Shown here: one piece after another, positions 1 through 64,000 of the stretch | Numbering within the stretch: the first letter of the stretch is position 1 | Layout of the letters: every line of letters starts with the position of its first letter | Source of the DNA: Chlamydiales bacterium | GTDB lineage: Bacteria; Chlamydiota; Chlamydiia; Chlamydiales; SM23-39 | Length of the DNA stretch: 64,000 nucleotides | Direction: 5' to 3' | Assembly: GCA_030681135.1 (NCBI GenBank) | Contig: JAUXXF010000019.1 | Coordinates: forward strand, 16,578-80,577 | Made by a program: the position numbers and the translations under genes | Notes under the pieces: generated by a model | The model's database searches: none | What the model saw: only the letters and a program-made list of their open reading frames with translations | Told to the model about the DNA's origin: nothing

Positions 1-421
1 CGCTTATGCTGATAACGATATTTTTAAGATTTTCTTGTTAGACATAGGGCTCCTTGGCGCTCAAAGCAGCCTTTCTCCGCAGACTATTCTTGATGGAGAT
101 CTTTTGTTTACAGAATTCAAGGGGGCTCTTACGGAAAACTATGTGGCTCAGGAGCTCATCGCAACTAAACATAAGCCGCCTTATTATTGGGCAAGCGAAG
201 GTATTGCAGAAGTTGATTTTCTGATCGAAGAAGATCGTGCCATTTATCCTCTTGAAGTAAAGGCAGGGGCTAGTCAGAAAAAAAAGAGCCTTCTTGTGTA
301 CAACCAAAAATATGCACCTTCCAAGCTTGTTAGAGCGACTACTATGAATTTAAAGCATGATGGGGATATTTATAATTATCCTCTCTATATGATCTCTAGA
401 TTTCCTTTAAAAACTAAATAA
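1..421 (+). CDS. AAA+ ATPase family protein, C-terminal DUF4143 part (5' truncated by window edge)
   Basis: Frame is open from the window start. DIGLL...KGALTENYVAQEL...YYW...EVDFLIE...PLEVKAG matches the DUF4143 restriction-endonuclease-like tail. Confidence 0.85.
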   Translation, partial: AYADNDIFKIFLLDIGLLGAQSSLSPQTILDGDLLFTEFKGALTENYVAQELIATKHKPPYYWASEGIAEVDFLIEEDRAIYPLEVKAGASQKKKSLLVYNQKYAPSKLVRATTMNLKHDGDIYNYPLYMISRFPLKTK

Positions 422-550
422 GCCGAGTGAAGCAAGGGATATGCCGCGGAAGAGGCTCTGGCTCCCCTTTAAACACTGGTATAAAATATTCGTTTCACAA
501 TTTATTGATTCTTCTGATACGATTTCCCTCTTAAAAAAAGGAAAGACGTT

Positions 551-937
551 ATGTTTGCATGCAGTAGAATAGTTAGACACACTTCATTTTGTCTTCAACC
601 CGCACAATATCCTCGATCGCTTTCATCTAAAATAAATGATGCTGAGCTTCCTCCTAAGGCAAAGCAAATAGGAGAATTTATCAAAGAAAGAATGAAGGAA
701 TTTGGAACATCGCCTAATGATCTAAAAGAACAGTCTGAGGCCTTGTTCAAAGCAGCTAAAGAGGGGAAAATTTCTATTAACACACCACCCCCACTCCTTA
801 GCCTAAATTGTACTTTGGAAGAAGCTGGGCTTGTTGTATCTGGCGAGTGGGAAAAGAAAGAGAATCTTGCATTGCTAAGTGAAGGAGACAAAGCAGGAAG
901 GCTTGTACTCCCTCTAAATATGCCTTCTGAGGACTAA
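551..937 (+). CDS. hypothetical protein
   Basis: 128-aa ORF with AAGGAA upstream and a hairpin downstream; no family recognised. Confidence 0.6.
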   Translation: MFACSRIVRHTSFCLQPAQYPRSLSSKINDAELPPKAKQIGEFIKERMKEFGTSPNDLKEQSEALFKAAKEGKISINTPPPLLSLNCTLEEAGLVVSGEWEKKENLALLSEGDKAGRLVLPLNMPSED

Positions 938-941
938 ACCT

Positions 942-968
942 TATAGTCATTTAATAAAATGACTGTAT
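942..968 (+). terminator. probable terminator hairpin
   Basis: TATAGTCATTT...AAATGACTGTA right after the stop at 937; weak U-tract. Confidence 0.4.
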
Positions 969-1189
969 GCTTCCTCTTTATCATATGTAACTCCTTAATT
1001 TTTTAGGTCATTGTCACGTTCTGTATAAACTCAAAACAAGCGATCAGAGTTGTTTTGACCAGTGAGCTTCTCTTGAAGGATTTTTTTTAATGATCTCTGC
1101 TCTGTGGTTATACCGAATGTGTTGTTGTACATTAACAAAGCTTCGGTATAATTTTCCGCACTAAAGAACATTGAATAAAAGGCAAGAAG

Positions 1190-1870
1190 ATGAGCGGCTG
1201 TATTAACGCACTAAGAAACCCCTATGGCGATAGTCATTATATCGATGATTATTATTTTTACAGCGAAATATATCCTAAGCTTAGCGGAAGAGGAAATATA
1301 ATAATTACTGCTGAGACGACTATGGATTGTTTTGAAAAGTATTGTTTAGATAATCATGTAGATGCGTTTAATAAACGTTCTATTGATGCGGTCGTAGCTG
1401 TTGCAATGGCTGCAAAAATGGGCAATGTATCCCTTATTGAAAGTTTAGTACAAAGGATTGGACCTGAAATTTTAAACACCTACGACAGAAATTATTTTAC
1501 ACCGATACATATCGTTTGTCAGGAGACGCGCGTAGAAAATGGCATTTATAACATTAAACAGCTCTGTAGAGGGGTAAAAAAATTGATTGATTTAGGAGCA
1601 GATCCAAACATCACCTCTTCACAGTGCTATACTCCTTTGAGTGCTTCAGCATTAAAAACTGAGAACATTCTTCTAACGCATTTGTTGATTCAAAATCATG
1701 GCAAATTGCCTGCATCATGTATGTCTCATCTCAGAGATCACGCTGTTTTTATAAAAACTGGCTCCAATCTAGCTGAATCAATAATCAAAAAAAATATTAA
1801 CGAGGTATTTATAAAACAATACAACAATAAAGAAGAATGTCTAAATATATATAACAATATATTTTTCTGA
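1190..1870 (+). CDS. ankyrin-repeat protein (possible effector)
   Basis: Ankyrin-like motifs AAKMGNVSLIESLV, FTPIHIVC, KKLIDLGADPN, YTPLSASA; AT-rich. Confidence 0.7.
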   Translation: MSGCINALRNPYGDSHYIDDYYFYSEIYPKLSGRGNIIITAETTMDCFEKYCLDNHVDAFNKRSIDAVVAVAMAAKMGNVSLIESLVQRIGPEILNTYDRNYFTPIHIVCQETRVENGIYNIKQLCRGVKKLIDLGADPNITSSQCYTPLSASALKTENILLTHLLIQNHGKLPASCMSHLRDHAVFIKTGSNLAESIIKKNINEVFIKQYNNKEECLNIYNNIFF

Positions 1871-1992
1871 TAGCAGCCGCGACTGTTTGCATATTGCGTG
1901 GGAACGCGAACGGCAGAAGCACAAAAGTATAGTCGAGTCAATGTTGCATATCGCAACTTATTAATGTTCAATGGATTGTCCTTAAATATCGC

Positions 1993-2049
1993 ATTTTGCT
2001 GGTCATTTCGTCATTTTGAGTCTCAAAATGACGAAATGACCAACAAAAT
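1993..2049. repeat. near-perfect 57-bp palindrome between convergent genes
   Basis: ATTTTGCTGGTCATTTCGTCATTTTGAG-T-CTCAAAATGACGAAATGACCAACAAAAT: 28-bp arms, 1-nt centre, one mismatch. Confidence 0.9.
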
Positions 2050-2064
2050 AAATGGTTCGAAAAA

Positions 2065-2565
2065 TTAGGTATTGTTGAAAGTTGTTTCTTCAACGATCCA
2101 AGACAAATAGCGGGGATTTGCCTGGGCAATATCGACCTGCAAAATCTCTGGAACTTCGTAGCTGCAGTGCGTTTGAATATATACTGCGCCCACTTAGGTT
2201 GTGTGAATTTTGGTGAGCATCTTTTTTGCTCCAGCGCATTGCTCGCTCTTGCAAACTCTCTGAGTTTGCGGCGAGCTCCGCAATGCTACTGGAGCTAAAA
2301 AATCTGCTGCCAAAATTCACACAATCTAAGTGGGCGCAGTATAGCTTTGGACTGTATCAAAATGTTTAGGCTGAGTCTTGAGAATCACCTTCGTTTCTCG
2401 GCTCTCTTCGATTTTTCCTTCCCATCGATAGATCGATTCGACCTCTGGAAAAATAGACGCGCAAGCAATGAGCTGCTGGCCTAACAATCCGTGAAGGATC
2501 TTCTTGGCTTCTTGCTTGTCACGGCAAGTCCAAAAAATATAAATAGCTTCTCTCTTATTAGGCAT
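2065..2565 (-). pseudogene. cutA: divalent-cation tolerance protein CutA, interrupted by a MITE
   Basis: N-part MPNKREAIYIFWTC...LIACASIFPEVESIYRWEGKIEESRETKVILKT...VQSY (2565-2341). C-part YIQTHCSYEVPEILQVDIAQANPRYLSWIVEETTFNNT* (2181-2065). Removing 162 bp gives a 112-aa CutA. Confidence 0.92.
2182..2341. mobile_element. 160-bp palindromic MITE (family B) with TA target duplication
   Basis: Terminal inverted repeats TACTGCGCCCACTTAG(G/A)TTGTGTGAATTTTGG; TA at 2180-2181 and 2342-2343; the interior is also self-complementary. Confidence 0.9.
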
Positions 2566-2569
2566 TGAT

Positions 2570-2803
2570 TTATGAGCCTCCCCCGTTGCCGCCATGGCCA
2601 CCATTTCCTCCGAAAAATCCGCCGCGACCTCCCTTCCCGCCGTTGCCATCTTTAGCGCCAGTGCCTCCATTTCCTCCGTTGCCTCCAAAAAACCCACCAT
2701 CTTCTCCGTTTTGACCAATTTCTCCATTTTTGCCATTTTGGTCAGAGCAAGCCACAAGAGAGATCGAAGAAATCAGCGCGGCAATGCTAAGTAAAATTTT
2801 CAT
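2570..2803 (-). CDS. small glycine-rich lipoprotein
   Basis: GGAG RBS, signal peptide with lipobox LVAC, then G-x-x/GGNGG repeats with two GGFFGGNGG units. Confidence 0.75.
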   Translation of the reverse strand: MKILLSIAALISSISLVACSDQNGKNGEIGQNGEDGGFFGGNGGNGGTGAKDGNGGKGGRGGFFGGNGGHGGNGGGS

Positions 2804-2824
2804 ATTTTGGACTCCTGGTTCTCT

Positions 2825-3742
2825 CTACAATTTAAGGGGAGCTTGCAGATTATAGATTTTTTGTCTGATGGAAAGCTTCGTCTCTTCATCTTCTTTCCAC
2901 AACGTCGTCTCTGGAGTAGAAGGGTGACTAAAGCGGGATAAACTGAGGAGCGCAAAGAGCTCTTTTGGCGGAGTGGTCGCATGATGCTGACGGCATAATT
3001 CTTCAATTCTTTCTTGTGTAACGGCAAGTGTCTCTTTATGCATTTCTTCGTAGATGGCGGTTGCAGCATGTGTAAAAAAGACGCTGAGCATAGTAGGGGT
3101 TGCATGAAGGAGGCAAAGTTTTTCTGAGTCTTTTGTAACCTGCTTGATTTTGACAAAGTCTAATAAAGGAGGATATTTGTTTTTCGAGCCCCGAAGCATG
3201 TTGTAATAGAGGGTTTGCAAAGAAGAGTCTTTGAAGGCAATTTTTTCTAAAAGAACGGGTTCTTGAGGTTTTTCGGTAAGAATCTTTCGAATCTCTAAGA
3301 GCCAGGCATCGAGGAAGCGATCCTGTAGCTCAGAGCGGTCTGAAAAAAAAGCAAATAGATGTTTTTCATAATAGATTTTTAACATCTGGGCGAGCTGTTC
3401 ATAGAGTAATTTGTGCTCTTCTTCTTTTTTCTCTTGTTGGAGAAGAGGCCAGAGATTAAGCCGCGCACATTCAGGGTTGACGAGCGGAATCTTGAGTTTT
3501 TTTTCAGGGGATTTTTCAGAGGTTTTAGAAGAAGACTTCGATTTGGAAGGTTTGTTTTTTCTAATGGCTTTTATGGATTTATAGGTTTTTTCTTCACAAT
3601 CCGAAAGAATCTGATGATGGATTTTTGCTTGGGCCAGAAAAGTTTTATGGATTTGATGGATGGAAACTTGTTTTTCTAAACATGCGTAAAACCCAAATGA
3701 GAAGATGAGTAACATGGAAAATACGATTCCTAGGATGTTCAT
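2825..3742 (-). CDS. type II secretion GspK-like protein
   Basis: N-terminal TM helix and RLNLWPL segment; coupled to the upstream pseudopilin-like gene. Family call is inferred from context. Confidence 0.55.
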   Translation of the reverse strand: MNILGIVFSMLLIFSFGFYACLEKQVSIHQIHKTFLAQAKIHHQILSDCEEKTYKSIKAIRKNKPSKSKSSSKTSEKSPEKKLKIPLVNPECARLNLWPLLQQEKKEEEHKLLYEQLAQMLKIYYEKHLFAFFSDRSELQDRFLDAWLLEIRKILTEKPQEPVLLEKIAFKDSSLQTLYYNMLRGSKNKYPPLLDFVKIKQVTKDSEKLCLLHATPTMLSVFFTHAATAIYEEMHKETLAVTQERIEELCRQHHATTPPKELFALLSLSRFSHPSTPETTLWKEDEETKLSIRQKIYNLQAPLKL

Positions 3743-4390
3743 GATTTTCCTTGATGGGCAGAGTAGATGATTTCTGGCTGCGAAGAGGGGAGTAGGAAGA
3801 CAAATTCCAAAGAGGGCAACTCTTTTTTATCCTCTTGCTCCCAAAGATCGAGGCGGATTAAGCAAGGAATCGGCGCTTTTTCCTTTTCAGAGCGTTCGTC
3901 TTCCCAGGCAATAGACTGGTTTGGCTTTCTTGTTAAAAAAAGAAATTTGGCGTCATAGACGTTTTGCATCAAAACTTCGAGGCGGACGGAAGTTTGTTTT
4001 TTTTCTCTCTCTTTAGGCCAAATCGCTAGACAAAGTTGGTTTTGTTTGTCTATGAAGATGCGTCCAAGAGAGGGGCCGCTGAAAGCTGGATCTGGATCGA
4101 TACCATGATCGAAAGAGACGATAAGGCTTGAGTGGGTCTCTTTAGGAAATACTTTCGTGTACAAGGCAGCTCCATCGCGAGATGGAATCATCGAGGTGAA
4201 GAGAGATTGAAGTCTTTGGGTAAGATGTTGTCTTTGTAGGAGAGCATTTTTTGCTTTTTCAAGTTTGACATCCATTTTTGCACTCGAGGTGAAAAAAGAA
4301 AGCAGAACGGAGAGCAAGGTTGCCAAAAGGGCAAGACCAATTATGATTTCCAGAAGGAAGAAAGTCCGTTTTTGAGTGACGAGGCCGCAA
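3739..4390 (-). CDS. pseudopilin-like protein (GspJ-like); start uncertain
   Basis: Prepilin-type N-terminus KRTFFLLEIIIGLALLATLLSVLL. The ORF-track start at 4506 overlaps the OPT gene by 166 nt; see the finding on the TTG at 4390. Confidence 0.65.
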
Positions 4391-6209
4391 GGAGACCTCC
4401 TAATAGAAGAAAAAATCCCAGGCCTACTAATCCTGACCAGGCCAGTGTTGCATGGAAAGGGGAAACATGAAAAACGGCCATAAGGGCGATGACGATTCCA
4501 ATGCATGCATCTCCTCCAATTAGCCCTGAAGCGAGCAAAACGCCTCGTTCCTGGGAGGTCAGGTCGCGTTTCGATTGATCATCGACCCAGGCGCGCGCAA
4601 GACCGCCTACGATCATAGCACTTGTCAACGATAGAGGCAAATAAACTCCTAAGGCAAAAGGGAGCAGCTGCACTCTTAATAGGGTGAGAATAAGCCCGAT
4701 GATCATTCCTACGCCGACTAAACCATAAGGAAGCTCTTGATCGATAACTCCCTCGGCGATCATCGCCATTAACGATGCTTGAGGAGCCGGCATATTGACA
4801 GAACCTAATTCGTAGGCTTCATTGAAAGCATAAATCGCATAGCCTACGACTAAAGAAGGGAGGATGACCCCGATGATTTCAGCGATCTGTTGAGCTCGTG
4901 GCATGGCTCCGACGAGATGCCCGGTTTTTAAATCTTGCGAGGTAGTCCCTGCAGTGCAAATCGCGCAGCAAGTGACGCAGCTCATCGTAATTGCTGAAAT
5001 CAAATAGACTCTTTCTGTCCAGCCTAGAAGAACAAAAATGGTGCATGTGATGAGCAGTACTGTGAGTGTCATCCCTGATACAGGACTTGTTGTCGTTCCG
5101 ACTAGGCCTACAGATAAGCAAGTGATGGCTACAAAGAAAAACCCAAGAACAACGAGTAAAACGATGGTAAAAAAGTTTAAAGAAAAAGAGGGGATGAGCC
5201 AAAGCGCCAAAATAATAGCAGCAGCTCCTGGAATGATCCAAGACATGGAGAGATCTCTTTGGGCTCTTGGGACGTAGCTTTTTTTTTCAAAAGTGCCGAG
5301 GAGCTCTTTCATGCTTGCAAGGACGATTCGATAGATCAGAGGGAGGATTTGTAATAGATTGAGAAGCCCTCCAAAAATAAGCGCTCCGGCGCCTATGTAG
5401 CGAACATAGTAGCTCCAAATTTGATCTGCTGACATTTCGGAGATAGGAATGAAAGAAGGGTAAATAATCTCGGGACCAAGGGCAAAAGTTTTGATAAGAG
5501 GGATAAACACCCACCAGGCAAGAAGACTGCCTGAGAACATAAGCGCGGTGATTCTGGGGCCGATGATATAGCCTACTCCTAAAAGAGAGGGGGTGGCTTC
5601 CATCACAAACTGGAATTTATTTTGAAAAAAAGCCCATTTTGGAGTGTCTTCCCAGAGCAGAAAAACACTTGAGCACATTTTGTAAAGAGCTCCTGTTAAA
5701 AGTCCCCAAAAGGCGATAGGCGCAGCTTTTCGAGTCGAATCACCAGCTTTTAAGATAGCCGCTGCTGCTGTTCCCTCAGGAAAAGGGAGTTTATGCTGTT
5801 CTTTAATGATCACAAAACGGCGCATAGGAATCATGAATAAGATCCCCAAAATGCCTCCGAATGAGGAAAGGAGAAAAATCCTTGTGATAGAAGGGCTATT
5901 GCCGAGTAAGATCAACGCCGGAATGGTAAAAGCGACGCCTGCTGCGAGCGCCTCTCCGATGGTAGCGATCGTCTGTACGGTATTATTTTCTAAAATTGTG
6001 GAGTTTTTATACAGTTTGAGCACGCTCATTGACATGATGGCTGCGGGGATAGAAGCGGAAATGGTCGTGCCCACTTTTAGGGCCAAGTACGCGTTGATGA
6101 TGGCAAAAACTAAGCCAAAAAACACCCCGACGCTCACAGCTCTTAGCGTAAGCTCTCTGATCTTGGCCTTGTGAGGCGAGGGAAGGTGTAAATGCTTTCG
6201 AGATGCCAT
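4341..6209 (-). CDS. OPT family oligopeptide transporter
   Basis: ELTLRAV...NAYLALKVG.TISASIPAA, LENNTVQTIA, LPFPEGTAAA, SQDLKTGHLVGA, PAPQA motifs. Confidence 0.95.
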   Translation of the reverse strand: MASRKHLHLPSPHKAKIRELTLRAVSVGVFFGLVFAIINAYLALKVGTTISASIPAAIMSMSVLKLYKNSTILENNTVQTIATIGEALAAGVAFTIPALILLGNSPSITRIFLLSSFGGILGILFMIPMRRFVIIKEQHKLPFPEGTAAAAILKAGDSTRKAAPIAFWGLLTGALYKMCSSVFLLWEDTPKWAFFQNKFQFVMEATPSLLGVGYIIGPRITALMFSGSLLAWWVFIPLIKTFALGPEIIYPSFIPISEMSADQIWSYYVRYIGAGALIFGGLLNLLQILPLIYRIVLASMKELLGTFEKKSYVPRAQRDLSMSWIIPGAAAIILALWLIPSFSLNFFTIVLLVVLGFFFVAITCLSVGLVGTTTSPVSGMTLTVLLITCTIFVLLGWTERVYLISAITMSCVTCCAICTAGTTSQDLKTGHLVGAMPRAQQIAEIIGVILPSLVVGYAIYAFNEAYELGSVNMPAPQASLMAMIAEGVIDQELPYGLVGVGMIIGLILTLLRVQLLPFALGVYLPLSLTSAMIVGGLARAWVDDQSKRDLTSQERGVLLASGLIGGDACIGIVIALMAVFHVSPFHATLAWSGLVGLGFFLLLGGLLAASSLKNGLSSFWKS

Positions 6210-6376
6210 CTTTTTCTATATGCCTTATGAGTGAGGGAATGTAAAGAGGCGGGTAGGGGAATTGCTGTTGTGTTGTTAATTTTTTTACTTAGCGTTAAAT
6301 GATCGCGATATTTGCACGATAACTTTGACAGAGTTATTGTGCAAAAAGTAGGGTTACTTAACTGAATTAGAACGAC

Positions 6377-6859
6377 TTACGTCTGATCGGTTATGGGGTT
6401 CATTTTTCTGACGATTGCTCGGTAACTATAGGTGGGAAGCGATTTGTTGGTTTTCTTTTCGAAGGGGGCAAACTGGATTTCCACTTCCAACAGGCGGACC
6501 AATTCTCCTTTTGTGCTGATTTTTTCCCGCTTGAACTTGAGGACGGCTCTTCTGGCGATTTTTTCCTCTTGGCGATGGGGAATCTGGAGACAGCCTTCCG
6601 TAACGGGGTAGATTTTTTGAGGGATTTTTTTTGAAGGGAGCTTATCCCAGGCGATTTGATGATTCAATAATTTGATTTTGATTTCGGCAAAGGCAAGATC
6701 GGCGAGGCGCTGTCCTTCAAGCTCTCTAAGGGCTTTTATTTGTGTTTGATAAAGCTGAGTAGGTTTTTTGATTAAAGGACCTAGGCACATGGCAAGGAGA
6801 GAGCAAGCAAGAAGAACTTCTAGCAAAAGAGAGGGGCGTTTTTTTCTTTTCTTTGACAT
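6377..6859 (-). CDS. pseudopilin-like protein
   Basis: Basic leader followed by SLLLEVLLACSLLAMCL (Glu+5-type hydrophobic segment). Confidence 0.6.
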   Translation of the reverse strand: MSKKRKKRPSLLLEVLLACSLLAMCLGPLIKKPTQLYQTQIKALRELEGQRLADLAFAEIKIKLLNHQIAWDKLPSKKIPQKIYPVTEGCLQIPHRQEEKIARRAVLKFKREKISTKGELVRLLEVEIQFAPFEKKTNKSLPTYSYRAIVRKMNPITDQT

Positions 6860-6893
6860 TAGATCTACAATTCGTTATTATTTAAAATAATTT

Positions 6894-7862
6894 ATGAAGT
6901 TACAGACAAAAGCTATTTATAATTTATTGAGGTTAAATCCTCAAGAGGCATCTCAAGCAGATGTGAAGCCTTGGGCTTTGGAAGACTTGCGTCAAGTGGC
7001 TTTAGAGTCGCTTTTCCAGAGGCTGGCGAATTTGGGCGTTTCGCTTCAAAAGCCAACATTTGTTTCTTTTGCTGAAGAGTGCGACACTCCCGAGGAGCTG
7101 GTAGAGCTTCTAGTAGAAGAGGGCATTTCTCCTGAGCATTATGATCAGATGTATTTGCTCATTTTTGAATTGTGGCGTCGCATTTTGCCTGAAAAGCAAT
7201 CTCTTTCCATTTTTTGCGATGAATTGGATCATCGGATTTTTCAGTATGATCAAGAGTTGTTAGATAGCGACGAGTCCATTCAGGATATATTGGCCAATTT
7301 GCAAGACATTTTAGAAGAGAATGTGGATGAAGGAGAAGATCCTATTAGGGTTTTTTCTCTGATCGGAGAGTATTGTGCGCACGATATTGAGGGATTTTTA
7401 TATGACTACATTGCAGAGCTCCTCGATCATGCAGATGATGGTTATGCAGGCGAGCTCCTTGATGGGTTTTCCCCATTCGTTTCAGAATCTTTCTGGTTTG
7501 AGTTTTTACGCGCAAGAGCCCTTTCTTTTACTGATCCTTTTAAGGCGAATGCAGAAATTGCCCGTATTTTAGACAAGCACCCTCAAAATGAGACCTCTTT
7601 TTTATTTGATATTCTCCGTTTTCTCTCGATCAGTGGAGAGCATCGTTTGTTTATTGCGGTCATTCAGAAAATCATCGCACAGCTCGACTCGGAAGAGCAG
7701 TTTGAGGAATTGATGGCCATCGCTGCAGACTACTACCGAAGGCTCGATCAAGAGGATGTAGAAAAAGCCATCGAACGGCTCATGAAAAAACGTTCTAGTT
7801 CAACTTATCAGTTTAATCCTAAAGATCCAGATTTAAAAACCTTTGCTCAGTCGCTTAAATAG
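6894..7862 (+). CDS. conserved hypothetical acidic helical protein
   Basis: 322-aa ORF with host-like codon usage; no motif recognised. Confidence 0.75.
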   Translation: MKLQTKAIYNLLRLNPQEASQADVKPWALEDLRQVALESLFQRLANLGVSLQKPTFVSFAEECDTPEELVELLVEEGISPEHYDQMYLLIFELWRRILPEKQSLSIFCDELDHRIFQYDQELLDSDESIQDILANLQDILEENVDEGEDPIRVFSLIGEYCAHDIEGFLYDYIAELLDHADDGYAGELLDGFSPFVSESFWFEFLRARALSFTDPFKANAEIARILDKHPQNETSFLFDILRFLSISGEHRLFIAVIQKIIAQLDSEEQFEELMAIAADYYRRLDQEDVEKAIERLMKKRSSSTYQFNPKDPDLKTFAQSLK

Positions 7863-7896
7863 TGATATATCCCCAAAATAGGGGAGAGCTATCACT

Positions 7897-9342
7897 GTGA
7901 AACCGTTTGCTGTCATTCTTTTACTACTTTTTATCAGTTCCTGCCATGTTGGCCCCCGTTATGAAGGACCTTCTTCTGACGCTCCGGCTGATTGGAAAGG
8001 CTCTTCCATGGAAGCCACCGATGCGGCAGTTGAAAACTGGTGGGATATTTTTTGCGACGAGAAGCTAGATGAGCTCGAGAGGCTTGCTATCGAAAATAAT
8101 CGCAATTTGTACATGGCTCTTGAAAAAGTTGCAGAAGCTAGAGCCGTCGCCGGGGTTGCCAAATCAACTCTTTATCCTCAGGTCTATGCGAATCCTGCCT
8201 TTAATAACCTGAATGAGCTGATCAAACTCTACGGAGTTCCTCAGAGTCTATTTCCTGGTCTCAAAACGATCTCAAGAGTGCATGAACAGTCGTATTTGTT
8301 GCCAGTGACGATGAGCTATGAGGTGGATTTGTGGGGGAAATATCGGGGCACATACAATGCAGCGACGATTTACGCTCAGGCGAAAGATGAGGCTGTTAGA
8401 GTCACTCTCTTAACGATCACCACGGAAGTGGCGAGCCACTATTTTAATCTTAGAGCGGTAGATACCCAAATTGCCCTTCTAGAACAAATTCTCAACCTCC
8501 GAAAAGAGCTTTTCTCTCTCATCAAATCGAGATATCAATCTGGTCTTGTCAGTTATCTAGATTATCTCGATGCAGAAAAAATTCTCGCAGACACCGATGC
8601 CGAGTATCAAGAGAGCGTTCGTCAAAGATCCGTCTTTGAAAATGCCCTAGCATCTCTTTTAGGAACGATTGCTTCTGGTTTTTGCTTACCCCCTTCTCCT
8701 CTTTTGACTCCTCCTCCTCCCATTCCATCTGGCATCCCCTCTGAGATGCTCATGCGAAGGCCAGATCTAGCTCAAGCAGAAAGAGCCATGGCTGGGTTTC
8801 ATGAACTCATTTCCGTTGCCTACTCCACCTATTTTCCTTCCATTCTCCTCACTTCCGCCCTTGGGTTTTCCAGCCCCGATCTCTCGCAATTTCTCAACTG
8901 GACAGGTCGTTTATGGCAGATTGGCATCGACATCGCCCAAGTGATTTTTAACGGCGGTCGCAATCGCTCCTACGTAGAAGCTGCCTACGCTCGCTTTCGA
9001 GAGGCTAAAGCCTACTACGAACAAACTGTTTTCACAGCCTTTCAAGAAGTCGAAGATGCCCTAAACAATGTCGAGCAGTCTTCCCTTCAATTCAACGCCT
9101 TGCAAATCGCCTCAACATCTTCTCAACGTTTCTCCGGTCTCTCTGAGCTACGTAACGCAAAAGGTCTCGTCAATTCCCTCGACACCCTCTCTGCTCAGCG
9201 CGCAGCTCTCGATGCCGAACGAACCTCCATGAACGCTCTCGGTCGGCGCTATCAAGCAGCCATTCAACTCATCAAAGCTCTCGGTGGTGGCTGGGAAGGA
9301 TGTTCACCTTATCTTGGGGCTCCGCCCTCCGGAGACGGCTAA
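7897..9342 (+). CDS. NodT/OprM-family efflux outer-membrane lipoprotein
   Basis: Lipobox ISSC-HVGP; WWDIF.DEKL, SYEVDLWGK, PSEML.RRPDL, AFQEVEDAL, LIKALGGGW. The last residues are encoded by the REP/MITE. Confidence 0.93.
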   Translation: MKPFAVILLLLFISSCHVGPRYEGPSSDAPADWKGSSMEATDAAVENWWDIFCDEKLDELERLAIENNRNLYMALEKVAEARAVAGVAKSTLYPQVYANPAFNNLNELIKLYGVPQSLFPGLKTISRVHEQSYLLPVTMSYEVDLWGKYRGTYNAATIYAQAKDEAVRVTLLTITTEVASHYFNLRAVDTQIALLEQILNLRKELFSLIKSRYQSGLVSYLDYLDAEKILADTDAEYQESVRQRSVFENALASLLGTIASGFCLPPSPLLTPPPPIPSGIPSEMLMRRPDLAQAERAMAGFHELISVAYSTYFPSILLTSALGFSSPDLSQFLNWTGRLWQIGIDIAQVIFNGGRNRSYVEAAYARFREAKAYYEQTVFTAFQEVEDALNNVEQSSLQFNALQIASTSSQRFSGLSELRNAKGLVNSLDTLSAQRAALDAERTSMNALGRRYQAAIQLIKALGGGWEGCSPYLGAPPSGDG

Positions 9343-9538
9343 CGAATTTAGATTTCGTCGATTTTAGGGATTATTTTGGCCGATTTTCGATTCTCTTTCG
9401 GGGGGTCATATGCTGAAAGTCGATATTACCCCCCGAAAGAGAATCAAAAAGCGGCTCAAAAGAACCCTAAAATCGACTGAAACTAAATCCGTTAGCCGTC
9501 TCTTCCCCCGCCAAAGGACTGACGTCCTCTGGACTCCC
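9316..9538 (+). repeat. REP-like repeat split by MITE family A
   Basis: GGGGCTCCGCCC (9316-9327) [insert] CCCCGCCAAAGGACTGACGTCCTCTGGACTCCC. Confidence 0.9.
9332..9502. mobile_element. 171-bp palindromic MITE family A, copy 1
   Basis: Ends GAGACGGCTAACG...CGTTAGCCGTCTC; full-length imperfect inverted repeat homologous to 18362-18532 and 35223-35391. Confidence 0.88.
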
Positions 9539-9544
9539 ATTTGT

Positions 9545-9694
9545 TTTTATAGATCTGGACATGCGATGTTGTGGCAGAACTCTGATCTCTACGTTGCAAC
9601 CTAGCAAGGTGAGATAGCTCACAAGTATGTCGTTACTGAAATCATTAAATTTTCCAGTCATGAGGGCAGAGATCACACCGAGCTTTCTTGCCAT
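9545..9694 (-). pseudogene. remnant of an XRE/HTH_37 (HigA-like) helix-turn-helix gene
   Basis: MARKLGV-ISALMTGKFNDFSNDILVSYLTLLGCNVEIRV resembles the C-terminal half of HTH_37 proteins, apparently with a short deletion in the recognition-helix region. Confidence 0.55.
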
Positions 9695-10563
9695 GTGAAA
9701 ATAACTCCCGGGCGACAAAATAGCTTAGATTTTTTTGGATTAATAGAAGACAGACTTTCATTGAACTTTTCTATTGCTTCTGACACGCGTTTACAGGCCT
9801 CTGGTAACTTTTCATTGGAGGAATGTTGAACCATAATTTGTTCCACTTTTCCCCAATATAAAGCGAACAGATTTTCCAAAGCCTTAAATGATTCAATGAA
9901 CTTGGATTGCAGATCATTGATTTTATTTATATCTATCGAAGCAGCTTGACTTGTAGCGGTCGATAAGATGTTGTTGTGAATATGCAAAACCATATCAGCC
10001 TGATCGCAATGAAGTTTAGCTACTGTCTTTATTCCTGAGTGTGGTGGTAATCCACTTTTTTCTCCAATAAGTAATTTAAGTTGCTGATCTGCTTCAAGAA
10101 ATTGTTGTATAATAAAGGATATGTCCTTAATTTTTTGTTCCAATTCAGTAAGTAATTCTTGATATATTTGATTGTTGTTTTTTGTTGCTCTTTGAACTGA
10201 GTTTGATCGGATTTGAGTGCTTATCGGAGCTGGCGTAGGTTGTGTTGAAAAAGGCTTGGAGGAAATGGGAGGTCTAGATGAAGAATTGATTTTTGGCGCC
10301 TTAGAATATTTATCTTTATTCGCCTCTTGAGTTAAGAGGGTAGGAGTTGCTGGTTTCAGATTGTTTGGGGCGCTAGGAAAGAGTAATTCGTATCCTTTGG
10401 TCCATTGCGATAGGTAAAACTCTTTATTTTGCAGACCGACTAAGTATCCGATGTAGGCAATGGCTGCTAAGGCTATTCTGCTGATTCCTTCAAATTTTTG
10501 ACAGCATGTCGAGAAGGAAGGTAAGCTTGGTAAACAGGAAATTTTTTCGCAAACTCTCATCAT
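9673..10563 (-). CDS. hypothetical protein (TM + Pro/Ser-rich linker + coiled coil; effector-like)
   Basis: 296-aa AT-rich ORF with AAGGAG RBS. Confidence 0.65.
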   Translation of the reverse strand: MMRVCEKISCLPSLPSFSTCCQKFEGISRIALAAIAYIGYLVGLQNKEFYLSQWTKGYELLFPSAPNNLKPATPTLLTQEANKDKYSKAPKINSSSRPPISSKPFSTQPTPAPISTQIRSNSVQRATKNNNQIYQELLTELEQKIKDISFIIQQFLEADQQLKLLIGEKSGLPPHSGIKTVAKLHCDQADMVLHIHNNILSTATSQAASIDINKINDLQSKFIESFKALENLFALYWGKVEQIMVQHSSNEKLPEACKRVSEAIEKFNESLSSINPKKSKLFCRPGVIFTWQESSV

Positions 10564-10623
10564 ATAACGCTCCTTTTTGAAAAAATACTAACATGATTTG
10601 CTGAATTTCCCCAAATAATTAAA

Positions 10624-10655
10624 GGAGTTCAAAGGGCTGATGCCCTCTGGACTCT
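10624..10655. repeat. partial REP (hairpin 2 with tails on both sides)
   Basis: GGAGTTCAAAGGGC-TGAT-GCCCTCTGGACTC; the right part matches the REP tails at 9526-9538 and 13508-13521. Confidence 0.75.
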
Positions 10656-10670
10656 CGTTTGTTTTTTCGG

Positions 10671-11423
10671 TTAAAGAGCTTCGTAATGAATTGGATGGAA
10701 AAAATCTTGCGGAGACATTGTACTTTTTTCAGCACCAAATTCCTTCTGAATGGTTCCATTCCCAAGGACCCATAAACGGTCGCCAAGATGTTTGGCGATC
10801 ATCGGATCATGGGTAATCAGTAAGATGGGCACCTTGTGTGTTTGGCTATATTTTTTCGCAAAAGAGAGGAGCTGAGTAGCAGAGGTTGGATCAAGGGCTG
10901 CTGTCGGCTCATCGAGGAGAAGGAGTTTAGGGGGTTTTAGGATGGACATGATAAAGGCAATCATTTGCCTTTGACCTCCTGATAAAGAGCTCATAGGAAC
11001 ATCGAGAAATTTCTCTAAGTTCAAAGGCGCAAGAAATTCTGCAACGATGTTCTCTGGAAAGGCTGCAGTGGCTCGCTGAAATCCTGCAGCTCTTTCTTTG
11101 AGAGTGGCCATTGCAAGATTTTCTCGCACTGTTAGAGCAGAACATGAGCCAAGATAGGTGTTTTGAAAAAGCCTGCTGATAAAGCCAGCTCTTTTCTGTT
11201 CAGACATGGCTGTGATATCGATGCCATCTAGACAGATAGAGCCGCTATCGGGGGGGACTTTTCCAGAAATCATATCAAACAGTGTTGTTTTCCCTGTGCC
11301 ATTAGGACCCATGATGATGACAAAATCACCTGGATTTACGGTGGCAGAAAATGACTTGAGAACATGGAGATTCTTAAATGTTTTAGATACGTTTGAAAGT
11401 TGGAGCATAGGATTACCTCTCAA
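10671..11423 (-). CDS. ABC transporter ATP-binding subunit
   Basis: GPNGTGKTT, LSGGQRQ, LLLLDEPTAALDP, ITH; real start is probably 11408. Confidence 0.95.
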   Translation of the reverse strand: MRGNPMLQLSNVSKTFKNLHVLKSFSATVNPGDFVIIMGPNGTGKTTLFDMISGKVPPDSGSICLDGIDITAMSEQKRAGFISRLFQNTYLGSCSALTVRENLAMATLKERAAGFQRATAAFPENIVAEFLAPLNLEKFLDVPMSSLSGGQRQMIAFIMSILKPPKLLLLDEPTAALDPTSATQLLSFAKKYSQTHKVPILLITHDPMIAKHLGDRLWVLGNGTIQKEFGAEKSTMSPQDFFHPIHYEAL

Positions 11424-12252
11424 TGGCCTCTTTACGCGGTTTTAATTGGATCAAGACAACAATGAGCACAGCTTTAATGAGATTATTCCAGATCGGCTGC
11501 AGCTCGAATTCGATGGTGATGGCAAAAAGTGCTTGGTAAAGGATGGCGCCTAGAATCAGACTTAAACCAAACTTCGGTTTGACCAATTCTGCTAAAATAA
11601 GCCCGGCGATCCCTGTAACAAGAGTTCCTACGCTGCCTGTAATCGAAAACAGCCCGCTCCACTGAACAAAGAGAGCGCCTGCTAAAGCAGTTAGGCTATT
11701 TGCGATGGCAAGACCTGCAATTTTATAGTGATCAACACTTTTTCCCAAAGACGTGACGATTTGAGGGTTGCTGCCAACTGCTATGAAAAGGAGTCCTAAC
11801 TCCGAACGGAGAAGTTTTCTTATTCCCAGATAAACGATTGTGACAAGGATGAGGAGAAGACAAATAGAAAGCAGAGGCGTTTTAGGAAATATCGTCCCCG
11901 ATTCTGGAAGAGGAAGGTTCGAGCTTGCCAGCTTCAAGCAAATGGAAAAAAGAGCTGTTGTGACAACAAGGCCGGAAATGAGGTTATTCATCTTCATTTT
12001 CGTGTGCAAAAGGCCTGTAACAGATCCTGCCAAAGCGCCCCCTAACATAGCTATGGGTAGCGTGATCCACGGCGATAGGCCAGATACGATCGAAAGTGCT
12101 GTAATTGCTCCTCCAAAACCAAAACCTCCTTCTGTTGTCAAATCATCGAACTTGATCACGCGAGAAGAGAGGTAGACACCCATGACAACGAAGGAATAAA
12201 TCAGCCCTAGCAAGATGACATGAAGGAGAATATGAATGATTTCGCTTCCCAT
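11413..12252 (-). CDS. ABC transporter permease (TrpY-like, BPD_transp_2)
   Basis: GVYLSSRV...DLTTEGGFGFGGA, TGLLHTK, GLAIANSLTALAGAL. Confidence 0.9.
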   Translation of the reverse strand: MGSEIIHILLHVILLGLIYSFVVMGVYLSSRVIKFDDLTTEGGFGFGGAITALSIVSGLSPWITLPIAMLGGALAGSVTGLLHTKMKMNNLISGLVVTTALFSICLKLASSNLPLPESGTIFPKTPLLSICLLLILVTIVYLGIRKLLRSELGLLFIAVGSNPQIVTSLGKSVDHYKIAGLAIANSLTALAGALFVQWSGLFSITGSVGTLVTGIAGLILAELVKPKFGLSLILGAILYQALFAITIEFELQPIWNNLIKAVLIVVLIQLKPRKEAIER

Positions 12253-12254
12253 TG

Positions 12255-13196
12255 TTATTCCTTGATGGTTTCTACTGGAAGGTTAATGTGCAAGTTTTCT
12301 GCAACGGTGTTGTTGATGACCGTTTTTGGATTGGTAGGGTTGGTAATTCCTGCAGCTTCAGGAGTCATCCCAAGAAAAAGAACTTTATGGGCCATCTCGG
12401 CTGTTTCTTTCCCCATATCTTTGTACTCTGCTCCCTGAGCCGCAAAAGCGCCTTTTTCAACCAAGGCAATATCAGAGACAAAAAGAGGGCATTGTCTAAG
12501 AGCCGTTTCTTTAACGACAAGAGTGATATTGCTAGCGACGAGATTATCATTTGGGACTAAAATCGCTTCCCCTTTCGCGCAAGCGGCTCTTACAACTTGG
12601 GATAGCTCTTCTGCAGAGTGGGCTCCGACGGTGTGATGTTTAAGCCCTTTTTTCTCAAGCGATGCTTGGATTTTTTTGACCATAATCTGAGAGTTATTTT
12701 CAGATGGGTTGTAAATTAAAGCGACCGTTTGGACATTTGGGATGAGTTGTAAGATCAGATCTGCCTGAGCATCTGTGTTCACCTGGTCAGTTGTTCCGCA
12801 GATATTTGTGTTGGGATGAATAATTCCGAGGGATAGGGGATCAGAGACTGCAGCAATGAAAATCGGCTTTTCCTTTTCAGCTCTTGCAGCCGCTTGCACA
12901 GCGGGGGTTCCAATAGCAAAAATAGCGCTGATCTTTTTACGTGAATGGAAATTTTCTGCAATGCTTTGGGCTTGTGTTAGATTTCCTTCAGCATTTTGAA
13001 CGACGAAATCGATTTTTTGTGTCGATAAACGGTTCATTTCGGCCATAAAGCCGTCTCGAGCCTGGTCAAGAGCTGGGTGGCTTGCTGTTTGTAGAATGCC
13101 AATGGTCATGACTGAGTCGGAGTTGGATGGTTTTTTAAGGACAAACCAACCAATTAAGCCAATCAAAGCAAAAATAAAAATGAATCTTGAAAACAT
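12255..13196 (-). CDS. ABC transporter substrate-binding protein (ABC_sub_bind/TrpX-like, aromatic amino acid)
   Basis: IGILQTASHPALDQARDGF, QNAEGN, AIGTPAVQ, AVSDP, IYNPSENNS, PNDN motifs. Confidence 0.9.
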   Translation of the reverse strand: MFSRFIFIFALIGLIGWFVLKKPSNSDSVMTIGILQTASHPALDQARDGFMAEMNRLSTQKIDFVVQNAEGNLTQAQSIAENFHSRKKISAIFAIGTPAVQAAARAEKEKPIFIAAVSDPLSLGIIHPNTNICGTTDQVNTDAQADLILQLIPNVQTVALIYNPSENNSQIMVKKIQASLEKKGLKHHTVGAHSAEELSQVVRAACAKGEAILVPNDNLVASNITLVVKETALRQCPLFVSDIALVEKGAFAAQGAEYKDMGKETAEMAHKVLFLGMTPEAAGITNPTNPKTVINNTVAENLHINLPVETIKE

Positions 13197-13208
13197 AGTT
13201 CTCCTTGT

Positions 13209-13242
13209 AAAATTAAAAGCCCCAGCTCAGAGGCCGGGGCTT
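13209..13242 (-). terminator. attenuator terminator hairpin
   Basis: Minus strand AAGCCCCGGC-CTCTGA-GCTGGGGCTT-TTAATTTT just upstream of the AAGGAG RBS of the binding-protein gene. Confidence 0.85.
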
Positions 13243-13296
13243 CTCAGTAAGGAGATCCCCGGCCGGGAGCCGGGGCTGTAAATGGGTCACATTTTT

Positions 13297-13380
13297 TTAG
13301 CCAGCCAGCTCCCTTCTCCTAAAGAAAGGATAATAAAACTGAGTAGCAAAAATAAAATAGTTGTTTACTGGCTGTCGCAT
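13297..13380 (-). CDS. Phe/Tyr-rich attenuator leader peptide (27 aa)
   Basis: MRQPVNNYFIFATQFYYPFFRRRELAG*: 5 Phe + 3 Tyr within 13 codons, followed by mutually exclusive GC-rich hairpins. Confidence 0.85.
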   Translation of the reverse strand: MRQPVNNYFIFATQFYYPFFRRRELAG

Positions 13381-13387
13381 GCCTAAG

Positions 13388-13415
13388 ATTCTATCAAAGC
13401 CCCCAAATTATACAA
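13388..13415 (-). promoter_or_regulatory. sigma66/70-type promoter of the leader peptide
   Basis: TTGTAT-16 nt-TAGAAT, ending 7 nt before the leader ATG. Confidence 0.55.
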
Positions 13416-13507
13416 AGCATTATTTCTTCGGATTTTTACCAAACTTGGGAGTTATGTTCGCAAGCGAATCGTATAAAATAATTTACTTTCATGGATCTGT
13501 AAATTAA

Positions 13508-13558
13508 GGGAGTCCAGAGGGCGCAAGCCCTTTGGCGGGGTTTTAGGGGCGGAGCCCC
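13508..13558 (-). repeat. intact REP-like repeat
   Basis: Minus strand GGGGCTCCGCCCC-TAAAA-CCCCGCC-AAAGGGCTTGCGCCCT-CTGGACTCCC; its first G is the last base of the permease TAG. Confidence 0.9.
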
Positions 13559-14667
13559 TAAGAGACGAAACGTCTGCGGAAGAAGTGGGCGGCGGCGGTG
13601 AGGTTGAAGATGGCGATGAGACAAAGAGGCCAGAGGTGTTGGAAGATAGCATGAGTCGGAATGTCTTTGAGGAAGAGGCTACGGCAGATGTACATGAAGT
13701 AGCGAGTGGGGTTGATGTAGGTGGCATATTGAAGCCAGACGGGCATGTTTTCGATGGGGGTAGCAAAACCTGAGAGGAGAACGGCCGGGGTGAGGAAGAC
13801 GAAGGCTCCGAGAATGGCTTGTTGTTGAGTGGCGCAGAGAGATGAGATAAAGAGACCGACTCCGGTGATGGCAGCTGTGTAGATGAATGTGGAGAGGAGA
13901 AGAAGGAAGAAAGAGCCGACGAAGGGGATGTTGAAGAAGAAGAGAACGATGCAGAAGAGGAAGAGGCCTTCGAGGAGACTGACGAGGATGGAGGGGATCG
14001 TCTTGCCGATGAGGATTTCTGAAGGGGTGAGAGGGGAGACGAGAAGCTGATCGAACGTGCCGAGTTCCCGTTCTCGCGCAATGGAAAGACATGTGATGAG
14101 AAGCGCTTCGACCATGGTCAGGATCGCAAGAAGACCTGGAACTGTAAACCACTCGTAGAGAAGATTAGGATTGAACCAATAGCGCAAGATGAGGGCGGTG
14201 GGCTGCGTGGGGATTTTTTCTCTGAAGGAGAGCTCTTTGGCAAATTGATTGATGATCGTGTTGACGTAGCCGGAGATAATTTGTGCCGTGTTCGATTTTC
14301 TGCCATCTAAGATGAGCTGCAGAGAAGGGGAGCGTTGGGAGTCGAAGAGCCGAGAAAACTCCTCGTCGATAGAAAGAACGACAGGGCCGATTTGTTCGTT
14401 GATAAAAGGAGCGATCGATTCTACCGAGGGAAGAAGGATTACGTGGGTAAAAATGGGGGAACCTTGGATCCTTTCTACAAGCTCAAATCCCTTTTCTCCA
14501 TGATCTCGGTTGAGAATGCCAATGGTTACATTTTTCACATCGAGCGTGGCGGCAAAAGAGAAAATACATAGTTGCCAGAGAGGTGGGAAAATCAAAATGA
14601 AGCGGGTTTTTTTGTCTCGCCAGAGGAAAATGAGCTCTTTGAGGATGAGAGATAAAATTCGCTTCAA
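13558..14667 (-). CDS. ABC-2 exporter permease (YbhR-like)
   Basis: LILKE...RD, LDGRKSNTAQI, WFNPNL, SIARERELGTFDQLLVSPL, LSGFATPIENMP. Confidence 0.93.
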   Translation of the reverse strand: MKRILSLILKELIFLWRDKKTRFILIFPPLWQLCIFSFAATLDVKNVTIGILNRDHGEKGFELVERIQGSPIFTHVILLPSVESIAPFINEQIGPVVLSIDEEFSRLFDSQRSPSLQLILDGRKSNTAQIISGYVNTIINQFAKELSFREKIPTQPTALILRYWFNPNLLYEWFTVPGLLAILTMVEALLITCLSIARERELGTFDQLLVSPLTPSEILIGKTIPSILVSLLEGLFLFCIVLFFFNIPFVGSFFLLLLSTFIYTAAITGVGLFISSLCATQQQAILGAFVFLTPAVLLSGFATPIENMPVWLQYATYINPTRYFMYICRSLFLKDIPTHAIFQHLWPLCLIAIFNLTAAAHFFRRRFVS

Positions 14668-15785
14668 TCCAACCTCTTTACAGTCATGTGCGCTGTGTAG
14701 AGAAAAAGAACAAGCCCGATGCCTGCCATGATCGCCAGATTATAGAAGATGAGTTTCATCACGTTGCCGGCAAGAAAAATGGTTTGAAGACAAGAGACAA
14801 AATATTTTGCAGGAATGATGTAGGTCATCCACTGAATAGGAAGCGGCATGCTGGAGATCTCAAAAATAAATCCTGAAAGAATAAAGGCAGGCAAAAATGC
14901 TGAGATAATCGCAGCCTGAGAGGCAACAAATTGGTTTTTTGAAGCAGTAGAGATCAAAAGTCCCATCCCAAGAGCAGTCCACAGAAACACCATGCTGCAT
15001 AAAGCAAGTAAAAGCCAAGATCCACGCAAAGGAATTTGGTAGACAAAAAGAGCGATGATTGTTGAGAAAAGAAACGAAATCATCCCTAAAAGAAAATAGG
15101 AAAGAAGTTTTCCTAAAACAAGCTCTGTAATCGTGACCGGAGTTGCCATCAGCGCCTCCATGGTTCCTCGTTCCCATTCGCGGGCGACGACCAGAGCCGT
15201 AAGAAGAGTCCCAATTAACGTCATGATTAACGCGATAGAGCCGGGAATGAGAAAATTGCGACTCTCCAAATCCTCATTAAACCAAAATCTAGGTTCTACC
15301 TGAATCGGCTGCCATGGGATCCAACGGCTGCTAATCGTTTCTTGGAAGAGCCAGTTTTGAAAGGCCATTTGGACATAATTATCCACAAAATTAGCGGTAT
15401 TAGGTTCGCTCCCGTCGGCAATCACTTGGATAGGAGCTATGTGATCTGCTCGCTGTCTAAAAGAAGAGAAATAAGAAGGAACAACAACAATCCCACGAAC
15501 CGATCCATCGACCAGCTTTGCATGAAACTCTCTTTGATGCCTTCCGATCTGGACAGAAAAATATTCAGAGTCTGTGAGAGCTTTGGCAAAACTTTGCACT
15601 TCGGGAGAAGTGTCTTCGAGAACAAGGCCGATTTTTAAATGTTTATAATCTAAAGAGATGCCATAGCCATAAATAAACAACAAAATGGCAGGCAAAACGA
15701 AGCTGATCAAGATGCTGCTCGGATCGCGGATGATCTGATAAAATTCTTTCACCACGAGGGCTTTAAGTCTTTTGCTGCTGATCAT
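14664..15785 (-). CDS. ABC-2 exporter permease (YbhS-like)
   Basis: KEFYQIIRDPSS, DGSEPNTANFV, VVAREWERGTMEALMATP. Confidence 0.93.
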   Translation of the reverse strand: MISSKRLKALVVKEFYQIIRDPSSILISFVLPAILLFIYGYGISLDYKHLKIGLVLEDTSPEVQSFAKALTDSEYFSVQIGRHQREFHAKLVDGSVRGIVVVPSYFSSFRQRADHIAPIQVIADGSEPNTANFVDNYVQMAFQNWLFQETISSRWIPWQPIQVEPRFWFNEDLESRNFLIPGSIALIMTLIGTLLTALVVAREWERGTMEALMATPVTITELVLGKLLSYFLLGMISFLFSTIIALFVYQIPLRGSWLLLALCSMVFLWTALGMGLLISTASKNQFVASQAAIISAFLPAFILSGFIFEISSMPLPIQWMTYIIPAKYFVSCLQTIFLAGNVMKLIFYNLAIMAGIGLVLFLYTAHMTVKRLD

Positions 15786-17454
15786 ATTGTCTAATTAATG
15801 TAATAAATGCGTCTTCTAAAGTGGGCGTTTTGTTAAGGGGCGTTTGAGCGAGGCTCTTGAGGTTATCTGGCGAATCGATGTGGATCATATGGCTTTGATA
15901 GATCAGCGCAATCCGATCGCAGTATTCAGCTTCATCCATAAAGTGGGTAGAGACCAAGATCGTGCATCCTTTTTCGACAAGGCCGTTGATGTGGTTCCAA
16001 AATTCTCGTCTTGTAATCGGATCGACGCCTGAGGTTGGTTCATCTAAAAACAGCACTTCAGGGTGATGCATTGTAGCGCAAGCCAAGGCTAGCCGCTGTT
16101 TATAGCCGAGAGGGAGGGAAGAAGTGGATAGATTAAGATAAGGGTGAAGTCCAAAAATATCGATCATCTCTTCTACAGCGTGGGAGTAGGAGCGATTTTT
16201 CAGAGGATAAACGCCAGCGAAAAAATGGAGGTTTTGTTTGACGCTAAGCCCTCCATAAAGGGAGAATTTTTGAGCCATGTAACCGATGTGGGAGCGGGCG
16301 ATTGCTGGAGCTGTTTGCAAGCTAACCCCTTCGACAAAGGCTTTGCCAGAGGTGGGTTGCAAAAGGCCGCAAAGCATTTTGAATGTGGTGGATTTTCCTG
16401 CGCCGTTGGGACCTAAGAGTCCGAATACCTCTCCTCTTCGTACTTGAAAAGAGACGTCGTCTACAGCTGTGAAAGAGCCAAAACGTTTTGTTAGGTGTTC
16501 AGCGCTGATCACGTTTTTTTGTTCTGTCAGAATGGGAGTCATCCGATCGGCCAGAGGCGAAGAGCCTCCTGGGGCGCCTCCGAGAAGATCGATAAACGCA
16601 TCCTCAAAGCGAGGAGGACACGGCGTCCAAGAAGGATCTGGCGTTGCATGTTCTTTGATGACGATCCGAATTTTTTCTCCTTGGATTGTTCCATCGAGAA
16701 CCATCTTCTGATTCAGTAAATCGGTCAATAGAGCTCTTTTTCGCGTCTCAGGACGCAAGAGAGTAAATGTTCTTCCCTCCATGCGCTCCGTCAGCTCTTT
16801 GGGAGGCCCTTGATAGAGTAGTTTTCCGCCATTGAGAAGAAGGACGAGACCTGCTTTTTCTGCTTCTTCGAGATACGCTGTGCTCCAAATGATCCCGATC
16901 CCTTCTTGGAGAAATTGTTGAATGAGATCCCACAGTTCCCGTCTCGAGATGGGATCGACGCCGACGCTAGGCTCATCGAGAAGAAGTAGAGTAGGTTTGC
17001 GAATGAGCGTACAGGCAAGTCCTAGCTTTTGTTTCATTCCGCCAGATAGATTGCCAGCCAGTCTCGTTGGATATTTCGAGAGGTTCATCATAGAGAGAAG
17101 TCGATCAAAAACGGCTTTTTTCTCCTTTTCTAAAACTCCTTGCAAGTCGGCATATAAAGAGAGGTTTTGCATCACAGTCAGATCTTCATAAAGACCAAAT
17201 CTCTGCGGCATATAGCCAATTTGGCTTTGGATCTTTTGCGCCTCTTTGACTGTATCCAGGCCATTTACGAGTATGCTGCCTTTGGTGGGCAAAAGAAGCC
17301 CTGCGATCATCCGGAGCAGCGTCGTTTTGCCAGAACCATCTGGTCCTGCAAGGGCGACAAATGTCCCTTGTGGAATCGAGGCACTGATTTGATCGAGAGC
17401 GGTTTGCTGATCGAATGTTTTTGTGACATTACGGATGTCGATCAGGGGCGCCAT
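15763..17454 (-). CDS. ABC exporter dual ATPase (YbhF-like)
   Basis: Two NBDs: GPDGSGKTT/LSGGMKQKL/LDEPSVGVDPISRR and GPNGAGKST/LPLGYKQRL/LDEPTSGVDP. Confidence 0.95.
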   Translation of the reverse strand: MAPLIDIRNVTKTFDQQTALDQISASIPQGTFVALAGPDGSGKTTLLRMIAGLLLPTKGSILVNGLDTVKEAQKIQSQIGYMPQRFGLYEDLTVMQNLSLYADLQGVLEKEKKAVFDRLLSMMNLSKYPTRLAGNLSGGMKQKLGLACTLIRKPTLLLLDEPSVGVDPISRRELWDLIQQFLQEGIGIIWSTAYLEEAEKAGLVLLLNGGKLLYQGPPKELTERMEGRTFTLLRPETRKRALLTDLLNQKMVLDGTIQGEKIRIVIKEHATPDPSWTPCPPRFEDAFIDLLGGAPGGSSPLADRMTPILTEQKNVISAEHLTKRFGSFTAVDDVSFQVRRGEVFGLLGPNGAGKSTTFKMLCGLLQPTSGKAFVEGVSLQTAPAIARSHIGYMAQKFSLYGGLSVKQNLHFFAGVYPLKNRSYSHAVEEMIDIFGLHPYLNLSTSSLPLGYKQRLALACATMHHPEVLFLDEPTSGVDPITRREFWNHINGLVEKGCTILVSTHFMDEAEYCDRIALIYQSHMIHIDSPDNLKSLAQTPLNKTPTLEDAFITLIRQYDQQQKT

Positions 17455-18296
17455 GGCGATCTCTATGTAATTTCACAGTCACAGGCATGCCCTGTTTAAG
17501 TCCCCAGTCGGGGTTATCGGCGTAGACGCGGATTCTGTAGACAAGATCGGTGCGAAGTTCTGTTGATTGGACGGTTTTAGGGGTAAATTCTGCAACAGGG
17601 GAGATGAAGCCAATTTTCCCGGTGTAGGTATTGCCCCCTTTTGTATCGGTAAAAATTTCAGCTTCCATGCCAGGATAAATAACGCCCAAGAGCGGCTCTG
17701 GAACGTAGGCTCTTACCCAGACTGGAGAGATGAGAGAGAGTGTATAGACAGGTTCTCCTTGAAGAACGACAGTTCCTGGTTCTCGGACTCTCGTTAAAAT
17801 CGTCCCATCTGCGGGGCTATAAGCTCTTGTATTGCGAAGATTGGTTTTTGCAACTCCTAAAGTGGCGACAGCCTCTTTCACCCGCTGCTCATCTACATCT
17901 CTTGCAGTCTCTGCATTTTCATAATCTTCTTGAGAAACGCCTCCTACTTTCACAAGCTCCTGGCGTCTTAAAAAAATTTGCTCCGTGTTTTCTAAAGATA
18001 GACGGGCTGCTTGTAGGCTTGCTTCCGCCCTTTTCACTTCATCAGCATAAGGCTGCGGATCGATCGATGCCATCAAGGCGCCTTTGGGAACAAAATCCCC
18101 CTCTTCGAAAGGCATTGAGCGCACATTGCCGTAGACTCGAAAGCCGATGTCTACTTGTCTGACGTCGACATTGCCATAGAGCGTGATTTCGTCTTTGTGA
18201 TTTTTATGGGTTAAGTTGAAAACCAACCAAACTACCGTGCAAGTGATCAGCACGGAAATAACCACAATCAAGATGTTTTTTATCATAGGCCTCATA
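17429..18296 (-). CDS. HlyD-family periplasmic adaptor (YbhG-like)
   Basis: LYGNVDVRQV, GFISPVAEFTPKTVQSTELRTDLVYR, QGMPVTV; start at 18296 or 18287 rather than 18331. Confidence 0.93.
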
Positions 18297-18346
18297 ATCG
18301 AGGTTTTATGATTTGAATCGTCTAAAGTCAAGGGGCGATTTGCATT

Positions 18347-18567
18347 GGGGCTCCGCCCTAGGAGACTGTTAATGGATTTAGTTTCTGTCGATTTTAGAGT
18401 TTTTTTGAGCGAAATTTCGTTTGCTTTTAGGGGGGTAATATCGCCTTCCAGTATATGACCCCCCTAAAAGCAAACGAAATTTGGCCAAAAAAATCCCTAA
18501 AATCGACGAAACCTAAACCCATTAACAGTCTCTTACCCCGCCAAAGGACTCCGTCCTTATGGAATCC
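18347..18567 (+). repeat. REP-like repeat split by MITE family A
   Basis: GGGGCTCCGCCC-TA-[insert]-TA-CCCCGCCAAAGGACTCCGTCCTTATGGAATCC. Confidence 0.9.
18362..18532. mobile_element. 171-bp palindromic MITE family A, copy 2
   Basis: Ends GAGACTGTTAATG...CATTAACAGTCTC; interior is in the opposite orientation to copy 1. Confidence 0.9.
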
Positions 18568-18574
18568 TAAGTTC

Positions 18575-19741
18575 TTAATATGAGTTTAAGGCTTGAGCTG
18601 CATGTCTAAAATTGAGGATTTGTGTTGTTTGAATGGATTGTTCCAGATCTCCTCCATAAATAAGAAAAGATTTGGCAGATCTCCCTTCAGCTATGGATTG
18701 GAAGCGCTGGATCGGTTTTATGAAATCTTGGACAAAGGTTTTAGATGATTTAATTTCAATGGGGATCAGGTCATGCCCTTTTTTGTAAATGACATCAACC
18801 TCATTTTTTTGCACGTCTCGGTAATAAAAAAGAGACGGATCGAGACCTAGATTGAGCCGATATTTTTTTAATTCTAAAAGGACGGCATTTTCAAACAAAT
18901 GGCCTCGAAGGGGATCTCGATGCATTTGTGTTTCTTGCTCAATTCCCAATAAGTAACTGGCAAGACCGACATCATTAAAATAGAGTTTTGGAGACTTGAT
19001 AACCCGTTTCCCAAAATTCTCAAAATAAGGAGGTAGGCGAAAGACGATAAATGAAGCTTCAAGAATGGAAATCCAGTGTTTTACTGTATGGGAAGAAAGA
19101 CCGATTTCTCCGCCGATTTCTTCCATATTTAAGATTTGTCCTACGCGTCCGGCAAGGATTTGTACAAACCTCTCGAATTGCAATAAGTCTTTGACTTGAA
19201 TAAGCTGCCGTAGATCTCGTTCGACATAGGTTTGGACATAATTGCGATATGCTTTTGTCGGATCAAGTTGATCTTTGTAAATTCGAGGGTATCCTCCTTT
19301 AAGCATCCATTCATCGATAGACAAATGAAAACCAGCTTGCTCTAATTCAGATAAATTCATTGGCAACAGCGTTAATAGAGCGGTTCGTCCTGCCAAAGAC
19401 TGAGAAATTGCTTCTTGCAGCTCGAGTTGATGAGAGCCGGTGAGGATAAACATCCCCTTTTGGTCTAGTTGATCTACAATAGGCTGGATATAGGAAAGAA
19501 GTTCTGGAACTCTTTGAATTTCATCGAGAATTGCGCCGTCTGGATATTGTTCTAAAAAACTTCGAGGATCTCCCAAGGCCAAAGCTCGGATGTCAGGGAA
19601 CTCCAGGTTGGCATATTTTTTGTTAGGGAAAGCTGATTTTACTAAGGTCGTTTTGCCAGACTGACGGGGGCCAAGTACTGTGACAATAGGGTAATTTTTG
19701 GCTAAGTCTAGGAGTTCTTTTTCTATATCTCGTTGAAACAT
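18575..19741 (-). CDS. AAA_14 ATPase with DUF4143 domain
   Basis: GPRQSGKTT, ILDEIQRVP, ILTGS, QSLAGR, GGYP, KSPKLYFNDVGL, EVD...PIEIKS. Confidence 0.93.
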   Translation of the reverse strand: MFQRDIEKELLDLAKNYPIVTVLGPRQSGKTTLVKSAFPNKKYANLEFPDIRALALGDPRSFLEQYPDGAILDEIQRVPELLSYIQPIVDQLDQKGMFILTGSHQLELQEAISQSLAGRTALLTLLPMNLSELEQAGFHLSIDEWMLKGGYPRIYKDQLDPTKAYRNYVQTYVERDLRQLIQVKDLLQFERFVQILAGRVGQILNMEEIGGEIGLSSHTVKHWISILEASFIVFRLPPYFENFGKRVIKSPKLYFNDVGLASYLLGIEQETQMHRDPLRGHLFENAVLLELKKYRLNLGLDPSLFYYRDVQKNEVDVIYKKGHDLIPIEIKSSKTFVQDFIKPIQRFQSIAEGRSAKSFLIYGGDLEQSIQTTQILNFRHAAQALNSY

Positions 19742-19757
19742 AATATGTTGACTTTTT

Positions 19758-19772
19758 TGAAGTTCAACTTCA
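19758..19772. promoter_or_regulatory. candidate operator palindrome
   Basis: TGAAGTT-C-AACTTCA, 16 nt upstream of the ATPase start. Confidence 0.4.
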
Positions 19773-19961
19773 GTTTAGTATTAAATAGCTATTTTTTGCT
19801 AGAGGAAAAGGTGAAAGAGGCTTCAGGGGTGTAGAGTGATCAAGAAGTGGCTTTGTCTAAAACCTTGCCAAAGAATATAGCTTCTTTTTTATATGCCGAA
19901 ACAACCTGAAAAAATAACCGGTTTTCAAGTATCCTCTTTTTCAAATTCCTAGGAGATTTCC

Positions 19962-20963
19962 ATGTCTATAGATATAAATTTATTAAATTTTAGTGCTCAG
20001 CTTGTAGATCTTAATAAGATGCTGAGTGAAGCGAGAGCGGAAAATACGTATCTTGAAGGTCGGATCGTGACGTTCAAGGGAAGTTCGATCAGTTTGGACG
20101 CTCTTGTGAAAAAAGTTACAGCAGTTGCACGAGAGAATCTAGAAACTGCCCATTTAACGCCAGCAGAGATGGTGGCAGGTTTGGACATTACCAGAAAACT
20201 AAAGCAGTTTTATCGCGATACCGACAAAAGCGCAGGGATCATCATCAAACTCTGCAATTGGTTAAGAGAGTTTCCTCTGTTTTCTTCTGCCACTCGTTTT
20301 ACCCTTGACGAGGATAAGTTTCGCGGTTTTTCTGCCACCCAATTTTCTCTTTATTTGGGAAGCAGTTGGCCTCTGCATGAACATCCGGCCTTTGATGGGA
20401 AGATCACAGATGATGTGCATGCTCCTCAAAAACCAGTCAAAGAAGAGTGGATTAGAGCTCTTGCTACTGGCAGCGCTTCTGATAATCAACAACTCGTTGA
20501 AAACCTAAAACTAGCTCGATCGATTCTTGTGAAGTATAAAAATGAGTCTCCAAACGAGGCTGAAGAGCCTTATGTTCGGGGGATATGTTCTGATGTAGAA
20601 TTTGCACAGGATCCAATAAAATTTCTGATTTCTGAAATGATTGAGCGAGGTTTTAGCTCTGATGAGGGTCTCGAGTCTTGTGATTTTCCAAGAGCATTTA
20701 TCATAGGCCAGATTCCAAGTTTTGGAGAGAAAGCGAGCTCTAAAGACTACTTAAGATCTATTGCCGAAGAGCGTTTCAAAGAGGCTCCGAACAAGCAAGA
20801 AATCATGGAATGCTTTTTGGGATCTCTTGAAAGTAAGGGCGTTACTGACGCATTAGCTCGCGGGCTGGAGCAGTTTGAAAAGGGAACGTTGGGAATGTTT
20901 AAGTTTGCTGATGACCTGTGGAGAGAAGCATTCTTGATTTTCCCTGGGGCGGAGAGAGTGTAA
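19962..20963 (+). CDS. hypothetical protein
   Basis: 333-aa ORF with AGGAG RBS; no family recognised. Confidence 0.7.
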   Translation: MSIDINLLNFSAQLVDLNKMLSEARAENTYLEGRIVTFKGSSISLDALVKKVTAVARENLETAHLTPAEMVAGLDITRKLKQFYRDTDKSAGIIIKLCNWLREFPLFSSATRFTLDEDKFRGFSATQFSLYLGSSWPLHEHPAFDGKITDDVHAPQKPVKEEWIRALATGSASDNQQLVENLKLARSILVKYKNESPNEAEEPYVRGICSDVEFAQDPIKFLISEMIERGFSSDEGLESCDFPRAFIIGQIPSFGEKASSKDYLRSIAEERFKEAPNKQEIMECFLGSLESKGVTDALARGLEQFEKGTLGMFKFADDLWREAFLIFPGAERV

Positions 20964-21075
20964 ATGGTCAAGGAAGACTACGACTAGGGGTCGTTTTGAG
21001 AGTTTTGCATATTTTAGCCGCCATTGTGACTAAAATTAGAGGGATTAAGGGTGGGTGAGAAGTGTTGGGGTAGGC

Positions 21076-21104
21076 TAACCGTCCCAAGGAAGGTGGGACG
21101 GTTA
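21076..21104. terminator. hairpin between convergent orphan genes
   Basis: TAACCGTCCCA-AGGAAGG-TGGGACGGTTA, 11-bp perfect stem with no clear U-tract. Confidence 0.55.
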
Positions 21105-21116
21105 TGAATGGATTGG

Positions 21117-22316
21117 TTATCGGATGTTTTCTAGTTTTGTTTTGTATTGTTGGTCTAGTTCGCGGAACATTTCTTTATTGTTGTTAAAGTACATGTATTT
21201 CTGCCTTTCTAGAGATCCTATGTCTGTTTTGATTTTATTTTTTTTCGTTTCGTCGTTGCTTTTACGTAGTTTTTTGTGAAAACCTATTAGTCTTTCGTTT
21301 ATGTTATTTATCTTTTGTTTAATCTCTTCTTCTGTTGGTCCTCTTTTTTTTGTGGGCTGTTTTGTGCTTATAGTAGCTGCTTTGCTATGTTCCGCTACAA
21401 CATGATCTGGTCTTGCAGTATTTAATATTACTGATGCTATTGGATTTTGGGTATTAGATAATGCGGTTGGAGCTTCTTCTTTTTTGTCTGCTATAAGGTC
21501 TTTTGTGCTACTCTTTAGATTGTCAATATTTTCGGCAGGTTTTTGGGGGCCTATTTCTTTGTTTAAAATAAAATCTCTTTTAAAATCATTTATCATTTGT
21601 TGAAAGTCTTCAAGTTCGTCTTCTTCTTTTCGTATTAATTCATTTTCTTCAAAAGATTTTTCAGCAAGTGGCAAGTAAATATTTATTGCCTCTGCTATGG
21701 CTTTTTGGTCTTCCGGGTTGTCCTGGTGAGAGTAAATTACTTTCTTCGCAGGGGACGTTACTGGAGTGACATTTTGAGCGGAATCAACCTCTTTTGATTC
21801 TTGTTCGACAGTTGAAGGATTGAATGTTTGTTGCGCAACTTTTTCAACATCCTGAGGTATTTCGCTCATCTGAATAACGAAAGGAGATTCTTTAACACAT
21901 TCTTTTCTTATATTTATTAGTCTAGTTTTGAGATTTATAACTAATTCTCCTGAATCTTCATTTTTTATCCTTTCATCTAACTCTTCTATCAAAGTATCGA
22001 TCTTATCGGTTTCTGTGAGTAAATCGTCTGGCTGCTTACTTTTTAGCTCGTTTATGTAAGCTGTTATTCCCAAGATTCTTTCTGCTTTTTGGTCTACAAC
22101 TTTTTTTTCTAGGTCTACTTGAGAAGAAGTAACCGTTATATCCCGGGGATTTTTTGGAACGAATACAGGGGTAGTGCTTGCCGATTTATTTAATGAAAAG
22201 AAATTAGATATTGCTACTTTAACCTTGTTAATAAGGGAGGTTATTTCTTGTATTGCAGGCTGTGCTATGTCTCGAATCTGTTCTACTGCTGAATTGGCTA
22301 TTCTTTTAATTGTCAT
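21117..22316 (-). CDS. hypothetical K/E/N-rich coiled-coil protein (effector-like)
   Basis: 399-aa very AT-rich ORF with its own consensus promoter. Confidence 0.7.
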   Translation of the reverse strand: MTIKRIANSAVEQIRDIAQPAIQEITSLINKVKVAISNFFSLNKSASTTPVFVPKNPRDITVTSSQVDLEKKVVDQKAERILGITAYINELKSKQPDDLLTETDKIDTLIEELDERIKNEDSGELVINLKTRLINIRKECVKESPFVIQMSEIPQDVEKVAQQTFNPSTVEQESKEVDSAQNVTPVTSPAKKVIYSHQDNPEDQKAIAEAINIYLPLAEKSFEENELIRKEEDELEDFQQMINDFKRDFILNKEIGPQKPAENIDNLKSSTKDLIADKKEEAPTALSNTQNPIASVILNTARPDHVVAEHSKAATISTKQPTKKRGPTEEEIKQKINNINERLIGFHKKLRKSNDETKKNKIKTDIGSLERQKYMYFNNNKEMFRELDQQYKTKLENIR

Positions 22317-22347
22317 AATTACACCTTTATTAAATAAATATAATTCA

Positions 22348-22376
22348 ATTATATCACTTTAATAATTAAAAATCAA
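22348..22376 (-). promoter_or_regulatory. sigma66/70 promoter
   Basis: TTGATT-17 nt-TATAAT with extended -10 TG. Confidence 0.7.
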
Positions 22377-22421
22377 TGCATTTTTAAGTGGTTAATATGT
22401 AATTAGATGTGCTTTATAGTA

Positions 22422-23192
22422 TTAAATTAAATAAACAGGCTGGAAGCGAATATAATCAGAGGAAGTAAGGACGTACCGTATGGGGTTTGTTTCGTCTTTT
22501 TCGTGTAACTCATTGTTATTAAATAAGTTACATCCTTCCTTGAGGTTGTGGAGGTGTCCAAAGACACAAATGTCGATCTTGTATTCCTCGAGAATCTTAG
22601 AGGCTCTAGAGGGGGCCAGGTTGGCGCCGATGGGGGGATAATGGGTCATGGCGATCCGGAGCTTGGCTTCCTTGTTTAGGGCTGATAGGCTCATTTTAAG
22701 CCTTTCTAGCTCCCTTTCAAAGAGCTTATCCGTCAAGTCCTCTTGGATGCGTTCTTCGGGGTCTTTGGCCCGGGGGTTTTCCCGGAAGTCGACATAGGCA
22801 GAAAAGCTATATTCTGGGGTGTCCCAGAGGCGGGCTCCTCCGATGGCTATCCCTTGGTAGAAAAAGGCGTTATTTTGGATGATATGGATGGAGGGCGGTA
22901 GAGCCTTAGTGACTTTCGATAAAGAGCCCCACCAGTAGTCATGGTTGCCTTTGATCATCACTTTGGTGCCGGGAAGCTGATGGATCCACTGTAGATCTGC
23001 GATGGCGTCTTCGAGTTTCATGGCCCAGGAGATGTCTCCTGGAATCAAGACTAAATCTTCGGGCGCAATGGAGTGTTTCCAGTTTTTTTCGATTTGCTGG
23101 GCGTGATCTTGCCAGCCAGGTCCGAAGACGTCCATGCTCTTATTGGCCACGCCGAAACTTAAGTGAAGATCTCCAATAGCCCAAATTTTCAT
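22422..23192 (-). CDS. calcineurin-like metallophosphoesterase
   Basis: GDLH, GDISW, GNHDYWW, HYPP, GHLH. Confidence 0.93.
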   Translation of the reverse strand: MKIWAIGDLHLSFGVANKSMDVFGPGWQDHAQQIEKNWKHSIAPEDLVLIPGDISWAMKLEDAIADLQWIHQLPGTKVMIKGNHDYWWGSLSKVTKALPPSIHIIQNNAFFYQGIAIGGARLWDTPEYSFSAYVDFRENPRAKDPEERIQEDLTDKLFERELERLKMSLSALNKEAKLRIAMTHYPPIGANLAPSRASKILEEYKIDICVFGHLHNLKEGCNLFNNNELHEKDETNPIRYVLTSSDYIRFQPVYLI

Positions 23193-23770
23193 ATGCAAAG
23201 GTCGTATTTCATCACGGTAATTTCATGGCCTCGAAAGGGGCGCGTTGTAACGGTATGAGCGCCTTGTCTTGTATACCATTTTACATTACGAGGATTTGAA
23301 GTATAAAACCAAATTTTCTGATGCCCTAATCGTTTTGCGAGAATAGTCAGGGCTTTTGCTGCGGTTTCTGCTAGCTTTTTGCCTCTTTCTTCAGGGATGA
23401 TATGAAAGCTGCCTCCCCAGGGATTCCCGTCTTCTAAGTCAGCAAGCTCTGGTTCTGTTTGATCTTCTAATGAGATCAGGCCAATGGGCTGGACTGCTTT
23501 AAAGAGGAGCAGTGTAAGAGGAAGTTTGTCGTCATGAAGACGTTCGGCAAATCCATTGATGAGTTTTTCTTTGGTCAATGAATCATCATAACAATGCCAA
23601 TTTGCATATTCCCATTCAGCAATGAGAGGGACCCATTCTGGATAGCATTTTAGAAAATCTATGCGGAGATTAAGGGGAGAAAAAAGCTCTTTATTGAGTT
23701 CAGTGAGAGCTTGTTTAAAAAAGATTTTTGCCGACATCAGTCTCCCTTTATGTGCAACGTCACAATACAA
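23189..23770 (-). CDS. GNAT N-acetyltransferase
   Basis: PW...HIIPEERGKKLA and WYTRQG GNAT motifs; start could be ~23737. Confidence 0.8.
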   Translation of the reverse strand: MYCDVAHKGRLMSAKIFFKQALTELNKELFSPLNLRIDFLKCYPEWVPLIAEWEYANWHCYDDSLTKEKLINGFAERLHDDKLPLTLLLFKAVQPIGLISLEDQTEPELADLEDGNPWGGSFHIIPEERGKKLAETAAKALTILAKRLGHQKIWFYTSNPRNVKWYTRQGAHTVTTRPFRGHEITVMKYDLCI

Positions 23771-25049
23771 AATCGTCTGGCAATTGTGCGCCGGCGGTCA
23801 CGATGATGATCCCATCGCGGATAAAAATCTTATCGCCGTCATAGTGGCTTAGATTTTCTTGGTTGATAAGGCGCACTCGATTGCCTATCCGAACATGTTC
23901 GTCGATAATCGCTTTTTCAATCAAACAATTTTCTCCAATCCAAAAATCGTATTCAAGAGGTTTGTCTTCGTGAAGGGGAGGCATGTAAAAATGATTGCCC
24001 ATGAGCACGCTATCTCGAATGATGGTTCCTTGCTTGATATGCGAGCGGAGTCCGATCACAGAGTGTACAATTTCAGCAGCTTCAATAATGCACCCTTCAC
24101 AGATGATCGATTGAGTGATTTTCGTGCAGGAGATTTTAGGGCCGGGAAGATAGGTAGGGCGCGTGTAGATGGGGTTTCTTTCATCGTAGGTGTTTAGGCA
24201 TTGATTCGTCTGGGTAAGGACTAGGTTGGCCTCGTAGTAGGAAACGACTGTGCCGATGTCTTCCCAGTAGCCGTTATAGATGTATCCGACGGTCCGTTTT
24301 GTTTCGATGGCCGTATATAAGATATGTTTACCAAAATCTTCCCCGGGATCTTTGGCTAAAAGATCAATGAGCGCGTCTCTTGTAAACACATAAATCCCCA
24401 TGGAGCCTAAAAAATGTGTCTCGCTCCGAGCGTTGAGGGAGCGTTTTCGATAAAACTCTTCCGATAGGGCAAAGCGGTCCATTGCCTCGATCGTGTCTGG
24501 TTTTTCATGAAAAGCTTCGGCTTTATCTTCAGGATCTAGAGAAAGCAGCCCCATGCGGCGAGCTTCTTTTCCCGGCACAGGCAGGCACGCAATGGTGACG
24601 TCTGCCTCTTTATCTCTTGCAAATTCCACCATCTCCTGGAAATTGATGTTATAAAGCTGGTCTCCGCAAAGAATGAGGAAATAATCTGCAGAGGCTCTAA
24701 GCAGCGTGGGCAAGGTTTTTCGGACGGCGTCCGCAGAGCCTAAAAACCACTGGATTTCACCTAGTTCATCTTTTTCAGGCAAAAGCACTTCGACAGATCC
24801 TGGATGGTAGGGATCAAAATGGTAGGTTTGGTGAATGTGATGCTGCAATTCTGTCGAGAGATGCTGGGCGAGAATGAAAATTTGTCTAAAATCGGAGTTG
24901 AGAGAATTGGAGATCGGGACGTCAATGAGCTTGTAGCGTCCTCCGTAGGAGACTGCTGGTTTGCAGTGGTGCAAGGTGAGGGGATGCAGGCGTGTCCCTT
25001 GTCCTCCTGCTAAAATAATAGTGGCTACTCGAAGAGGATTTTTGGGCAT
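23760..25049 (-). CDS. glgC: glucose-1-phosphate adenylyltransferase
   Basis: ILAGGQGTRLHPLT...KPAVSYGGRYKLIDVPISN, GSADAVR, GDQLY, SMGIYVF, GYWEDIGT. Confidence 0.96.
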   Translation of the reverse strand: MPKNPLRVATIILAGGQGTRLHPLTLHHCKPAVSYGGRYKLIDVPISNSLNSDFRQIFILAQHLSTELQHHIHQTYHFDPYHPGSVEVLLPEKDELGEIQWFLGSADAVRKTLPTLLRASADYFLILCGDQLYNINFQEMVEFARDKEADVTIACLPVPGKEARRMGLLSLDPEDKAEAFHEKPDTIEAMDRFALSEEFYRKRSLNARSETHFLGSMGIYVFTRDALIDLLAKDPGEDFGKHILYTAIETKRTVGYIYNGYWEDIGTVVSYYEANLVLTQTNQCLNTYDERNPIYTRPTYLPGPKISCTKITQSIICEGCIIEAAEIVHSVIGLRSHIKQGTIIRDSVLMGNHFYMPPLHEDKPLEYDFWIGENCLIEKAIIDEHVRIGNRVRLINQENLSHYDGDKIFIRDGIIIVTAGAQLPDDFVL

Positions 25050-25149
25050 AGATCTGGGCGGTACTTATTTGACATCAAAATCGCACCATACATGAGAGGA
25101 GATTTTTTTTTGCAAGAGAATGCAAGTTTAATTTTTAGGGGGCTCTCAA

Positions 25150-25204
25150 AAGTTATAGCTAGTTATAGTGAGTTTTTGCTATAACTGGTTATAACTTGCT
25201 ATAA
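25150..25204. promoter_or_regulatory. array of direct and inverted 8-mers upstream of an ATPase
   Basis: AGTTATAG twice at 10-bp period, then CTATAACT/TTATAACT/CTATAA three times at 10-bp period. Confidence 0.65.
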
Positions 25205-26407
25205 ATGGAAGCTGTCATGGATCCAATCAATAATCCTTTTTCTCCTGGAGCGGGTTCTCCTCCACCTGAACTGGTGGGAAGAAGCCTCGATTTAGAACAG
25301 GCCCGGATTCTCCTCGGAAGGGTTCTGCAAAAACGACCTGAAAAGAGCATGTTACTTACAGGGCTTCGGGGCGTAGGAAAGACTGTGCTTCTCAAGGAGA
25401 TCCAGTATTTAGCGAACAAACTGGGCTATCGGACGCTATTCATTGAAGCTCATGAAAATAAACCGTTGGCTTCTTTGCTCATTCCTTATCTGCGCGGCCT
25501 ACTGTTTGAAATGAACCGCGTGGCTGGAGTCAGCGAAAAAGTCAGACGTGGATTGAGGATTCTTCGTAGTTTTATCGGTGCAGTCAAGCTGACGATCCAC
25601 GATATTACGATCGGAATAGACATTGAACCAGAGGAAGGTTCGGCAGATAGCGGGGATTTAGAAGTCGATTTGCCGGATCTTTTCCTTGCGATTGGGGAAG
25701 CTGCGGAAGACTGTAAGTGCGCCGTTGCTCTTCTCATTGATGAGATTCAATACTTCAATCAGAAAGAACTCGGTGCACTCATCATGGCGATGCACAAAGT
25801 CCAGCAACATCAACTCCCTCTGGTTCTCTTCGGAACGGGGCTGCCTCTATTGCCTGGTCTTGCAGGCGAGGCGAAATCTTATTCAGAGAGGCTTTTTAAC
25901 TTTCCAGATATTGGAGCGCTCTCTCAAGCTGATGCTGCGAAAGCTATAGAAGAGCCGGCGCGGGCTGCTGGCGTCTATTTTGAAGAGTCTGCTGTGGAAG
26001 AGATCTATCGTTTAACAAACGGCTATCCCTACTTTCTGCAAGAATGGGCTTACCAGGTTTGGAATTTGGCCTCTGCAAGTCCAATTACTCTCCAAATTGT
26101 TCAAGAAGCCACTGAGCAGGTGATCCCTCGTCTCGACAAAAATTTCTTCAAAGTCCGTTTTGAGAGGCTTACCCCCAATGAAAAGTTTTTCCTGCGAGCA
26201 ATGGCTGAGCTCGGTCCTGGAGTTCATCGTATTGGAGAACTTGCTGCTCTTCTCAACATTAAACCTAGTAGCTTGAGTCCCGTACGGGCTGACTTGATCA
26301 AAAAAGGGATGATTTATAGTCCTGCCTATGGAGAGCTTGCATTTACGGTTCCTCTATTCGATAAGTTCATGATCCGAACGATTCCTGATTTGAAATTGCC
26401 TGTTTAA
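25205..26407 (+). CDS. AAA+ (AAA_16-like) ATPase with C-terminal winged helix
   Basis: NPFSPGAG.PP.LVGR, GLRGVGKT, LLIDEIQ, SYSERLF, GYPYFLQ, LIKKGMIYSP..G.LAFTVPLF; start may be 25217. Confidence 0.9.
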   Translation: MEAVMDPINNPFSPGAGSPPPELVGRSLDLEQARILLGRVLQKRPEKSMLLTGLRGVGKTVLLKEIQYLANKLGYRTLFIEAHENKPLASLLIPYLRGLLFEMNRVAGVSEKVRRGLRILRSFIGAVKLTIHDITIGIDIEPEEGSADSGDLEVDLPDLFLAIGEAAEDCKCAVALLIDEIQYFNQKELGALIMAMHKVQQHQLPLVLFGTGLPLLPGLAGEAKSYSERLFNFPDIGALSQADAAKAIEEPARAAGVYFEESAVEEIYRLTNGYPYFLQEWAYQVWNLASASPITLQIVQEATEQVIPRLDKNFFKVRFERLTPNEKFFLRAMAELGPGVHRIGELAALLNIKPSSLSPVRADLIKKGMIYSPAYGELAFTVPLFDKFMIRTIPDLKLPV

Positions 26408-26454
26408 CAGTTCCTTAATAAACATGACTCTTGAAAATTCCTTAAAATTGGTTT

Positions 26455-27663
26455 ATGCCTCAAATTTTGAGGTATTGGATGCGTTTTGCATTTGTGCGCC
26501 CTAATAAATATAGCGAGTGGGGTGGGGATTTAAAGGCTATTTTGGACTTGCAAGAAGGTTTACATGCCTTAGGCCATAGCTCCTTCATCACTCAAGATCC
26601 CATGAGTTCGCTTGAAGCAAATCAGATTTTTTTCATCGGGACTTTAATCAATCGCTCCGCAGATTATTATTTCATGCATTTGATGGGAAGAAATTATGGG
26701 TGTATCGCGTTTCATGAGGACTCTCTTTTATACTCTGGAGCAAGTTACGGGTTTGCTTACTATGTCCTTGGCTCTTTGCAAGAAAGAATCGAAGAAGGAG
26801 TCTCTTTTTCTCTCGATCATCTCTATCAAAGACCTCATTTGATTTTTTACTACGATCGGATGCGACCTATCAATGTACTTCAAAATTATGAGTTTTTAGA
26901 GCGCGCATCTTCTGTGGTCGTCTCTTCTTTGAGAGAACAGGCAACGCTTCTTCGTGATGTCCCTTCTTGCAATAGTCAAGTTGTCCGCTGGGGAGCAGGC
27001 CATGTGCGTCAAATGAAAGAACTTCCTACAGAAGAATTTTTACGATTTACAGGCTTAAAAAAAGGAAATTATATTTTGCAGGTCGGTCGCTTTTCGACGA
27101 GAAAAAATCAGCTCGCGACGCTTCTTGCCACCAAAGATCTCGATATTCCTTTGGTCTTTATTGCCATGGATCGATGTAATCAAACCTATGAAGAGATCGT
27201 TTTGGCCTCTGCCTTGAAATGGAGAAAGGCCCCTACCCTTGTCATTTCTCAACACCTATCGCCTTCTTTATCTAGAGGCCCTCTCACCATTCTCCCTACG
27301 CCCGGAGGAGAGATCCTCTCTTCTTCTATGCTCCTTAGCGCATTTGCGCATGCAGGGCTTCATATGCATCCTGCTTTTTATGAATTGCCGGGCTACACCT
27401 ATTTTGAATCTGCCCGTTTCGGAATTCCTACGATTGCTTCTGAGTGGACCTCCATTCGAGAATACTTTCCAGATCTAGATGACCGAATCGAATACGCCCT
27501 GCCTTACGATCTTCCTGCTCTCAGATCTTTAGCGGAGAAGAAATTTGGGAAAATCTATCCGCAGTTTCCTCTGCATCCTATTTATGAGAGAAGCTCTGAG
27601 GAGATTGCTCGGGATTTTCTCAGCTCCTGCTCATCATTGGGGCTCTGCCCCAAACCCCGTTAA
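26455..27663 (+). CDS. GT-B (family 4-like) glycosyltransferase
   Basis: WGGD, ILQVGRFSTRKNQL, HPAFYELPGYTYFESARFGIPTIAS. The C-terminal GLCPKPR* is encoded by a REP. Confidence 0.85.
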   Translation: MPQILRYWMRFAFVRPNKYSEWGGDLKAILDLQEGLHALGHSSFITQDPMSSLEANQIFFIGTLINRSADYYFMHLMGRNYGCIAFHEDSLLYSGASYGFAYYVLGSLQERIEEGVSFSLDHLYQRPHLIFYYDRMRPINVLQNYEFLERASSVVVSSLREQATLLRDVPSCNSQVVRWGAGHVRQMKELPTEEFLRFTGLKKGNYILQVGRFSTRKNQLATLLATKDLDIPLVFIAMDRCNQTYEEIVLASALKWRKAPTLVISQHLSPSLSRGPLTILPTPGGEILSSSMLLSAFAHAGLHMHPAFYELPGYTYFESARFGIPTIASEWTSIREYFPDLDDRIEYALPYDLPALRSLAEKKFGKIYPQFPLHPIYERSSEEIARDFLSSCSSLGLCPKPR

Positions 27664-27669
27664 AGGACT
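27596..27669 (+). repeat. 74-bp direct repeat, left copy (glycosyltransferase 3' end + truncated REP)
   Basis: 72/74 identical to 29376-29449. Confidence 0.95.
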
Positions 27670-27827
27670 GCGCGCAATTAGAGAACGGTTAAGCGCAAAG
27701 CTTGAGCTAAAGTTACGCAGGATGAGGATTTTACTCAAAAAAAAGAGTTGTCAAAACTAATGGCATTGTGTATGGTTACCCAACTCACATGCAGGACATG
27801 TGAGTGGAAAAACAAAGGGAAATCATT

Positions 27828-35391: not shown

Positions 35392-38258
35392 TTAGGCTTA
35401 GCAGGCTGTTTTGCTGAACGGGTGTGTTCTTCTGGAGGCCTTGGCATCATTTCGAAGCGGAAAAGATCGGTTGTAATTTTTTCTCGAAGCTGTAGAGAAA
35501 ATGCTTCGAACAGGGCAAAAGATTCATGTTTGAATTCAACAAGGGGATCTTTTTGTCCTACACTGCGCATATGGACATCGGAGCGAAGGTGGTCGATGGC
35601 GAGTAGGTGCTCTTGCCAGAGTTGATCGATTCTTCTGGTCATGAGATTTCGGATAATCTCTTGTAAAAGACCTTGTGTTTTTTCTGCATCTGTCAAGTCG
35701 GGACGTACTATGGAGAGAATTTGTGTTTGTCTTTTTAGTTTGAGCTCGAAAGCATTTAAGATAAGAGACGACGCCATTGTCGCGGGATCATCAGATGCGT
35801 TATCGAAGAATGTTTCCTCAAAATGGACTGGAAAATGAGCCATAAGGGCTTCTCTATAGGCTAGCCAGCCAGATTTTTCAGCGGGACGATCAGAGAAAAT
35901 GGGGGTTGCTAGCTGAGCGCATACAGCTCGTAGTAAGTCTTCTGCAAACTCTGTGACGTTTGCTGTAGAAAGGAGATCATTTCGAAATTCATACACTTCT
36001 TTCCGCTGTTTATTCATCACATCGTCATATTCGAGCGTATGTTTTCGGATGGTATAATTACGCTGTTCTACTCGTTTTTGTGCTGTTTCAATGGACTGAT
36101 TGAGGATTTTAGCAGAGATGGCCTCTCCTTCTGGAGGGCGGAACCTTTGGAGCAATGCTGTCATTCGAGGAGAAGCAAAAAGACGCATGAGAGCATCTTC
36201 AAAAGAGACAAAAAATTTGGAAGATCCTGGGTCTCCAAGACGTCCGGATCTACCTCGAAGCTGTCTGTCGATTCGGCGTGATTGATGTCTTGTTGTGGCA
36301 ATGACGTGAAGCCCCCCGAGCTCAGCTACGCCGGCCTTAAGCTTAATGTCAGTGCCTCGCCCTGCCATATTTGTAGCGAGTGTAATGGCCCCAACTTGCC
36401 CGGCTTCCGCAATGATCTGCGCTTCTTTTTCGTGATTTTTAGCGTTAAGGATCGTATGTTCAAGCTTATTTTGTTTCAAAATGCGAGAGAGCTTTTCAGA
36501 GACTTCGACCGATTCAGTGCCGATCAAAATAGGTCTGCCTTGAGCATGGACAGTCTGGATCTCTTTTACAAGGGCATTGTACTTTTCTCTTTCAGTCATG
36601 TAAATTTCATCATCGGCATCTTTTCTTCTGCACGCTCGATGGGTTGGAATTTCTAGAACTTCTAGTTTGTAGATTTCTTTAAATTCATTCGCCTCTGTAA
36701 TCGCAGTCCCTGTCATCCCTGCAAGTTTTTCGTACATGCGGAAATAATTTTGGAGGGTGATTGTCGCATAGGTTTGCGTCTCCCCCTGGATATCGACGTT
36801 TTCTTTGGCTTCAATCGCTTGGTGGAGTCCATCGGAAAAACGGCGTCCTGGCTGCGGTCTTCCTGTGTTCTCATCGATAATGACGATTTTTCCTTCATGG
36901 ACGATGTAGTCGATGTCTTTTTCCATGAGAAGCTGCGCCCGGAGCATCTGCCTTAAGTTGTGGGAGCGCTCTTTTCGTTTTGCGTCTTCTTCTCTCAGTT
37001 GGATTTTAGCTTGCATTTTTGCTTCGTCGGAGAGATCTGAATTTTGATCGATGGTTGCATATTCATGGCCAAGATCGAGCATGACAAAATCAGTCGATTC
37101 TTGTTCTCCTTTCGATTCGCTCCAGTTTGCGATGCCTTTGTCGGTCAGCTCGTATTCGTTGTTCCTCTCATCGACGATCATGTAGAGATCGGCCAAGTTC
37201 TTTGCCTTTTCTTCCTTATTCGCTTCCCCAAAGAAATAAGTCTCCCAATTGTCAATGGCTGCGCGCATATCGGGGTTTTCTTTGATCCTCTTTAGGATTT
37301 TGTTACGAGGGGTCCCTTTGCTAACGACCCATAATTTTTTAAAGGCTTCGTTTCTTTTGGCCAGCTCTTCTTTCGAGAGTTTTTTTTGTTTGGTTTCTTC
37401 TTCGTCGATCAGTCCCAACGATTCAAGGGCTTTTTTTGCCTCTGTTGCATAGTGATTGCATAAGTCTCTTTGTCTTTTGACAAGCGCTGCCACGTCATCT
37501 TGCAGCTCGTCGTACATTTGACGGTTTTCTCCAATGGGGCCTGAGATAATAAGCGGCGTTCTAGCTTCATCGATGAGGATGGAATCAACCTCGTCTACGA
37601 TCGCAAAGAAATGTCCTCGCTGCACTTGTTCATTCTTATGCATAGCCATCGAATTATCGCGAAGATAATCAAAGCCAAATTCTGAAGCCGTTCCGTAAAC
37701 AATGTCGGATTGATAAATGGCTTTACGCTTAAAAGAGGGGACGTCGTTTGTTAATGCCTCTACGGTAAGACCGAGTTTGCGGAAAATAGAGCCGATCCAC
37801 TCGCAGTCGCGTCTTGCCAAATAATCATTGACCGTCACGAGATGGACAGCTTTCCCAGATAAAGCATAAAGGAAAAGTGGTAGGGATGCTGTGAGTGTTT
37901 TTCCTTCTCCAGTTTGCATTTCAGCAATAGAGCCGTAAAACATGGAGATGGCCCCGAGGATCTGTACGTCATAAGGAACCATGTCCCAATTTTGGCTGTA
38001 ACCAGAGACGTGTACCTCAGTCCCGCAAAGTCTGCGGCAGGCATTTTTTACAAGAGCGAAGGCTTCGGGAAGAAGTGATTCGAGGGTCTCGCCATTGACA
38101 AGTCTTTCTTTGAATTCTGGGGTCTTTTTAGCGAACTCTTCATCACTTAATTGCTGATAAGACTCTTCCCATTTGTTCACTTCAGGAACAAGGCGTGCGT
38201 ATTTCTTGAGGCGTCTGGATTGAGCTGTGCCAAAAATTTTCTTTAAAAGGCCGAACAT
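35373..38258 (-). CDS. secA: preprotein translocase ATPase SecA
   Basis: EMQTGEGKTL, VTVNDYLARRD, VDEVDSILIDEARTPLIISG, ATNMAGRGTDI, QLRGRSGRLGDPG. Confidence 0.99.
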   Translation of the reverse strand: MFGLLKKIFGTAQSRRLKKYARLVPEVNKWEESYQQLSDEEFAKKTPEFKERLVNGETLESLLPEAFALVKNACRRLCGTEVHVSGYSQNWDMVPYDVQILGAISMFYGSIAEMQTGEGKTLTASLPLFLYALSGKAVHLVTVNDYLARRDCEWIGSIFRKLGLTVEALTNDVPSFKRKAIYQSDIVYGTASEFGFDYLRDNSMAMHKNEQVQRGHFFAIVDEVDSILIDEARTPLIISGPIGENRQMYDELQDDVAALVKRQRDLCNHYATEAKKALESLGLIDEEETKQKKLSKEELAKRNEAFKKLWVVSKGTPRNKILKRIKENPDMRAAIDNWETYFFGEANKEEKAKNLADLYMIVDERNNEYELTDKGIANWSESKGEQESTDFVMLDLGHEYATIDQNSDLSDEAKMQAKIQLREEDAKRKERSHNLRQMLRAQLLMEKDIDYIVHEGKIVIIDENTGRPQPGRRFSDGLHQAIEAKENVDIQGETQTYATITLQNYFRMYEKLAGMTGTAITEANEFKEIYKLEVLEIPTHRACRRKDADDEIYMTEREKYNALVKEIQTVHAQGRPILIGTESVEVSEKLSRILKQNKLEHTILNAKNHEKEAQIIAEAGQVGAITLATNMAGRGTDIKLKAGVAELGGLHVIATTRHQSRRIDRQLRGRSGRLGDPGSSKFFVSFEDALMRLFASPRMTALLQRFRPPEGEAISAKILNQSIETAQKRVEQRNYTIRKHTLEYDDVMNKQRKEVYEFRNDLLSTANVTEFAEDLLRAVCAQLATPIFSDRPAEKSGWLAYREALMAHFPVHFEETFFDNASDDPATMASSLILNAFELKLKRQTQILSIVRPDLTDAEKTQGLLQEIIRNLMTRRIDQLWQEHLLAIDHLRSDVHMRSVGQKDPLVEFKHESFALFEAFSLQLREKITTDLFRFEMMPRPPEEHTRSAKQPAKPKSLLLN

Positions 38259-38419
38259 GGTTGAGTTTATCCCGTGTGAATTTGAAAAAATTCTACTAGA
38301 AATATCCTTTTTTTACAAGTGGTTGATGATCATTTAAGCATATTAATAATTTAATTGTATGATGAATTGAAAAAAATCGTTTTAGTCTTTATCATTTTGA
38401 GCAATGAACCTAGGTCCGT

Positions 38420-39325
38420 ATGGAAGAAATTTGTTATATAGAACGCTCTACTGACAAGGAGTGTGTTGAAAAAGTCTATGGAGAGGCGGCTTTGCGCCTT
38501 GTTTATGGGGAAGGATGGGCCTCTTGGGCGTTTTCCAAGCTATTTCGTTCTTTTCTGGCCTCCTGCTTTTCCAGGGTGTATGGGTGGGTTCAAAAGACCT
38601 CAAGAAGCCGCAAAAAGGTCCGCCCCTTTATTGACGCCTACGGGGTCGATGAGAGGGAGTTTTTGGATCCTGTCGAATCCTTCGGCTCTTTCAACGATTT
38701 TTTCATCCGCAAACTAAAGCCTGAATGTCGTCCGATTGTTTCTGATAAAAATAGAGCCATTTTGCCTGCCGACGGCCGCTATTTGGTGTATCCTGATGTG
38801 AGCAAAGCGCCAGGTTTTTTTGTGAAGGGACAGTCGTTTTCTCTCTCTAGTTTTTTAGCCAATCCTGTTTTATCGAGACGTTTTGCTGACGCATCGATGG
38901 TCATCGCGAGACTTTGTCCTACCGATTATCATCGCTTCCATTTTCCTTGCGATGGAGAGCCCACCAAACCTTGCTTGATTCAAGGATCTCTTTTCTCGGT
39001 GAATCCTCTAGCTCTTAGCAAGCGGCTCTCGATTCTTTGGGAAAATAAGCGTTTTTTAACAGAGCTCGATTCACCTGAATTCGGCACTGTGTTGTACATC
39101 GAGGTAGGAGCTACGGCGGTAGGCTCTGTCCATCAAACGTATTTGCCTAGTAGTTTTGTGAAGAAAGGAGACGAAAAAGGATACTTTTCTTTCGGGGGCT
39201 CCTGCATTGTTCTGCTCTTTGAAAGAGGGCGTATCCATTTCGATGAGGATCTCGTGAACAATTCTGCTCGCTTTATCGAAACACGAGCAAATTTTGGAGA
39301 GTCTTTGGGAGTTTCTGCTCGTTGA
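38420..39325 (+). CDS. psd: phosphatidylserine decarboxylase proenzyme
   Basis: FNDFFIRKLK, PADGR, RLCPTDYHRFHFP, EKGYFSFGGS. Confidence 0.96.
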   Translation: MEEICYIERSTDKECVEKVYGEAALRLVYGEGWASWAFSKLFRSFLASCFSRVYGWVQKTSRSRKKVRPFIDAYGVDEREFLDPVESFGSFNDFFIRKLKPECRPIVSDKNRAILPADGRYLVYPDVSKAPGFFVKGQSFSLSSFLANPVLSRRFADASMVIARLCPTDYHRFHFPCDGEPTKPCLIQGSLFSVNPLALSKRLSILWENKRFLTELDSPEFGTVLYIEVGATAVGSVHQTYLPSSFVKKGDEKGYFSFGGSCIVLLFERGRIHFDEDLVNNSARFIETRANFGESLGVSAR

Positions 39326-39473
39326 TGAGTTAAGATTGTAGGGTTGGTCTTCTTTTTGGTCATGCTCTGCAGATATCTGAATCGAAGGTTAAAACCCTAG
39401 AAGAACCTGAAGGCGAATGGGGAATTGCCGATCTATTTCGAGAGCGGGAAGATCTAGCGGCTACCAATTAAAT

Positions 39474-40310
39474 TTAACGAGCCCCTGCTTTACTCAATCC
39501 TTTTGGTTTGCACTCTGGAAAGAGGAAGTTGAAGCCAATTTTGACAGTGAAGTGGGGCTGAAATTCTGCGTGGGTTTTATAAACGACCCACTCTGTTTCC
39601 ATAAACGCATTGATCGGCACTCCTTTAATAGTGGCGACTTTTCCGATGCCGATGTTCACAGGAATTTGTATCATGTGGGGATTCCACTGAAATGTCATTT
39701 GGGCATTTGAAATCAGATACCAGTTGCCGGAGAAGTGGACCGTGACCAGAGGCTGCAAAAATAACGAGACCACATTCGGAAAAGAGGAGTTTCCTATGCC
39801 GCAAGACCAGGGGTTTTGCGCAAGAAGGCCGAATTGCCAATGAGGAACGCAAAGAAGCACCGCTGCAAAAGCAGGTCCTAGCTGCCATTTACCCTGTCCC
39901 AGTTTTTTTTGATTGGTGGCTGTCGGTAAGATGGCTATGGGACCGAATCCAATACGGCCCCATGCAGGAAGATCGTAAAGGAACAAATCTAAAAATTGCG
40001 TGTCTCCAACTCCTGTGACATGACGCGGAATTTTAGGGGTCGTCTTGACAAAGACGCTGACCCGGATAAGCTGTTCGAAGGGGATGGAGCGAGTTTTTTT
40101 TATAGGCACAACTGGGCGCGCGACGAATGTGTTCGCATAACTATCTACGCCCCATGAAGTATAATGAAACCAGTCTTCAAGCTGCAGCTGCAAAAGAGGC
40201 GCTGTGAAATCGGTCGCTTGCTCTGCTAAACTTTCTGACAGCGGATAATTGATCTCCCCAAAGGCCATCGAAGAGACTGCAGTCAAGAGAAATAAAGAAT
40301 ATCTTTTCAT
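39474..40310 (-). CDS. putative outer-membrane beta-barrel protein
   Basis: Signal peptide; GVGDT, GFGPIAILPTAT...LGQGKWQLGPA, LFLQP, IPVNIGIGK amphipathic strands. Confidence 0.7.
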   Translation of the reverse strand: MKRYSLFLLTAVSSMAFGEINYPLSESLAEQATDFTAPLLQLQLEDWFHYTSWGVDSYANTFVARPVVPIKKTRSIPFEQLIRVSVFVKTTPKIPRHVTGVGDTQFLDLFLYDLPAWGRIGFGPIAILPTATNQKKLGQGKWQLGPAFAAVLLCVPHWQFGLLAQNPWSCGIGNSSFPNVVSLFLQPLVTVHFSGNWYLISNAQMTFQWNPHMIQIPVNIGIGKVATIKGVPINAFMETEWVVYKTHAEFQPHFTVKIGFNFLFPECKPKGLSKAGAR

Positions 40311-40366
40311 AAGTACCTATTTCAGTATATATGAACATTTACAGGGATAAATTCAAGAGGTGATTC

Positions 40367-40741
40367 ATGAAGGTTAAATTCTTAGGAAGTTTGATGATGC
40401 TCATAGGATTTTGCTATGCAGCTCCAGAGCAGCTTACGTTTGATCAATTGCAAACGCTGCTCAATACTCAAGAGCTTGCTGTTGTCGATGTCTATGCAGA
40501 TTGGTGTGGGCCTTGCCAGCAGTTTGGTCCTATTTTTGAGAGAACAAGCGAACGTTTTGAGGGTCAGTATCGATTTTTTAAGGTAAATGGTGATAAAGAA
40601 CAGAAACTAACGAACTATTTTCGAATAGAGGGATACCCGACTGTGATTTATTATAAAAAAGGGAAGGAAATTGGAAGGTTTTTAGGATTCATGGACGAGG
40701 CTGAATTTAACTCTCAATTGAAAGAATTTTCGAGCAAATAG
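40367..40741 (+). CDS. exported thioredoxin
   Basis: Signal peptide; DVYADWCGPC; GYPT cis-Pro loop. Confidence 0.92.
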   Translation: MKVKFLGSLMMLIGFCYAAPEQLTFDQLQTLLNTQELAVVDVYADWCGPCQQFGPIFERTSERFEGQYRFFKVNGDKEQKLTNYFRIEGYPTVIYYKKGKEIGRFLGFMDEAEFNSQLKEFSSK

Positions 40742-41333
40742 GACATGTTGCGCTGCTGTGCTTCACAGCAGGGCAGTATTTCCTTGCAAAGTAGATGATC
40801 TGCAAATGACGCAGCTTCCAGAGTTTTTTAGGGAATAGTTGTTTGAGATCTTTTTCTGTTTGTTGGACCGTTTTTCCCTCGCTTAATCCCCATCGTTTTG
40901 CGCAGCGGTGGATATGGGTGTCGACAGGGAAAGCGGGCTTCCCAAACACTTGAGTCAAGACGACAGAGGCCGTTTTATGACCAACTCCTGGAAGCGTTTC
41001 TAGGCTTTTGAGGGTTTTGGGAACTTGTCCTCGGTAGCGATTGATGAGTTCATGGGATAGCTGCCAAATCGCACGCGATTTGGTAGGTCCAAGACCGCAA
41101 GGGCGGATCATCTCCTCAATTTCTTGAGGAGTTAACAAAATCATCTCTTGAGGTGTAGAGGCTTTCGCAAACAGGTGGTTTGTCACTTGATTGACCCTTG
41201 CATCTGTGCACTGTGCAGAGAGCAGGACTGCAATCAGAAGTGTATAGGCATCTGTATGCTGCAAGGGGATTGGAGGGTTGGGAAAGAGATCATCGAGAAT
41301 CTCTCCAATAAGATCTGCTCGTTTTTTTCTCAT
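40707..41333 (-). CDS. nth: endonuclease III
   Basis: LIAVLLSAQCTDARVN, LPGVGHKTASVV, FPVDTHIHR. Confidence 0.96.
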   Translation of the reverse strand: MRKKRADLIGEILDDLFPNPPIPLQHTDAYTLLIAVLLSAQCTDARVNQVTNHLFAKASTPQEMILLTPQEIEEMIRPCGLGPTKSRAIWQLSHELINRYRGQVPKTLKSLETLPGVGHKTASVVLTQVFGKPAFPVDTHIHRCAKRWGLSEGKTVQQTEKDLKQLFPKKLWKLRHLQIIYFARKYCPAVKHSSATCPICSKILSIES

Positions 41334-42706
41334 TTTCCTAAACAAAATTTTGAAAAGATAGCTGTTAAAATCTCTTCTGTCACATTCGAGCCGATAATGG
41401 TTCCGAGTTCATTGAGTCCATGGCGTAGATCGGAGGAGATGAATTCAGGAGAAACGCCGCTTTGCAGTCCTTCGATGACTGTTTGAAAGGCTTTGATGGC
41501 ATGATCCAGCGCTTGAAAATGTCTTTGTTGCGTAATCATGATCTCTTCTTTGTTCGGAGCTCCTTTTTTCCAGATCATTTGGTCGATGGCAGAGCGAAGC
41601 TCTTCAAAGCCTATTTTCGTATGAGCAGATGTATGTACGGTAGATTCCCAGTCAATGGTATCTTGTGGAGGACCTAGATCTATTTTATTCCAAATGACAA
41701 TGGTTTTGTTTTTGGGAGCTTCTTGGAGAAGTTTTTTGTCATTTTCTGCCAACTTTCGGCTTGCATCCAGGATAAGTAAGATGATGTCTGCTTCTTGCAT
41801 GGCCAATTTAGACCTGCGGATTCCTTCTTGTTCGATGATCTCGTCTGTCTCTCGGATGCCTGCCGTGTCGATCAGGCGAAAGTGGAGACCAGACAAGGTC
41901 AGATGGTCTTCTAGAAGGTCTCGGGTAGTTCCTGCAATATCTGTCACAATCGCTCTTTGCTTGCCAAGAAGAGCGTTCATCATCGAGGATTTTCCAACAT
42001 TGGGAGAGCCTAGAAGGCACAAAGAAAGTCCTTCGTGTACAGTTTTCCCTTCATAAAAAGAGTCGCGAAGAGTCGTCATTTTTTGACAGCTCGCCTCCAA
42101 GTCCTTGATGATTTCGTCTAGACTCGTAAATTCAAGGCCTTCTTCAGGGAAATCTACCCAAGCCTCTAAAATGGCTGCGACAGAGGTTAGCTCTTGTTGG
42201 AAGCTCCGAATTTTTTCAGATAAAGCTCCTTGGAGTTGCTGCTCGGCTGCTTGTAGGGCAAGCTCATTTTTAGCCGCGATGAGCTGTTGGACCGCCTCTG
42301 CTTGAGCCAAATCGAGCTTTCCATTCATAAAAGCCTGCAAAGAAAATTCTCCAGGTTGGGCGGCCCGCGCTCCCGCCTGCAAGATTCTAGCTAAAACTCT
42401 TCTCGAGACGATTGAACCGCCGTGACAATGAATTTCTATAGTTTCTTCTCCTGTGTAGGATCTAGGAGCTCTCATCACAATAAGGAGAACGCTATCGAGG
42501 ATTGTGCCGCTTTCTTCTAGAATATGGCCAAAGTGGACTGTATGGCTTTTGTAGCTATGCACATTCCCTGAAAATATCCGGTCTGCGATGTTAATCGCCT
42601 CTTTCCCAGAAATGCGGATAACAGCGATCGCCCCTTCCCCAGGCGCTGTGGCAAGGGCTGCGATCGTATCTTCTTTTTGAAAGGATCTATGGTTAAAGTG
42701 ACTCAT
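41330..42706 (-). CDS. mnmE: tRNA modification GTPase
   Basis: DTIAALAT.PGEG, PRSYTGE, GSPNVGKSS, GTTRD, DTAG, NKID, FCLGK. Confidence 0.98.
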   Translation of the reverse strand: MSHFNHRSFQKEDTIAALATAPGEGAIAVIRISGKEAINIADRIFSGNVHSYKSHTVHFGHILEESGTILDSVLLIVMRAPRSYTGEETIEIHCHGGSIVSRRVLARILQAGARAAQPGEFSLQAFMNGKLDLAQAEAVQQLIAAKNELALQAAEQQLQGALSEKIRSFQQELTSVAAILEAWVDFPEEGLEFTSLDEIIKDLEASCQKMTTLRDSFYEGKTVHEGLSLCLLGSPNVGKSSMMNALLGKQRAIVTDIAGTTRDLLEDHLTLSGLHFRLIDTAGIRETDEIIEQEGIRRSKLAMQEADIILLILDASRKLAENDKKLLQEAPKNKTIVIWNKIDLGPPQDTIDWESTVHTSAHTKIGFEELRSAIDQMIWKKGAPNKEEIMITQQRHFQALDHAIKAFQTVIEGLQSGVSPEFISSDLRHGLNELGTIIGSNVTEEILTAIFSKFCLGK

Positions 42707-42785
42707 TGACCAACATTGTAGCAAAGTATAGTCTTAAATTCTATTTCCTCGTATTCTTAGAACCTATTAAGAAGGGATATTTTTT

Positions 42786-43721
42786 ATGCGACCTAGGAGT
42801 CAATTTTTTATTACCATGTTTTGTTGTGGTTTGCTTTCTTCTCCTCTAAGAGCTCAGGAGCAGACGTCCGCTCCTTGGGAAAGTCAGGTTCCTTCCATGA
42901 TGGACTTGCATGCGGGTCTTCAGCTAGCCATGGAGCTTCAAGATTGGTGGTCAGTTGTCGACTACGCGGATGCAATTTGTCGTTATTATCCTGATAGTCC
43001 TTTGAGCCAAGAGGCTGGCTATCAACGAGGAGAGACGTATTTTAAGATGGGGCAGTATGAGCTGGCCAATGTTGCGTTTAGCGAGTATTTAAACCAGCCA
43101 GGTAGCATTAAACATTTTGAAGAAGTCATTCATTATAAATTTACGATTGCAGAGCTTTTTCGAAATGGCGAAAAAATGCATATTTTCGAGTCCCATAAAA
43201 TGCCCAAATGGGCTCCTTCCGAAGAGGCCGCTATCGCTTTGTACGATGAGGTCATTACAACGCTTCCTCATGATGAGATTGCGGCGCAATCCCTATGCGG
43301 CAAGGCAAAATTGCAGGTAGTTCTAGAAGATTTTAAAGACGCGATCGAGTCTTATCAGGGATTAGTCCGCCGTTTTCCTAAACATGATTTAGCAGCTCAA
43401 GCGTATTTGGAGATTAACCAGACTTATTTACAGCAGTGTCAAAGAGAGCACCTGGATTTGGATCTTTTAGATTTAGCTGAGATGAATTTTCGGAAATTTC
43501 AGTTAGCTTTCCCTCGAGAGTCCAGGTTAGAAGCTGCTGAAAAAGCCCTTGTTGAAATGCGACAGATCTATGCGAATAATTTACTTGAGACGGGACGCTA
43601 TTATCAAAAGGTCAAAAAAACTCCAGCAGCTATTATCTATTACCGAAAAGTGGTTGCTAAGTATCCCCATACAAAAGCAGCAGACCAAGCTAAAGAACTG
43701 TTGCAAAAACTAGATGCTTAG
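42786..43721 (+). CDS. TPR outer-membrane assembly factor BamD-like
   Basis: Repeated TPR turns (YPDS, FPKH, FPRE, YPHT); LLETGRYY...AAIIYY. Confidence 0.8.
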   Translation: MRPRSQFFITMFCCGLLSSPLRAQEQTSAPWESQVPSMMDLHAGLQLAMELQDWWSVVDYADAICRYYPDSPLSQEAGYQRGETYFKMGQYELANVAFSEYLNQPGSIKHFEEVIHYKFTIAELFRNGEKMHIFESHKMPKWAPSEEAAIALYDEVITTLPHDEIAAQSLCGKAKLQVVLEDFKDAIESYQGLVRRFPKHDLAAQAYLEINQTYLQQCQREHLDLDLLDLAEMNFRKFQLAFPRESRLEAAEKALVEMRQIYANNLLETGRYYQKVKKTPAAIIYYRKVVAKYPHTKAADQAKELLQKLDA

Positions 43722-44343
43722 AGAGGAAATTGCAACCCCCTTTAGAATCCTTTGGCTTTTGCTATTAAGCGGTTGTGGCTATCATTGGCAAGAGCCGTCC
43801 CTTTTAGGACATCGTCCTTCCATCAATGTTTCGTTTATTACAGGCGATGAAGATGGGCTGTTCACTCACGAACTTGTTCAAGCAATTACAGCTTCAGGCG
43901 TTGCCGATGTCTCTTTAAGAGAAGGGGACTATCGGTTAAATGTATCGATTGTTCGCACGGCAGGGGAGAGAACGGGATTTCGTAAAGATAAACAAAAAGT
44001 TGATGGCAAAATTAAGCGGTATATGGTGGCTTGCGAAGCTAGAAAAATTGTCGCTGTTGAAGCTGTTTTATGTGCACCAGGAACAGATGAGGTGATATTT
44101 GGCCCTTATCAGATTGAGGCCGATGTCGATTTTGATTGTATAGATCAAGATTCTTATAAAGATCTAACCTTTGTCAATCCTCAAGGAGTCACCCAAGCAG
44201 TTCTCCCTTTTTCTTTAGGGCAGTTAGAGCCTTATGAGGCAGCACAAAATGCAGCTGCTCGATCCTTATATGCTCAGCTTGCACAAAAAATTGTCGATGT
44301 GATTATCTATCAACAGAACCTTAGTTATTCAAGAGATCTGTGA
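43714..44343 (+). CDS. LptE-like lipoprotein
   Basis: LLLSGCGYH lipobox and C-terminal LAQKIV helix; follows bamD-like gene. Confidence 0.7.
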   Translation: MLREEIATPFRILWLLLLSGCGYHWQEPSLLGHRPSINVSFITGDEDGLFTHELVQAITASGVADVSLREGDYRLNVSIVRTAGERTGFRKDKQKVDGKIKRYMVACEARKIVAVEAVLCAPGTDEVIFGPYQIEADVDFDCIDQDSYKDLTFVNPQGVTQAVLPFSLGQLEPYEAAQNAAARSLYAQLAQKIVDVIIYQQNLSYSRDL

Positions 44344-44352
44344 CAGGCTTGT

Positions 44353-44772
44353 TTGAACAGACATAAAATTTTTCACGCTCAAATTGATCTGCTCCCCTCT
44401 ATCCTTGGATGGATTCGGGAGATATTGGTCGAAGCCGGAGCGAAGCTCCCGCTAATAGGCCATGTAGAGCTAGCGCTCGAAGAGGCTCTCGTAAATATTA
44501 TTCATCATGCCTATAAGGATAAACCAGGGGATATTGAGATACAAATTCTCTCTGCTCCCAGTCAAGCAATCACGATCATTCTAAAAGATCAAGGCCCTCC
44601 CTTTAATCCCTTAACAGTAGATTACACGCCCCCAGACCCTTCTCTTCCTTTGGAAGAGCTGCAAGAAGGGGGATTAGGGGTGTTTTTTATGAGGCAATAT
44701 CTAGACAACATCGTCTACAAAAGAGAGGCCTCTTACAATGTTTTGACTCTTACCAAAAACTTTTCTCACTGA
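44353..44772 (+). CDS. rsbW: anti-sigma factor Ser kinase RsbW
   Basis: LALEEALVNIIHHAY, DQGPPFNP, GGLGVFFM. Confidence 0.88.
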   Translation: MNRHKIFHAQIDLLPSILGWIREILVEAGAKLPLIGHVELALEEALVNIIHHAYKDKPGDIEIQILSAPSQAITIILKDQGPPFNPLTVDYTPPDPSLPLEELQEGGLGVFFMRQYLDNIVYKREASYNVLTLTKNFSH

Positions 44773-45197
44773 TTTTTTTCTATGGACGTAAGAGTCTCTT
44801 CCGTTTCTAACATGTCGACCAGGAAATATTGGAGCACTTTTAAAACATAGCGTGGCGTATTGTAGACACCTTCTGTTGTAAATACAATCTCGAGGTGAGC
44901 TTCTTTAGGCAGACTGAGTGCAATTAACACATAGGTTACGGGGATTTCTCGGTCCATTTTAGGAACAATCCAGATCACAAATTGTTCATTGAATAAAGTG
45001 ACTTTTTCAGGAGATTCTAGAACATGGAAATATTGTGTAAGATCTTCAGGACCTTCAATATCATGCTGCATAGAGGCTAAAAGCCCTAATTCATGCAAAA
45101 TCTGAAGATCGATGTGCAATACTCCGTCATGAGCCCAGTTATTCAGATTACTCATGAATTGCTGATAACTTTCCTCCATCTGCGTAGGATCTAGCAT
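44766..45197 (-). CDS. conserved chlamydial hypothetical protein
   Basis: Located between rsbW and dac as in other chlamydiae; FHVLES.EKVTLFNEQF.IWIVP. Confidence 0.75.
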   Translation of the reverse strand: MLDPTQMEESYQQFMSNLNNWAHDGVLHIDLQILHELGLLASMQHDIEGPEDLTQYFHVLESPEKVTLFNEQFVIWIVPKMDREIPVTYVLIALSLPKEAHLEIVFTTEGVYNTPRYVLKVLQYFLVDMLETEETLTSIEKNQ

Positions 45198-45311
45198 ACG
45201 AGCCCCCTTCAACATACCGTGTCCTCATTGTATGTACTTTTTTAACATGTGTCAAGAGATATGCCCTAAAATGATGCAAATAGTTTATTCTTTAAGAACT
45301 TGGGAGTTTTT

Positions 45312-46484
45312 ATGAATTTTTTTTGGCGTATTGTCTTTTTAAGTCTTTGTGTTTCATCTCTTTGGGGAAAATCTTTGTCGGTCGAAGTCTCGGCCAGATC
45401 GGCCATCTTAATGAATGCTGATACGGGGGCGGTCTTATTTGAGAAGCAGGCTCATATTCCTGCTTATCCGGCAAGTACGACAAAAATCGGGACAGCTTTG
45501 TTTATTTTAGATGAAAAAAAAGCTCAGTTGCATCGGAATGCCGTTGTCTCTGAGACCTCTTTGCGGATGAAAACTGCTGCATTGGGATCAGATATTGCCT
45601 ATGCATTAGAGCCTGATGGAACAATGATGGGGCTGAAAAAGGGAGAAGTGTTGTCTTTAGAGACGCTCCTTCACGGTGTTATTATGATTTCCGGCAATGA
45701 TGCGGCTAATGTCATTGCTGAATCTTTATCAGGATCTGTCCCTCAATTTATGAATGAAATGAACAGCTATTTAAGCCGCTTGGGATGTCAGAGGACTTTT
45801 TATCGTAATCCCCATGGGTTACATCATCCGGAACATGTCACAACGGCTTATGATTTGGCGTTAATGATGAAGCACGGTCTTTCTATTCCTAAATTTCGAG
45901 AATTGGTTGGCAAGACTTCTTATTTACGTCCTAAAAGTAATAAAAGTTCTCAAGAGGAAATAGTGACTTTTAACCAGAGTATAAAACCAGGGCGCTATTA
46001 TGATCCTAGATCCATTGGAGGAAAGACGGGCTATCATTCTCAATCTATGGCTACCTTCGTATCGGCAGCCCATGATCAAGGGCGGAATTTGATTGCTGTC
46101 CTCTTAGGTTGTTCAAAAACGTCTCGCTATGAGGATGCAAAACGGTTGTTTGATGCAGCTTTTTCGGAAGAAAGGGTTTCTCGTTTGTTAGTTGGGGCAG
46201 AGCGGATGTTTTCTCAAAACATTGAAGGGGCTGAACGGCCGCTGATAGCTTCGTTGCAAAAGCCTCTTCAAATTTCCTATTTCCCTTCGGAAGAACCAAC
46301 GTGCCGCGCATTTATTCACTGGCATAAGCCCGCCTTGCCCATTAAACAAGGGCAGATCGTCGGAGAAGTCCAAATCATTGATGAAAAGGGAAGCATTGTG
46401 ATCAGAGCTCCCTTAGTCGCCAAAGAGCCTCTCCAAGGAACTTGGGCTTTTAGAGTTAAGCAGTGGTTTTCTTGTGCGATGTAA
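45312..46484 (+). CDS. D-alanyl-D-alanine carboxypeptidase (peptidase S11)
   Basis: PASTTK, SGNDAA, NPHGL, GGKTGY. Confidence 0.95.
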   Translation: MNFFWRIVFLSLCVSSLWGKSLSVEVSARSAILMNADTGAVLFEKQAHIPAYPASTTKIGTALFILDEKKAQLHRNAVVSETSLRMKTAALGSDIAYALEPDGTMMGLKKGEVLSLETLLHGVIMISGNDAANVIAESLSGSVPQFMNEMNSYLSRLGCQRTFYRNPHGLHHPEHVTTAYDLALMMKHGLSIPKFRELVGKTSYLRPKSNKSSQEEIVTFNQSIKPGRYYDPRSIGGKTGYHSQSMATFVSAAHDQGRNLIAVLLGCSKTSRYEDAKRLFDAAFSEERVSRLLVGAERMFSQNIEGAERPLIASLQKPLQISYFPSEEPTCRAFIHWHKPALPIKQGQIVGEVQIIDEKGSIVIRAPLVAKEPLQGTWAFRVKQWFSCAM

Positions 46485-46512
46485 AGTTATTTATTGACGC
46501 CGCGACGTTTGA

Positions 46513-46556
46513 TTGTTAAGATTTCTTAATAATCTTAACAAAACCTTGTTAAGATT
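46513..46556. promoter_or_regulatory. triple 11-bp box, candidate operator
   Basis: TTGTTAAGATT (46513), its reverse complement (46531), and TTGTTAAGATT again (46546). Confidence 0.6.
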
Positions 46557-46587
46557 AGAGAGTGAATTTAACAGAGAGGACAAAATC

Positions 46588-47616
46588 ATGAGCTATTTTA
46601 AACAGATAACAATCAGTGCGGTAGCGGCGTTTTTTATTGGGATGTGGCCGCAGAGCCTGATCGCTTCCAGTTATAATGTAAACCCTTTGGTTTCAAATCA
46701 GCCGTTTCTTGCGCCTAATACAGACCCTAATCTAGTCAATGCTTGGGGACTTTTTTTTGCCCCCAATGGCAACTTCTGGGTGGCTGATAATGGCTCTAGT
46801 CTATCAACACTCTACCAACCTAATGGCACTATTGTTCCTTTCGTCATCAACGTGATGATCAATCCTACAGGAGCTGCGCGCAACCCAGGACCTAATTTTT
46901 TGGTTGGAACAATGCCGCATATGCATCCAGCTAGCTTTGTGTTTGCTTCGGAAAGTGGCAAAATCTTAGGTTTTAATAGTACCGTGGACCCTCTAAATGC
47001 CGTCGTCGCAGCAGATGCGTCTTCTTCTGGAGCGGTCTATAAGGGGTTGGATTTTGTGAAACATCGTTGCGGCGCCCAGTCTTTATGGGTAGCTGACTTT
47101 CATAATGCAGTCATCGACATTTACGGTGGTAGTTTTAACTATGTTAAATCTATTAGAGACTATTGGATACCTGATGGTTTTGCGCCATTTAATATTCGGT
47201 TTTTAAATAATTGGGTTTATGTTGCCTATGCAAAACAGCTCCCTCCTGCCAATCATGATGATGATCCTGGAGTAGGCAATGGATATGTGGATGTGTTTTC
47301 TCCATGTGGTAGCCTCATTAAGCGGCTCATCTCGGGAGGAAACTTGAACTCTCCTTGGGGATTAGCGATAGCGCCTAATACGTTTGGAGATTTTAGCGGC
47401 GCTTTGCTAGTGGGTAACTTTGGCGATGGATTTATTAATGCGTATGATTCACAAACAGGAGTTTTTCTAGGTGAGCTTACAGATCCGTCAGGAAATCCTA
47501 TTCAGATTGATGGGCTTTGGGCTCTTGTGTTTGATTCTAATGGCACCCTTTATTTTTCTTCAGGCCCTAATGGCGAAACAAATGGATTAGTGGGAACTAT
47601 TACCTTGGTTCCCTAA
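46588..47616 (+). CDS. TIGR03118-family exported protein
   Basis: GAGG RBS and signal peptide; DPNLVNAWGL, FWVADNG, AVYKGL, FAPFNI, LNSPWGLA, LLVGNFGDG.INAYD, IDGLWAL. Confidence 0.9.
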   Translation: MSYFKQITISAVAAFFIGMWPQSLIASSYNVNPLVSNQPFLAPNTDPNLVNAWGLFFAPNGNFWVADNGSSLSTLYQPNGTIVPFVINVMINPTGAARNPGPNFLVGTMPHMHPASFVFASESGKILGFNSTVDPLNAVVAADASSSGAVYKGLDFVKHRCGAQSLWVADFHNAVIDIYGGSFNYVKSIRDYWIPDGFAPFNIRFLNNWVYVAYAKQLPPANHDDDPGVGNGYVDVFSPCGSLIKRLISGGNLNSPWGLAIAPNTFGDFSGALLVGNFGDGFINAYDSQTGVFLGELTDPSGNPIQIDGLWALVFDSNGTLYFSSGPNGETNGLVGTITLVP

Positions 47617-47623
47617 GAAACTG

Positions 47624-47673
47624 AAGAATTGGAATTTTGGCAGCGAGTTAATGCTGCCAAAATTCCAATTCTT
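47624..47673. terminator. 21-bp perfect stem between convergent genes
   Basis: AAGAATTGGAATTTTGGCAGC-GAGTTAAT-GCTGCCAAAATTCCAATTCTT. Confidence 0.75.
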
Positions 47674-48476
47674 TATGTGGATAATATCTGAAAAAGAGTT
47701 CGCCATTGGCCCAGAGTAAGTGTTTCTGGACGGGCCGTGATAGGTGCTTTTGCAAAGAGAAGGGCCTCTTTTATACGCTCTTGAGGAAATAGTCGTCTGA
47801 GTGATGAAGTGATCATTTTTCGCCGTTGCTGAAAAGCTGTCCGTACAAAAGTAAATAAGGACTCGGGGTCTTTTTCCTTGTGAAACTGGAGGGATAAGAC
47901 AGTCGAATCAACATTTGGCTTTGGGTAAAAGCATGTGTTTGATACATGAAAAGAGCCGCTGACTAGTGCATGGGAGTGGACAAAGACAGAAATGCAGCCG
48001 CATTCTTTACTGCCGGGGGGAGCTATAATCCTTTCTGCCAGCTCTTTTTGGAGCATAAAGGTAAAAGAAACCGCTTTGTTTTGACAAACCGTTTCAATAA
48101 TAGGCGTTGTGATGTGATAAGGGAGGTTTCCGATAATTTTCCAGGGGCGATCTTCAAGCATAGTCCAATCAAACGCCAAAATATCTTCTTCGATGACCGT
48201 TAAATTCCCATTTTGGAAGCGATCGAGCTCTCTTGCAAAAGAGGTGTCTTTTTCAATCGCAGTTACATAAGCTCCTCTCTTTAACAGTTCTTCTGTCAAC
48301 GCTCCAGGGCCTGACCCAATTTCCAGAACATAATCGCCAGGCTCAATATGGCTCAACTCTACGATTTTACGGACGATATTTGGATCGATAAGAAAATTTT
48401 GGGATAAAGTTTTTTTAGGGCGAACACCTAGACTTTCTAGAAAAGGGAGTAATTGTGACAGCTGAGCAATCGTCAT
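47673..48476 (-). CDS. rsmA: 16S rRNA dimethyladenosine transferase
   Basis: LSQNFLID, VLEIGSGPG.LT, IGNLPYHIT, FYPKPNVDS. Confidence 0.97.
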   Translation of the reverse strand: MTIAQLSQLLPFLESLGVRPKKTLSQNFLIDPNIVRKIVELSHIEPGDYVLEIGSGPGALTEELLKRGAYVTAIEKDTSFARELDRFQNGNLTVIEEDILAFDWTMLEDRPWKIIGNLPYHITTPIIETVCQNKAVSFTFMLQKELAERIIAPPGSKECGCISVFVHSHALVSGSFHVSNTCFYPKPNVDSTVLSLQFHKEKDPESLFTFVRTAFQQRRKMITSSLRRLFPQERIKEALLFAKAPITARPETLTLGQWRTLFQILST

Positions 48477-49513
48477 TGCAAAGAAAAGGGGGTTAGAGTC
48501 TCTGGCAGAGACTCTTGTAAATGGGCTGTGTCATAGCCATAGTGTTTTCTGAGTTTTGCAATATAGCGTTCGCTTTCAGCGATAATTGCTTTTTGGGTGA
48601 GCGTGTTTTTTAGCTCTTGAGCCAGTTCTTCAAAAGGGGGGGCTGGGAAGTCTTTTTGTTGGCTTAGATAAAAAATGCGGGCGATCGTCTTATTTTCCGC
48701 GCGACTCGTTTGTAGGGCAGGTTTACTGTATTGCCCAATAGCGAGCGAAGACAATACAGCTTTATGGGCGTCAGAGAGCTTTAAATGGTTGGCTGTGTAT
48801 TCGGTAGATACGGTAATTGTGCAATTGGGATAGGCCGCCTGAAGCTCTTTTACTCGAGCCTCACAGAGCTGAGGGGCCAGGTTGCTTTCGCTGAACATTT
48901 TATAGGTAGCTTCTGCAGCAGATTGCACATCATCTGCTCGAATAGAGATCACATGATAAGAGAACTCTTGATAAGGAGGATGTTCTTTGAGATAGCGCCG
49001 ATATTCTTGTCTTATATCTTGAGGAGTTACGTTTTGAAGGGCTTTGGAATGGATAAAATACCACATCATCCTCTGGACAACCATTTCGTTTCGGATCATT
49101 TTCCAAGCTTCGGCGTAGGAAATTCCGATTTTATCGAGGGTGATCATCACATTGGGGCCAAAGCGGTTTTCCAATTCCTCGCGTACTTCTCCTTCTGTTA
49201 CCTTAATTTCCCGGTCTTCGGCATCCGCTAAAATCAGCTCATGGTCAATGAGCTCCATACATGCTTGGCGCCAGCTTGTTTGATAAAACTGGAAGCGGGC
49301 TTGCGTAGAATCGCTCAGTTGGGGATAGGCTTGATGAAAGGCAACGTCAAGCTTCTTTTTTACATCCATGACCGATAGAGTCGTCCCGTTGACTTGAGTC
49401 AAAATAGTATTTTGTACCCCAATTTTTTGAGGATGGTCAAAAAGAGTTGAGGGGTTTGCGTGAACCGCCAGTAAGGCAAAGCAAGGAATGAGCTGAAGAA
49501 GTTTTTTTTTCAT
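48473..49513 (-). CDS. SurA/PrsA N-terminal-like periplasmic chaperone
   Basis: Signal peptide; ILTQVNG, LIDHELILADA, VT..EV; adjacent to rsmA; no clear parvulin motif. Confidence 0.7.
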   Translation of the reverse strand: MKKKLLQLIPCFALLAVHANPSTLFDHPQKIGVQNTILTQVNGTTLSVMDVKKKLDVAFHQAYPQLSDSTQARFQFYQTSWRQACMELIDHELILADAEDREIKVTEGEVREELENRFGPNVMITLDKIGISYAEAWKMIRNEMVVQRMMWYFIHSKALQNVTPQDIRQEYRRYLKEHPPYQEFSYHVISIRADDVQSAAEATYKMFSESNLAPQLCEARVKELQAAYPNCTITVSTEYTANHLKLSDAHKAVLSSLAIGQYSKPALQTSRAENKTIARIFYLSQQKDFPAPPFEELAQELKNTLTQKAIIAESERYIAKLRKHYGYDTAHLQESLPETLTPFSLQ

Positions 49514-49544
49514 AGGACTAATCATAGCATGAAGTTTTTATTTT

Positions 49545-50687
49545 TTAAATAGGTTCCTTTCGAAATGTGACAGCAAAAAAACCGTCCATTCCCCCTTCTG
49601 TTGGGAGGATAGTCAAGGGTTTTTCCTCAATAGTTAGCTGATGGCACGATTGAAAAAAGCGCATCTGCTCTTCATTTTCCTCTGGCAAAATACTGCAAGT
49701 TGCATAGACGATTCTGCCTCCTGGGCGAACGTATGGCAGCGCATTTTCGAAAATTTTTCTTTGCTCTAAAGTCAGTCTTTGTAAAAGAGCTTCATCGATG
49801 TTCCACATCATCTCTGGGTGCCTTCTTAACGTTCCGCTTCCGCTGCAGGGGACGTCAGCTAAGACCCAGTCCATTTTTCCTTTGAGCTCAGATAGTTTTG
49901 GGTGATCTGGGGGGAGAAATTGTGCGTGTTGAATGCCTGCTCGTTTGAAGCGCTGTTTTGCCTGAATCAAAGCTGCAGGGCGAATGTCGTGAAGGTAAAT
50001 TTGGCCTCTGCCGCCCATAGCAGGTGCAAACGCAAGAGATTTGCCTCCTGAGCCGCTGCAATAATCAAGAATATGCTGGCCGCCTTGAGCTTGTACTAAA
50101 GAGGCTACCAACTGACTGCCTTCATCTTGCATTTCAAAGAGCCCTTCTTTAAACTCAGGAAGAGCAAATAGAGCTTCTCTTTTAGAAAAAATAATTCCAT
50201 CGGGAGTGTGCTTTGAAGGAGATACTGTAAATTTTCCTTCCCATCTGGCGATTAGGTCTTCTCGGTTTGTTTTTAACTTGTTGGCTCGAATAGCGATGGG
50301 AGCTGGTGACAATAATACTTTGCAGAGTTCTCTTGCTTTAGCAAGGCCATAAGCAGTTTGCAGTTTTGTGAAGAAGAAAGGGGTGCTTCCCAGGCGGATA
50401 GCTTCGGGGATTTTGGGGTTTGCAAGAACTTTAGGCCAGTCGAGCTGTTCAAATCGTTCAAGGCGCTCTGCGGCTAAGATGCTCTGGGGATAGAGATGGT
50501 CTAATAATCCTTTCCAGCGGATAAGGCTGTAGATGGTGGCTCCGATCTGGCGCCGGTCATGGGCTCCTAGGCTTTTATGTTGGCGAAAATATTCGCTTAG
50601 AGCCAGATCTAGGGGCTTTCTCTGCGAGCAGGAGCCGTGGCGGTTTAAAAAAGTAATGATATGATGGGTGCAAAAGGGAAGTTTCAT
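49545..50687 (-). CDS. RsmB/NOP2-family RNA m5C methyltransferase (Fmu-like)
   Basis: FEMQDEGSQL, LDYCSGSGGKS, DVPCSGSGTLRRHP, YATCSIL..ENE. Confidence 0.95.
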   Translation of the reverse strand: MKLPFCTHHIITFLNRHGSCSQRKPLDLALSEYFRQHKSLGAHDRRQIGATIYSLIRWKGLLDHLYPQSILAAERLERFEQLDWPKVLANPKIPEAIRLGSTPFFFTKLQTAYGLAKARELCKVLLSPAPIAIRANKLKTNREDLIARWEGKFTVSPSKHTPDGIIFSKREALFALPEFKEGLFEMQDEGSQLVASLVQAQGGQHILDYCSGSGGKSLAFAPAMGGRGQIYLHDIRPAALIQAKQRFKRAGIQHAQFLPPDHPKLSELKGKMDWVLADVPCSGSGTLRRHPEMMWNIDEALLQRLTLEQRKIFENALPYVRPGGRIVYATCSILPEENEEQMRFFQSCHQLTIEEKPLTILPTEGGMDGFFAVTFRKEPI

Positions 50688-50763
50688 AGTGCTGCTATTG
50701 TAGAGAAGGATGGGACTTGAATCCAGTAAAATATTGTTTTATAGCGAGGAAAAGGATGTATTT

Positions 50764-51243
50764 ATGAAAGTGCTTCGTGTTTGTTCTGTGGTGTTTGCTC
50801 GATTTAGTTTGAGCGCTGCTTTTTTGGTTTCTGCGATGACACATCTATTTCATTGGCAAGAAACAGAGAGTATATTGCTTGCAGTATTGAGCGAATGGCA
50901 AAATTATGTAAGTTTCTCTGAAAATTTTTCGTATCTTTTTGGGTCTTTAACCCCTTGGACGTCAGTGATTTTATTAGTTGGAACTCTTCTTGAGCTGTTG
51001 GGGTCTTTGTTGCTTCTTTTGGGGATACGGGAAAAGTTGGGAGCTGGGCTTTTATTTTTCTTAACGGCTTTGGTGACAGTGATTTTTCATCAATTTTGGT
51101 TTCTAGACGGTGGGGCTCGCGAAGTGCAGACCTCATTATTTTTAAAAAATTTAGCTATTATGGGCGGGCTGATGATGGTGATTCTCTATGGAGCTAAGTC
51201 GAGCTCCAGAGAAGAAAGTGGGGGCCCATCTCATTTCATGTAA
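50764..51243 (+). CDS. DoxX-family membrane protein
   Basis: ELLGSLLLLLG, FHQFW, FLKNLAIMGGL; AAGGA RBS before 50764. Confidence 0.88.
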   Translation: MKVLRVCSVVFARFSLSAAFLVSAMTHLFHWQETESILLAVLSEWQNYVSFSENFSYLFGSLTPWTSVILLVGTLLELLGSLLLLLGIREKLGAGLLFFLTALVTVIFHQFWFLDGGAREVQTSLFLKNLAIMGGLMMVILYGAKSSSREESGGPSHFM

Positions 51244-51244
51244 T

Positions 51245-52873
51245 ATGTTTAGTATAATCATTAGTTTTTTCATTGTAGCTTTAGGCCAGCCTGCCCGCGT
51301 AATCCCTCTTGGTGTGATTGCAGGAGCTTTCGGGTTTGCTCTTTTTTGGCGCTCTATGCTGCAGCTTGAACATCGCAGACGCCGATTTTATCTAGCTTTT
51401 TTTTGGTTTGCTGGGGTGCAGCTCATTCAATTGTCGTGGATGTCGAGCACTCAGTATACAGGCCCATTGATTTTGCTTGTTTATGCAGGTCTCAGCATTG
51501 GTTTGGGGGTGCAATTTGCTCTTCTGTCGCTGCTTGTAAAGGCTCGCATGGGGCTCTTAAATCAATTAGCTCTTTCCGGTCTTTGGGTACTTTTTGAGTG
51601 GTCCAGGCTTTACTTATGTACAGGATTTACCTGGAATCCTGTTGGGTTGTTTTTGTCTTGCTCTACCTACTCTTTACAAATGGCCTCGTTGTTCGGAATT
51701 TATGGGCTTTCTTTTTTTGTCATTTGGACAAATCTTGCTGGCCTCCAAGCAATGACTCATCGCGGTATAGGAAGCTGGCTTCGCTTCCTTGTGCTATGCG
51801 TTTTCCCTTACGGGGCTGGAATGGGCTACATCCATTATCTAGAGACGAAAGATGATCCCAAGCGCTATAGAGCATTGCTTGTTCAGACAGCTCTTTTGCC
51901 CGAACAAAAAAATTATGAGCCTTTAACCCCTCAAAGATTTGTCCCTTTGCCGCAGCAGTGGAAGATGATTTTGCAAAGCATTGAAAAGGCGCTCACAGAA
52001 AATCCAGGCCAGCTTGATCTCATTGCCTTGCCGGAAGGAACTGTCTCGTACGGAGCTTACCGCTACCCTTATGATTTGCATGTGATGGAATCGATTTGGA
52101 CAGCCTGTTTTGGAGTCGAGGCTATGTTGGATTTGCCTCCTTTAGAGGAGCCTCAGGCGCGCTTAGAAGCAGGACGCTGGAAGGTGACCAATGCCTATTG
52201 GGCTCAGGCTTTGGCTATGCGCTACGGAGCTGACGTTCTGATTGGCCTGGATGATGAACGGTACAATGCAGCTTTTTTATTTCGCCCTTCTATGGAGCAG
52301 CCGGAGCGCTACGAGAAGAGGGTGTTAGTTCCTATATCAGAGTATATTCCTCTAGGAGGATTGTCATTTTTGTCTGAATTTGTGGCCAGTCAGTTTGCGA
52401 TTACAGATTCTTTTTTGGCAGGAGCTCAGGCGAAAATTTTTTCAGGAAAAGTGCCTTTTGCAGTATCCATTTGTTATGAAGAGACCTATGGAGAATTTTC
52501 CAGGCAAGGAAGGGCTCAAGGAGCTGAACTTTTTGTGAATATTTCCAATGATGCCTGGTATCCTTTTTCCACCTTGGCCAAGCAGCATTTTGATCATGGG
52601 ATGGTTCGGGCTGTTGAAAATGGAGTTTCTGTGCTTCGAGCTTGCAATACGGGAATTACAGGAGGCGTAGATCGTTTTGGCAGGACGTTGCAGCTCCTTG
52701 ATGCTGGCGAATCTAGACAAGGAGCTTTAATACTTGATCTTCCTGTACATTCTCACCGTACGCTCTACACCTTATGGGGCGATCAAGCGATCTTGTGGAT
52801 AAGCATTTTCTTCTTAAGTTTAAAAGGGCAGCATCTCTTCAGAATCAGGTCTAAGAATTCCCTGAAATCCTAA
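51245..52873 (+). CDS. lnt: apolipoprotein N-acyltransferase
   Basis: FEW.R...TGF.W, GIYGLSF, LPE, YEKRVLVPISEY, ICYE, NDAW, RAVENG, NTG. Confidence 0.95.
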   Translation: MFSIIISFFIVALGQPARVIPLGVIAGAFGFALFWRSMLQLEHRRRRFYLAFFWFAGVQLIQLSWMSSTQYTGPLILLVYAGLSIGLGVQFALLSLLVKARMGLLNQLALSGLWVLFEWSRLYLCTGFTWNPVGLFLSCSTYSLQMASLFGIYGLSFFVIWTNLAGLQAMTHRGIGSWLRFLVLCVFPYGAGMGYIHYLETKDDPKRYRALLVQTALLPEQKNYEPLTPQRFVPLPQQWKMILQSIEKALTENPGQLDLIALPEGTVSYGAYRYPYDLHVMESIWTACFGVEAMLDLPPLEEPQARLEAGRWKVTNAYWAQALAMRYGADVLIGLDDERYNAAFLFRPSMEQPERYEKRVLVPISEYIPLGGLSFLSEFVASQFAITDSFLAGAQAKIFSGKVPFAVSICYEETYGEFSRQGRAQGAELFVNISNDAWYPFSTLAKQHFDHGMVRAVENGVSVLRACNTGITGGVDRFGRTLQLLDAGESRQGALILDLPVHSHRTLYTLWGDQAILWISIFFLSLKGQHLFRIRSKNSLKS

Positions 52874-53119
52874 TGTGACATGCCTTGAGGGTTCATTCAA
52901 TGGCTGTTCGAAGGAAGCGCCTTCAATAATAGTAGTAAGTCCTAAGCCAGATACTACTTGTGCGTTTTGAGGAAACGGAGGCTGCATTCCTTTTGCCGGG
53001 TGGCTAAATTCTTCGCTACTTTTAATTGCTGATACCGGAAATCCATTAATCACACCTTCTGGCGGAGGAGGCGTGTATTCTTCTGGAGGCATGTGTATTG
53101 TGTGAAAAATAATTTTCAT
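52820..53119 (-). CDS. small proline-rich hypothetical protein
   Basis: 99-aa ORF filling the lnt-lpxC gap; its tail overlaps lnt. Confidence 0.45.
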   Translation of the reverse strand: MKIIFHTIHMPPEEYTPPPPEGVINGFPVSAIKSSEEFSHPAKGMQPPFPQNAQVVSGLGLTTIIEGASFEQPLNEPSRHVTLGFQGILRPDSEEMLPF

Positions 53120-53386
53120 AATTAACTCAGAAATTTATTGTTAAAATAACGTAACGACATTAGCTGTTTTAAGTTATAAAAACCAGTAAAATTCTAGACC
53201 CAACTTCTGCGCTGATGAAAAGTGCTCATTTGCGCATAAATTTGCTCAAAAAAAGAAAACATTGCTCTAAATTTGTTCGCTCGGCTACCTTTTTCTGTTA
53301 GGAGCTGTACTAGAACCGAGGTTTCGTGGGTTTTAAGGCAGTCTCTAGAAGAGAGATTGGAGATCCCTGAGTTGCAGAGGTGAAGA

Positions 53387-54289
53387 TTGGTTGAACCTGA
53401 ACTTTGTGAAAAGACGATTCAACAGCAAGTGTCCATTACAGGAATTGGGTTGTTCACGGGACAAACTGTTCAAGTCACGCTTTGCCCAGCGTCTCCCGGA
53501 ACGGGGATTGTCTTTAAAAGAGTAGATTTGCCCGGCTGTCCTGAAATTCCTGCAACGCTGGATGTAGTTGTCCCTTCAACCAGATGTACGAAGTTGGCAG
53601 TGCAAAATGCGAGTGTGCAAATGGTTGAGCACCTTCTTTCGGCTCTGGCAGCATTTGAGTTGGATAATGTAGTGGTTGAAGTAAGAGGGCCTGAAATTCC
53701 TTCTGGAGATGGTAGTTCATTGGTTTTTGTTCGTGCTATTGAGCAAGCAGGCGTTGTGTCTCAACCCGCGGAGCGGCGCTGGTTGAAAATTGGAGCGCCT
53801 ATCTCTTGGTCTCAGGGAGATGTACATTTAGTAGCTCTTCCTGCTCCGGAGCTCCGTATTAGTTATATGCTCCACTATCCGCAGTCGGAGCTTGTAGGTT
53901 CTCAGTTTTACTCTTTTTCTCTGACAGCTGAACGATATAAAGAAGAGATTGCTCCTTGCCGTACATTTTCTTTTTATGAAGAAATAGCTCCCCTTATTGC
54001 GCAGGGAGTGATTAAAGGTGGGGCGCTTGAGAATGCTCTTGTGATTAAAGGAGATCGAATTATGAATCCTGAAGGAGCTCGTTTCCCTGATGAAATGGTG
54101 CGTCATAAAATTCTTGATTTATTAGGGGATTTAGCTCTAATTCGTCGCCGGGTTTTGGGGCATATCATCGCTCTTCGCGCAGGCCATTCAAGTCATATAG
54201 CTTTTGCAAAGGAGTTACTTGCTGTGAGTTTGGCAGGAGAAGAGCGCAATGAAGTTTTTTCTAATTCTTACGTGTTGGAGAATTGTTGA
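53387..54289 (+). CDS. lpxC: UDP-3-O-acyl-GlcNAc deacetylase
   Basis: GIGLFTG, VEHLLSAL, EIP.GDGS, EIAPCRTF, RHKILDLLGDL. Confidence 0.97.
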   Translation: MVEPELCEKTIQQQVSITGIGLFTGQTVQVTLCPASPGTGIVFKRVDLPGCPEIPATLDVVVPSTRCTKLAVQNASVQMVEHLLSALAAFELDNVVVEVRGPEIPSGDGSSLVFVRAIEQAGVVSQPAERRWLKIGAPISWSQGDVHLVALPAPELRISYMLHYPQSELVGSQFYSFSLTAERYKEEIAPCRTFSFYEEIAPLIAQGVIKGGALENALVIKGDRIMNPEGARFPDEMVRHKILDLLGDLALIRRRVLGHIIALRAGHSSHIAFAKELLAVSLAGEERNEVFSNSYVLENC

Positions 54290-54753
54290 TGACAGAATCA
54301 TCTGGTAGTTCCATTGTGTTAAACGCGAAGGAAATTCAAAATATTTTGCCTCATCGGTATCCGTTTTTACTTGTCGATCGCATTATTTATATGAATTTAG
54401 AGGAAAATGAGATCATTGGAGTGAAGAATGTCACTGTCAATGAGCCTTTTTTCCAAGGACATTTTCCTGGAGTTCCGATTATGCCAGGCGTGCTTTTATT
54501 AGAAGCTCTAGCTCAGACAGGTGGGGTGCTTGTGCATCAGAAAGGCTATAATCAAAAAATTGCGGTGTTGCTTAATATCTCTTCTGCTAAATTTCGTAAA
54601 CCTGTTGTCCCGGGAGATGTCTTGCATCTTCATGCTAAAGGGTTGCATATTAGCAATAACGGGGGGAAAGTCCTCTCGAAGGCTGTCGTTGACGATCGAG
54701 TGGTTGTAGAGGCTGAGCTGAGTTTCGCATTAGTTAGAAAAGAACAACTTTGA
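54289..54753 (+). CDS. fabZ: 3-hydroxyacyl-ACP dehydratase
   Basis: [38 protein letters not shown]. Confidence 0.98.
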
Positions 54754-54763
54754 ATGGGATTGC

Positions 54764-55609
54764 ATGTCTAAATCTAACATCCACCCTCTTGCCTTTGTAG
54801 AACCTGGAGCCCAAATCGGTGAAGATGTCACCGTGGAGCCGTTTGCTGTTGTAAAAAGCACTGTTACTTTAGGTCCTCGCGTAGTGGTCAAATCGCACGC
54901 TTACCTAGACGGCCATACGACTATTGGAGAAGGGACAGTGATTTATCCTGGGGCAAGTATAGGGACAAAAACACAAGATTTGAAATATCGGGGTGAGAAG
55001 ACGTTTGTTACTATCGGTAAATATTGTGAGATCCGAGAATTTGTAACGATCAATTCATCTTGCCAGGAAAATTCAACAGTCCGTATTGGAGATCACTGTC
55101 TGATTATGGCCTATTGCCACGTAGCGCATAATTGTGAGATTGGCAATTTTGTCATTATGTCTAATAGCGCTATGCTTGCAGGGCATGTCCTGATTGAGGA
55201 TCATGCGATTATTGGAGGAATGACTCCAATTCATCAGTTCTCCCGGATTGGCAGCTATGCGATGGTAGGGGGATTTTCTCGAGTTCCTCGAGATATTCCT
55301 CCTTATACGGTGGGAGGAGGCTTCCCTTATAAATTTGGCGGCGTAAATATTGTGGGACTCAAAAGGCATCGCTTCCCTCTGGAAGTGAGGGCCTCTTTAA
55401 GCAAAGCCTTTAAAATTACGTATCGATTAGGACTGCGTCTCGAAGAGGCAATTCGGATCATTGAACAGGAAGTGGAACCTCATAAAGAAGTGAAGCATTG
55501 GATTGAATTTTGTAGATCTTCTAAAAGAGGGTTAGTTGGACTCCAAGGCGTTACGAAGCGTTCTGCTGATTGCGATGAAGAAGGAGAAGAGGAGCTTGCT
55601 GAAGATTAG
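54764..55609 (+). CDS. lpxA: acyl-ACP--UDP-GlcNAc O-acyltransferase
   Basis: Hexapeptide repeats; QDLKY.GE, IREFVTI, HVAHNC, LAGHV, IHQF. Confidence 0.98.
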   Translation: MSKSNIHPLAFVEPGAQIGEDVTVEPFAVVKSTVTLGPRVVVKSHAYLDGHTTIGEGTVIYPGASIGTKTQDLKYRGEKTFVTIGKYCEIREFVTINSSCQENSTVRIGDHCLIMAYCHVAHNCEIGNFVIMSNSAMLAGHVLIEDHAIIGGMTPIHQFSRIGSYAMVGGFSRVPRDIPPYTVGGGFPYKFGGVNIVGLKRHRFPLEVRASLSKAFKITYRLGLRLEEAIRIIEQEVEPHKEVKHWIEFCRSSKRGLVGLQGVTKRSADCDEEGEEELAED

Positions 55610-55638
55610 GCCTCTTTCGAAAGAGCTCTATTAAATCC

Positions 55639-64000: not shown

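What the first reader, a model, noticed from the sequence alone, without database searches (positions are those of the whole stretch)
8700..14100. Directional, strand-specific codon skew for several hundred bp upstream of REP copies
Seen: on the strand reading GGGGCTCCGCCC, DNA 5' of the repeat becomes C-rich and G-poor at third codon positions. Hand count for nodT 9061-9300 (80 codons): C32, T22, A18, G8, versus about 11 C-ending codons in 80 early lpxC codons on the same strand. The last ~74 codons of the YbhR-like gene are ~60% C-ending with only one synonymous G, while its operon neighbour uses many T-ending codons. A milder trend precedes the REPs at 27639 and 29419. It follows REP orientation on both strands, so replichore skew alone does not explain it. 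Established: C>T and A>G deamination makes persistently single-stranded DNA G/T-rich. Inference: the REP may be a nicking or loading site (HUH/RAYT-like or helicase entry) that repeatedly exposes one strand on one side, leaving a local mutational footprint.
Basis: partly seen in the sequence, partly recalled or inferred. Interest (0 to 1): 0.8.

Follow-up and report, generated by a model that had tools for sequence, protein, structure and literature searches.

The report
Repeat-anchored one-sided codon skew islands
In this uncultured chlamydia, the DNA just outside each copy of a small palindromic repeat becomes rich in C and poor in G on one strand for about half a kilobase, whatever gene lies there; this looks like the scar of a strand-specific DNA process that starts at the repeat, and I found no description of it in print.

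Summary
The "REP" is the 59-bp terminal inverted repeat of a ~157-bp palindromic MITE (104 units).

- **Pattern:** On the strand reading towards the repeat, third-position C is 0.34 against 0.19 expected. The excess decays with a length constant of about 0.5 kb.
- **Gene orientation:** Genes reading away from the repeat show the same excess, as G3 (0.30 against 0.20).
- **Strength:** 46 of 105 outer flanks lie below the control 5th percentile and 0 above the 95th (MWU 5e-25).
- **Sidedness:** Solo repeats are skewed only on the outer side.
- **Controls:** REP-less gene ends, generic intergenic flanks and a second MITE family show nothing.
- **Independence:** The effect does not depend on replication direction.
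- **Beyond third positions:** It also reaches non-coding spacers, codon positions 1 and 2, and amino-acid composition.
- **Other genomes:** Orthologues in a REP-free congener mostly lack it, but the YbhR-like gene keeps it. A distant family with the same repeat core shows it at 9 of 10 loci.

Best reading is a strand-specific mutational footprint starting at the repeat's outer end; the enzyme is unknown and no RAYT was found. Earlier scan notes report GRINS-like skew islands on other DNA, none anchored to a repeat.

The parts
7897..9342 (+). nodT-like outer-membrane efflux protein gene (Pfam OEP). The C3-rich/G3-poor island covers about 8770-9315 (G3 falls from about 8400). The last 9 codons run into the repeat.
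9314..9327 (+). Outer end of a repeat unit (12-mer GGGGCTCCGCCC at 9316-9327). The unit is split by an inserted element; the rest of it lies at 9506-9547.
   Evidence: nhmmer hit, model positions 19-59, at C22 26083-26124 = window 9506-9547; a ~90% identical relative in run X3 skips 9327->9506
9328..9505 (.). 178-bp palindromic MITE of a second family, inserted into the repeat. Not part of the skew effect; used as a control family.
9673..13196 (-). Four genes between the two outward-facing repeat ends: unknown 295 aa, ABC ATPase, BPD_transp_2 permease, ABC_sub_bind. Ordinary lagging-strand composition, no island (this is the inner side of both repeats).
13501..13559 (-). Solo repeat unit (two hairpins), with its outer end abutting the stop codon of the YbhR-like gene.
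13558..14667 (-). YbhR-like ABC-2 permease gene. Extreme C3 island over 13558-14067 (C3 58-78%), moderate up to 14667. The sequence is unique in the genome.
14664..15785 (-). YbhS-like ABC-2 permease, the operon neighbour. Near-baseline composition (C3 0.24).
18345..18574 (+). Third repeat unit, also split by a copy of the second MITE family (12-mer at 18347-18358, remainder at 18534-18574). It faces the start of the HlyD-like gene 17429-18331(-), whose first 100 codons show only a mild G3 rise.
27637..27685 (+). Repeat unit downstream of gene 26455-27663. Weak trend only (last 80 codons C19/G17).
29418..29568 (.). Complete ~150-bp MITE: two repeat units tail to tail around a central hairpin. 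As single-stranded DNA it folds into one long hairpin. Flanked by genes 28103-29347(+) and 29577-30470(-), both moderately C3-rich toward it.

Best explanation
The 'REP' is the 59-bp terminal inverted repeat of a ~157-bp palindromic MITE. Its conserved core is T..GGGGCTCYGCCCCAAACCCCG, followed by a second hairpin.

A strand-specific DNA process starts, or is blocked, at the outer end of each unit and acts outward over a few hundred bases. Over evolutionary time it drives A->G (and more weakly C->T, plus pyrimidine->purine) on the strand that runs 5'->3' away from the repeat. The strand reading toward the repeat therefore becomes C-rich and G-poor.

Because the process acts on DNA, a gene that ends at the repeat gains C-ending codons, and a gene that starts there gains G-ending codons. 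Purifying selection keeps the proteins intact, so the effect is largest at third positions, but positions 1 and 2 and amino-acid composition shift too.

Shown: the element, the polarity, the one-sidedness, the decay, the independence from replication and gene direction, the specificity to this repeat family, and the direction of the compositional change.

Inferred: that the cause is mutational. My preferred mechanism is repeated nicking at the repeat end with a 3'-OH that primes outward repair or strand-displacement synthesis. Equivalently, the outward-running strand is repeatedly exposed as single-stranded DNA. The genome has uracil-DNA glycosylase, but endonuclease V was not found, which would let adenine deamination (A->G) dominate.
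For: **Element**
- nhmmer finds 104 units; 29 are tail-to-tail pairs and 39 are solo units that keep an outer end.
- An alignment of 18 full copies gives the consensus.
- Each unit folds as two hairpins (-13.4 kcal/mol, z -5.8).

**Polarity and decay**
- Genes reading toward the repeat: third-position C on the strand reading toward it is 0.344 against 0.194 expected at 1-150 bp, with a fitted length constant of 573 bp.
- Genes reading away: 0.302 against 0.196, length constant 475 bp.

**Controls**
- Last 100 codons of genes ending at a repeat against REP-less genes: C3 27.8 vs 15.7 on the leading strand (n=23/492, p=2e-9) and 37.3 vs 24.6 on the lagging strand (n=24/537, p=3e-8).
- First 100 codons of genes starting at a repeat: G3 32.4 vs 22.6 on the leading strand (n=13, p=9e-6) and 22.2 vs 16.2 on the lagging strand (n=12, p=0.12).
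- REP-less genes show no 3' enrichment (all).
- The excess is about 12 points in both replication orientations.
- Solo units: outer-flank skew about -0.2, decaying to 0 by about 1 kb; inner-flank skew about 0.
- Second MITE family: 64 flanks, mean skew -0.013. Generic intergenic flanks: n=1350, mean -0.006.

**DNA-level effect**
- 23 non-coding spacers (4148 bases) have skew -0.15.
- Positions 1 and 2 and amino-acid composition shift in the same direction.
- In gene C32:9428-10600, positions 1+2 hold G 30-38 / C 11-17 per 50 codons, against G 22-27 / C 22-29 in the REP-free congener. The difference fades by codon ~250.

**Direction of change**
- In C islands, C/(C+T) in NNY codons rises from 0.42 to 0.57 (0.74 in the 12 strongest). 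G/(A+G) in NNR codons falls little.
- In G islands, G/(A+G) rises from 0.41 to 0.52 (0.62 in the 6 strongest).
- Leu shifts from TTR to CTC, and Arg from AGR to CGC.

**Lineage link**
- The family is found in G000, G001 and G002 (73, 108 and 93 core matches). G003 has none; G004 has one match, which is only a palindromic hairpin.
- For 15 genes with a repeat at the 3' end, the G000-minus-G004 end skew is -0.108 against +0.114 in 182 controls (p=0.0037). For 5 genes with a repeat at the 5' end it is +0.49 against +0.16.
- Two loci (C10_66322, C29_13233) have islands in REP-bearing G001 and G002; at both, the G004 orthologue, with no repeat, has none. In G003 C29_13233 also has none, and the G003 copy of C10_66322 is cut off.

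**Independent lineage**
- In G034 (another family, same repeat core, different second hairpin), 9 of 10 loci show at least 0.15 skew of the predicted sign over the adjacent ~600 bp, up to 0.73.
- In G029 the figure is 5 of 9.

**Repair genes in G000**
- UDG, a Y-family polymerase and MutS are present. Endonuclease V was not found.
Against: - The YbhR-like island is also present in congeners G003 and G004, which lack the repeat family (last 170 codons C3 0.51 and 0.71).
- In G004, orthologues of lagging-strand REP-adjacent genes are already more C-skewed than controls (-0.362 vs -0.181, n=8, p=0.027).
- The G001 orthologue of C32 gene A keeps an island (C43/G10 in the last 100 codons) with no repeat within 1.5 kb.
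- So part of the skew may predate the repeats, or repeats were lost.
- Repeat conservation (HMM score, a rough proxy for age) does not correlate with flank skew (rho 0.065, p=0.54, n=91).
- 59 of 105 outer flanks are not below the control 5th percentile.
- No nuclease, transposase or helicase could be tied to the repeat:
  - No Y1_Tnp and no rve.
  - The one DDE_Tnp_1 is not flanked by the repeat.
  - The one TnpB was not found in REP-rich G001 and G002.
  - Genes enclosed by repeats are not transposases.
- The spectrum is not pure deamination. At fourfold sites the C-rich strand loses A as well as G and T, and the TA skew hardly moves.
- All inference is from composition. No polarised substitutions, no rates, no nick or ssDNA data.
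Confidence: 0.55

Rival explanations
1. Insertion or retention preference: the skew boundaries exist first, from some other cause, and the MITE lands at them or survives there in a fixed orientation.
For: The YbhR-like island exists in REP-free G003 and G004. In G004, orthologues of lagging-strand REP-adjacent genes are somewhat C-skewed (p=0.027, n=8). The G001 orthologue of C32 gene A has an island without a repeat. Near-consensus repeat copies have islands nearly as strong as degenerate ones.
Against: Leading-strand orthologues in G004 are normal (-0.017 vs -0.082, p=0.39), and 4 of 5 G islands are absent there. Two loci have islands in REP-bearing G001 and G002 and none in the G004 orthologue (G003: none at one locus, copy cut off at the other). 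The 484-kb G004 contig shows no excess of C|G over G|C switches (130 vs 122 maximum), so the supposed target sites are not a general feature. Another unknown process would still be needed to make one-sided, repeat-oriented islands. The same polarity appears in a distant family.
Confidence: 0.15
2. Selection on RNA: transcripts running into the element from either side are kept C-rich and G-poor (Rho-loading, rut-like). Transcription then stops before the long palindrome, and the repeat hairpins serve as the 3' end.
For: Repeats lie mostly at gene 3' ends (53 of 87 within 150 bp behind a gene that reads toward them). The second hairpin of each unit is terminator-like for incoming transcription. 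C-rich/G-poor is the textbook composition of rut sites (my own knowledge, not tested here).
Against: The excess is almost as large where the inbound RNA would be antisense to a gene start (0.302 vs 0.196). It spans 0.5-1.5 kb, changes positions 1 and 2 and the protein, and reaches non-coding spacers. REP-less gene ends have no such signal. Selection on hundreds of synonymous sites at about 50 loci seems unlikely in an intracellular bacterium (inference).
Confidence: 0.1
3. Outward transcription or R-loops: each repeat end drives transcription into the flank. The G-rich non-template strand is displaced and deaminated, and G-richness feeds back on R-loop formation.
For: The geometry is the same as the preferred model, with the outward 5'->3' strand exposed. 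The outward strand starts with GGGGTTTGGGG, read from the sequence. Promoter-proximal GC skew with R-loops in mammals is an analogy I recall, not a test.
Against: No sigma-70-like promoter was found in the complete MITE at 29300-29700 (0 found). At 13350-13650 the one weak match points inward. No RNA run is available.
Confidence: 0.1
4. Recombination hotspot with biased conversion (GRINS-like): the repeat end initiates one-sided recombination or repair tracts whose mismatch correction is strand- and GC-biased.
For: The effect is one-sided with a sub-kb to kb scale. GC3 rises overall (0.50 vs 0.39 at 1-150 bp). GRINS show similar third-position skews and Gly/Val enrichment, with no known cause (passages of PMC8256042).
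Against: The islands lie in unrelated single-copy genes. The one island I tested is unique in the genome, so no donor copy exists. The TA skew barely changes, whereas GRINS have correlated GC and TA skews. Simple GC-biased conversion is strand-symmetric (reasoning).
Confidence: 0.08
5. Ordinary causes: replication skew combined with inversions, horizontal transfer, or membrane-protein codon usage.
For: nodT appears relocated and inverted relative to other genera, where a nodT-type lipoprotein gene follows ybhR directly (read from downstream sequences). The genome has strong replication skew.
Against: The effect size is equal in both replication orientations. Gradients lie inside genes. Polarity flips with repeat orientation and is one-sided. 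The hydrophobic-protein effect is small (C3 0.277 vs 0.239).
Confidence: 0.02

Closest known systems
[quoted passage not shown] 2021, PMC8256042; passages read)
   Same: Intense strand skew inside intact coding sequence, strongest at third codon positions, with visible shifts in amino-acid usage (Gly and Val up on the G-rich side). The cause is unknown.
   Different: GRINS are by definition duplicated stretches and have correlated GC and TA skews. Here the skewed DNA is single-copy (one island tested) and the TA skew hardly moves. The skew is anchored to the outer end of a repeat, with fixed polarity and exponential decay.
Strand-displacement mutational gradient of vertebrate mitochondrial DNA (PMC8565317; search listing and start of abstract only; details from my own knowledge)
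   Same: The skew gradient is set by distance from a defined start site. The strand left single-stranded gains G (A->G, C->T), and genes on the other strand become C-rich and G-poor at third positions.
   Different: That gradient spans a whole genome from a replication origin. Here about 100 sites per chromosome each give a ~0.5-kb one-sided gradient unrelated to chromosomal replication direction.
Classical REP/REPIN elements with their RAYT transposase (PMC3733652; passages read)
   Same: Short GC-rich hairpin repeats, mostly behind genes, often in inverted pairs, about 100 copies.
   Different: No GTAG/CGTC end tag and no RAYT gene. In my searches I found no report of flank skew for REPs.
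Replication-associated GC skew of bacterial chromosomes
   Same: The polarity matches that around an origin: the strand running 5'->3' away from the site is G-rich.
   Different: Local (0.5-1.5 kb), far stronger (flank skew up to -0.54 here and 0.73 in G034), independent of replichore, and without the T>A component of this genome's own replication skew.
Error gradient of DNA polymerase I synthesis from a ColE1-type origin or a nick
   Same: Synthesis primed at one fixed 3'-OH gives a one-directional mutation gradient that decays within roughly a kilobase.
   Different: That is a laboratory plasmid phenomenon. No nick or polymerase involvement is shown here.

Membership tests
Classical REP / REPIN (RAYT-mobilised) | Many copies of a short extragenic palindrome, often as inverted dimers | tested here: met
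   104 units, 29 tail-to-tail pairs
Classical REP / REPIN (RAYT-mobilised) | Unpaired GTAG (or CGTC) tetranucleotide tag at one end (criterion from PMC3733652 passages) | tested here: not met
   The consensus unit starts TTGGGGCTC and ends GGAATCC, with no terminal GTAG or CGTC
Classical REP / REPIN (RAYT-mobilised) | RAYT (Y1_Tnp, PF01797) gene in the genome, flanked by the repeats | tested here: not met
   No match in G000 (97% complete); the control genomes do match
MITE (non-autonomous TIR element) | Terminal inverted repeats around a short non-coding core, in many copies | tested here: met
   18 full copies aligned, ~59-bp TIRs plus a central hairpin. The whole element folds at -68.7 kcal/mol.
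MITE (non-autonomous TIR element) | Target-site duplication | tested here: inconclusive
   I saw no direct repeat in the 12-bp flanks of the 18 aligned copies (by eye). A 0-2 bp duplication cannot be excluded.
MITE (non-autonomous TIR element) | A full-length insertion sequence with the same TIRs and a transposase | tested here: not met
   Genes enclosed by repeat pairs are Ras-like, F-box/TPR, redoxin and similar. The single DDE_Tnp_1 and the single TnpB are not flanked by the repeat. Only four transposase Pfam families were searched.
GRINS | Intense GC skew, strongest at third codon positions, with an amino-acid effect | tested here: met
GRINS | The skewed stretch is a repeat (duplicated within the cluster or genome) | tested here: not met
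   The island 13560-14100 matches only itself in G000. Only this one island was tested; the others lie in unrelated genes.
GRINS | Correlated GC and TA skews | tested here: not met
   Third-position TA skew on the C-rich strand shifts by only about 0.02-0.04 while C rises by 0.10-0.15
Replication-strand compositional skew | The sign follows the direction of chromosomal replication | tested here: not met
   The C3 excess is equal for leading- and lagging-strand genes. Repeat orientation against local skew is 48 vs 40.
Rho-utilisation (rut) region | C-rich, G-poor RNA upstream of a Rho-dependent stop, with the stop depending on Rho | not testable with these tools
   The composition fits for genes ending at the repeat, but the same bias occurs on the antisense strand of genes starting there. 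No functional data.

The most novel reading that the evidence does not exclude
The conserved repeat core (GGGGCTCYGCCCCAAACCCC plus a hairpin) is a cis-acting entry site for a still unidentified host or mobile-element enzyme: a nickase, a helicase loader or a primer-generating activity. That enzyme launches one-directional DNA synthesis or unwinding into the neighbouring DNA. Each copy would then act as a portable local mutator that recodes 0.5-1.5 kb of whatever gene lies next to it, protein sequence included. The same kind of anchored process could be the unexplained cause of GRINS-type skew islands elsewhere.
Probability: 0.3. Interest if true: 0.9.

Novelty: new variant of a known kind. 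Interest (0 to 1): 0.8.

Why it matters
Strand-asymmetric composition is normally read as a record of replication or transcription. Here about a hundred small repeats per genome each carry their own one-sided gradient. That gradient overrides both replication and transcription signals, reaches C3 above 70% and changes protein composition.

If it is mutational, it reveals a site-specific, strand-specific DNA transaction at REP/MITE ends that nobody has mapped. It shows that a mobile repeat can reshape the coding sequence of its neighbours without interrupting them. It also offers an anchored, polar model for the unexplained GRINS skews.

On the practical side, such islands distort codon-usage, horizontal-transfer and origin-prediction analyses in these genomes.

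Six full-text searches found no description of repeat-anchored flank skew. The library lacks most subscription journals, and supplements were closed.

Tried and rejected
- **RAYT/HUH idea:** PF01797 was not found.
- **TnpB as the repeat enzyme:** one copy in G000, but not found in G001 and G002 with this query.
- **Other transposases:** the DDE_Tnp_1 copy is not flanked by the repeat; rve was not found.
- **Genes enclosed by repeat pairs:** no transposase among the 10 scanned.
- **Sequence motif in the islands:** k-mer analysis of the 25 strongest flanks shows only diffuse composition, with TC dinucleotides up and no C-run expansion.
- **Repeat age against skew:** no correlation.
- **Membrane-protein codon effect:** small.
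- **Outward promoter:** none by consensus scan.
- **Rfam:** no family matches in the window.
- **Expression:** no RNA holder is listed for this DNA.
- **Regional substitution spectrum from a ~90% identical relative (run X3):** the per-site table was cut to 40 of about 1650 rows. Only whole-stretch counts and piece-level divergence (8.7-9.9%) were usable, so no spectrum or rate by distance could be made.
- **Metagenome contig scan for that close relative:** the best hit is 73% protein identity, which is too distant.
- **G004 repeat family search:** only a 19-bp palindrome turned up, unrelated to the islands. The single REP-like hit in G004 is just a hairpin.
- **DGR-type targeted mutagenesis:** considered and dropped, because the island has no second (template) copy.
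- **G029:** the signal is weak (5 of 9 loci), so I treat it as modest support only.
- **Python cap:** it was reached, so the G034 and G029 loci were judged from composition tables with a stated threshold and without a formal test.

Full report
**What is in the window**

- The 12-mer GGGGCTCCGCCC (up to 1 mismatch) occurs 6 times in the window, against 0.18 expected.
- It occurs 87 times in the 1.94-Mb, 33-contig genome that holds the window.
- Context listings and an nhmmer model built from 71 copies give 104 units of about 59 bp.
- Each unit folds as two hairpins: GGGGC-TCY-GCCCC, then AAAGGAC-TNC-GTCCTTT.
- 29 pairs lie tail to tail around a central hairpin. They form a ~157-bp palindromic MITE whose 12-mers face outward.
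- 39 units with an outer end are solo.
- So "5' of the repeat on the strand reading GGGGCTCCGCCC" means the DNA outside the element.
- The closest genomes carry record titles of Chlamydiae, Chlamydiales and Parachlamydiaceae MAGs.
- Region 8700-14100 holds, in order:
  - a nodT-like OEP gene (7897-9342, +);
  - a repeat unit split by a 178-bp MITE of another family (9328-9505);
  - four ABC-transporter-related genes (9673-13196, -);
  - a solo repeat unit (13501-13559, -);
  - a YbhGFSR-like operon, whose last gene is the YbhR-like permease (13558-14667, -).

**The observation**

- The + strand of the window is the G-rich leading strand. Most + strand genes have G3 > C3 and most - strand genes the reverse.
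- Against that background, the YbhR-like gene has C3 0.50 (genome 99th percentile 0.354), with 58-78% over its last 170 codons.
- nodT, on the leading strand, has the opposite sign to most + strand genes in the window. Its C3 climbs to about 45% toward the repeat.
- The steps lie inside the genes, not at gene borders.

- *Raw flanks.* Skew is -0.17 next to the repeat and reaches 0 by about 1 kb.
- *Third positions, corrected for replication strand.*
  - Genes reading toward the repeat: C 0.344 against 0.194 expected at 1-150 bp, decay constant 573 bp.
  - Genes reading away, letters read on the same DNA strand: C 0.302 against 0.196, decay constant 475 bp.
  - On the coding strand, this second group appears as G3-rich gene starts.
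- *Gene-level tests against REP-less genes.*

| Class | Measure | With repeat | REP-less | n (repeat) | p |
|---|---|---|---|---|---|
| Gene ends at repeat, leading | C3 in last 100 codons | 27.8 | 15.7 | 23 | 2e-9 |
| Gene ends at repeat, lagging | C3 in last 100 codons | 37.3 | 24.6 | 24 | 3e-8 |
| Gene starts at repeat, leading | G3 in first 100 codons | 32.4 | 22.6 | 13 | 9e-6 |
| Gene starts at repeat, lagging | G3 in first 100 codons | 22.2 | 16.2 | 12 | 0.12 |

- REP-less genes have the same C3 in their first and last 100 codons.
- 46 of 105 outer flanks fall below the 5th percentile of 1518 control flanks, 29 below the 1st, and none above the 95th.
- Of the 17 genes with a 40-codon window of at least 24 C-ending codons, 10 have an HMM-detected unit just behind their stop in the same orientation. 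An eleventh has a truncated copy.
- 15 of the 30 strongest C|G skew switches lie within 250 bp of a repeat, against 0 of the 30 strongest G|C switches.
- The clearest locus is C32:9260-9413. Two co-directional genes flank a complete MITE. The upstream gene is C-rich (C3 0.53). The downstream one is G-rich (G3 0.52 in its first 100 codons).

**What the pattern depends on**

- *One-sided.* Solo units have outer-flank skew of about -0.2 and inner-flank skew of about 0.
- *Independent of replication.* The excess is the same in leading and lagging genes. Repeat orientation is unrelated to local skew.
- *Specific to this repeat.* 64 flanks of the second MITE family average -0.013, and 1350 generic intergenic flanks -0.006.
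- *A DNA-level effect.*
  - Non-coding spacers are skewed (-0.15, n=23).
  - Codon positions 1 and 2 and amino-acid composition shift in the same direction: Ala, Pro, Thr and His rise in C islands; Gly, Val, Arg, Glu and Lys rise in G islands.
  - In a paired comparison with the REP-free congener, the first ~200 codons of gene C32:9428-10600 have clearly more G and less C at positions 1+2.
- *No sequence motif.* The enrichment is diffuse.

**Direction of change**

- On the strand that runs 5'->3' away from the repeat, twofold codon families show strong A->G and weaker C->T.
- Sixfold families confirm the trend. Leu shifts from TTR to CTC and Arg from AGR to CGC in C islands. Leu shifts to TTG and Ser from TCN to AGT in G islands.
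- At fourfold sites the G-rich strand also gains purines at the expense of T. Deamination alone does not predict this.
- This genome's replication skew has a clear T>A component; the islands do not.
- The genome encodes UDG, MutS and a Y-family polymerase. Endonuclease V was not found. That combination would fit A->G outweighing C->T if single-stranded exposure is the cause. This is inference.

**Does the repeat cause the skew?**

- The family is abundant in G000, G001 and G002. G003 has no core match. G004 has one, which is only a hairpin.
- On 484 kb of G004 I found 244 reciprocal-best orthologue pairs.
  - For 15 same-strand genes with a repeat at the 3' end in G000, the end skew is 0.22 more negative relative to G004 than in 182 controls (p=0.0037).
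  - For 5 genes with a repeat at the 5' end, the start skew is +0.49 against +0.16.
  - G004 shows no polarity excess of skew switches.
- Two strong loci keep repeat and island in G001 and G002; their G004 orthologues have neither. The G003 orthologue of one also has neither, and the other G003 copy is cut off.
- nodT has no C island in G002 or G003, where no repeat follows it.
- In G004, nodT sits in a block of ordinary C-rich genes.

Evidence pointing the other way:

- The YbhR-like island is present in all five congeners, including REP-free G003 and G004.
- Lagging-strand orthologues in G004 are somewhat C-skewed (p=0.027, n=8).
- One G001 orthologue has an island without a repeat.
- Repeat conservation does not predict skew.
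- I therefore hold repeat-linked causation as likely but not proven. For the YbhR-like gene specifically it stays open.

**Independent replication**

- G034 belongs to another family of the same order. It carries 11 copies of an element with the same core and a different second hairpin.
- At 9 of 10 loci there, the adjacent ~600 bp on the predicted side has skew of at least 0.15 of the predicted sign. Values reach 0.73 and extend at least 1.5 kb.
- In G029, 5 of 9 loci pass the same threshold.
- These loci were taken from the hit list without looking at composition first. They were judged from composition tables without a formal test.

**Mechanism**

- The geometry is that of something starting at the outer end and running outward. 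The strand whose 5'->3' direction leads away from the unit takes the changes expected for a repeatedly exposed or repeatedly resynthesised strand.
- My preferred model is a strand-specific nick at the element end. Its 3'-OH primes outward repair or displacement synthesis, as would follow abortive end-cleavage by a transposase or a structure-specific nuclease.
- I could not find the enzyme:
  - No RAYT and no rve.
  - One DDE transposase and one TnpB, neither linked to the repeat.
  - No transposase inside repeat-bounded segments.
- Outward transcription lacks a consensus promoter.
- No RNA data exist for this MAG.

**Comparison with what is known**

- The element fails the REP/RAYT membership tests on end tag and transposase. 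It fits a MITE only by architecture.
- The skew resembles GRINS in its third-position intensity and amino-acid effect. It differs in being single-copy, having no correlated TA skew, and being anchored to a repeat with a polar decay.
- The nearest mechanistic analogues are the mitochondrial strand-displacement gradient (listing only) and polymerase I synthesis from a fixed primer (recalled).
- Six literature searches found no report of repeat-anchored flank skew. Supplements were closed and subscription journals are mostly absent from the library.

**Verdict**

A polar, repeat-oriented footprint holds. The HUH/RAYT enzyme and pure deamination do not.
- The phenomenon appears undescribed and is worth experimental follow-up.

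Noticed in passing
window 9328-9505 and 18359-18533: A 178-bp palindromic MITE of a second family sits inside a repeat unit, directly after GGGGCTCCGCCC, at two window loci. A ~90% identical relative in run X3 has the intact repeat at the first site. 12 of 47 copies of this MITE in the genome lie within 300 bp of a repeat unit, so the repeat may be a preferred target.
   Followed up: partly
window 7897-9342 compared with loci L008, L010, L011, L012, L014, L017, L018, L020: In other genera a gene that starts with a NodT-type lipoprotein signal follows ybhR directly on the same strand. In this genus nodT is convergent (adjacent in G003; separated by one gene in G002 and by four genes and two repeats here). 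nodT was therefore inverted or relocated.
   Followed up: partly
G000 C4:18186-20441, C32:192494-195446, C11:3516-5933 and others: Segments bounded by two outward-facing repeat units carry accessory, eukaryote-like genes: two Ras-family GTPases, F-box/TPR proteins, a beta-barrel OMP, a redoxin. Repeats often mark the borders of accessory gene blocks.
   Followed up: partly
window 9546-10671: The ~90% identical relative in run X3 lacks this 1.1-kb stretch, which holds the unknown 295-aa gene 9673-10563. The gene has no Pfam match.
   Followed up: no
window 2326-2757 (-): A 143-aa ORF with G3 0.40 on the lagging strand has the strongest G3 window in the genome (27 of 40) and no repeat nearby. 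It may be a mis-called strand or a separate skew island.
   Followed up: no
G000 C1:40900-45700, C25:94100-94700, C27:8000-12700: Several of the strongest alternating C|G and G|C skew switches in the genome lie far from any repeat (more than 3 kb away), some inside large genes. They may be GRINS-like or repetitive proteins.
   Followed up: no
window 9316-9342; L168 and L173 (G034): Open reading frames often run on into the repeat before stopping. nodT's last 9 codons are repeat-encoded, and the same happens at two G034 loci. Insertion therefore replaced the original C-terminus or stop codon.
   Followed up: no
G004:C33, e.g. 86230, 109060, 362420, 385790: A 19-bp palindrome (ATGTAAAGC-G-GCTTTACAT type) recurs in intergenic regions of the REP-free congener. 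It could be an operator or a terminator.
   Followed up: no

Follow-up and report, generated by a model that had tools for sequence, protein, structure and literature searches.

Insertion sequences (IS) that target REPs belong to five families, IS5 included (Tobes and Pareja 2006, PMC1525189). The list given there comprises IS1397 and ISKpn1 (IS3), IS621, ISPpu9, ISPpu10, ISPa11, ISPsy8 and ISRm19 (IS110), ISRm22 (IS4), ISRm5 (IS256) and ISNm1106 (IS5), and imperfect direct repeats are reported there for ISRm22. Here we analysed a window of 64,000 nucleotides from a Chlamydiales bacterium (contig JAUXXF010000019.1, genome G000), in which a two-hairpin REP is interrupted twice, in the composites A1 and A2, at the identical point by a 171-bp hairpin MITE with GAG...CTC ends (Table 1). 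As in the REP-targeting IS described in PMC1525189, the guest holds a fixed position in a short palindromic intergenic repeat, the halves of which flank it. It differs from the elements described there in measuring 171 bp without a transposase gene, and in its site, which is the linker between two hairpins, is entered in both orientations and is bordered by flanks that are not clean duplications. A literature search, supplementary files aside, brought up neither a bacterial MITE inserted in a REP nor REPs in chlamydiae; an Rfam search of the window matched zero families. Three claims of an earlier note on this DNA stand: the REP is split at one point by elements of equal length, uninterrupted REPs provide the empty site, and the cores are inverted relative to the REP, since the MITEs of A1 and A2 have opposite polarity and their loops are reverse complements, few substitutions aside.

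Table 1. Composites, uninterrupted REPs and a further family copy in the window.
Feature	Positions	Strand
REP left half of A1, hairpin 1, TTGGGGCTCCGCCC	9314-9327	+
A1 left junction TCCG, no clean duplication	9328-9331	+
MITE A1, 171 bp, GAGACGG...CCGTCTC, + polarity relative to REP, computed fold one long hairpin	9332-9502	+
A1 right junction TTC	9503-9505	+
REP right half of A1, CCCCGCC, hairpin 2 and T-rich tail	9506-9552	+
Uninterrupted REP, 6-nt linker CTAAAA, empty site	13503-13560	-
REP left half of A2	18345-18358	+
A2 left junction TAG	18359-18361	+
MITE A2, 171 bp, GAGACTG...CAGTCTC, in - polarity to the REP, inverted in both arms and the loop	18362-18532	-
A2 right junction TTA	18533-18535	+
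REP right half of A2	18536-18567	+
Uninterrupted REP, linker CAAA, inverted doublet member 1	29417-29466	+
Uninterrupted REP, linker CAAA, inverted doublet member 2	29520-29568	-
Family copy A3, GAGTCTG...CAGACTC, outside any REP, TTA at 35220-35222 and 35392-35394	35223-35391	-

The REP is an intergenic repeat of about 65 bp in which two GC-rich hairpins are joined by a 4-nt linker, GGGGCTCCGCCC-CAAA-CCCCGCCAAAGGAC...GTCCTTTGG. About 90 copies are present genome-wide, of which about 80 are intact; they often form inverted doublets with a spacing of about 120-140 bp, and the repeat is confined to a few related genomes. In this arrangement, in a copy number of roughly 60-100 and in its narrow distribution it resembles REPINs and RAYT-associated REPs (Bertels and Rainey 2011, PMC3116915; Nunvar 2010, PMC2817692). 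Its two hairpins, which differ from each other, and the lack of a GTAG/CGTC tag set it apart from these. Moreover, G000 has no Y1 transposase, and the REP flanks none of the Y1 genes in the sister genomes G002 and G003; RAYT was therefore rejected as the source of the REP. The canonical linker CAAA, found in 59/80 REP linkers, contains no TNA and is absent from MITE-filled sites. Among MITE-bearing REPs, the loop subtypes (TCC in seven, TCT in one, TTC in one) resemble the spectrum of 78 intact REPs (TCC in 40), and the left and right halves in the composites pair in the usual subtype combinations. According to the computed fold, a MITE in the linker leaves both REP hairpins foldable and the T-rich tail intact.

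The guest has the traits of a MITE: a length of 171 bp, inverted-repeat ends, many dispersed copies and a hairpin fold of the whole element. Firstly, we established where its relatives lie in the genome. The family has 75 loci, of which 45 measure 120 bp or more, and ten copies are located in the REP linker. Six of these are complete, three lie at contig ends and one is a remnant left by deletion; five have + and four - polarity, not counting the remnant. They share a single terminal type, GAGNCTGYTAAYGG, and ten of the 12 loci of this type are in the linker, the other two being short remnants with a TAA flank. Hence, a type 1 association as set out by Tobes and Pareja (2006, PMC1525189) describes the terminal subfamily (10/12) and not the whole family (7/45); the IS treated there have all or almost all of their copies in repeats, which here is true only of the REP-associated terminal type. 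The non-autonomous element with REP specificity proposed in the earlier note is thereby narrowed to this terminal type, with ten linker copies against two remnants. For family A as a whole the proposal fails, because 38 of the 45 long loci (120 bp or more) are outside the linker, and a majority outside REPs was what the note itself had counted against the idea. With one tenth of the genome taken as the target and the events taken as independent, the binomial tail for 9/55 elements in the linker is 1.6e-15. The placement of family copies in the linker, ten among about 90 REPs, is not due to chance. Family copies are also found at gene ends and in spacers; in the window, A3, a copy that the earlier note does not name, is immediately preceded by 23 nt left over from a different right end (35197-35219). 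A metagenome scan with the left-junction pattern for further composites gave one stretch, a chance match without an element, and composites with shorter elements were absent from G001, G002 and G039.

Secondly, we analysed the polarity of the guests. The loop and two positions in each arm, five markers in all, invert jointly in 6/6 complete composites; the asymmetric arm positions, which lie 20 and 40 nt inward of the ends, switch with the loop in all six, and mixed polarity is seen in none (0/6). Since arm markers and loop flip together, this demonstrates that whole elements, and not the core, are inverted. A single public run, probably that of the source sample, contains the stretch (share 0.99); in its contigs, breaks fall inside MITEs and none spans an empty REP; public contigs display one form per locus, minor forms being invisible in contigs. 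In a tree of the interiors of 42 G000 copies, including seven linker copies (the long branch C20_14686 was excluded), the seven do not form a single clade (AU test, p = 0.0155), and the interior of A2 clusters with three non-REP copies (SH-aLRT 98). The REP habit goes with the terminal repeats of the element, not with its interior.

Thirdly, we compared the composite loci with sister genomes and the family with that of relatives. An intact REP is present in sister genomes at two of the five composite loci searched: at the A1 locus, G001 has an uninterrupted REP directly behind the same gene, and at C33:12210 both G001 and G002 have one at the same place. The REPs at these two loci are of subtypes other than those of G000, which leaves strict orthology unproven. 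The REP is absent at the A2 locus in G001 and G002, the flanks of the C26 locus are unconserved, and at the C1 locus the downstream flank alone was matched. G001 holds a MITE of another subfamily, with GAACCTATCC ends, in the same REP linker. The MITE family occurs across many genera of the same bacterial family, and the genera of G010 and G013 carry near-identical copies of the REP-associated type. G010 and G013 have no REP match; there, this terminal type lies at unrelated sites with identical TNA on both sides in 14/16 copies (L014-L029).

MITEs of the IS5 family or PIF-Harbinger type have TNA or TWA duplications and GAG/GGG ends (ISfinder groups IS1031 and IS427). The present elements are like them in their GAG...CTC ends and in the 3-bp TNA duplications found in relatives and in other subfamilies of the genome. 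Relatives contain IS5_3-type insertion sequences whose ends, GAGCCTATCC / GAACCTATCTC, are like those of one MITE subfamily, that with GAACCTATC ends. The likeness to IS5-family elements drawn in the earlier note is supported by the copies of relatives and by the IS ends that match another MITE subfamily. Unlike IS5-family MITEs, the REP-associated type had no partner insertion sequence among those found and has no TNA duplications in G000. An IS5 or PIF-Harbinger kind is supported as its probable assignment by the end sequence and the TNA duplications. Searches of G000 with PF01609, PF13586, PF13340 and PF13359 yielded only an IS982-like remnant (a single DDE_Tnp_1 match), and an IS5-type transposase is absent from the G000 assembly. 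REP-type ends were not found at the DDE_Tnp_1 matches of five relatives, and the ORFs adjacent to solitary ends in G010 are unrelated. The transposase that the note had wished to find between GAGAC/GAGTC ends did not turn up: no autonomous element with REP-associated ends (GAGACTGTTAACGG) was found in G000, among the DDE_Tnp_1 matches of the five relatives or near the solitary ends of G010.

We consider preferential nested insertion of the MITE into the REP linker to be the best reading and a reasonably probable one. Copies of the GAGNCTGYTAAYGGATTTAG type, belonging to a non-autonomous MITE that has IS5 / PIF-Harbinger-type ends (GAG...CTC) and duplications (TNA), would have inserted as whole elements, in either orientation, between the hairpins of pre-existing REPs, and both hairpins should remain foldable after insertion. 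A DDE transposase, now missing from the assembly, would have acted in trans, and the structure of the DNA, not its sequence, may have attracted it to the linker; later copying between composites could have homogenised the junctions. The left flanks of the linker copies are TCCG, TAG, TCG, TCT, TCG, TTG, TCG, TTA and TGA and the right flanks TTC, TTA (five times), TA and CTG. Their asymmetry, T-N-G on the left and TTA on the right, tracks the REP and not the polarity of the MITE, and the TCG junction is shared across polarities by C26 (-), C33b (-) and C31 (+). Apart from the linker itself, the flanks rebuild an intact REP, and empty REPs exist. A clean target duplication is seen in 0/6 complete linker copies, and the TWA/TA duplications that the note had read at A1 and A2 do not hold there (TCCG/TTC and TAG/TTA); clean TNA duplications are present in several non-REP G000 copies of other subfamilies, and TTA stands on both sides of A3. 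No 2-, 3- or 4-nt duplication of the linker CAAA, on either strand, derives the observed junctions. REP-fixed, non-duplicated junctions are the sole feature that goes beyond ordinary transposition. We also considered that only REPs with TNA in the linker were hit; this is unlikely given the scarcity of such linkers, of which a search of four genomes gave 4 matches.

The junctions also bear on another account, which we hold to be doubtful, that the filled form arose by one or a few ancient REP insertions and then reached other REPs through repeat copying or a REP-multiplying process, polarity being reversed later via template switching in the palindrome. Common, REP-fixed and polarity-independent junction triplets, a CAAA linker that is replaced and not duplicated, and the absence of a transposase are what such spread would leave. 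Copying inside palindromes is indeed seen: another subfamily has four copies in which inversion relative to the arms is limited to the loop, the arms are symmetrised in the C32/C9 and C33-start copies, and two neighbouring C33 copies are identical in their interiors and different at their ends, a sign of copying between elements. However, homology on the left side extends over just 14 nt. Given minimal homology lengths, REP-to-REP recombination is probably not the vehicle with an arm this short. The diversity of REP subtypes in the composites with correctly paired halves, and the scatter of linker-copy interiors over more than one clade, also speak against spread. Reversal of all markers would require both switches to fall within the outer 19 nt, with no composite of mixed polarity left behind, and the two C33 copies that sit in an inverted REP doublet are in direct orientation in the genome, contrary to REP-guided copying. 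We put forward only tentatively, as rather improbable, that the REP-homing MITE type departs from the TNA rule of its family, the 4-nt linker being replaced by REP-fixed junction triplets (T-N-G / TTA) at any polarity, either by a DDE transposase with structure-directed capture of the two-hairpin target or by transposase-independent copying between repeats.

It is highly improbable that the elements inserted at random at TNA sites and survived only where they do no harm, for instance in the REP linker. In favour of this reading are the compactness of the genome, the sparing of both hairpins and the T-rich tail by linker insertions, and the presence of other copies at gene ends and in spacers; yet long copies with other termini, about 38 in number, persist outside REP linkers, and the linker amounts to 4 nt among many kilobases of spacer (the tail of 1.6e-15 given above) and normally has no TNA. 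Barely credible is the invertible core also offered in the earlier note, with elements fixed in place and only the centre flipping: the A1 and A2 loops are reverse-complementary and four copies of another subfamily show loop-only inversion, but in an invertible switch only the inter-repeat segment flips, with both states at one locus, whereas here the arm markers turn with the loop in all six complete composites, A1 and A2 among them, and the public contigs, though blind to minor forms, bear no sign of two forms per locus.

Preferential nested insertion would make this element a MITE counterpart to the known targeting of REPs by complete insertion sequences, with a guest that lacks a transposase. 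What is new is a further example of repeats as landing pads, here for a short non-coding mobile element. Because the same ends seek TNA in genomes without the REP, these genomes offer a natural comparison of the REP sequence and the two-hairpin structure as attractant. As a practical consequence, such elements break assemblies: 9/75 family loci touch a contig end. The composites illustrate the layering of selfish repeats in the small genomes of these bacteria.

Sequence inspection at A1 and A2, the two 171-bp hairpin MITE copies of the window, showed the REP to be split at both sites as the earlier note had described. Each composite consists of TTGGGGCTCCGCCC, 3-4 bases, the element (starting with GAG and ending with CTC), 3 bases, CCCCGCCAAAGGAC...GTCC and a T-rich tail, while the REP itself is made of two different GC-rich hairpins with a short linker between them. 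When single-stranded, the A1 composite is predicted to fold into three separate hairpins (-77.5 kcal/mol, z = -13.6 versus shuffles): REP hairpin 1 cut to 4 bp, one long hairpin formed by the inner element, and an intact REP hairpin 2. Upstream of A1 lies a gene for an outer-membrane efflux protein (Pfam OEP); its frame runs through the left half of the REP into the MITE, making it ~9 residues longer than its counterpart in the related genome G001, whose TAG stop directly precedes an intact REP.

Using the three window copies as blastn queries, we found 75 family loci in the genome holding the window (assembly of 1.94 Mb, 33 contigs, the window being part of contig C22), of which 45 measure 120 bp or more; 9 of the 75 touch contig ends. 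The sequencing run that is the genome's likely source bears the label groundwater metagenome. When contig ends and a search for the terminus are included, ten copies lie in REP linkers (6 complete, 3 at contig ends, 1 deletion remnant). The remnant looks like the product of a microhomology deletion that took out most of a nested copy. All ten share the terminal type GAGNCTGYTAAYGGATTTAG, which elsewhere in this genome occurs at only two loci, both short remnants. Outside REP linkers the terminal types include GAGGGTGTCTAC, GACCTCTTTCG preceded by TA, GAACCTATCC and GAGACTGTC, and just two copies of these other types contact a REP, neither in the linker. The earlier proposal of a non-autonomous element with REP target specificity is supported for GAGNCTGYTAAYGGATTTAG (10 of 12 loci in the linker) but not for the whole family, as 38 of the 45 long loci lie outside REP linkers. 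Split REPs with halves 20-400 bp apart show spacings of 176-191 bp only, and every one is a family copy. The nesting of MITEs in REPs is real and far beyond chance. Elsewhere in the window, a more recent insertion seems to have hit the flank of an older copy that has now almost vanished.

Coordinates of the MITE copies, REPs and associated features (unprefixed positions refer to the window; orientation of linker copies is relative to the REP)
Feature	Position	Orientation	Remark
Complete linker copy (A1)	9332-9502	+	171 bp
Complete linker copy (A2)	18362-18532	-	171 bp
Complete linker copy	C26:28816-28987	-	
Complete linker copy	C33:11897-12066	+	
Complete linker copy	C33:12210-12380	-	
Complete linker copy	C1:163336-163506	-	
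Linker copy at contig end	C31 end	+	
Linker copy at contig end	C33 start	+	
Linker copy at contig ends	C32 start and C9 start	+	fit together as one copy
Linker deletion remnant	C14:15643-15690		TGA and first 14 nt of MITE terminus, fused directly to second half of REP hairpin 2
Non-linker remnant, GAGNCTGYTAAYGGATTTAG terminus	C28:11018-11037		TAA flank
Non-linker remnant, GAGNCTGYTAAYGGATTTAG terminus	C32:102353-102372		TAA flank
Copy in REP hairpin 2 stem	C32:158021-158166		at a TTA
Copy abutting REP outer edge	C17:38461-38605		
Uninterrupted REP	about 13503-13560	-	
Uninterrupted REP	29417-29466	+	
Uninterrupted REP	29520-29568	-	
REP doublet with central hairpin	29417-29568		
Shortened REP	C3:33156; C17:9644		
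Copy beside older remnant	35197-35394		23-nt right-end remnant, TTA, full family copy, TTA
OEP gene	7897-9342	+	stop TAA 9340-9342, within A1
Stretch L001 with transposase remnant	C19:3322-6807		IS982-like, 235 aa
Hairpin element at its 5' end	L001, about 1250-1413		160 bp; 34-nt arms, 97% complementary
Open frame beside solitary MITE end	L077 (G010:C130), 1334-1498		

The element is a near-palindrome with fixed arm differences: at ~20 nt from either end, GGTTTCGTCG in one arm faces GTTTCAGTCG in the other, at ~40 nt GGGATTATTTTGGCC stands against GGGTTCTTTTGAGCC, and the loop too is asymmetric. Most family copies can be assigned clearly to one of the two orientations by blast score; in REP orientation, five linker copies have + polarity and four have -. 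An invertible core, the other reading put forward earlier, is rejected for the linker copies, since the loop flips jointly with both arm markers on either side in 6/6 complete composites and polarity is that of the whole element. Four copies of another subfamily (C1_75747, C19_33958, C19_53535 and C27_66247) have only their loop inverted with respect to the arm markers; C19_33958 also sits in the middle of a longer palindrome that is unrelated to it. Two linker copies have had their arms made symmetric, and the family does show palindrome-internal copying.

A search with the two REP halves gave about 80 intact REPs in the genome; overall, the repeat numbers roughly 60-100 copies. The linker after GGGGCNNNGCCC is CAAA in 59 of the 80, and three REPs have 6-nt linkers (CTACAA, CTAAAA, CTTATA). 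The composites have the hairpin-1 loop TCC (7), TCT (1) or TTC (1), and the 78 intact REPs compared have TCC in 40 cases, TCT in 21 and TTC in 9; the MITE-bearing subtypes mirror the intact ones, their left and right halves being paired as in intact REPs. The hairpin-1 loop varies in linkage with the bases past the linker. Inverted doublets, 120-140 bp apart, are common among the REPs, with a small hairpin at the doublet centre. A shortened REP, present in two copies, joins the left half straight to the hairpin 2 end TTATGGAATCC and is a deletion variant, either copied or arisen twice. Among 81 genomes of the bacterial family, a strict REP pattern matched 59 times here, 103 in G001, 89 in G002, 15 in G039 and 1-2 times in two others. 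No Y1 (RAYT) transposase was found in the genome.

At the A1 locus, the OEP gene counterpart of G001 is followed directly by an uninterrupted REP with the linker CAAA, and G002 has no REP. At the C33:12210 locus, G001 and G002 have a single uninterrupted REP adjoining the same downstream gene, and neither G003 nor G004 has one there. At the A2 locus the sister genomes lack a REP. The C26 and C1 loci gave no informative comparison: the flanks of C26 are not conserved, and at C1 just the downstream flank matched. The case for strict orthology of the REP sites at shared loci is good but not closed, because identity of the flanking genes between compared genomes is only 66-78% and the REPs at shared places are other subtypes.

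Members of the MITE family are present across many genera of the bacterial family (a query of A1 with its flanks matched 17 of 31 genomes), a range much wider than that of the REP. G010 and G013, neither of which yielded a REP match, have the terminal type of the linker copies (GAGACTGTTAACGG) in numerous near-identical copies that lie at unrelated sites; the same TAA, TTA, TCA or TGA stands on both sides in 14 of 16 copies (L014-L029) and 2 are unmatched, while a further three gave no readable register. G001 has one split REP, whose guest belongs to another subfamily (GAACCTATCC ends, flanks TAA and CAA); searching G001, G002 and G039 for gaps of 134-195 bp revealed no further split REPs. In a tree of the interiors of 42 copies from the genome holding the window (outer 20 nt removed, long-branch copy C20_14686 omitted), five linker copies form one group, A2 falls with three non-REP copies of other ends (SH-aLRT 98) and the C1 copy takes a third position. 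Forcing the seven linker copies into one group lowers the log-likelihood by 24.6 units (AU p = 0.0155). The linker copies are thus not one interior clade, implying either separate linker entries by several lineages or interior exchange among copies.

The linker copies are not flanked by duplications. Read in REP orientation, the flanks are TCCG, TAG, TCG, TCT, TCG, TTG, TCG, TTA and TGA on the left, and TTC, five times TTA, TA and CTG on the right; this asymmetry tracks the REP and not MITE polarity, TCG being found with + and - elements alike. The canonical linker CAAA contains no TNA and is not kept in filled REPs, and few REP linkers contain a TNA (4 matches across four genomes). We found no simple staggered cut of CAAA that would yield the observed junctions. 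All composites share a stretch of REP half and the outer symmetric part of the arm. The two C33 linker copies have identical interiors and different ends, which shows that copying between elements happens; copying between composites may have evened out the junctions.

The single DDE_Tnp_1 match of the genome, its only DDE transposase remnant, is IS982-like and interrupted by a different hairpin element; PF13586, PF13340 and PF13359 gave no match in this assembly, whose marker completeness is 97%. In relatives, IS5_3-type insertion sequences carry the ends GAGCCTATCCTAATAAA, GAACCTATCTCAAT and GAGCCTATCTTGATT, which match the GAACCTATC MITE subfamily. No partner transposase for the REP-associated ends was found in the genome or among the relatives' elements searched. 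An open frame in G010 may resemble the N-terminus of IS630-type transposases, and an enzyme of this kind might serve the TA-flanked subfamily (GACCTC...GAGGTC between TA and TA).

The junctions and the lack of a transposase make the spread of a filled REP by copying, its polarity reversed later, a serious rival. Most likely, one terminal type of the MITE family inserted repeatedly, in either orientation, into the linker of pre-existing REPs. PMC1525189 describes REPs as targets of insertion sequences from five families, IS5 included, one REP-targeting insertion sequence showing imperfect direct repeats. In the main texts of the literature, we found neither a published MITE nested in a REP nor published REPs in chlamydiae. 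On the likeliest reading, insertion of the MITE into the REP linker is a new form of an already known habit of mobile elements, that of targeting REPs.

Follow-up and report, generated by a model that had tools for sequence, protein, structure and literature searches.

A putative Phe/Tyr leader-peptide attenuator in front of an ABC importer operon of a Chlamydiales bacterium

The window, by which we mean the whole stretch of 64,000 nt analysed here, stems from a Chlamydiales genome of 1.94 Mb (33 contigs, 97% complete) and carries on its minus strand a three-gene operon for an ABC importer (Table 1). The nearest named relative of its substrate-binding protein, with 67% identity, is found in a Parachlamydiales metagenome-assembled genome, and others are found in Babeliales and Aerococcaceae. 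The distribution of the transporter is patchy. It was present in 3 of 41 close relatives and, at a threshold of E ≤ 1e-30, in 10 of the 400 genomes sampled across the phylum. The source genome harbors in addition an orphan paralogue of the binding-protein gene on contig 27, which is followed by a MepB-like gene and not by a permease gene. The leader of this paralogue contains 7 Phe codons and no Tyr codon.

A preliminary description of this DNA, made from the letters alone, had placed a Phe/Tyr-rich open reading frame, a chain of pairing segments and a terminator between a promoter and the binding-protein gene. As listed in Table 1, the upstream open reading frame (uORF), all named RNA segments, the terminator and the importer operon are present on the minus strand.

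Table 1. Features of the leader region and of the importer operon behind it, arranged 5' to 3' on the minus strand.
Feature	Position	Strand	Remarks and basis
Extended -10, TGATAGAAT	13388..13396	minus	ends 7 nt 5' of the uORF ATG; candidate promoter of a leaderless leader transcript
Leader uORF, 27 codons + TAA, MRQPVNNYFIFATQFYYPFFRRRELAG	13297..13380	minus	ATG at 13380, TAA at 13299..13297; sequence and ORF list
Regulatory codon cluster, codons 8-20	13321..13359	minus	5 Phe + 3 Tyr in 13 codons; sequence; enriched across loci
Segment 1, Ala-Thr-Gln-Phe codons within the cluster	13336..13347	minus	MFE fold of the whole leader
Segment 2, antiterminator 5' strand, GGGAGCTGGCTGGCT	13299..13313	minus	last uORF codons, overlaps the TAA stop; duplex test, covariation
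Segment 3, AGCCCCGGCTCCC	13265..13277	minus	partner is segment 2 (read-through) or segment 4 or 6 (termination); folds, duplex, covariation
Segment 4, GGCCGGGG	13257..13264	minus	3' arm of the first hairpin, or pairs with segment 5 in read-through; folds, covariation
Terminator hairpin: segment 5 AAGCCCCGGC, loop CTCTGA, segment 6 GCTGGGGCTT, then TTAATTTT	13217..13242	minus	terminator scan, folds, covariation
Terminator U-run, TTTTAATTTT	13209..13218	minus	sequence, terminator scan
AAGGAG, ribosome site of the binding-protein gene	13201..13206	minus	sequence
Substrate-binding protein, 313 aa, PF04392 (ABC_sub_bind)	12255..13196	minus	Pfam, E 3.9e-56
Permease, BPD_transp_2	11413..12252	minus	Pfam
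ABC ATPase	10671..11423	minus	Pfam

The leader as a whole folds with -75.7 kcal/mol, compared to -55.4 ± 4.2 kcal/mol for 200 shuffled sequences (z = -4.8), and none of the shuffles was as good. Short reading frames with as many aromatic codons are rare in the source genome. Only 91 of 43,787 ORFs of 10-80 codons contain at least 7 Phe/Tyr within 13 codons. In just 5 of these 91, a terminator-like hairpin lies no more than 140 nt downstream, and the window leader and the leader of the paralogue account for two of them. A separate ABC-2 exporter operon lies upstream of the leader. The view that the hairpins are the terminator of this operon was rejected, since the exporter operon ends at 13558 and the leader has a promoter-like element of its own. 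Furthermore, the leader recurs before binding-protein genes in other contexts.

An AGG ends one base before the ATG of the uORF, and no usable Shine-Dalgarno sequence is present. The TAGAAT of TGATAGAAT, with TGA before it, reads as an extended -10 element. An extended -10 TGNTANNNT was located 5-8 nt (mostly 7 nt) before an in-frame ATG in 8 of 45 leaders, among them the window leader and its three closest relatives, compared to 36 of 4,242 background ATGs from the same loci. This spacing lends some support to a possible leaderless start of the uORF. A generic promoter scan listed a site at 13503..13475 instead, about 95 nt further upstream, and did not list the promoter proposed at first because the -35 of the latter matches at 3 of 6 positions. 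A promoter at 13503..13475 would mean a long untranslated leader without a ribosome-binding site. For the proposed promoter with a leaderless reading frame, the extended -10 at 7 nt, its enrichment and the missing Shine-Dalgarno sequence speak in favor, but the generic scan preferred the other site. Public sequencing runs that contain the stretch consist of DNA contigs, and two RNA runs share only 5% of the words sampled from it.

If the uORF is part of a regulatory element, Phe/Tyr-rich uORFs should recur upstream of orthologues, as the preliminary description had suggested to look for. They were conserved before orthologues and also before paralogues. Every readable close homologue has an aromatic-rich uORF at the same place, followed by GC hairpins and a T-run, and the gap between the uORF stop and the start of the binding-protein gene is about 80-130 nt in related chlamydial genomes (96-116 nt in ten loci). 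The tail of the uORF reads ...SFFACQFFFFFNREERGLIR in the paralogue of the same genome (L004), ...VFYFAYPFFFSFKKRSGENG in G019, ...SFFATQFFYSFNRESGD in G300 and ...SFYIYQFFYFFTKNKELVG in G334. Genome G195 has two tandem genes with the tails ...SFSAARFFSFFTHKERAS (gene 1) and ...SFFATQFYYFYYKKELVG (gene 2). More distant chlamydial homologues have Tyr-dominant leaders, e.g., NYYYCYYYLDSWG and SYYYYCQCSISWG, and aromatic-rich uORFs also occur at the loci L010 (Babeliales) and L014 (Aerococcaceae). An alignment of 12 binding proteins, used as query against metagenomes, yielded 80 further loci, most of them with an aromatic-rich uORF.

As a control for this enrichment, the 70 loci with at least 300 nt of upstream sequence were reduced to 61 non-redundant loci and scored for uORFs with at least 6 aromatic residues in 12 that end 30-260 nt before the gene. 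Such uORFs were found at 29 of the 61 loci, compared to 2 of 61 when the reverse complement was scored; dinucleotide shuffles (50 sets) gave 1.74 loci on average and at most 8. The uORF frame contained 7.07 Phe + Tyr per 14 codons versus 2.16 and 3.61, a comparison that is biased because the uORF frame had been chosen as the maximum. We also built a covariance model from 13 leaders and searched 151 genomes of the order with it. Strong matches (E 6.6e-21 and 5e-19) occurred only at the two binding-protein genes of the source genome. A further four matches were weak (E 0.001-0.008) and were discarded as ordinary terminators or coding sequence; they have no aromatic uORF and no binding-protein gene behind them. 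With the Babeliales and Aerococcaceae loci included, the leader class is widespread, and the window leader belongs to its chlamydial branch.

Hairpins between the uORF and the gene were present in 44 of 45 leaders. For 44 leaders we tested whether the end of the uORF can pair with the hairpin that follows it. The 33 nt at the end of the uORF were set against the 5' arm and loop of the first strong hairpin, and the resulting duplex was compared to those of 300 shuffled tails. The real tail was better than 95% of the shuffles in 32 of the 44 leaders, and 22 leaders also passed at 99%. For the window, the duplex of segments 2 and 3 reached -23.7 kcal/mol, compared to -11.8 kcal/mol for the shuffles (z = -4.2), and none of the 300 shuffles was as good. 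Twelve of the 44 leaders failed the test at p ≤ 0.05, and in some of these the pairing strand seems to lie just past the stop codon.

Covariation was analysed in a sequence-only alignment of 13 close Phe-dominant leaders. The helices of the read-through state (tail core with the 5' arm of hairpin A, and 3' arm of hairpin A with the 5' arm of hairpin B) were paired in 90.5% of the cells, compared to 39-75% when the partner was slid, and their covariation score was reached in 1 of 500 shuffles; the helices of the terminated state (hairpins A and B) were paired in 83.6% of the cells, compared to 23-66% with the partner slid, and 0 of 500 shuffles reached their score, where for both states the controls are inflated by the kinship of the sequences and one of these sequences had itself supplied the structure. 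A three-way change connects both foldings: the 3' arm of hairpin A changes from G to A (column 86) and both of its alternative partners change from C to U (columns 67 and 115), and the three columns change together in the same three sequences. The chain of alternative pairings given in the preliminary description is therefore kept by covariation, including its shared middle segment. In the tail, the core GAGC falls into a reading register that varies by locus: it spans a Glu codon and the initial base of a Leu or Arg codon in some loci, and the final base of a Glu or Arg codon followed by a Ser codon in others. Since GAGC is read in different registers, the peptide tail is not what is conserved, and selection acts on the RNA.

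The effect of a ribosome on the fold was modeled by masking 28 nt around the A site. With the ribosome at the stop codon, or without a ribosome, the long terminator hairpin formed. With the ribosome at any of the 8 Phe/Tyr codons and the transcript cut before the last terminator arm, segment 2 paired with segment 3 and segment 4 with segment 5. Folding with a stalled ribosome had been put forward as a check of the preliminary description, and its outcome was as expected for an attenuator, with the terminated state at the stop codon and the read-through state at the Phe/Tyr codons. The full-length MFE fold was the read-through state for 3 of the 8 stalls (codons 15, 17, and 19), and the model therefore needs kinetic, co-transcriptional folding. 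The weakest case was a stall at codon 20, the last Phe codon, which masks part of segment 2 (-39.6 kcal/mol versus about -48 to -52 kcal/mol elsewhere). The terminated state of the window can be drawn in two ways, as two successive hairpins or as one long hairpin with an outer helix of segments 3 and 6 and an inner helix of segments 4 and 5. Both drawings end in the same U-run. Without a ribosome, segment 1 may pair with the tail of the uORF, and this predicted pairing would be weak and rich in G-U pairs.

We assign a probability of about 0.6 to our preferred explanation, in which the leader acts as a ribosome-dependent (leader-peptide) transcription attenuator for the operon of an importer of phenylalanine and/or tyrosine. 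The conservation of the uORF, the covariation and the folding with a masked ribosome all point to this mechanism, which had already been proposed in the preliminary description. Transcription would probably start a few bases before the ATG of the uORF. A ribosome would load at the extreme 5' end, translate the uORF and trail the polymerase, so that translation and transcription would be coupled. When charged tRNA-Phe and tRNA-Tyr are both plentiful, the ribosome should reach the TAA and mask segment 2. Segment 3 would then pair downstream, the GC-rich hairpin would form before the U-run, and transcription would stop at about 13210. A shortage of either charged tRNA would make the ribosome stall within the 13-codon Phe/Tyr cluster and would leave segment 2 free to pair with segment 3. 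The freed segment 4 could then pair with segment 5 and segment 6 would stay unpaired. As a result no terminator would form and the importer operon would be transcribed.

The binding protein had been suggested to belong to a TrpX-like family that binds aromatic amino acids, and its family, PF04392, and its matches to the solved proteins 6HNI (E 2.8e-47), 3LFT (E 1e-37), and 3LKV (E 5.8e-31) agree with this. According to the available excerpts of PMC6816091, 6HNI (CD0873 of Clostridioides difficile) was solved with tyrosine, 3LFT (SP1069) with tryptophan, and 3LKV (VC_1101) with phenylalanine. Glu-263 of CD0873 holds the hydroxyl of tyrosine, and Ala is present at that position in 3LFT and 3LKV; Tyr-279 of CD0873 blocks tryptophan, and the tryptophan binder has Gln instead (same excerpts). 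The window protein has Asp-242 at the position of Glu-263 and Tyr-258 at the position of Tyr-279. By alignment, these two residues would argue against tryptophan and are compatible with tyrosine and with phenylalanine.

Searches for prephenate dehydratase, prephenate dehydrogenase, and biopterin-dependent aromatic hydroxylase found none of them in the 97% complete genome, and each control was matched in known genomes. Phe and Tyr must therefore both be imported. Chorismate synthase and two TyrP-type permeases are present. A loss of the Trp, Tyr, and Phe branches is described for Parachlamydia, Protochlamydia, and Waddlia in the accessible part of PMC3937554.

The codon content of the leaders bears on the question of whether the attenuator senses one amino acid or two. 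Phe-dominant leaders (12 loci with Phe/(Phe + Tyr) of 0.5-1.0) stand before binding proteins whose residue 243 in the pocket is Ile, Val, or Thr, and Tyr-dominant or mixed leaders (28 loci, mean 0.33) before proteins that have Asn there. The window protein has Ile. The Phe-dominant leaders form one clade on the tree of the binding proteins, and the correlation is only a hint because one clade represents a single evolutionary event. The same attenuator might sense a single amino acid, most likely Phe, with the Tyr codons being tolerated and contributing little to stalling and phenylalanine being the substrate of the importer. The window gene lies within the Phe-dominant clade, three leaders of which have no Tyr codon at all, Phe and Tyr interchange among close relatives, and Tyr codons are only one base away from Phe codons. 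However, all four loci of the subclade that includes the window keep 2-4 Tyr codons beside 4-5 Phe codons, the protein has an acidic Asp where CD0873 has Glu-263 and the phenylalanine binder has Ala, and no route to tyrosine was found in the genome either. A response to both Phe and Tyr appears to be the best reading. We consider a sensor of Phe alone unlikely, but it is the main rival.

The leaders may even represent a tunable code, in which the ratio of Phe to Tyr codons in a leader corresponds to the ligand preference of the binding protein encoded after it. We put this forward tentatively and regard it as somewhat doubtful. If true, each of two binding proteins that share one permease could be switched on separately, whenever its own amino acid runs short, and the leaderless start would ensure that the first ribosome closely trails the polymerase. 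In chlamydiae, Babeliales, and other lineages, the codon content would then predict the substrate across this poorly characterised family of transporters.

Two arrangements into which such a code would fit were seen. One is the pair of leaders in the genome studied here, with 5 Phe + 3 Tyr codons for the window gene and 7 Phe codons for the orphan paralogue. The other is the pair of tandem genes in a relative, each with its own leader.

Ribosome stalling can also depend on the nascent peptide, as for TnaC, which responds to tryptophan. The uORF could likewise arrest the ribosome through the sequence of its peptide, with free Phe or Tyr as a possible signal, or the leader could control translation of the binding protein and not transcription. 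We consider both very improbable. In favor of an arrest peptide, the sequence Phe-Phe-Ala-Thr-Gln-Phe recurs in several leaders, but order, length and Phe/Tyr content of the cluster vary freely, Tyr-dominant leaders lack the peptide motif of the window, and the N-terminal parts are not conserved. RNA segment 1 can account for the fact that the Ala-Thr-Gln codons are kept. In favor of translational control, the hairpins are near the ribosome site of the gene; against it, a U-run follows the last hairpin in most loci and the hairpin excludes the AAGGAG.

Slightly less probable still is that the uORF is an independent small gene with its own terminator, coding for a hydrophobic peptide such as a membrane partner of the transporter, and that the pairings are incidental. 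The peptide is indeed hydrophobic and conserved beside the transporter. Its tail, however, is conserved as RNA and not as protein, with a register that differs by locus, its pairing with the hairpin is significant in 32 of 44 loci, and length and N-terminal sequence of the uORF are not conserved. A terminator between the gene of a subunit and its operon would also be odd. Least probable of all is a chance ORF in a T-rich spacer before hairpins that are ordinary terminators or repeats: T-rich DNA easily yields Phe codons, and 91 short ORFs of the genome reach 7 Phe/Tyr in 13 codons, but the enrichment across 61 independent loci is specific for strand and frame, the spacing is fixed, both foldings are backed by covariation, and the RNA motif occurs in the source genome only at the two binding-protein genes.

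The leader was also compared to the known families of Rfam. The leader families (Phe_leader, Trp_leader, His_leader, etc.) gave no match at E ≤ 1 in positions 9000-18000 of the window and no match at the gathering score in 14 related loci. The T-box likewise gave no match at E ≤ 1 in this part of the window or at the gathering score in the 14 loci. The lone Rfam match near the site, a Burkholderia small RNA family, reached 23.3 bits compared to a cut-off of 49.5 and was dismissed as a chance match to GC hairpins.

Environmental chlamydiae are hard to manipulate genetically, and little is known about their gene regulation. The leader provides a concrete, testable regulatory element, by which these bacteria would follow their supply of charged tRNA-Phe and tRNA-Tyr and adjust uptake from the host accordingly. 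It also suggests a likely substrate for an unstudied ABC importer in an organism that is apparently unable to make Phe or Tyr. Since leaders of this design also precede transporters of this family in many other uncultured lineages, the codon content of the leader may predict the substrate. The main texts of the literature yielded no description of a Phe/Tyr leader before the PF04392 transporter family or in chlamydiae. As the mechanism is a textbook one, the gain is in scope and annotation and not in principle.

The classical leader-peptide attenuators are those of proteobacteria, such as pheL-pheA and pheM-pheST of E. coli (Rfam Phe_leader), trpL, and hisL. The window leader resembles the pheL/trpL/hisL type in a short uORF in which codons for the sensed amino acid are clustered, in the mutually exclusive antiterminator and terminator, and in a stop codon placed such that a terminating ribosome masks a strand of the antiterminator. 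The relay of several alternative helices is not counted as new, because the his attenuator of Salmonella and E. coli uses one too. Unlike the classical attenuators, the window leader matches no Rfam leader family, mixes two amino acids, is found in Chlamydiota, probably has its uORF at the very 5' end without a ribosome-binding site, and would control an importer and not a biosynthetic operon or a tRNA synthetase.

The binding protein shares the PF04392 fold family with CD0873, SP1069, and VC_1101 and keeps the Tyr of CD0873 Tyr-279, but differs from these solved proteins by having Asp in place of the Glu-263 of the tyrosine binder or the Ala of the phenylalanine and tryptophan binders. Within the phylum, a trpL-type leader was proposed for the trpRBA operon of Chlamydia (PMC3937554; PMC7755916, both as excerpted). 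The earlier statement that only a Trp leader is known in chlamydiae agrees with the excerpted text of PMC3937554. As given in these excerpts, leader-peptide attenuation was proposed there as well, but the Chlamydia leader has 3 Trp in 12 residues and precedes tryptophan salvage genes, whereas the window leader has 8 Phe/Tyr in 13, and the two sequences are unrelated.

In Firmicutes, trpXYZ-type operons, as that of TrpX in Streptococcus suis, are under T-box control (PMC9382623, in excerpt). Going by that excerpt, they share with the window the transporter family, an importer that is on when the cognate tRNA is uncharged, and a choice between terminator and antiterminator as output. They differ in the sensor, which for the window would be the translating ribosome, whereas the T-box binds the tRNA directly. 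The leader described here is real and very probably functional, and we regard it as a ribosome-based counterpart of the T-box control in Firmicutes, a classical mechanism in a new place, an amoeba-type chlamydia.

The genome itself holds an orphan PF04392 binding-protein gene on another contig (contig 27), with 54% identity of its product to the window's binding protein. This paralogue has a separate leader with 7 Phe and 0 Tyr codons and its own terminator. The next gene is MepB-like and a permease gene is not present at this position; the paralogue's protein therefore presumably shares the permease and the ATPase of the window. In genome G195, two binding-protein genes are arranged in tandem (L024 and L008, on the contig of the named Parachlamydiales record), each preceded by a separate leader and double hairpin, and a single permease gene lies 3' of the pair. 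The first of these leaders has 5 Phe and 0 Tyr codons, the second 4 Phe and 4 Tyr codons.

The divergent homologue in genome G106 showed 37% identity, and its pocket residues are Cys-Asp-Met versus Ser-Asp-Ile. A strong terminator is present there, and its 5' arm is a possible pairing partner of the uORF tail, CCGGGGT. This leader may be a version sensing Ile/Val. Tyr/Phe-rich uORFs were also present before homologous importers outside Chlamydiota, and neither a T-box nor any other Rfam family reached the gathering score at these two loci.

Features at the related loci and around the window's importer
Feature	Location	Strand	Remark
Orphan PF04392 binding-protein gene	L004 1471..2445		own genome, contig 27 (L004 / L105)
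uORF of orphan paralogue	L004 1228..1368
Tyr/Phe-rich uORF	L014 1129..1182		Aerococcaceae; MTQHSLQFNVYAYSFYY
Tyr/Phe-rich uORF	L010 1132..1272		Babeliales; ...LFYSYSYFTPFYYRYF
uORF before divergent homologue	L021 1227..1368		G106; ends ...NIVIIRLKKVAGVV
ABC-2 type exporter operon	13558..17454	-	double ATPase, two ABC-2 membrane proteins
OEP-family outer-membrane efflux protein gene	7897..9342	+
Long palindromic hairpin	9360..9475		between convergent genes (OEP gene, 296-aa ORF)
296-aa ORF	9673..10563	-	downstream of importer operon

In the window, the leader is adjoined on its upstream side by the ABC-2 exporter operon, the last gene of which is followed by a small GC hairpin at about 13557..13540. 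The OEP-family gene is located near the exporter operon and the leader. Pfam gave no match for the 296-aa ORF. The long palindromic hairpin, probably a bidirectional terminator, had microRNA-type Rfam matches on both strands, all below threshold.

Cys codons were frequent within or next to the Tyr runs of the Tyr-dominant leaders (L019, L020, L036, L077 and L003), with the runs YYYCYYY, YYYYCQC, FYYCYF, FYCYYY and SYYC. A one-base change is enough to convert a Tyr codon into a Cys codon.
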